A stretch of 25,220 nucleotides of DNA from an uncultured bacterium (GTDB lineage Bacteria > Hydrogenedentota > Hydrogenedentia > Hydrogenedentales > JAEUWI01): assembly GCA_963977445.1 (NCBI GenBank), contig CAXBPH010000084.1:1-25220 (forward strand), read 5' to 3'. Positions 1 to 25,220 of the stretch are shown piece by piece. The position numbers and the translations under genes were made by a program. Positions within the stretch are counted from its first letter, which is position 1, and every line of letters begins with the position of its first letter. Under the pieces are notes generated by a model, which was not told the origin of the DNA, did not search any database, and saw only the letters and a program-made list of their open reading frames with translations.

Positions 1-54
1 CTTAATACCCCGAGCAGCCCAAAAGATCCCGGCTTTGTGAAATATTCGGGCTAA
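1..54 (+). mobile_element. Probable right end of an IS1380-family element (transposase C-terminus plus terminal inverted repeat), partial
   Basis: Frame 1 is open from base 1 and reads LNTPSSPKDPGFVKYSG*. From recall, IS1380 transposases often end in VKYSG/VRNPG/MNNAG-type sequences encoded by the IR (here gtgaaatattcggg, 37-50), with the stop in the flank (ctaa, 51-54). Only 54 nt are visible. Confidence 0.45.
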
Positions 55-69
55 GTCGGTGCGCGGCGG

Positions 70-87
70 ACTTCGGACGTCCGAAGT
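70..87. promoter_or_regulatory. Perfect 18-bp palindrome ACTTCGGACGTCCGAAGT, candidate protein-binding site
   Basis: Exact dyad with no spacer, just upstream of the structured region. Function is inferred. Confidence 0.45.
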
Positions 88-92
88 TACGC

Positions 93-1191
93 GGCAAATC
101 CGCCCAGGGGGTTCGTGACTACGGGGCGCAAGCCCTATGTCCGTTCAACCTGCGCTGGCGTGGGGAGTACCCGTCCTGGTAACAGGCGGGTTCGGGTGCC
201 GGAAGGTACCCGGCGATCGGTGACAAAAAGCCGACGGCGAAGAGCTCAACCATGAGAGGGGCGAAAGCCCTTGCCAGTAAAATTCACGTGAGACGATGCC
301 GAACTGCGAAGGGCCGTGATCGGTGGGTAAGGGGGAGCTTCTTACTTCTACCCCCTGAAATCGTCATTCGCCTGTTGTGCGAAGACGCAAACTGCATCGG
401 GACGGGAGTCCCGGTGTACGGTCATCGGTTTTGAGGGATAACACCCTCTAGCGACGTGACGCGTGAATTGGAGGTCAACACTAATGCGGGAACCGCTGAG
501 GCGGCCGGGGTGGTGCTCGGTGCCTGGTCCATTCAACCAGGTGTTTCAAATGCCTCAGTGGGGGAGTGTGGTCTGAGTAGAAGTCGACGGTTTCGAGGGT
601 GCAGACGGCAAGGCAGTCGCATGCATCTTGGTGTGTCTACGGGTGGTGCCGGGACACATATGCCACGACGAAAGGACTGACGGGTTTTTACCCACTTGGA
701 TTTTGCCAGGGGGTGGCTGGGCGGTGTTCAGCCACCCCCTTTACCCTTGGCAGGGATACGGACGGCGTCATGGGGTCCATCGGGAGATGGTCCCTATGAC
801 GCGTGTGCATTGGCAACGCGCAGCAATGTGAGAAAGGAGGTTTCGAACAGAAGGTTTTGAGTGCGCTACCGGTATGAATTGGGCACGGGGTACTTATGGA
901 AGTAAGTGTGCCGTGCCGAGTGGTCGACCGATTTTGCAGAATTCGTGGATGTGTCGTTTAGCGTCTGCCATGAATTCGAGCATTGAATGGGTCGGGCATT
1001 GCTTTTTCCGCTAGATGTGGTAAAGAAACCGGCGAGGCGCTCGTTTCGCAGGCTCTTATTGACGGTGCGAAAGCCCATCACGAGGCTGCGTTACGGGCGC
1101 TTCTGCATCTTGGTCGTTTACAGCATGGCCTTGGTATGCGCGAAAGGGTTAGAACAACGGCTTTGCGGGATTGTGCCTTAAACAATCCCGC
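93..1191 (+). ncRNA. Putative very large structured non-coding RNA, possibly two modules (93-741 and 744-1191); family unassigned
   Basis: GNRA-capped hairpins at 124-135 (GCAA), 169-191 (GTAA), 193-212 (GGAA), 257-272 (GAAA), 394-417 (GGGA), 765-802 (GGGA), 882-917 (GGAA) and 1060-1080 (GAAA). Nested long-range helices at 93-101/698-707, 155-159/273-277, 281-289/461-469, 312-317/418-423, 493-503/551-561 and 924-934/985-995. Mismatches are mostly G-U on the + strand. No credible ORF. Confidence 0.7.
708..742 (+). terminator. Strong hairpin with short U tail; possible terminator or processing stem
   Basis: AGGGGGTGGCTG (708-719) pairs perfectly with CAGCCACCCCCT (729-740) and is followed by TT. 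It lies immediately after the 5'/3' closing helix. Confidence 0.4.
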
Positions 1192-1200
1192 CCCTTCATT
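1165..1200 (+). terminator. Perfect 10-bp hairpin ending the structured region; possible terminator or attenuator
   Basis: GCGGGATTGT (1165-1174) pairs with ACAATCCCGC (1182-1191) around a 7-nt loop. The pyrimidine tail (CCCTTCATT) is weak. Confidence 0.35.
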
Positions 1201-1225
1201 CGGGGGACTTTCCAGCGGGGGCTTT

Positions 1226-1909
1226 ATGATATACCGATGTGTTGCCACGAGCCTCGCGGGGTTCGTCCAACAGGTGGCCACGGCCTATCTTCCGCATGGC
1301 TACTGGTTCTACAGCCAGGGCTTCGTACCCATGGGGAAAAACCCGGAAGCGGTCGATACCAAGCTGATTACAAAGTACGGCGCGGCCCTGTCCAAATGGC
1401 AGCGGGCACGCCGGAAGCGTGCGGGTATGGCCAATATTCAATACCTGCGTTTTGAGCGTACCTTTTTGGTCATGGCGACCAAGGGCCTGCACCCGTTTTT
1501 CGAAGAAGAAGCGGCGGCCATCCGCGATACGCGCAAGGTGCCTATTCGGATTGGAGGTTACTCTATCAGTGTTCGAAAAGGACCCGATGGACGCCTCCAC
1601 AGCCACGTTCGCATTGACCGGGATCCCTACACCGAGTTGATGGCCCACTACCTGGCGCAGGTTGCCCGACAGTCTACTGCCCGGCTCGTGGACGAACTCT
1701 ACCGCCTGCCCTATGAACCCTATGCCCCGGTGCGCCGGCAATATCTGCTGTTGCTGCGGCGGCTCAACGAGATACGCAAGCAGAACGGTCGGCAAACCAT
1801 CCCCGTGGAAGCGCTGCCCCTGCGACGCCGGATCGTCAAACCTTTTGAAACGGACGCCAGCGAAACATCGCGGGCGCCCGGGGAGAACGTCATTCATCCT
1901 CCGGTTTGA
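1226..1909 (+). CDS. Hypothetical Arg/Lys-rich protein (227 aa), possibly nucleic-acid binding
   Basis: Protein-like sequence starts at ATG 1226 (MIYRCVATSLAGFVQQVATAYLPHGYWFY...PYEPYAPVRRQ). It resembles a family of hypothetical proteins I recall from PVC-group mobile elements (not verified). The in-frame extension from TTG 983 overlaps the RNA hairpins and is likely not coding. Confidence 0.7.
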   Translation: MIYRCVATSLAGFVQQVATAYLPHGYWFYSQGFVPMGKNPEAVDTKLITKYGAALSKWQRARRKRAGMANIQYLRFERTFLVMATKGLHPFFEEEAAAIRDTRKVPIRIGGYSISVRKGPDGRLHSHVRIDRDPYTELMAHYLAQVARQSTARLVDELYRLPYEPYAPVRRQYLLLLRRLNEIRKQNGRQTIPVEALPLRRRIVKPFETDASETSRAPGENVIHPPV

Positions 1910-2702
1910 GCGCCGTGATGATTTCTGACGCGGTCTTCCGTATGCCGTTCAGGGAGGCTTCAAGCAATTCGGTGTCTCCCTTGTAGAGCTGGATATAATC
2001 GCTGGATGCCGTGTTAGATTCGAGGCCAATGGCATTTGACACAATGTATGCAACGGCTTCGGCCTCGGTTTCGCGGATTGTTGGCGTACCAGTCAGGCCT
2101 TGATCGGTCCAGTGAAGCATTTCGTGGGCGAGCTCGTGAACCAAAACAGAGAATTCCGCAGCGGGACTCAGATCTGCTCGAATCCGGATCTTGCCTCCAG
2201 ACGAAGCGCCTTCGGCGGTACCCAGGTCGTCCGAGTATTCCAGCACGATACCCTTGGCCGCGACTAAGGTCTTCACATCCTCCGTGTAGTCCTTCGGATC
2301 GCCACTGGCTTCGGCAGGGTGGGGGAGAGGGTCCCCATCGGTTTGCGACAGGTCAAATACATGGGCCGCTCGGAATCGAATGCTGGGTTCGTCATCCTGC
2401 GATTTGGACTCACCCTTGTCGGTGTTTCGGTAGACTACGGGAGCAACGATGGTGATGCTCTGTTCGCTTTTCTTGACGTATCGACCGAGTTTCTTCCAGG
2501 CACGGAACCCGGCGACCTGTGAGGCCTCCGGGAATTGGGATACGATAAGCATGATATTCCGGAAGCTGTATCGGTGAAACTTCGCCATGGCTGTGATGTA
2601 GGCCGTGAGTTGTTCGCTTTTTCCGGCTTCGAGATTTTCCACGAGGGATTTAAGGCCCTGGTCTATGAGTTGTTTTACGTGATCCGTTTTTTCTGTATTC
2701 AT
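1890..2702 (-). CDS. ardC: ArdC-like anti-restriction protein (DUF1738 ssDNA-binding domain plus zincin-like metallopeptidase domain), 270 aa
   Basis: YSFRNIMLI...VAGFRAWKKLGRYVKK N-terminal motif; HELAH...ETEAE metal-binding motif. AAGGAGG RBS lies 5 nt upstream of ATG 2702. Confidence 0.85.
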   Translation of the reverse strand: MNTEKTDHVKQLIDQGLKSLVENLEAGKSEQLTAYITAMAKFHRYSFRNIMLIVSQFPEASQVAGFRAWKKLGRYVKKSEQSITIVAPVVYRNTDKGESKSQDDEPSIRFRAAHVFDLSQTDGDPLPHPAEASGDPKDYTEDVKTLVAAKGIVLEYSDDLGTAEGASSGGKIRIRADLSPAAEFSVLVHELAHEMLHWTDQGLTGTPTIRETEAEAVAYIVSNAIGLESNTASSDYIQLYKGDTELLEASLNGIRKTASEIITALKPEDE

Positions 2703-2704
2703 GT

Positions 2705-2857
2705 CCGCCTCCTTGGGGCTCAGGGTTGTTTTCTTCGCGGAGACGGCCATGCAAAGCGAGCCCGGCGGTCAAGGTGGAGGCGCAGCACTACCTGGACCGC
2801 CGAGGGGGAGCGAAGCTAGGAAACGCGCAAGAGAAAACAACTGGCCCAAGGAGGTGG
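2705..2857. promoter_or_regulatory. Long imperfect inverted repeat covering the ardC RBS; Frpo-like ssDNA promoter candidate
   Basis: Pairings at 2708-2717/2845-2854, 2725-2734/2832-2841 and 2763-2775/2790-2802. TTGACC -35-like hexamer on the minus strand at 2772-2767. Confidence 0.6.
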
Positions 2858-3013
2858 GGCGGGAATGGGAGTCACATCAACTTCGAAAAAAGGTGAATGC
2901 GGAGACGGCGGGGAAACGCAGGGGGCCGCATGCGGCGTACCACGTTAACGGGTCGCATCACGGTTAACAAACCCGCCGGAGACGTCAAAAAGTGGCAACG
3001 TGATGGTTGGTAT

Positions 3014-5113
3014 TCAACCCGGCTGTCGGAAGATATCCACCTTAGTCTCAAGACATCTGCGTAGGCTGAGGTCGCTCACGCCCACTTCAAACCAGCTTCC
3101 AGGTTTTTGATAGAAGTCCAGACCCCGGCCGATCTTGATGACCCAGCCATTGTCCAACCGGATTTCCCGGTCGTGTATGCTTGGATTGTGTTGGACGTCA
3201 AGCTCGACGTCCAATTCGATGAGGCTTTGCTTGAGATCGCCGAGCTTTTCCATGGCGTCTGCCTGCTGCAAACCATCGTCATAGCCCGTAATCAGCGTGA
3301 TCTTTCGTGCTGTGCCGTAATTCACGACTGTCTCACAAAAGCGCACGAAGTTCTGGATTTGATGCTGCAGGCGTATGTAGGGGTCTTCGATTGTGATCGC
3401 TTTCGCTCCCTGGAGGTACGGTCCAAGAATCGAGTCGTAGCTGTGGCCCGTATCACCATACTTGATTGTGAAGTGCTGTTCCGTCGGTTCGGTATCTCGA
3501 ATTTCCAAGACCGGGGGCGTTTCAGAGACAGCTGGAACAGGCTCCGGCACCACGGTGGTACTGGGCGGTGTCTCGGGGACGATAGCGGCGTCTGCCCCCG
3601 GGTTTGTCTCCACCAGGCGCAGGCCACGGCGTGCGGGCTCCTGGGTGGCGAGCGCATTCTTGGACTCCGGACAGAAGACAACCACTTCTTCCCCGCCGGC
3701 CTTGAAGTACGACAGGTTAATCAACGCAAACTCGTCGTCTGGCTTGCGCTTGTTCATCTGCTCCTTCACCCTGCGGCGGCACTCCGTTGCGTAGGCCACG
3801 TATTCTTCAAACTCTTCATCCGTAGGCGGTCCGGTGGGGTGGAGGATTTTCAGGAAGGCGCAAACGGTCTTCTTGATGCCCTTTTCGTCGCGCCCTTCAA
3901 TAGCTTTTCCCAATCGAATCCGCTTGCTGACTTCTTCGTAGCGATTGGTGTGCTTGAATTGGTAGTGGAAGGCCTCCGCAAGGTAATCCGTGATGAATCC
4001 ATAGCGATTCGTGAGAAATTCGCTGCTGTTTTTCGGCATTTCCCAGCCGGGTATGTAGGCGGCGAAGCGGTCCATGACCGCGAGATCCAGCTCGGGCGGC
4101 AACGGCTGAAACAGGTCATATTCCGTCGAATTCACGACTTGATGCACCGAAAGGTCAATATTTCCGACAAAGCTCAGACTGGCATCCGCTATAACCTCTA
4201 CCCCGCGAGAGAAACGGCCATTTGCCATGAAGTCCTTCATGATCTGGATCGTATCGGGGTCTCGTACCTTGATCCCGCCCACCTCGTCGAAGGCAACGGT
4301 ATCCCAATACCCCACCAGGCCGACCTTTTTGCGGTTGTTGTTGTAAAAGAGCGTGGCCTTCGTCGCCTGCCCGCCGGAAATCAGCGTGGCATAGGGGGAG
4401 AACTCGCTGAAGAAGTACGACTTGCCCGTGCCTCGGGGTCCAAGCTCGATGTAGTTGTAGTTTGGTTCCACGAGGGGCGCCAACCGCGCCATAAAATGCA
4501 TCTTGACGCGCTGGGTAAGTTTTGAGGGCTCCAGGCCTACGGAGCGCAAGATGGCATCCATCCACTCGTCTCGCGTGAATTCCTTTCGGCCCTCCATATA
4601 GCGATCGAAATCGAAGCGGGAAAGCTGAATGGGCCGCAGCTCCTCGATGTAGAATGCGTAGTCGTCTTCTTCGATGGCATTGTGCGATAACGTAACTTCT
4701 GCCCAGATACCGCCCTCCAGCAGCCGGTCGTTGTCGCGGTAGAACTTCTCGCCCACAGCGATGCGCTGGGAGTTGAAGTTTTCCAGTGCCGCCCAATGGC
4801 GCTTTTCCTTTTCCACGTAGCGCACGTGCACCTTGTCAATAAAACGGTGCTGCCCCCGCGTGGCCACGCGTGACTGCGCGGCATTCGCTTCGTCGGGTCG
4901 CACATAGTTCTCTTGCAGCGTCGAAAGGACCGCCTCCATTCCCGCGTCCATTTCCGCCTGGTCGCTGCTCGCGCAATACTTGGCCAGGAGGAATTCCAAC
5001 ACAAAAGTGGGCACGTTGGTGCCTTTCTTGATGCGGTGCAGCAAATCCTTCCGAAGCACTTTGCCGTCGTAGGTCGCGTTAAGTTTTTCGTCCAGTGCGT
5101 CCATCGCGCTCAC
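3014..5113 (-). CDS. brxL: BREX BrxL AAA+ protein with C-terminal MIT_C/PLD-like domain
   Basis: N-terminal NVPTFVLEFLL; Walker A GPRGTGKS; Walker B VAFDE; C-terminal IEDPYIR...HDREIRLDNGWVIKIGRGLD. Last gene of the operon, with an ATGA overlap with pglZ. Confidence 0.9.
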   Translation of the reverse strand: MSAMDALDEKLNATYDGKVLRKDLLHRIKKGTNVPTFVLEFLLAKYCASSDQAEMDAGMEAVLSTLQENYVRPDEANAAQSRVATRGQHRFIDKVHVRYVEKEKRHWAALENFNSQRIAVGEKFYRDNDRLLEGGIWAEVTLSHNAIEEDDYAFYIEELRPIQLSRFDFDRYMEGRKEFTRDEWMDAILRSVGLEPSKLTQRVKMHFMARLAPLVEPNYNYIELGPRGTGKSYFFSEFSPYATLISGGQATKATLFYNNNRKKVGLVGYWDTVAFDEVGGIKVRDPDTIQIMKDFMANGRFSRGVEVIADASLSFVGNIDLSVHQVVNSTEYDLFQPLPPELDLAVMDRFAAYIPGWEMPKNSSEFLTNRYGFITDYLAEAFHYQFKHTNRYEEVSKRIRLGKAIEGRDEKGIKKTVCAFLKILHPTGPPTDEEFEEYVAYATECRRRVKEQMNKRKPDDEFALINLSYFKAGGEEVVVFCPESKNALATQEPARRGLRLVETNPGADAAIVPETPPSTTVVPEPVPAVSETPPVLEIRDTEPTEQHFTIKYGDTGHSYDSILGPYLQGAKAITIEDPYIRLQHQIQNFVRFCETVVNYGTARKITLITGYDDGLQQADAMEKLGDLKQSLIELDVELDVQHNPSIHDREIRLDNGWVIKIGRGLDFYQKPGSWFEVGVSDLSLRRCLETKVDIFRQPG

Positions 5114-7638
5114 TCCGTGTAGTCCGTTTCAATAGCCAGCGCACAGTAAGCCGCCAGCGTAGTCGGGTTCAAGGCCTTGACGGTGAACTTGCCCCGGAAT
5201 TCTGCATCCATCCGCAACGCGATTTGTTTGCGCTCGCCGGGAGTCAGGGTAATGGTTCGGGTTGCGGGATTCACCTCGCCGCCGGGACGGGGCTCGCCGA
5301 CCACGTTGCCCTTGCTGTCCTGGGCCTCCAGCAGGATTTCCACGCTGACCTCCTGGGAGAAGAGATCGTCCGCCATCAGGCTGACCTCAAGCACGGGCAG
5401 CTGTGTGGTTATCCGTTTTGCACCATTCTTGTAGTTCAGTTCGACCAGCACCTTTCGTACGTCGTCCTGCTCCGCCACATCCAGCCGCGCGACCAATATA
5501 GGCACCACGGCCTCCGGAAGTGAGGCCCCACCGTGGAAATAGAGATGGCCGTCGCGATAGGGGGCCATGCTTCGGGGTAGTGCCACGTGAGCAAAGTCCC
5601 CGTGAATACCTACTTTTTCCGCACCCAACACCACGCTGTGGTTGTCGCTTGTGCCCGTTCCCAGCATCATGCGGTCGTGGGCATTCACCGGCCAATCGCC
5701 CTGGGGTTTCACGCACACATCGCCCGCTTCCGCCTGCGCATTGAGGAAGAAGCCGTGGTCTGTCACGATAACCGCTTCCTTAAAGCCCAGGCCCCGCAGT
5801 TTGTGTAGCGCCACCCGAATTTGCTTCAGCGTGCCGGGAATCAATCCCAATGTCGTCTCTGGATTGCTTTCCAATTGGCTGTCGATTTCCGTAGAACGGA
5901 GGACCAGGAGGTCCACCGTTTCCGGGATTTTCGGTTTGCCGCGCGCAAAATCACTGAGGAGCATCTCGTGGAAGCGGTCGCCGAGCCGTTTCCGGAACAC
6001 GTCCATGCGCTGCGTCACGTTACATACCGGTACACTACCCAATCGGGGCACGAGCGTGTCGTTTTCCCGCGTCAGTGTCAGCTGGGTGCGCGCACCCGGC
6101 AGCAAGCTCGCCATGCCTACTGGTGTGATGGTGGGTAACTGGGCGTAGGCCACCTGCAACTCCACCGGCCCATCCTCCGCCAACAATTTCTCCAAGGCCA
6201 CGCCCAACTCATAGCGCAGGGCGTCCACCATGAGGTAGGCCACTTTGGTGCCATTCTCCTTGAGCCGGTCCGCCACGAGTCGGTCAAAGGTGTCCGCATT
6301 GGCCATGCGCCCCGTTGGCGGCCAGCCCGCAGATTCCACGTGCTTCGTAAACACGCCCTGCACCCGTTCCGCCAGACGGCCATAGCGCGCCCGGGCCTGC
6401 TGAATGACTTCGTGCATCATGTCATGGGGATCGAGAAAATCGCCCACTGCCTGCTCAAACTCGCGCTGGAGCCGGTCGGCCTCGCGCAGACTGCCGAGGT
6501 AAAAATCGAGGAGGTCGCTTTGGCTCCGGGCATGGTCCGGCAGGAGACGCTCATAGTCCTCACAGGCCTCCACCAGGCTCAGGCCCGCACGGACCAGGGC
6601 CCATTGTGCCTGACTTTCGCCCTTCCCGAGCCACACCGAGTTTCCATGGCCACCCAATACCCGGCGCGTGGCATCGGTGTCATTGTTGGTGATGCCCCGG
6701 ATGGCCCGGCGGAGGAAGGTCCGTTCTTCAAAGGGGAAGGTGTCCCGTTCGCCCAGGTCCTCAATGCTGCCGCAGACCGCAACCAGCTCCATCTCACCCT
6801 CTATAGCCTCCGCCCGTTCAATATAGCCATTGCGTGACTTCGGGTCGTTGCGGAGACGTTCGCACACATCTTCTACAATGGGCTGGGCTTCCACCGGTGC
6901 CCGTGGCACGCCCTCCAGGGATTCGGGCAGTTTTCCGGGCAGGTCAAAGGCAAACTCACTGAACAATACGAAGCGCCACAGTTCATCGGCCAGCGCGTTC
7001 CAGGTCTTACCCCGTGTCTTCACGCCCATGCCCAGGGTCATCTTGAGGAAGTCCCGGGCCTCGGGCATCCAGCCTTCCTGCGCCTTCAACGCGTCCGTCT
7101 GGGTCGCCGTGGGGGAGAGGAGTGCCGCGAGAATTTCCCGGCCCGAGTCCACCTTCAGCGTCGCGCGCAATTGGGGCCAGTTCACGCCGCCGCCAATCGC
7201 ATCGATTACGGCAAAGGCCGGCCCACCGGGCGACGCGGCGAAGACCCGGCGGATATCCGTGGCATAATCCGGCCGTGCACGCAGGCACAGGCTGAGGTAC
7301 TCGTCACCGTCGTCCTTGGGGAACACCGCCCCACACTCGGCGTAGAGGGCGAAGGGATCGACCTGCTTGTCCGCCTCGCTTTCCGTCCGCCGTTTCGGCA
7401 CATAAATCAACACACCCTCTAATGTCCCCTTCGGTGCACCGACGACGCGCAGGGCCATCAGGGCTGCTTCCCGGCTCTCGATGCTGCTTTCGGAGGCGTC
7501 GATCACCGCCAGCTTCTCCGTGGCCAGTCCCAGGCTCAGCGCCCGGAAGCGTTGCTCGGGATCGTAGACCACCAGCACCCCGGCCTTCTTCAGGCGGGGC
7601 AGGAGAACTTCCTGGCTAATGAATTGTTCTATTGACAT
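5110..7638 (-). CDS. pglZ: BREX PglZ phosphatase-fold protein
   Basis: MVDALRYE, PTITPVGMA, VTDHGF and HGGASLPE motifs; 842 aa; operon context. Confidence 0.93.
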   Translation of the reverse strand: MSIEQFISQEVLLPRLKKAGVLVVYDPEQRFRALSLGLATEKLAVIDASESSIESREAALMALRVVGAPKGTLEGVLIYVPKRRTESEADKQVDPFALYAECGAVFPKDDGDEYLSLCLRARPDYATDIRRVFAASPGGPAFAVIDAIGGGVNWPQLRATLKVDSGREILAALLSPTATQTDALKAQEGWMPEARDFLKMTLGMGVKTRGKTWNALADELWRFVLFSEFAFDLPGKLPESLEGVPRAPVEAQPIVEDVCERLRNDPKSRNGYIERAEAIEGEMELVAVCGSIEDLGERDTFPFEERTFLRRAIRGITNNDTDATRRVLGGHGNSVWLGKGESQAQWALVRAGLSLVEACEDYERLLPDHARSQSDLLDFYLGSLREADRLQREFEQAVGDFLDPHDMMHEVIQQARARYGRLAERVQGVFTKHVESAGWPPTGRMANADTFDRLVADRLKENGTKVAYLMVDALRYELGVALEKLLAEDGPVELQVAYAQLPTITPVGMASLLPGARTQLTLTRENDTLVPRLGSVPVCNVTQRMDVFRKRLGDRFHEMLLSDFARGKPKIPETVDLLVLRSTEIDSQLESNPETTLGLIPGTLKQIRVALHKLRGLGFKEAVIVTDHGFFLNAQAEAGDVCVKPQGDWPVNAHDRMMLGTGTSDNHSVVLGAEKVGIHGDFAHVALPRSMAPYRDGHLYFHGGASLPEAVVPILVARLDVAEQDDVRKVLVELNYKNGAKRITTQLPVLEVSLMADDLFSQEVSVEILLEAQDSKGNVVGEPRPGGEVNPATRTITLTPGERKQIALRMDAEFRGKFTVKALNPTTLAAYCALAIETDYTE

Positions 7639-7651
7639 AATGCGTTACCCC

Positions 7652-9307
7652 TCATTCCGCTTCGAGCTCATCGGTGTCCCTCGCCGCAGTCGCAGACTCT
7701 CGACGATCGACCTCCTGAGGGATTAGGCGCTTTTTCAATTCGCTACTGATTTTCTTGCATCGGCCCAAGAAGAACATGTCGTAGTCATCTTCGAAAATGC
7801 CAAATGCGTTCAAGCGTATCAAGTGAGTCTTCATGCAGGCGTCTAATGTTTCGTTGTCTTTCTGGAATTGACGCATGTATTTTGACGGTGGCTTGGCCTT
7901 GATCTCACGCTTGTTCAGCCAATCATCGACGATGGTTATGTTTGCGATGTGGTTGATATGGAAATCATCTTCACCTTGCTTCTTAAGGAAGGCTTTTGGG
8001 AAAAAATGGTGATAGTTCTTGCTGTTGGCCTGTTTGAGCCAATCGTTGCTTATCCGAACCTCAGAATTGTCCATGAAAGACTGTGGCCGCTGGTACGCCA
8101 GGACACAAAGCAGGGCCTTAACGTAGGAGCGACTAAGGGAAAAAAATCCATTATCTTCGATGAAATTAACGGAAATATCTATCGCCCATTCATATTTTGG
8201 AAGTTTACCCTTGATAATCTCGTCCACTTTGCGGATATCCTGGGCCAGATGACTTTCTAGGCTTTGAGAGTATCGCCCGCCTAGCGAGGCACGCCAAAAG
8301 TAGTCGTCCATTCGTTTTTTTGCGTCACCTTTGAGTTTTCCCTTGCTTTGATGGAAGTAATACGCAAATGGGACGATTAAATTTTGGTAGGGCAACAATT
8401 TGGACACGGGAATGCGTAGCGAGTTTCGGAAATACTCCACCGCTTCTTTGATGGCATCCGACGTCGCTGGCCAGGCCTTTACAACCTCAGCCCGTTTGAG
8501 TTTGAGGATGTGGCGTTTCTGGCACTCCTTTGTCAGTAGCACCGACAGCGTCTGCAATACGACCGACTCGGGGACTGTCCCATAGTCCACGGTCTCCAAT
8601 TCGTCCCGCAATTTGTCGTACTTTTCCGCCAAGTCAAAGTTGGCCTTCGAGTCGAAGGTCTTGGCCACCATAATCTCGAAGACCGACAGGGCCTTTCCGC
8701 TCACGTTCAGCCGCGTGAAAATCTCCGTGGCCACCTCGATGGGCGCATCTTTTATCAAGACCGAGGAGAATTGATAGGAGTCAACGCGTTTTCGATAGGT
8801 GTCAATCCGACTGTGATATTCCTGGGGGAACGCATTGAGTTCGGAGAGGGTACCGTGTAGCAGGGTGTGAAGCTTGATGGTGCTGTGCCCATTCGTACCA
8901 GAAAGATCCGTGAGCACGATCGGGTCCTCGTCACCAGCGTCAAGATCCAAGTAAAACTCAGAGAAATCTTCCTCGCGGTCGGCCCGCTGAATCTTCAGCC
9001 CATTTAGACTGGCGAAAAGGGATGTCAGCCGTTGCTGCCCGTCAAGCACATACTGAATGTAGTCACCTTTCGGCGTCACCGGCAGGTCGAGGCCGCCCAA
9101 GTTCCTTATGGACCGCAGCTCTTCCTTGGTTTTCCACAGGATAAACGTCCCGATGGGATAGCCCTTCATAATGCTGTCCAGTAGGGCTGCTGACTTCTGT
9201 TTATCCCACACAAAATCGCGTTGGAACTGGGGAATCTTGATGATACCCTTCGCGATGTCCGTCATGAGTGAGGTGTAGTTTAATGATTGTGGTTCGGGAA
9301 GATTCAT
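7652..9307 (-). CDS. DUF262 (GmrS-like) protein with C-terminal HNH-like region; GmrSD-type type IV restriction candidate
   Basis: PQFQRDFVW, GYPIG, DGQQRLTS and IFTRLN DUF262 motifs. C-terminal NYHHFFPK...HIANITIVDDWLN resembles a DUF1524/HNH motif. Confidence 0.8.
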   Translation of the reverse strand: MNLPEPQSLNYTSLMTDIAKGIIKIPQFQRDFVWDKQKSAALLDSIMKGYPIGTFILWKTKEELRSIRNLGGLDLPVTPKGDYIQYVLDGQQRLTSLFASLNGLKIQRADREEDFSEFYLDLDAGDEDPIVLTDLSGTNGHSTIKLHTLLHGTLSELNAFPQEYHSRIDTYRKRVDSYQFSSVLIKDAPIEVATEIFTRLNVSGKALSVFEIMVAKTFDSKANFDLAEKYDKLRDELETVDYGTVPESVVLQTLSVLLTKECQKRHILKLKRAEVVKAWPATSDAIKEAVEYFRNSLRIPVSKLLPYQNLIVPFAYYFHQSKGKLKGDAKKRMDDYFWRASLGGRYSQSLESHLAQDIRKVDEIIKGKLPKYEWAIDISVNFIEDNGFFSLSRSYVKALLCVLAYQRPQSFMDNSEVRISNDWLKQANSKNYHHFFPKAFLKKQGEDDFHINHIANITIVDDWLNKREIKAKPPSKYMRQFQKDNETLDACMKTHLIRLNAFGIFEDDYDMFFLGRCKKISSELKKRLIPQEVDRRESATAARDTDELEAE

Positions 9308-9398
9308 ATGTTTAAATCTCGTGATTTTGGATTGTGGCTTACGTTCCGCATCTTAGCGGTTCGATACGTGCCTCTCTGAATCAAGGATATTTGAGTTC

Positions 9399-10580
9399 TT
9401 AGAGCATATTTTCCAACTCTTTCGCGATTTCCTCTGACGTTTGCTCCGGTGGTGGCTCACATTGCTTATCCATCCCCGCCTCCTTGATGAAGGCTTCCGC
9501 CATCGCCTTTCGCCGGGGATTTATCACTACCGGCATGCCGAAGCACGGCTTCGAATAAATCTGCGCAGGAATGACCGCGTCGTAAGTCATCCCGTCGCCC
9601 ACAATTGCCCGTATGATCTCATCAAACCGCTTTGTAAACCAGGGTTCCGAAATAAAGTGGGGCCATCCCGTGTCGGCCATACTGAAGTTTACAACCAGTA
9701 ATCGCAGCAGGCCCTCGGTCTCACCGCCACATTGTCGCCTACGCAATTTCGTGCGGATCTTATTTCCCCATTCCGATCGGGCACATTCCTCTGCGCTTCC
9801 GACTTGAAAGAACAATTGGGTATCGGTGGAGCGTGTGCCCCAATGGATGGTAATTTCGCGCTCCTCAGAATCCTCGTTATATTCCTCGCAAGCAACTCGA
9901 ATCTCGGTTTTCCCGCCGGGGCCATCCACTACCAGGTCCGACGAGGGCCGACCCTCGGATAACCAGGCTTCGGCTTTTGCCTGGAATTCTATTAGCCAGG
10001 CGTGTAGCTCCTTCTCGGCGCTGGGAAACGTATAGGCGTAGAACAAGTCGTTTCGTTCGTAATCATCCGCTTCCCGTTTCGGGCCCGCATGGATGCTTAG
10101 TTTAAAACCACATGGGAGATCGAGGTACCCGAGAATCGCCTTCAAGTATTCCTCTAGTAGTTGAAGGCCCACAAAATCTACCGGCGTATAGAGCTCCATC
10201 CGAATCTCGCCGACCGACGTTCCCACAATCAAGTCAGGACAAACAGGGGCGTTACTAGATTCAGGCGCTTCAAGATGGTCACCATAACGTTCGTGCAAAT
10301 GGGTAAATAGAAGTAATTCCGCAACGCGCTGGTTTCGTTGAAATGAGTTTTTTGTTTTGAGTATTGCCTTGCCGATGGGCCCTGAGAGAGGTAGCCATGT
10401 GTTAATAAGCTTCAGGAGTTTTTTTGACGACTCGTAATGGGTATTGTTCAATAAGCAAACAATCTCCAACTCCGAACGCCCGGAATCAGGAATCGAAATC
10501 GATTTCGCTATTTCCGGGTAGTCGCCAAGTACTTGGTGTACTTTCGCGGTGATGGGATAGGTGACGCGGACCGTGCTCAT
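9399..10580 (-). CDS. Hypothetical protein (393 aa) with possible PD-(D/E)xK nuclease-like motif
   Basis: Long ORF co-oriented with the operon and lower in GC. Motif VAELLL...CPDLIV...EIRMELYTP. Start ATG 10580 is preceded by GGGGG; 10607 is an alternative start. Confidence 0.7.
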   Translation of the reverse strand: MSTVRVTYPITAKVHQVLGDYPEIAKSISIPDSGRSELEIVCLLNNTHYESSKKLLKLINTWLPLSGPIGKAILKTKNSFQRNQRVAELLLFTHLHERYGDHLEAPESSNAPVCPDLIVGTSVGEIRMELYTPVDFVGLQLLEEYLKAILGYLDLPCGFKLSIHAGPKREADDYERNDLFYAYTFPSAEKELHAWLIEFQAKAEAWLSEGRPSSDLVVDGPGGKTEIRVACEEYNEDSEEREITIHWGTRSTDTQLFFQVGSAEECARSEWGNKIRTKLRRRQCGGETEGLLRLLVVNFSMADTGWPHFISEPWFTKRFDEIIRAIVGDGMTYDAVIPAQIYSKPCFGMPVVINPRRKAMAEAFIKEAGMDKQCEPPPEQTSEEIAKELENML

Positions 10581-10636
10581 TGGTTGGCCCCCATTGCCGA
10601 ACAACATGTGCTCTGTGGGTTGCGCGGCAACCGAGA

Positions 10637-10659
10637 GACAGCCGGGACTGCTATCCTAC
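10637..10659 (-). repeat. REP-like element (GTAG plus imperfect palindrome)
   Basis: Minus strand reads GTAG-GATAGC-AGTCCCG-GCTGTC. An adjacent hairpin GGTTGC/GCAACC lies at 10618-10632. Only one copy was noticed in the window. Confidence 0.35.
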
Positions 10660-10683
10660 ATTCTTTCTCGGGCGTCAGGTCCC

Positions 10684-13600
10684 TCATCGTGCTTTTACCT
10701 CTGCCACGATGGCGCTGAGTTCGGCTTCGGTGAGTTTGCGGGGGCACCATTCCACTTTGCTTGTGGCCTTGCCGCTTTTGGTCTTTTTGGTCACTTCCGC
10801 CTCTTCCCACAGGGCCGCTTCGAGGTCGTGGGCGATGGCGTAGCTCCGGTCCTTATGCGAAGCGCGGACGACGCGGTCGGGCCAGATGCTCAGGGCGAGG
10901 TGTGCCCAGTCGTAGCCGCCCCCTTCGAGGGTTTCCCAGGTCTCCTTGAGCTTCTTCTGCCAGGGCTTGTGCTGGAAGAGGCGCCACAGGGGCGCGGCGG
11001 TGATCAGTACGCCATCATTCAGGTTGGGTTTCCAGAATCGGGCGATGCGGAGCAGTTCATCCTGAAATTCCCTGAGTTCCACCTCCAGGTCGCTCAGCCG
11101 CTCCAGATCCTTCTCCTCGGTCGACGCGCGCTGGGCTTTGCTCTGGAGGTGGGCCATCTCGTCGGCCACCTGCTTCAACTTGGGCTCCACGAAGTCGTTG
11201 ACCGCTGTGTACAGCGTCTGGTCGGTAAGGCGGTGGTAATAGATCCAAAGAGAGTAAGAATTGGACGGGGTCGACAGCGGCCAGTAGATGGGGGCCTGGC
11301 GACGGCTCTTGCTATACCGACTGAGGTGGTCGGCGAAAAAGGTAGCCGGGCGGCGGAAGTAATCCCGCAGGGTCTTTACGCCAAGGAACTCGCAGGCTTC
11401 CTGTTCGATGGACTCGGCGCGGTCCTTCCAGATAACCTCCATGGCATCACGGACGCGGGCGACAATGTCCTCGGGATGCATCTTGTCATCCACCAATATA
11501 CCGGGCCAGGAAATGCGCAGTGGGTAATTCGCGGGCACGTCCTCCGGCTCGGCGGGCAGGCCCTCGGCGTTCTGGAGCATCCCGGGCGGGCAGACGGGCA
11601 GCGGATCGAAGGGATCGGGCAATGCAGGGCGCTGGCGCTCCCCGGTGGCGTAGCGGATGTCCCAGCGGCCGAGGACGGTGCCGAGTGCATTTGAGCAAAA
11701 CGATTGGCCCACAAACCAGCCCAAATCTCTAGCGCCAGAAACATCGCTAATTGGTAGTTCGGGTACTGGCTGTTTTGCGCTGAATTCATCCAATACGCGG
11801 CGCTCCTCGCCTGTAAGGGAAAAACCATCCTCATACAAGTCTGAGCAGAAACGCTCGGTTACACGAGACCCTTCACATGCACTTTGTACATGAAAATCGA
11901 TTAGCCGCAGCGCGTCACTAAGCGATTCGCACGATGGGCGCGCATTTCCAAAAATGGGCGAGAGTTCATCGAGCGATTCAGCAAATGCGTGTTTATTGAT
12001 GGTTTCCTCGACGTATTTAGCTATCTCGCTTTCGTTCTCCAACTGAATGTGTGGTAGTAGATTTACATAACCAGAGTATTTGTGCTGACCACAGAATCGA
12101 TTCAATGAGTAACGGACAAGAGGTGTGTTTAGAAATCCGAGTAAGGCCAGAGCCTGCTCTTTGCTTGGAATCGGGAAGGATTGACCTTCAACAGTAAAAA
12201 CAAATCCGTCAGGCAAGACATGCGCTGCAAAAAACTCACCGCGCTTTCCGAAACACACTCCTCTCTTAAAATGCTTTGTTGGATTGCGCAATACTGTCGA
12301 TGAATCTTTTGGGATTAGTTCGAGTGGAACTGGTGCAACAACTGTTGCTAGTTGACGGGTCTTGTATGGGGAAAATCCAGATCCGTTAAATAGGCGGGCG
12401 CGCACTTCAGACGAGCCAGGGTAACATTCCCACCAAAGACGGAAGTGTTTTTCGGACTTCAGAGCGTGCCCCTGGAACGCAGAGAGGCCTTGCTCACCAA
12501 GAGAATGGAATTCCGAGAAAGCCACACGGAGAAATCCGGGAAAGTCATAGCCAATGACGGCATTTGGGAACCGTTTGAAACGGCTGGCATTTTCTACCGT
12601 CACTCGAGGCTCGTGAAGGCCGCACTCTACCGCTTTCAGAGCGGCAAGGATCTCCTGTCCCTTACAATCCGACTTAGCACTTCGAACATCGATAAAAACC
12701 CCAGGCCCAGTCACCCTAGACAGTATGGACGATGTCACCTCGACGTTTGCATCTAGAACTTCCCAGCCTAAATCTGCGACTGAGCGCAGCCGATTGTCTG
12801 GGACAATGTGCCGCCGTCGGAAGTTCTCGTATGTGCTTTTGATCACTGCCGTTCTATCGTAAATTGCACCGACGCTGCCAAGCGAAGTGTTTAGATTGAC
12901 AGCTCGGTCAAAGAACGCGCATAGAACGTTCTTGTTCCAATCTTGATAGCGATCGTCAATATATTTGTAAGACTCACTTGAAGCTTCCCCAAAAGGTGGA
13001 TTCATAACGACAGCGTCGTAGCGTTTGCGGCAGAGGTCGATGAAGGCAAAACCGCGTGCAGCGTCGTCGGCGAAGAGGCGGCGCTGGTAGGCGTCCGTCT
13101 CGGCGTGTTCGGCATAGCCGCGAAGGGCGTCGATAACCTGGTTCTCGGCGGTGTCCCAGAAATCGGTAGTCATTGGTCCGCGACCCTTCGCCAGTACGCG
13201 ATCTAAACCTGTGGGTTCCTGTTGGGCACCCGGCCTGCGCGTTTGATTCAATTCCTCTGTGGTAAACAATTCGAGGGGCCGGGATTCGAATTCTTCCCAA
13301 GCCCTGCGGGCGTCTTCGATGGCGGTGCGGATTTCCTCTTCGATTTTGAGGAGAGCCCCGGCTTCTCCCGCGAGCTTCATTCTGTCGAAAACCGTCCGAA
13401 CCAGTTCGCCGAGGAGTGGCGGGTCGAGGGTGGCGACAAAGTCTTCCAGCATCTCGGGGCTGCCGGGCATGGGCTCGGCGCAAACGATGTTGGAGCGACG
13501 GATACGGGGGCGGTCGGCGGGTTTCACGCCCTGGTCTTTCCAAGCCCGTTGGGCGCGGAGCCAGAGGGAGAGTCCGGCTATCTGGACGGCCCTGGGGTCA

Positions 13601-15063
13601 ATGTCGATACCGTGAATGTTGTGCTCAATAATGAGGCGTGGGACATCCATCAGAAAATTCTCTTTGTTGGCGTATGCTTCCTGCAAGACTGAGGAATCGC
13701 CACTATCCCAAGCTTCCTCGTAGATGGCTTCAAAAAGGTCGAAGGCGTAGAGCCCAAAGTGCATGGAGCCACAGGCCGGGTCGAGAAGCCGGATCTCGCG
13801 GGGGTCCTTCCGGGGCCGATAAGGCACCAACACGGGCGCCCGGAGTAATTCTTCCTGGGCGTGCTCCTCTCCTTCGCCCGCGCGCAGCCGCTCCAGAATC
13901 TCCTGCGCGGCCCCCATAGCAAGGCTGCCGCGCCGGAAAATCGTGCCACACCCACTTTGGCGATCCGCGCGCGCGCATAAGAATAGAAAGTCCCACAATT
14001 CTTGCAAGGGCACCGCCGTCAAATCGTCCAGAGCCCGGTACTGCTCCTCCAGATGCCGATGCTTCGCCGGCTCACCGTCCCGCTGGTAGGCATCGACACA
14101 GTGTCCAAGCTGGATGGCAAGGTCTCCTTGCGCTCTCTCCTCCGCTGGCCAGTCGGGAATCCTCCCCTGGCGCAACGCATCGGCCAAGGTTTTCACCTCA
14201 CGGTCGTATTTCTCGTCCACCGTCGACTTTGCGAGGAAAACTTCATTCGGCCGTCGCACCAGGTATTGGCAGGTGTCTTTCAGGCGGGTATTTCCCTGGC
14301 ACATCTCATACCAGATGCGGCCGAGGGTGTTGTCGGTCAGGAATTCCACGACATAGCGTGGGGTGAAGAACTGGTTGCGGACGGCGAGTTCCCGGCTGTT
14401 CCGAGGTGCGGCGGAGTCCTTGCGCATCTTCTTGCGCTCTTCGGTGGAGTTGAAGTACTGGTAGATCCAGCCGATGGTCTCATCTTCGGCCCAGAGAGGC
14501 TCGATCTCGGCGTGGTTGATGAGGGGGAGGACTTGGAGGAGGGCGGCCTCCCGGGGGAAGAGGCGGCCCTGGGGGGCATAGCGGTCGAAGAGCGTGGGGA
14601 GGTCCTGGGCCAGTTCATCGAAGACGCTGAAGAGGTAGACCCGGTAGGCGTCGCCCGTTTCGCCCAGGCCGGTGCCCGCGAGGCGGGCATAGAGCTGGAA
14701 GCCCTTGGCCTGGTAGCCATTGCCCACGGACTCCACGAGGAGCCCCCGGGCCTCGGCCAGACGCAGGGCGGCGAGGCGGTTGAGCACGGTGAAGGCTTGC
14801 TCCCGGACGATACGGTCCAGCCCGGTGCGGGCGTCGGCCTGTTGGCTCGCGCGGTAGTGGGCGAGGGTATCGCGCAGGATACGGGCGGTCTCCCGCTGGG
14901 CGTCATTCAGATCGCGGAGCTTGTCCATGTCCGTCACGGTGCCCGAGACGGGGTCCAGCCCGTAGTCATTCTGAAGCTGCCGGGTGAATTCTTCTTCCAG
15001 CACCTTGCGCGATTCATTCACAAAGCGCTGGAGCCGGTTTCGGGTGGGTTGGTCGAAGGCCAT
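10684..15063 (-). CDS. pglX: BREX PglX (BrxX) N6-adenine DNA methyltransferase, 1459 aa
   Basis: QFFTPRYVV; motif I LLDPACGSMHF; catalytic NPPF; C-terminal YSKSRRQAPIYW and LNDGV. Start ATG 15063 overlaps the helicase stop (TGATG). Confidence 0.93.
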   Translation of the reverse strand: MAFDQPTRNRLQRFVNESRKVLEEEFTRQLQNDYGLDPVSGTVTDMDKLRDLNDAQRETARILRDTLAHYRASQQADARTGLDRIVREQAFTVLNRLAALRLAEARGLLVESVGNGYQAKGFQLYARLAGTGLGETGDAYRVYLFSVFDELAQDLPTLFDRYAPQGRLFPREAALLQVLPLINHAEIEPLWAEDETIGWIYQYFNSTEERKKMRKDSAAPRNSRELAVRNQFFTPRYVVEFLTDNTLGRIWYEMCQGNTRLKDTCQYLVRRPNEVFLAKSTVDEKYDREVKTLADALRQGRIPDWPAEERAQGDLAIQLGHCVDAYQRDGEPAKHRHLEEQYRALDDLTAVPLQELWDFLFLCARADRQSGCGTIFRRGSLAMGAAQEILERLRAGEGEEHAQEELLRAPVLVPYRPRKDPREIRLLDPACGSMHFGLYAFDLFEAIYEEAWDSGDSSVLQEAYANKENFLMDVPRLIIEHNIHGIDIDPRAVQIAGLSLWLRAQRAWKDQGVKPADRPRIRRSNIVCAEPMPGSPEMLEDFVATLDPPLLGELVRTVFDRMKLAGEAGALLKIEEEIRTAIEDARRAWEEFESRPLELFTTEELNQTRRPGAQQEPTGLDRVLAKGRGPMTTDFWDTAENQVIDALRGYAEHAETDAYQRRLFADDAARGFAFIDLCRKRYDAVVMNPPFGEASSESYKYIDDRYQDWNKNVLCAFFDRAVNLNTSLGSVGAIYDRTAVIKSTYENFRRRHIVPDNRLRSVADLGWEVLDANVEVTSSILSRVTGPGVFIDVRSAKSDCKGQEILAALKAVECGLHEPRVTVENASRFKRFPNAVIGYDFPGFLRVAFSEFHSLGEQGLSAFQGHALKSEKHFRLWWECYPGSSEVRARLFNGSGFSPYKTRQLATVVAPVPLELIPKDSSTVLRNPTKHFKRGVCFGKRGEFFAAHVLPDGFVFTVEGQSFPIPSKEQALALLGFLNTPLVRYSLNRFCGQHKYSGYVNLLPHIQLENESEIAKYVEETINKHAFAESLDELSPIFGNARPSCESLSDALRLIDFHVQSACEGSRVTERFCSDLYEDGFSLTGEERRVLDEFSAKQPVPELPISDVSGARDLGWFVGQSFCSNALGTVLGRWDIRYATGERQRPALPDPFDPLPVCPPGMLQNAEGLPAEPEDVPANYPLRISWPGILVDDKMHPEDIVARVRDAMEVIWKDRAESIEQEACEFLGVKTLRDYFRRPATFFADHLSRYSKSRRQAPIYWPLSTPSNSYSLWIYYHRLTDQTLYTAVNDFVEPKLKQVADEMAHLQSKAQRASTEEKDLERLSDLEVELREFQDELLRIARFWKPNLNDGVLITAAPLWRLFQHKPWQKKLKETWETLEGGGYDWAHLALSIWPDRVVRASHKDRSYAIAHDLEAALWEEAEVTKKTKSGKATSKVEWCPRKLTEAELSAIVAEVKAR

Positions 15064-17768
15064 CAGTGCGTACCCTGGCGATTTTGCGTCGTTGCCCAAA
15101 CACCGGTAAAGTGATCACGTAGGTCTTCCAGCAAGTCGGGGACATACTCCCGGCAGGTAATGCCCAGGTAGGTGGCGGCACGGGTGGCACCGACGTAGAG
15201 GTACTTGTCAAACAATTCTGGTTGAATTTCGGCGAGATTGTCGACATCCACGAAAAAGACCGCTTCGAACTCGAGCCCCTTGATGTACTGTATATCAAAA
15301 ACGCGGACGTCGTTGTCGTGTCCCACGACTTGGCCAAGCGGGCAGGCCTGCACTTGGATGTTGTGTTCGTATAACGCGTCCTTCAGGGCCCTTGAAATGA
15401 GGGTCACTTCTTCTTCTGAATTAACAAAGATAGCCGTCGAGGGCATTTGCCCCACAAATTTTTCGATCTCGCGTATTCTTTCAGCCAGCCAGTAAATGAC
15501 TACTTCATCGGAATCTGCTGATTCCAAGAGTACGGGGGGCACTCCCTCACTGTCCACGTGCTCCGGCAGTGTGGCGACGTGCCCGGCTCCCTTTAGTGTT
15601 TGGACTATCGCTCTGGAAAGCTCGTTCAGTTGTCTGCTCTGGCGGTAGGAAACAGATATTTCCCTGATATCAAAGTCTGAAAAGACCCATCGGAGCTCAT
15701 CTTCCGTCCGCGTGCCCCATGTTGTCAGGCGCTGGTTGAAATCCCCGCACGCGAAAAAGGACTGAAGTTCCGGCCGCGCCAACGCGGCCATACAGGCAAG
15801 TTGAACAGGTGAAAAGTCGGTTGCTTCGTCTACCAGGATTTGATTGCGGTAGAGTCCAAGGAGCGGAATTAGTGAGGACCAGTGAGTGGAATCGATGTTT
15901 TTCCTGATGTCTGGCACGGAAAGTAGATTGTAACCATCACGGAGAGTGGTCAGCAAGACGACATCGAGTTCGAGTGGATTCACTTCTCTGGACTCCAATC
16001 CATCTTTCAGATACCAGACTCCCTGCTCCTGACTGGCGCGGCGAAATGCGCGGTATCGCTTTGGGATACCATCGAAATAACTCTTCAATGGATTTACAAA
16101 TCGACGGGCACTTGTCTGGACCAACTGGTTGGTGCCGATCTCCTCAAAGTCGAGGGCTGAGATGACCTCCTCACCGATCCACTCAAGGATCTTTGCATAT
16201 CTGGAGTTTCTATTCAGTGGTTGCTTGGATAGAGAGGCACGGGCCCTGACCCGAACGGCATTCATGTAGGCGTTCAGTGCGGCAACGGAGGTCGTCAGTG
16301 AAGCGCCTGAATCCTCGTCATCGACCTCGTCCTGTTCGTCTGGGTCCACTCCTTGCCCGTCTTGAAGCCCATCGATGAAGGTGGCCAATTCATCGAGGAA
16401 GCCTCGATTTTTACTGAACCGTCCCGCGATGGAAGCCTTTATGATCTTGTCTGTTGTCGTTTTTAAACGGTTCACGATTCCTTGCGCGTGCTGAGCCTCA
16501 TCGGCAAGCGCTCGAATTGTGGAGGCCATGGTGACATCACCGGAACGGTCGATAATCACTTTAAGCCTTTTCCCCAGAGCAACGCTCTCGTTATCACGAC
16601 TTGCGACCAGGGTCTCTGTTGCATCCACAAGTTGCTGAAAGTGGTTGTGCCGTTGCCATTCGTTAAACTCAGTAAACCATTGAATGGGTTTCTCGTATGC
16701 TGAAACACGCAGGTTAGCGCCCTTGTCATTAAGAACGAGAGAGCCTTTTCCTGTCGATGTCTTAAGGATTCCAAGAGGGCCTCGGGCGAGCTCCCGCCGG
16801 TAGTCATCCCAAGTCCTGATGCGTCTATTGGATGCAGGAACGCCTTCACGGGAAAACGCTTCTTTCAAGTAGTCTTTCAACAGGTCGGTCGGCGTAAACA
16901 TGAGCCAACTGCTTGCGTGATCGTCACCCTGCAGGTCATTGATACTTCCGACCAATAGCTGCTCCGAAGTTTCAAGAGAATAGATGTCGCGTTTCTGGCC
17001 CAGGCGGCGAATCAATGTCGTGGTCTTTCCTGTTCCGGGCGGCCCGAGAATCATGAGGCGCGCACCGAGTGGAAGTCTGAAAATCTCATCTTGATACTGG
17101 TCCAGAATCGGCTGGTCACGAAGGCCCATCTTGGTGAGTACCGTTCGGCGCAATCCGTCGAAGATATTCGGTTCAGCCTGCTCCTCGGCAAGAAAGCTAT
17201 CGAGGAGTTCCACGCCATCATCCCGCACAGCGACTTCGAACAGGGCGCGCAGTGACTCTATCGTCAATGGTCCTATCGCCTTGCCCTCCAGCACACTGTT
17301 CCGCGAGTTCCAACCACCAGATTCGAGCGATGGCCGCAATTGGGTGCGCTCGATCACTTTCATAGTGCCGACTTTAGGGATAGTGCACAGGCTGCCAATT
17401 GGTGACGAGGCGAGACGTCCAACGGGCGAGCGGTAACTCGCCAAATCGATATCATCAATCCTCACAGGTGTTGTTCGGCATACGTAGTAGATCTTGGTAA
17501 CGCCATTTTCTGTTTCAGCCACAATTCGTGCAATGGCGGGCTCTGATCTCAGTTGACGGCAACTTTGTAGGATTTCCTGGCTGATAGTGTTCACTTTGCG
17601 AACCTGAGAGTTTGCAGTCCATGAATTCGCTTCGACGAAGACGTCAGGATTTTGAGTGCTGCCGCCGTTGAGCCTTTCCGTAGCAAAATGGACAATTAAT
17701 TCAAAGGTCTGGAGCGTTTCTCCCGCTAACTCTGCGAGGTGCTTTCTATATTCTTGTGGTAGTTCCAT
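15063..17768 (-). CDS. Superfamily 1 (UvrD/HelD-like) helicase/ATPase, 901 aa
   Basis: GPPGTGKTT, ILVDEATD, GDFNQR, SYRQS, KGLEFEAV and LYVGATRA helicase motifs. The N-terminal YRSPVG recalls the HelD-type DWRAP segment. Confidence 0.85.
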   Translation of the reverse strand: MELPQEYRKHLAELAGETLQTFELIVHFATERLNGGSTQNPDVFVEANSWTANSQVRKVNTISQEILQSCRQLRSEPAIARIVAETENGVTKIYYVCRTTPVRIDDIDLASYRSPVGRLASSPIGSLCTIPKVGTMKVIERTQLRPSLESGGWNSRNSVLEGKAIGPLTIESLRALFEVAVRDDGVELLDSFLAEEQAEPNIFDGLRRTVLTKMGLRDQPILDQYQDEIFRLPLGARLMILGPPGTGKTTTLIRRLGQKRDIYSLETSEQLLVGSINDLQGDDHASSWLMFTPTDLLKDYLKEAFSREGVPASNRRIRTWDDYRRELARGPLGILKTSTGKGSLVLNDKGANLRVSAYEKPIQWFTEFNEWQRHNHFQQLVDATETLVASRDNESVALGKRLKVIIDRSGDVTMASTIRALADEAQHAQGIVNRLKTTTDKIIKASIAGRFSKNRGFLDELATFIDGLQDGQGVDPDEQDEVDDEDSGASLTTSVAALNAYMNAVRVRARASLSKQPLNRNSRYAKILEWIGEEVISALDFEEIGTNQLVQTSARRFVNPLKSYFDGIPKRYRAFRRASQEQGVWYLKDGLESREVNPLELDVVLLTTLRDGYNLLSVPDIRKNIDSTHWSSLIPLLGLYRNQILVDEATDFSPVQLACMAALARPELQSFFACGDFNQRLTTWGTRTEDELRWVFSDFDIREISVSYRQSRQLNELSRAIVQTLKGAGHVATLPEHVDSEGVPPVLLESADSDEVVIYWLAERIREIEKFVGQMPSTAIFVNSEEEVTLISRALKDALYEHNIQVQACPLGQVVGHDNDVRVFDIQYIKGLEFEAVFFVDVDNLAEIQPELFDKYLYVGATRAATYLGITCREYVPDLLEDLRDHFTGVWATTQNRQGTH

Positions 17769-17770
17769 AA

Positions 17771-20700
17771 TTAAGGTTGTTCCCCCAGAGGTTGCGCGCT
17801 CAAAGAAAAGGTTACCTCAATATCGGAATAGAGCCCCAACTCGGCCTTGATATCTTGGAGTTGCTGGATGAGGGCGTCTAGATCGGCCGCGGAAGACATC
17901 GTAGCTGGTACGGCGACGGCGCGGGTGAACTTGACCGGGTCGGTGGTGCCGTATTTTTCCTGCTCTTCTTTCATGCGCTGCTGCTGGCGTTCCCGGCCGA
18001 GGCGTTGGATAAAGCGTTTGAGCTCTTCCAGGGTGCTGTTGACGTCGTAATCCCGGGCGAGGAGCTTCTTGAGTCCGTCGAGATCGGGGCTTGCAGTGAG
18101 GGCGAGGCCCTCCAGACGATCGACAGCGATGCCACGCTCTTCCCGGGTGAGCTCGTTCCACTCGGGGATACGCTGCAAGTCCTCGACGCCCTCCTTCAAC
18201 CGCGATTTCTGCTGGTCGGTCAGGGCGGTGACCGCATCGCGCACGCGGACCTTGAGGTGGGTGAGTTGGGATTGAAAGTCCGCGTTGTGTTTGTAGAAGT
18301 CATCTTTGGCGAGGCGGTCGGCGAGATTTTCGAGGTCTTCTCCGAGTTCGCGGCGCAGATCACCGGGGACGCCGGTGTCGGGCAGGGCCTGCAAATCGCG
18401 GCGGTGGGCCTGCAGTTCCCGCAGGGTGGTGTCGAGCCCGTTATCAAGAACGCGCTTCACTTCGAGGGCCCACTTAAGGTTTTCGTAGATGGACGAGGTT
18501 TCCGCGCCCAGGCGTTGTGGGGCGTCGGAGGCGTCGGTGGATAGGATGTCGGCGATATCCTGATTCAGCGTGCGCGCACGATCGCTGCCGGCCAGCCCGA
18601 GGCCGCCGAGCTTTTCTTCGAGGGCACCGTAGTCGTGCTGGAAACGGGGGAAATTCTTGGCGGTCGCCTTGCTGATTTCCTGCTCCAGGGGGATGACCAT
18701 TTCTCCGACGAGTTCTGTGAGCCGTTCGGCTGCGTGGCCGAGGGTTTCGAGGGAGGGCCGCTCGATACGGAGTGAGACGCCTACCTGTTTGAAGGCATTG
18801 TTGGTCTTGAGGGCGTCGATGGCCTGTTGGCCCGCTGCTGTTACTTCCCTGCCGGAGACTTTGAGCTTTATTTCGCCCGCCATGAGCATGGCGGCAAGGA
18901 TATACCGGGTGGTATCGGGCGACCACCCAAAGGGATCGCTGCTGAAGTCTTCCAGTAGGCGCTTTCCGTCTACCGCGCCGCGCTTTTCAATATAGTCGCG
19001 GATGCTGATCATAGCTTTGTGGTCGGACAGAAAAGAGGCGCGCCCGGCGACGGTCTGGACGAGGCCGAGGGGGTCGAGGTTGCTGCCAATGGCGGCGGGA
19101 TTGGCTACCTTCAGGAATTTTTCGGCCGTGTCGGTGCCCGCGCGGACGGGGGCTTCGACGTAGCGGTCAAAGACCTGGCCAGCGACATCAGCCAGCAGCT
19201 TCTTTGCGGCATCGAGTAAATCGGTGTCGAGGGCGGAGATTGCGGTAGCCTGGCCCCGGAAAACGAAGGAGCCCGCCTGGAGGGTCTGCTTGATTTTGCT
19301 TTGGAGTTGGGCCGCTATCTTCACGGCACGGTCGAGCTGGGCCGTGCAATATTCCTTCACTTCCTGGTCGGGATCGTTTCGGTGGAGCTCGGCGATACGC
19401 TTGCAGCGGTAGATCTCACTGGCGAGGTCGTCGGCCTCGGGATTGGTGCGGGCGAGAAGTCCGATACTGTTGCGGCCCGACCGGCTTCGGGAGTCGTCGA
19501 GCATGCGATTGCGCGCGGCGTCATAGTCGCTGGGAGCAACCAGTTCGACGATGGACTGGATGGGGTTCTGATCGCCTGCGAGGCTGGTCAGGGCGCTGCC
19601 CGTTTGCACTTTCAGGCCCGTGGCGACGGCCATGGTGCCGTGGAGGCTGACGCGGGGCAGGGGGTCGAAGCATTCGCGCAGGGCGTCATTGAAGATGCGC
19701 TTCACATCGACGGTGCGCAAGGCGATGGCGCCCCGCTCCTGGTCGATATCGCGCAATTTTTCGCTGAGGAAGACGAGGTTGCCGTCCTTTTCACCGAGGG
19801 GCACGTGGACATCGCTGAGCAGCTCGTCGATTATCTTGCGGATGTCATCCAGGCGAGAGGCTGCGGTGATGGACGGGTGCATCAGATTGGCAACGTTTTG
19901 TGTGGTGACAGGTAGATTGCCGAGAATCTGGAGCACGGCAATACACTTGGCGACATCCTGGTGGATGGGGGAATCGGGGAACCGAATCTGGACCTTGCCG
20001 ACGGCCTGGTGGGCGGAAGTAAAGGACCGCCGAATATCCTTCTCCAGTTCGTCGTAGAGGGTGACCGTGGTGGCGAGCCAGCCTACGGGCTGGTCGGCCA
20101 TGGCTTTGGCACCGCCTTCGCCCTTGAGCACGTCCTGAATGACCTTGATAGCGGAGCGCAGCCCGATGCCGCCGGTGGATTTGGCCAAAGCACCCAGCAG
20201 GTGGAGCAGGATATCGAAGTGGGCCGGGAGGAAAGGGTAGAGGTTGATGAAACTCTCGCGGCTGAAGTCGGCGTCGTAGTACTTGGCATCCTGAAGCTTG
20301 GTGTTGTGCCGCAGGGCCTGACCGTGGTCGTCGAAAAGCTTGCCCAGCTCGGTTTCGCCCGCAGGGGACTTGCCCAGGAGTCGCCGGTAGCAGATTTCCT
20401 TGATGTCGCTCGACTCCAGATCGATCTGGATGGGGAACCGGTCCTTCAGCTTGTAGAGCTTGTCGGAATTGAGGGCCGCCCGGGGATCGTCTTCGGTGAG
20501 GGTCTGTTGGGCGGTGGAAATAATCCAGGCCTTGCCGTCGCCTAGGCGTTTGAGGTTTTTGGCCAGGCCATCGAGGTTGAGGATAAGACCTTCCCGGGAG
20601 GTGAGGTACTGCCCGACTTCGTCGATGACAAAAATGATGTTCTGCTTGCCGCTCTTTTCACGAACAATGTCGAGCATTTCCTGGACCCGCTGATCCTCGA

Positions 20701-21412
20701 ATTGGAAGAAGTCGTCGGTGCTGGAGGAGAAGGATTTGGCTTCCGGAAAGAGGGCGGGGTACATTTCGTGGGCAATTTTGGGGATCAGCCCGTCGATGGC
20801 CAGGGGATTGTTCTGGACGCGGGCCCAATTGGCGCCGGGCAGGGCTCGGGCGACGTGCTCGTGGAGCTCGGCCGTGCGCCCGTCTTTTTCCACCATGCGC
20901 TCGAAGGCCGCGACTTTCAGATTTCTGGAATAGCCTGCCCACTGAAGCACCTTGAAATAGAGTACCGTGGAGATGTCCTCCATCGAGGCACCGGTGAGCA
21001 TTTCACTGGCCAGGTCGAGCATTACTACTGCGGCCGGAAATCGCTGGGCGACGGTGGACAAGAGGGCCTTGGTTTGGGGCTTGTGGAGGCGATCTTGCAG
21101 ATACTTGAGAAAGGGAGTGCCATTAATAGTTCGCTCGCCGTCGAAAGCCAGACCGAGGTATTTGGTGAAGGAACTCTTACCTGACCCGTAGAAGCCGGAG
21201 ACCCATACGCCGATCTCGTTTTCACCGCCCGTTTCCATGGCCAGTTGCATACGGTCCAGGAGCTTGCGGAACTGCTCCTCAATACTTTCTGTGACTATAT
21301 ACTCCGCAATTTCAGACTTGATGCGGTCTTCCTGGGAAGTGCCGTAGGTAATTACCTTTTCGATGGTCCGGTAGATGTCTCTGCTTGGGTCGAAGAGTGA
21401 TCGGATCGTCAT
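17771..21412 (-). CDS. brxC: BREX P-loop ATPase BrxC
   Basis: VWVSGFYGSGKS Walker A; IIFVIDEVGQY Walker B; YPFLP; PFGWSPD; 1213 aa. Confidence 0.93.
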   Translation of the reverse strand: MTIRSLFDPSRDIYRTIEKVITYGTSQEDRIKSEIAEYIVTESIEEQFRKLLDRMQLAMETGGENEIGVWVSGFYGSGKSSFTKYLGLAFDGERTINGTPFLKYLQDRLHKPQTKALLSTVAQRFPAAVVMLDLASEMLTGASMEDISTVLYFKVLQWAGYSRNLKVAAFERMVEKDGRTAELHEHVARALPGANWARVQNNPLAIDGLIPKIAHEMYPALFPEAKSFSSSTDDFFQFEDQRVQEMLDIVREKSGKQNIIFVIDEVGQYLTSREGLILNLDGLAKNLKRLGDGKAWIISTAQQTLTEDDPRAALNSDKLYKLKDRFPIQIDLESSDIKEICYRRLLGKSPAGETELGKLFDDHGQALRHNTKLQDAKYYDADFSRESFINLYPFLPAHFDILLHLLGALAKSTGGIGLRSAIKVIQDVLKGEGGAKAMADQPVGWLATTVTLYDELEKDIRRSFTSAHQAVGKVQIRFPDSPIHQDVAKCIAVLQILGNLPVTTQNVANLMHPSITAASRLDDIRKIIDELLSDVHVPLGEKDGNLVFLSEKLRDIDQERGAIALRTVDVKRIFNDALRECFDPLPRVSLHGTMAVATGLKVQTGSALTSLAGDQNPIQSIVELVAPSDYDAARNRMLDDSRSRSGRNSIGLLARTNPEADDLASEIYRCKRIAELHRNDPDQEVKEYCTAQLDRAVKIAAQLQSKIKQTLQAGSFVFRGQATAISALDTDLLDAAKKLLADVAGQVFDRYVEAPVRAGTDTAEKFLKVANPAAIGSNLDPLGLVQTVAGRASFLSDHKAMISIRDYIEKRGAVDGKRLLEDFSSDPFGWSPDTTRYILAAMLMAGEIKLKVSGREVTAAGQQAIDALKTNNAFKQVGVSLRIERPSLETLGHAAERLTELVGEMVIPLEQEISKATAKNFPRFQHDYGALEEKLGGLGLAGSDRARTLNQDIADILSTDASDAPQRLGAETSSIYENLKWALEVKRVLDNGLDTTLRELQAHRRDLQALPDTGVPGDLRRELGEDLENLADRLAKDDFYKHNADFQSQLTHLKVRVRDAVTALTDQQKSRLKEGVEDLQRIPEWNELTREERGIAVDRLEGLALTASPDLDGLKKLLARDYDVNSTLEELKRFIQRLGRERQQQRMKEEQEKYGTTDPVKFTRAVAVPATMSSAADLDALIQQLQDIKAELGLYSDIEVTFSLSAQPLGEQP

Positions 21413-21439
21413 AGTTTTTTACCAATTACCTTTACAGGG

Positions 21440-22018
21440 TCAACCGCCGACATGTACGGAACGATAGTTGCCGTCTTCCGGATAGAAGCCGAGGTATTTC
21501 AGGCGCGTTTTTCCGGTGCGGACACCGGGATAGAGAAAAATTGTAGGTACGTGAAACTTACCCTGGAGTTGGCTCTCGATCGCCCCGATACGTAGGAAGG
21601 GATGGAGTGCTTCAAGGTCGGTAACCAGTAACAAGGCATTGGGTTGGCCTTCCAGAGGTAGGAGGGTATCTCCTAAGCGTTCCAGCAACCGATTATCCGT
21701 AGTCAGAATGTCGGCCAGGGCTTTGTTGGTGCGCGCCCAATCGAGGGGTGCGGATTTGTCTTCCATGACGCAGAGCGACCAGAAGGGGTCTTCCCTAAGC
21801 AAGGCCCAGACCTGTTCAGCGATGGAGAAGGTGTGTACATCCCAGCCTTCCTGATGGAGTTTGGAAATCCATGCGGGTGTCTGTCGCTTGACCTCCAGGA
21901 TCTGTGCGGGGGGAAAAACCAGGTAGTAGATCGGCTCGAAACTCGCATGACCGAGCTCGCGCCCGTGTCGGATTCGTTCGCGCAATTCATCGAAATCAGC
22001 CTTGATTGAGGACATCAC
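21440..22018 (-). CDS. brxB: BREX BrxB (DUF1788)
   Basis: PIYYLVFPP, LEALHPFLR, PTIFLYPG and DGNYRS motifs; located between brxA and brxC. Confidence 0.88.
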   Translation of the reverse strand: MMSSIKADFDELRERIRHGRELGHASFEPIYYLVFPPAQILEVKRQTPAWISKLHQEGWDVHTFSIAEQVWALLREDPFWSLCVMEDKSAPLDWARTNKALADILTTDNRLLERLGDTLLPLEGQPNALLLVTDLEALHPFLRIGAIESQLQGKFHVPTIFLYPGVRTGKTRLKYLGFYPEDGNYRSVHVGG

Positions 22019-22784
22019 AAAGGGCCTCCATGGTGGGTAGCTTCCAACTGATTCGGATCACATCTCCGGCTGCCTGGACAATTAAGAATCCTTTGAGGGA
22101 AAGTCGTTTAATCTCTTCCAGGGCATCGTTCCGATCCAGACCGAACAATTGCCAGTCGTCATGGGCTAGAAGGGCGTTATCGCCGATACCGGCGAAGTGA
22201 AGGTCGTAGGCAAGATATGCTGCTGTGGGGGCGGAGATGCGAAACGGCAGAAACTTTCGATTCGTACGTTTTCCGCCTTCCAACATACCATAGTCTGCAC
22301 AGCATCCGGTGAGGTAGCCCGCGACATTGATAACGGTATTTTCCGTCCATCGTTTCGCCGTCATCTCGTCATCGATTCCACGCTCGACGAAGGCCCGGGC
22401 CTCTCGGTTAGAGATCTCTGTGTGGCCCCCGGCGTACCAAGGCCAGTAGACTTGTCGGATGAAATCTGCCAGGATCGGATGAGCTCGGCTGGTGTAGAGA
22501 AGCATGAGCTGGGTAAGGTCGGAAGTGGATAGCGCTGGGGCAAGTAATTTCAGATTGGCCGCAGGGGCTCCTCCGGAAACCAAGTATCGGGGCGCAAAAC
22601 ACTCTGCTACGATATTTCGCAATCGGCGCGCAGTCACGGTGGGAAACCGGCCTGATTCGAGGGCCACTTGGTGCAATTTAGATGTGGACATGCCCGGTGT
22701 CCAAAGATCAAGTAACGTTTTCGTCTCGCTTACAAGGCCCAGACCGGCGGCGAGCTGAATCGTATATGGTTTGTCTTCGGCCAC
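21996..22784 (-). CDS. brxA: BREX BrxA (DUF1819)
   Basis: ARRLRNIVAECFAPRY, LADFIRQVYW and W-TENT...YLTGCCADYGML motifs; GTG start; operon position. Confidence 0.85.
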   Translation of the reverse strand: MAEDKPYTIQLAAGLGLVSETKTLLDLWTPGMSTSKLHQVALESGRFPTVTARRLRNIVAECFAPRYLVSGGAPAANLKLLAPALSTSDLTQLMLLYTSRAHPILADFIRQVYWPWYAGGHTEISNREARAFVERGIDDEMTAKRWTENTVINVAGYLTGCCADYGMLEGGKRTNRKFLPFRISAPTAAYLAYDLHFAGIGDNALLAHDDWQLFGLDRNDALEEIKRLSLKGFLIVQAAGDVIRISWKLPTMEALCDVLNQG

Positions 22785-22786
22785 CG

Positions 22787-23287
22787 TTAGCCCACCAGGT
22801 ACGGATAGGACTTGGTATTTTGAGAGAAAGCCGAATGGTAATTTCCCGCGATTACCGTCAGCACAGTGGCGAAATCGATCCCCGCCATGTTCCCCACTAC
22901 AGTTGGTCCCACGGTGGCGGGCACACTTGCGCCAGCCATAGACTTCAATGCGGCCAGGGCCGACTCTCTACCTTGGAGCGCTTCCCCACCGAATTTTTCG
23001 CCCCCGCTACTCTGAACCATAGCGTGCAGGTCCTGTTCCAGCTCCTCTGGTAAACGGAACAGGTGGTAGCTGCCCGTGCTCAGGTGTTCATCGTGAAGCC
23101 GACGGGCCGCCTCTATGACGCCATGATATTGAGCTACTTGGGATGTCTTGGAGAAAACCGGCTCGAGAAAGAGGCGGCTGGAGGGCTCATAGAAGGACGT
23201 GGACCACCACGCGTATTGAGCGCTCTCTCCCAGGTAGCCAACCACGATTCGCAGCCTCAAAATGGCGCGTTTCACTTCGTCGTTCAC
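22787..23287 (-). CDS. brxE: BrxE family protein
   Basis: LRLRIVVGYLGE, WWSTSF, YHLFRLPEELE and C-terminal YPYL. Likely GTG start at 23287 with GGGAGG RBS 5 nt upstream; the ORF track start is 23332. Confidence 0.82.
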   Translation of the reverse strand: MNDEVKRAILRLRIVVGYLGESAQYAWWSTSFYEPSSRLFLEPVFSKTSQVAQYHGVIEAARRLHDEHLSTGSYHLFRLPEELEQDLHAMVQSSGGEKFGGEALQGRESALAALKSMAGASVPATVGPTVVGNMAGIDFATVLTVIAGNYHSAFSQNTKSYPYLVG

Positions 23288-23458
23288 CAGTGCCTCCCTT
23301 TTCAATAATACCGTAGAATCCGGGCCAAACATGCTTCCCGGAATTCCTCTTGCGGACTACCTGGCCGCGCTGCGCTGTTTCGGATGATTTACTCTTCCGA
23401 ATTGTATCCTCGCTAATTTGGGTCTATTGCGAACTTCCGATCGATGTCCGCGTCCTCC

Positions 23459-23482
23459 AGTGACCCGTATAAAACGGTCACT
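23459..23482. promoter_or_regulatory. Operator-like imperfect palindrome upstream of the BREX operon
   Basis: AGTGACC(C)GT-ATAAA-ACGGTCACT in the lower-GC intergenic region ~170 nt upstream of brxE. Confidence 0.35.
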
Positions 23483-23761
23483 AATCGTACCTTTATCAGA
23501 TGCGTGGAAACAAGGTAAAGAGAAGGGGTAGGGTGTAAATAGGTACATCGATGGTTCACTTTTCGGGCCACTCCCCAGCGTGCCACGGCGAAATGGGATC
23601 GTGGTGGACATCGACCAACGAGGTGATCGTGGCGTACAAGGCAATTCTGGAGGCTCTTTTCGACGTTGCTATGGGAAAAATAACCGAATTAGATCTTCTG
23701 GGCCATCGCAGACGACTAATTCGGGCTTATGTGGCCACCATAAGGACCCATACCGACGATT

Positions 23762-24736
23762 TCAGATAGCAATTCGCTCAATTTCATCCAAGGTGATGGC
23801 GTCGCCCGTGCGGTCGTAGAGCTTGGTGGTCCGGGCGGACTCGTGGGCGGCGATGGCCTGGGCGGCTTCCAGGGTGCCGCCGTTTTCCAGGTAGGCGGTA
23901 ATGCCGGTTGCGCGGAAGGTGTGGCAACAAATCTGATCCGTGATACCGGCGTCTTTCGCACGACGTTTCACCATGCGGAAAACGTCCGTGCGTGTCATGG
24001 TATTTGTGGTAAGGACCTGGGTTTTGCCCAACGTGGTGCGGAAGAGGGGACTCTTCCGGTCCTGGGCGAGGCTGGCCGCCTCGATGTACTGGTCCAGATA
24101 GACTTCCAGATTGTGGTGCGCCGGAACCTCGTGGAACTTGCCGCCCTTCTCGTGAAGGCGAATCCACCAGCGCTTCCCGTTCTGGTAATAGTCGCCAACC
24201 TTCATGCCGACCACGGCGCCCACCCGGGCGAAGGTAAAGACCATGGTACCGATGAGCGCCCGATCCCGGAGACCCACAACGTGGGACACGTCGATACTAT
24301 CCAGCAGGCGACGGGCGTCCGCCGAGGAGAGGACTGGAGTCTTGCCGCGTTTCACGACATACCTGGGTCCCCGGACGGACGCTGCCGGGTTCACGGGGAT
24401 GACCTGACCGATCACGAGCCAGTCGAAGAGCATCCGGATCGCGGCCAGGTGCTGCTTGATGGTGGGGGAGGAGCCGGGGTGTTGCTCAATATAGGCGGCG
24501 ACCATGACGGGCTCCAGTTTTTCGAGCACCAGACCCCGGACTTCGCACCAGAGGCAGAAGTCGGCGACCGCCCGGGCGTAGGCGGCGCGAGTATTCGCAT
24601 TCCGGATGTTGGCGGTAAAGAATTCGATGAAGCGCCGGGAGGCCTTCTCTCCCGAGGCCGCCACCAGAGCGGGTACGGAAAAACCGCTGTGGCCGGTCGC
24701 CAATCCCTTTGTTTGAACCACCAATTCCGTGCCCAT
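23762..24736 (-). CDS. Tyrosine recombinase (XerC/D-like integrase/resolvase), 324 aa
   Basis: Catalytic residues R (TFARV), K (EKGGK), HxxR (CHTFRAT), H (AAHES) and Y (TKLYD). GGAGGG RBS upstream. Confidence 0.93.
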   Translation of the reverse strand: MGTELVVQTKGLATGHSGFSVPALVAASGEKASRRFIEFFTANIRNANTRAAYARAVADFCLWCEVRGLVLEKLEPVMVAAYIEQHPGSSPTIKQHLAAIRMLFDWLVIGQVIPVNPAASVRGPRYVVKRGKTPVLSSADARRLLDSIDVSHVVGLRDRALIGTMVFTFARVGAVVGMKVGDYYQNGKRWWIRLHEKGGKFHEVPAHHNLEVYLDQYIEAASLAQDRKSPLFRTTLGKTQVLTTNTMTRTDVFRMVKRRAKDAGITDQICCHTFRATGITAYLENGGTLEAAQAIAAHESARTTKLYDRTGDAITLDEIERIAI

Positions 24737-24763
24737 ATCCGACCCTCCGCTGGAATGCTTTTA

Positions 24764-24791
24764 GCGTATCATAACGTCCTTTATGTTACAT
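24764..24791. promoter_or_regulatory. dif-like 11-6-11 recombination site upstream of the recombinase
   Basis: GCGTATCATAA-CGTCCT-TTATGTTACAT compared with E. coli dif GGTGCGCATAA-TGTATA-TTATGTTAAAT; the right arm matches 10/11. Confidence 0.7.
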
Positions 24792-24840
24792 TAAATTGAC
24801 TATGATAAGAAGCGAAAAAATTTTGCATTATGGCAATATT

Positions 24841-24921
24841 GATTACCTTATCGTACGCATCCATGGTTGTCGTACGATTGAGGTTATAAACCACAGATGA
24901 CCTCGGTACGATTCGGTAATC
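24841..24921. repeat. Inverted and direct repeat cluster with GTACGAT core
   Basis: 24841-24856 and 24906-24921 form a 14/16 inverted repeat. GTACGATT also occurs at 24872-24879. Confidence 0.55.
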
Positions 24922-25023
24922 TGTGCCAGCCATGACGCCACAAAAATTTTGTGGTCCAGCAGGATCGTTTCTTTTGGAAAGGCCCTCCGGCCCGACATTC
25001 GTTCGTGACGGAGCGCTCTCGAT

Positions 25024-25220
25024 CTAACGACTTTCGCTTTCGGAAAAGCCCAGCATGGTCAGCAGCGCTATACCAATTAGAAACAGATCGCTAAGGGTTT
25101 TTCCGAGATCTTGCATTGCACCGGCCTTGCTCATGAAACAGCCACCCTCGCCTTCACCTTCGCCTTCACCTTCGCCTTCACCCTCGCCTTCACCCTCGCC
25201 TTCACCCTCGCCTTCACCCT
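25024..25220 (-). CDS. 3' end of a surface/secreted protein with (GE)n linker and C-terminal membrane anchor (partial)
   Basis: Minus strand reads ...GEGEGEGEGEGGCFMSKAGAMQDLGKTLSDLFLIGIALLTMLGFSESESR*, with TAG at 25026-25024. The frame is open to the window edge. Confidence 0.75.
   Translation of the reverse strand, partial: GEGEGEGEGEGEGEGEGEGEGEGEGGCFMSKAGAMQDLGKTLSDLFLIGIALLTMLGFSESESR
25145..25220 (-). repeat. Coding tandem repeat (CCYTCGCCTTCA)n encoding Gly-Glu
   Basis: About six 12-nt units with synonymous variation, running off the window edge. Confidence 0.9.

Follow-up and report, generated by a model that had tools for sequence, protein, structure and literature searches.

The window, a stretch of 25,220 nt, carries at its left end a structured non-coding region followed by an acpG-family gene at 1226–1909, which encodes a 227-aa protein with a pI of 10.2. 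The elements of the RNA and this gene are all on the plus strand. An ArdC-like gene on the minus strand (1890–2750) is convergent with acpG and overlaps its last 20 nt. The minus strand from 3014 to 24736 holds a BREX cluster with inserted genes, comprising an integrase, a brxE-like gene, brxA, brxB, brxC, a UvrD-like helicase, a methylase, a 402-aa gene, a GmrSD-domain gene, pglZ and brxL. A second contig of this genome, C261 (locus L105), has genes at 540–4487 that diverge from the start of the RNA. They encode a protein of 112 aa, one of 630 aa that has no Pfam match and by appearance is a putative replication initiator, ParA and ParB. With ParA and ParB on C261 and ArdC, BREX and integrase genes in the window, the setting reads as an integrative or plasmid-like element.

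The 227-aa product has 1339 homologues. From 240 genome loci the 80 best were taken, and two further loci from relatives were added (82 loci); among these best 80 the hosts are mostly Planctomycetota, and Hydrogenedentota are the closest. After 11 loci with less than 1.3 kb of upstream sequence were dropped, 71 were kept. In this set (from the best 80 of 240 plus two) the RNA core was found near acpG in 70 of the 71 loci, directly upstream on the same strand in 66 and at 2–5 kb in four. The later tests used 51–58 rows, from which near-duplicates (90% cut), loci L089 and L022 and rows without an anchor had been removed; these rows are related, so the shuffle tests overstate significance. Locus L089 is the only one of the 71 with acpG, ParA and ParB yet without the RNA core. 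In the flanking DNA of 81 loci, ParA is encoded in 33, ParB in 24 and ArdC in 11. Of the same loci, 40 have a gene of about 477 aa that matches no Pfam family and 27 have a 3'-5' exonuclease; these last two families accompany the RNA about 3 kb upstream of acpG (L021–L087). The core profile did not match pTT8 or the Bacillus locus, and profiles of the 3' elements had no match in the pTT8, Bacillus, Leptolyngbya or K2D plasmid loci.

Order of the domains and the insertion sequence

The original prediction described 744–1191 as a structured module following a first one, and proposed a single RNA of about 1.1 kb, a second RNA or a structured leader of the 1226 gene. In the window itself, Rfam gave no match at the gathering score and no D5 or D6 match at any position, a search of 1–1300 at E values up to 10 returned four weak matches only, and no tRNA or tmRNA was found. 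The relatives contain, 5' of the equivalent of position 51, two small hairpins, D5, D6, a short variable exon and a GGGCGAY motif, and then D1–D3. RF00029 scored above its gathering score on C261 (48.8 bits) and 5' of D1 in all three relatives scanned (L011–L013). D5 has the AGC triad in 51 of 53 rows, with the UN bulge present in the Rfam alignment, and the D6 end (AY) together with the GGGCGAY 5' splice motif was found in 51 of 53 rows as well. The splice sites were placed by motif, which gives exons of 12–110 nt (median 28 nt; 19 nt in this genome). The D6 end and the GGGCGAY motif agree with the mapped junction of Cte-1 and with the Data S1 rows of Roth 2021 (PMC8637638).

D1, without its first ~65 nt, which are on C261, covers 51–497 (3' boundary approximate); it is conserved across the 71-locus alignment, and the domain order was compared with the Data S1 rows. 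D2, J2/3 and D3 are placed at 503–677 with inferred boundaries. Two of their loops, TGGT (41 of 53 rows) and GGTGGTG (48 of 53), are complementary to the p1 and p2 loops of the 5' half; the 5-bp complement is 97% paired with few compensatory changes, and because the p1 and p2 loops are alike, the individual partners of the D2 and D3 loops are indistinguishable. In L018 both p-loops have changed, and both partner loops with them (GCC with GGC), which makes this locus a natural example of compensation in the kissing loops.

Judged from the sequences, 744–1191 almost certainly belongs, as its 3' part, to the split domain 4 (D4) of a circularly permuted (CP) group II ribozyme. With the same near certainty, the element order would be p1-p2-D5-D6-exon-D1-D2-D3-D4(3'), with acpG coming next on the same strand, at the place where a normal intron has its maturase gene. 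A canonical group II intron, with exons flanking D1–D6 in order, was rejected, as D5 and D6 sit upstream and none was found in the window. Two candidates, GTGCG at 59 as the 5' splice site and the helix of 475–481 as an EBS-IBS pairing, were dropped, as Table S1 of Roth 2021 (PMC8637638) places the site at GGGCGAY on C261.

In this genome the ribozyme is interrupted by an insertion sequence (IS) about 65 nt into domain 1, and the 5' half (D5, D6, exon, 5' splice site) is on C261. The window begins with one end of this multi-copy IS (1–50), which was also found at seven other contig ends and in one diverged internal copy; the opposite end was found at eight contig ends, C261 included. Positions 51–54 are a 4-bp target duplication, CTAA, with its twin at C261 56–53 (minus strand), and the relatives L095–L097 have a single CTAA with both flanks contiguous. 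The IS (window 1–54, C261 1–56) has near-identical inverted ends and 4-bp targets of the CTAG/CTAA/TTAA type, and its copies, at least eight, break the assembly. The domain 1 strand 475–481 pairs with C261 64–58 across the IS, with all seven pairs formed in 39 of 51 rows (3.6 when shuffled), so that the IS parts the two strands of a covarying helix. The join of C261 to the contig of the window (C84) is inferred from the target duplication and synteny. No intact contiguous ribozyme copy was found in this genome; the copy is probably inactive because the IS, with its 4-bp duplication, lies inside domain 1, which lowers the activity of this copy and leaves class membership unaffected. Another broken copy occurs in Rhodopirellula europaea (L022), where the 5' half of the RNA is missing and most of D1–D4 and acpG are kept.

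The RNA of intact relatives is about 1.45 kb long. Contigs from four RNA runs of four studies, which have no DNA control and for which strand and level are not given, were mapped to L097 at 85% likeness. They cover the ribozyme RNA and not its flanks. Three start at L097 6491–6515, beside a TATACT box at 6489, and one of 1211 nt spans 6769–7981, including both modules and the equivalent of position 742. Breaks at 6769–6776 in three runs are read as strain variation rather than splicing, and a joint of 7669 with 8037 in one contig (35-nt side, 85% likeness) probably comes from a divergent relative. The contigs of all four runs contained no back-splice joint, a result from which absence cannot be concluded with contigs. 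The acpG region is barely covered, and this coverage cannot rank expression.

The domain 4 tail and the exon-binding loop

D4 is closed and lengthened by two strands that pair with the 5' half. The omega' strand (678–685) closes D4 on the bases just before D5 (C261 259–254) and is 97–98% paired with 11–25 compensatory cells. The omega pairing is known from Gdi-1, and the 3' end of the CP intron is described as what is left of the split D4, with omega closing it (PMC13717195). The column scan supports this helix; a coarse pairing test gave it no cognate advantage (2 of 53), because it is short and conserved. The next strand, 691–707, forms the 3' side of a long D4 stem of 17 bp with C261 346–330 (cognate score 28.6 versus 17.0 ± 4.8 for non-cognate partners), and the cognate leader was its best partner in 21 of 53 rows, against 2 of 53 in the control. 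Since both strands pair with the 5' half, 708–740 is an internal D4 hairpin rather than the end of an RNA, and 744–1191 is an extension of D4, about 520 nt long in L097. The 708–740 hairpin is of variable sequence in 10 cofolds, and no U tract at it was scored as a terminator.

The region 744–1200 folds at −201.2 kcal/mol (z −6.04), and none of 100 shuffles was as stable. The helices of the original prediction are present where it placed them: 765–782/785–802 with two non-pairs in register, 882–897/902–917 with 15 of 16 pairs, 924–934/985–995 with 10 of 11, 939–948/968–977 and 1165–1174/1182–1191 with 10 of 10, and 860–864/996–1000 with 5 of 5 including G-U. Only part of this structure is conserved. 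The hairpin 763–803, with a GGGA/GGAA-type loop, is 90.8% paired, and 168 cells are changed on both sides compared with 46 in shuffled alignments (0 of 500; 55 distinct rows). The hairpin 882–917 has at least 8 bp around a GAA loop in 57 of 58 rows (mean z −4.5), although RNAalifold gave no consensus for it. Directly before it lies a nearly invariant single-stranded, non-coding motif, TATGNATTGG (873–882), in which ATTGG could by eye pair with the D6 end, without covariation. The segment 920–1150 is a structured insert that varies by lineage: 856–1200 has z scores of −2.7 to −7.8 in each of 10 folded sequences, the length and fold of 920–1150 vary, and the distance from the column of position 874 to the gene start is 131–549 nt in adjacent loci. 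Because of this variation among relatives, the predicted helices at 860–864/996–1000, 924–995, 1032–1049 and 1060–1080 are specific to the lineage, whereas 763–803, 882–917 and 1165–1191 are shared.

The terminal element (1158–1191) consists of GGCTT and a covarying stem with a conserved GCC loop. Its stem is 94.9% paired, and the 1165–1191 hairpin has 83 changes on both sides versus 21 shuffled (0 of 500). It lies about 40–170 nt from the acpG start in most adjacent loci, and by eye it also precedes the gene in K2D and Leptolyngbya. One RNA contig of a relative stops 16 nt past the equivalent of 1158–1191, which is likely near the 3' end of the RNA. Pairing between this GGCTT and the GCC loop may form a small pseudoknot; by eye, Leptolyngbya has GGTT/AACC, the sole compensatory case (loci L103 and L104).

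Several other relations proposed for this region did not hold. The 11-nt repeat TGCATCTTGGT, noted as common to both modules, is real in the window, but it is a repeat in none of six close relatives, and about 0.2 such 11-mers are expected by chance per 1.2 kb at uniform composition; it is without meaning. A 16-bp helix of 521–536 with 983–998, perfect in the window, was rejected as it is not retained in six relatives inspected. The 5' leader showed no cognate advantage in pairing with 744–871 or 872–1199 (0 and 1 of 53; 2 of 53 in a second test). Coding conservation upstream of 1226 was checked, as the prediction had suggested, and none was found: the conserved ATG at 874 is in frame 0, 1 or 2 with the gene in 28, 21 and 18 of 67 rows, giving peptides of 1–128 aa, and a leader peptide was rejected.

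The loop of the hairpin 326–356 was the best partner of the exon tail, which forms 4.84 of 6 pairs with 343–348 compared with 4.03 in shuffled sets (maximum 4.43). The second loop base pairs with the first exon base (delta) in 47 of 51 rows, and when the same rule is applied to Gdi-1, this base falls on G555, which serves as delta/AUX in the cryo-EM model (PMC13717195). These observations together assign 341–342 to AUX/delta and 343–348 to EBS, and 899–906, which is presented at the top of the hairpin 882–917, copies the spliced junction. A column scan for covarying helices found this 8-nt complement of AUX and EBS, in which the bond equivalent to the scissile one is 904|905 and which covers IBS, delta' and one further base. 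All eight pairs of 341–348/899–906 form in 56 of 58 rows (shuffled mean 13.0, maximum 22, n=2000). Of the 19 distinct sequence pairs, 17 form them all (shuffled 3.2, maximum 9); both misses resemble one-base slips of the anchor. Four positions of the helix each alternate between several pair types, and this covariation makes it very probable that 899–906 pairs with the AUX and EBS loop that also binds the exon tail.

All six EBS pairs are formed by the junction mimic in 49 of 51 rows and by the exon tail in 6 of 51. The computed mean duplex energy is −8.5 kcal/mol for the mimic and −4.0 kcal/mol for the exon, and the mimic is stronger in 50 of 51 rows. Selection for a match to the exon-binding loop is tighter on this element of the D4 extension than on the exon. 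A local stem in the fold of the window hides part of the mimic, so docking requires refolding. When G-U pairs are allowed, at least one additional 8/8 site is present in 30 of 51 RNAs. Outside the alignment, an 8/8 complement is found at the top of a hairpin in a planctomycete plasmid RNA and in Gdi-1 at +845; the single 8/8 sites in Gdi-1, K2D and (weakly) Leptolyngbya are each within chance (expected 0.21, 0.62 and 0.51). Pna-1, an active ribozyme, has no 8/8 mimic in +601..+1250. The available text of the literature describes no EBS-binding element in D4, on which the original Cte-1 structure paper and the supplementary figures of Gdi-1 may also bear. Taken as a whole, a CP ribozyme whose D4 tail carries a junction mimic that would compete for the EBS loop is the best explanation, with a probability of roughly 0.8.

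The AcpG-family protein

The product of 1226–1909 has no sequence match in Pfam, NCBIfam or PDB and no relative among viral contigs. Its relation to TTHC007, the AcpG protein chosen by size and position on pTT8, was found with profiles (probability 95%, E 3.6e-8, 181 columns), and the Gdi gene labelled TTHC007 in Data S1 reached E 2.5e-12 on the HMM of the 1226 protein family. Tests of single sequences against TTHC007 were weak (probability 0.4%; P 0.0018, top of 502). AcpG (TTHC007) shares with the family described here a basic character and the order of secondary-structure elements, but it belongs to a distant clade with 19% consensus identity. The Atlas returned unnamed clusters and one RVT_1 cluster at 0.80, which is a lead only.

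The AlphaFold models of the 227-aa protein and of AcpG have pLDDT values of 91.9 and 92.9. Both match the group II maturase 6me0_C best, from residue ~150 onwards, and the fold scores are modest (Z 9.1 and 8.3, where the tool warns that 7–8 arises without relation). For the 227-aa model the match has an rmsd of 4.2 over 181 aligned residues and starts at residue 154 of 6me0_C, and the top five structural matches are all reverse transcriptases (RTs; Z 7.8–9.1). Foldseek gave no match for the AcpG model at E 0.001 or better. The YADD motif and the N-terminal RT blocks (N-terminal ~150 residues) are absent from the protein; in our reading of the model, the YADD position is taken by the strand-turn-strand YLRFERTF, and a [YF]xDD at any position is present in 1 of 114 members in one set and 0 of 71 in another. 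The protein thus appears in the models as a palm and thumb of maturase-like fold and not as an RT, and without the N-terminal ~150 residues and YADD it would not support retrohoming. A maturase fold is not described for AcpG in the available text of the literature. Roth 2021 found no AcpG homology (PMC8637638), whereas both models here match group II maturases best.

Possible roles of the mimic and comparison with known systems

As in the published class, the ribozyme would back-splice, and its products would be a branched RNA and a small circle, of 19 nt here. The mimic would compete with the exon at the shared EBS loop: because it is tethered there, with a binding strength about twice that of the circle junction, it would have the advantage. 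It would displace the circle after splicing and then park the active site, and it may hold the precursor off until something favours docking of the exon. That factor is plausibly AcpG, a polymerase-dead palm and thumb that could steady D6. A lock or release element is the most likely reading of the mimic from the sequences, held tentatively at somewhat less than an even chance; a second site of cleavage or reverse splicing ranks next, and a staple or protein-binding scaffold after that. In the cryo-EM study of Gdi-1, an unmodelled D4 extension lies against the exon region before release and is disordered afterwards (PMC13717195), a remark with which the lock or release reading agrees.

The mimic could instead be a true second substrate, which the same sequences make possible but rather unlikely. 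The branched ribozyme would then cut 904|905 hydrolytically and free the acpG message, or would reverse-splice: in cis, full reverse splicing might circularise D1 to 904 and join D6 to the acpG-bearing tail, and in trans, two transcripts might be recombined or the element's own DNA nicked. IBS, delta' and one base have the geometry of a target for reverse splicing or exon reopening, the EBS fits the mimic better than the exon in 50 of 51 rows, and Roth 2021 considers that the branched product may act in reverse reactions (PMC8637638). However, one relative's RNA contig is intact through the site, the contigs of the four RNA runs, which drop rare forms, contain no joint at it, the active triple helix may be blocked when the first AUX base is paired, and Pna-1 lacks a mimic. 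In a bolder and slightly less likely version, the small circle would be a by-product whose formation arms the ribozyme for the reaction proper, the attack of the branched RNA on its built-in D4 target 904|905, cutting or re-joining the acpG transcript or acting on the same site in DNA beside the partition genes. If that were true, a CP ribozyme and a dead maturase would form a two-stage, self-targeting RNA switch of plasmid-like elements.

It is unlikely that 341–348/899–906 is a mere folding staple or intermediate and 744–1191 mostly a scaffold, or a region for AcpG binding or translation control like D4a. CP ribozymes do have extra long-range staples (PMC8637638, PMC13717195), but this helix takes up the substrate-binding loop itself, which is incompatible with simultaneous docking of the exon. 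The closeness of the terminal element to the acpG start would suit translation control. The N-terminal part of maturases is their D4a-binding surface, and the modelled protein lacks it, its alignment to 6me0_C starting at residue 154, which argues against a D4a-like role. That 744–1191 is an independent RNA or the 5' leader of the 1226 gene is very improbable. The hairpin 708–740 resembles an end and the terminal hairpin abuts the gene, but a covarying helix ties the region to the first module, the 1211-nt contig of a relative crosses the equivalent of 742, no promoter-like or terminator-like site was found on the plus strand of 1–1900, and where the gene is 2–5 kb off, in four loci, the RNA keeps its 3' hairpins. 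The proposed second RNA is therefore unsupported and a leader function at most secondary. The proposed single RNA stands as to its unity, given the 8-bp covarying helix and the bridging contig, but it is longer than 1.1 kb and begins on the other contig.

The CP ribozyme class and its association with AcpG are already published; the junction mimic was not found in the literature searched. The RNA shares with the CP group II 'T-large' ribozymes (PMC8637638, PMC13717195, 10.64898/2025.12.30.696962) the domain order, the AGC triad, the D6 end, the GGGCGAY site, the short internal exon, p1/p2 loops complementary to D2/D3 loops, the omega pairing, an EBS loop ~350 nt past the 5' splice site, D1–D3 without ORF, and plasmid-type partition genes nearby. 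It differs in its length (~1.45 kb versus 850–1020 nt for the tested CP constructs; PMC8637638), in a ~520-nt 3' D4 with conserved hairpins of its own, and in the covarying mimic, which is found in none of the published descriptions in the parts compared. The hosts, Planctomycetota and Hydrogenedentota, also differ from the set of Roth 2021, as the strings Planctomyc, Pirellula, Rhodopirellula and Hydrogenedent had no match in its four supplement files (PMC8637638). The role of the mimic now becomes a question for base-level experiments on one 8-nt element, one predicted bond and natural compensatory variants.

With canonical ORF-containing group IIB introns and their RT/maturases (6me0_C, 7uim_D), the system shares the catalytic domains, an ORF after the D4 hairpins, and palm and thumb; it differs from them in its permuted order and in its predicted products, a small circle and a T-shaped RNA. 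In 66 of 71 loci here, acpG follows the RNA immediately and in the same orientation, in contrast to the varied orientation reported by Roth 2021 (PMC8637638). That this clade keeps acpG at the maturase position of ordinary introns supports an origin by permutation of an ORF-containing intron, which counters the statement of 2021 that such ORFs were never found nearby (PMC8637638). The same order of RNA and acpG, with a 12-nt exon, is present on a cyanobacterial plasmid (L103, 2600–4010).
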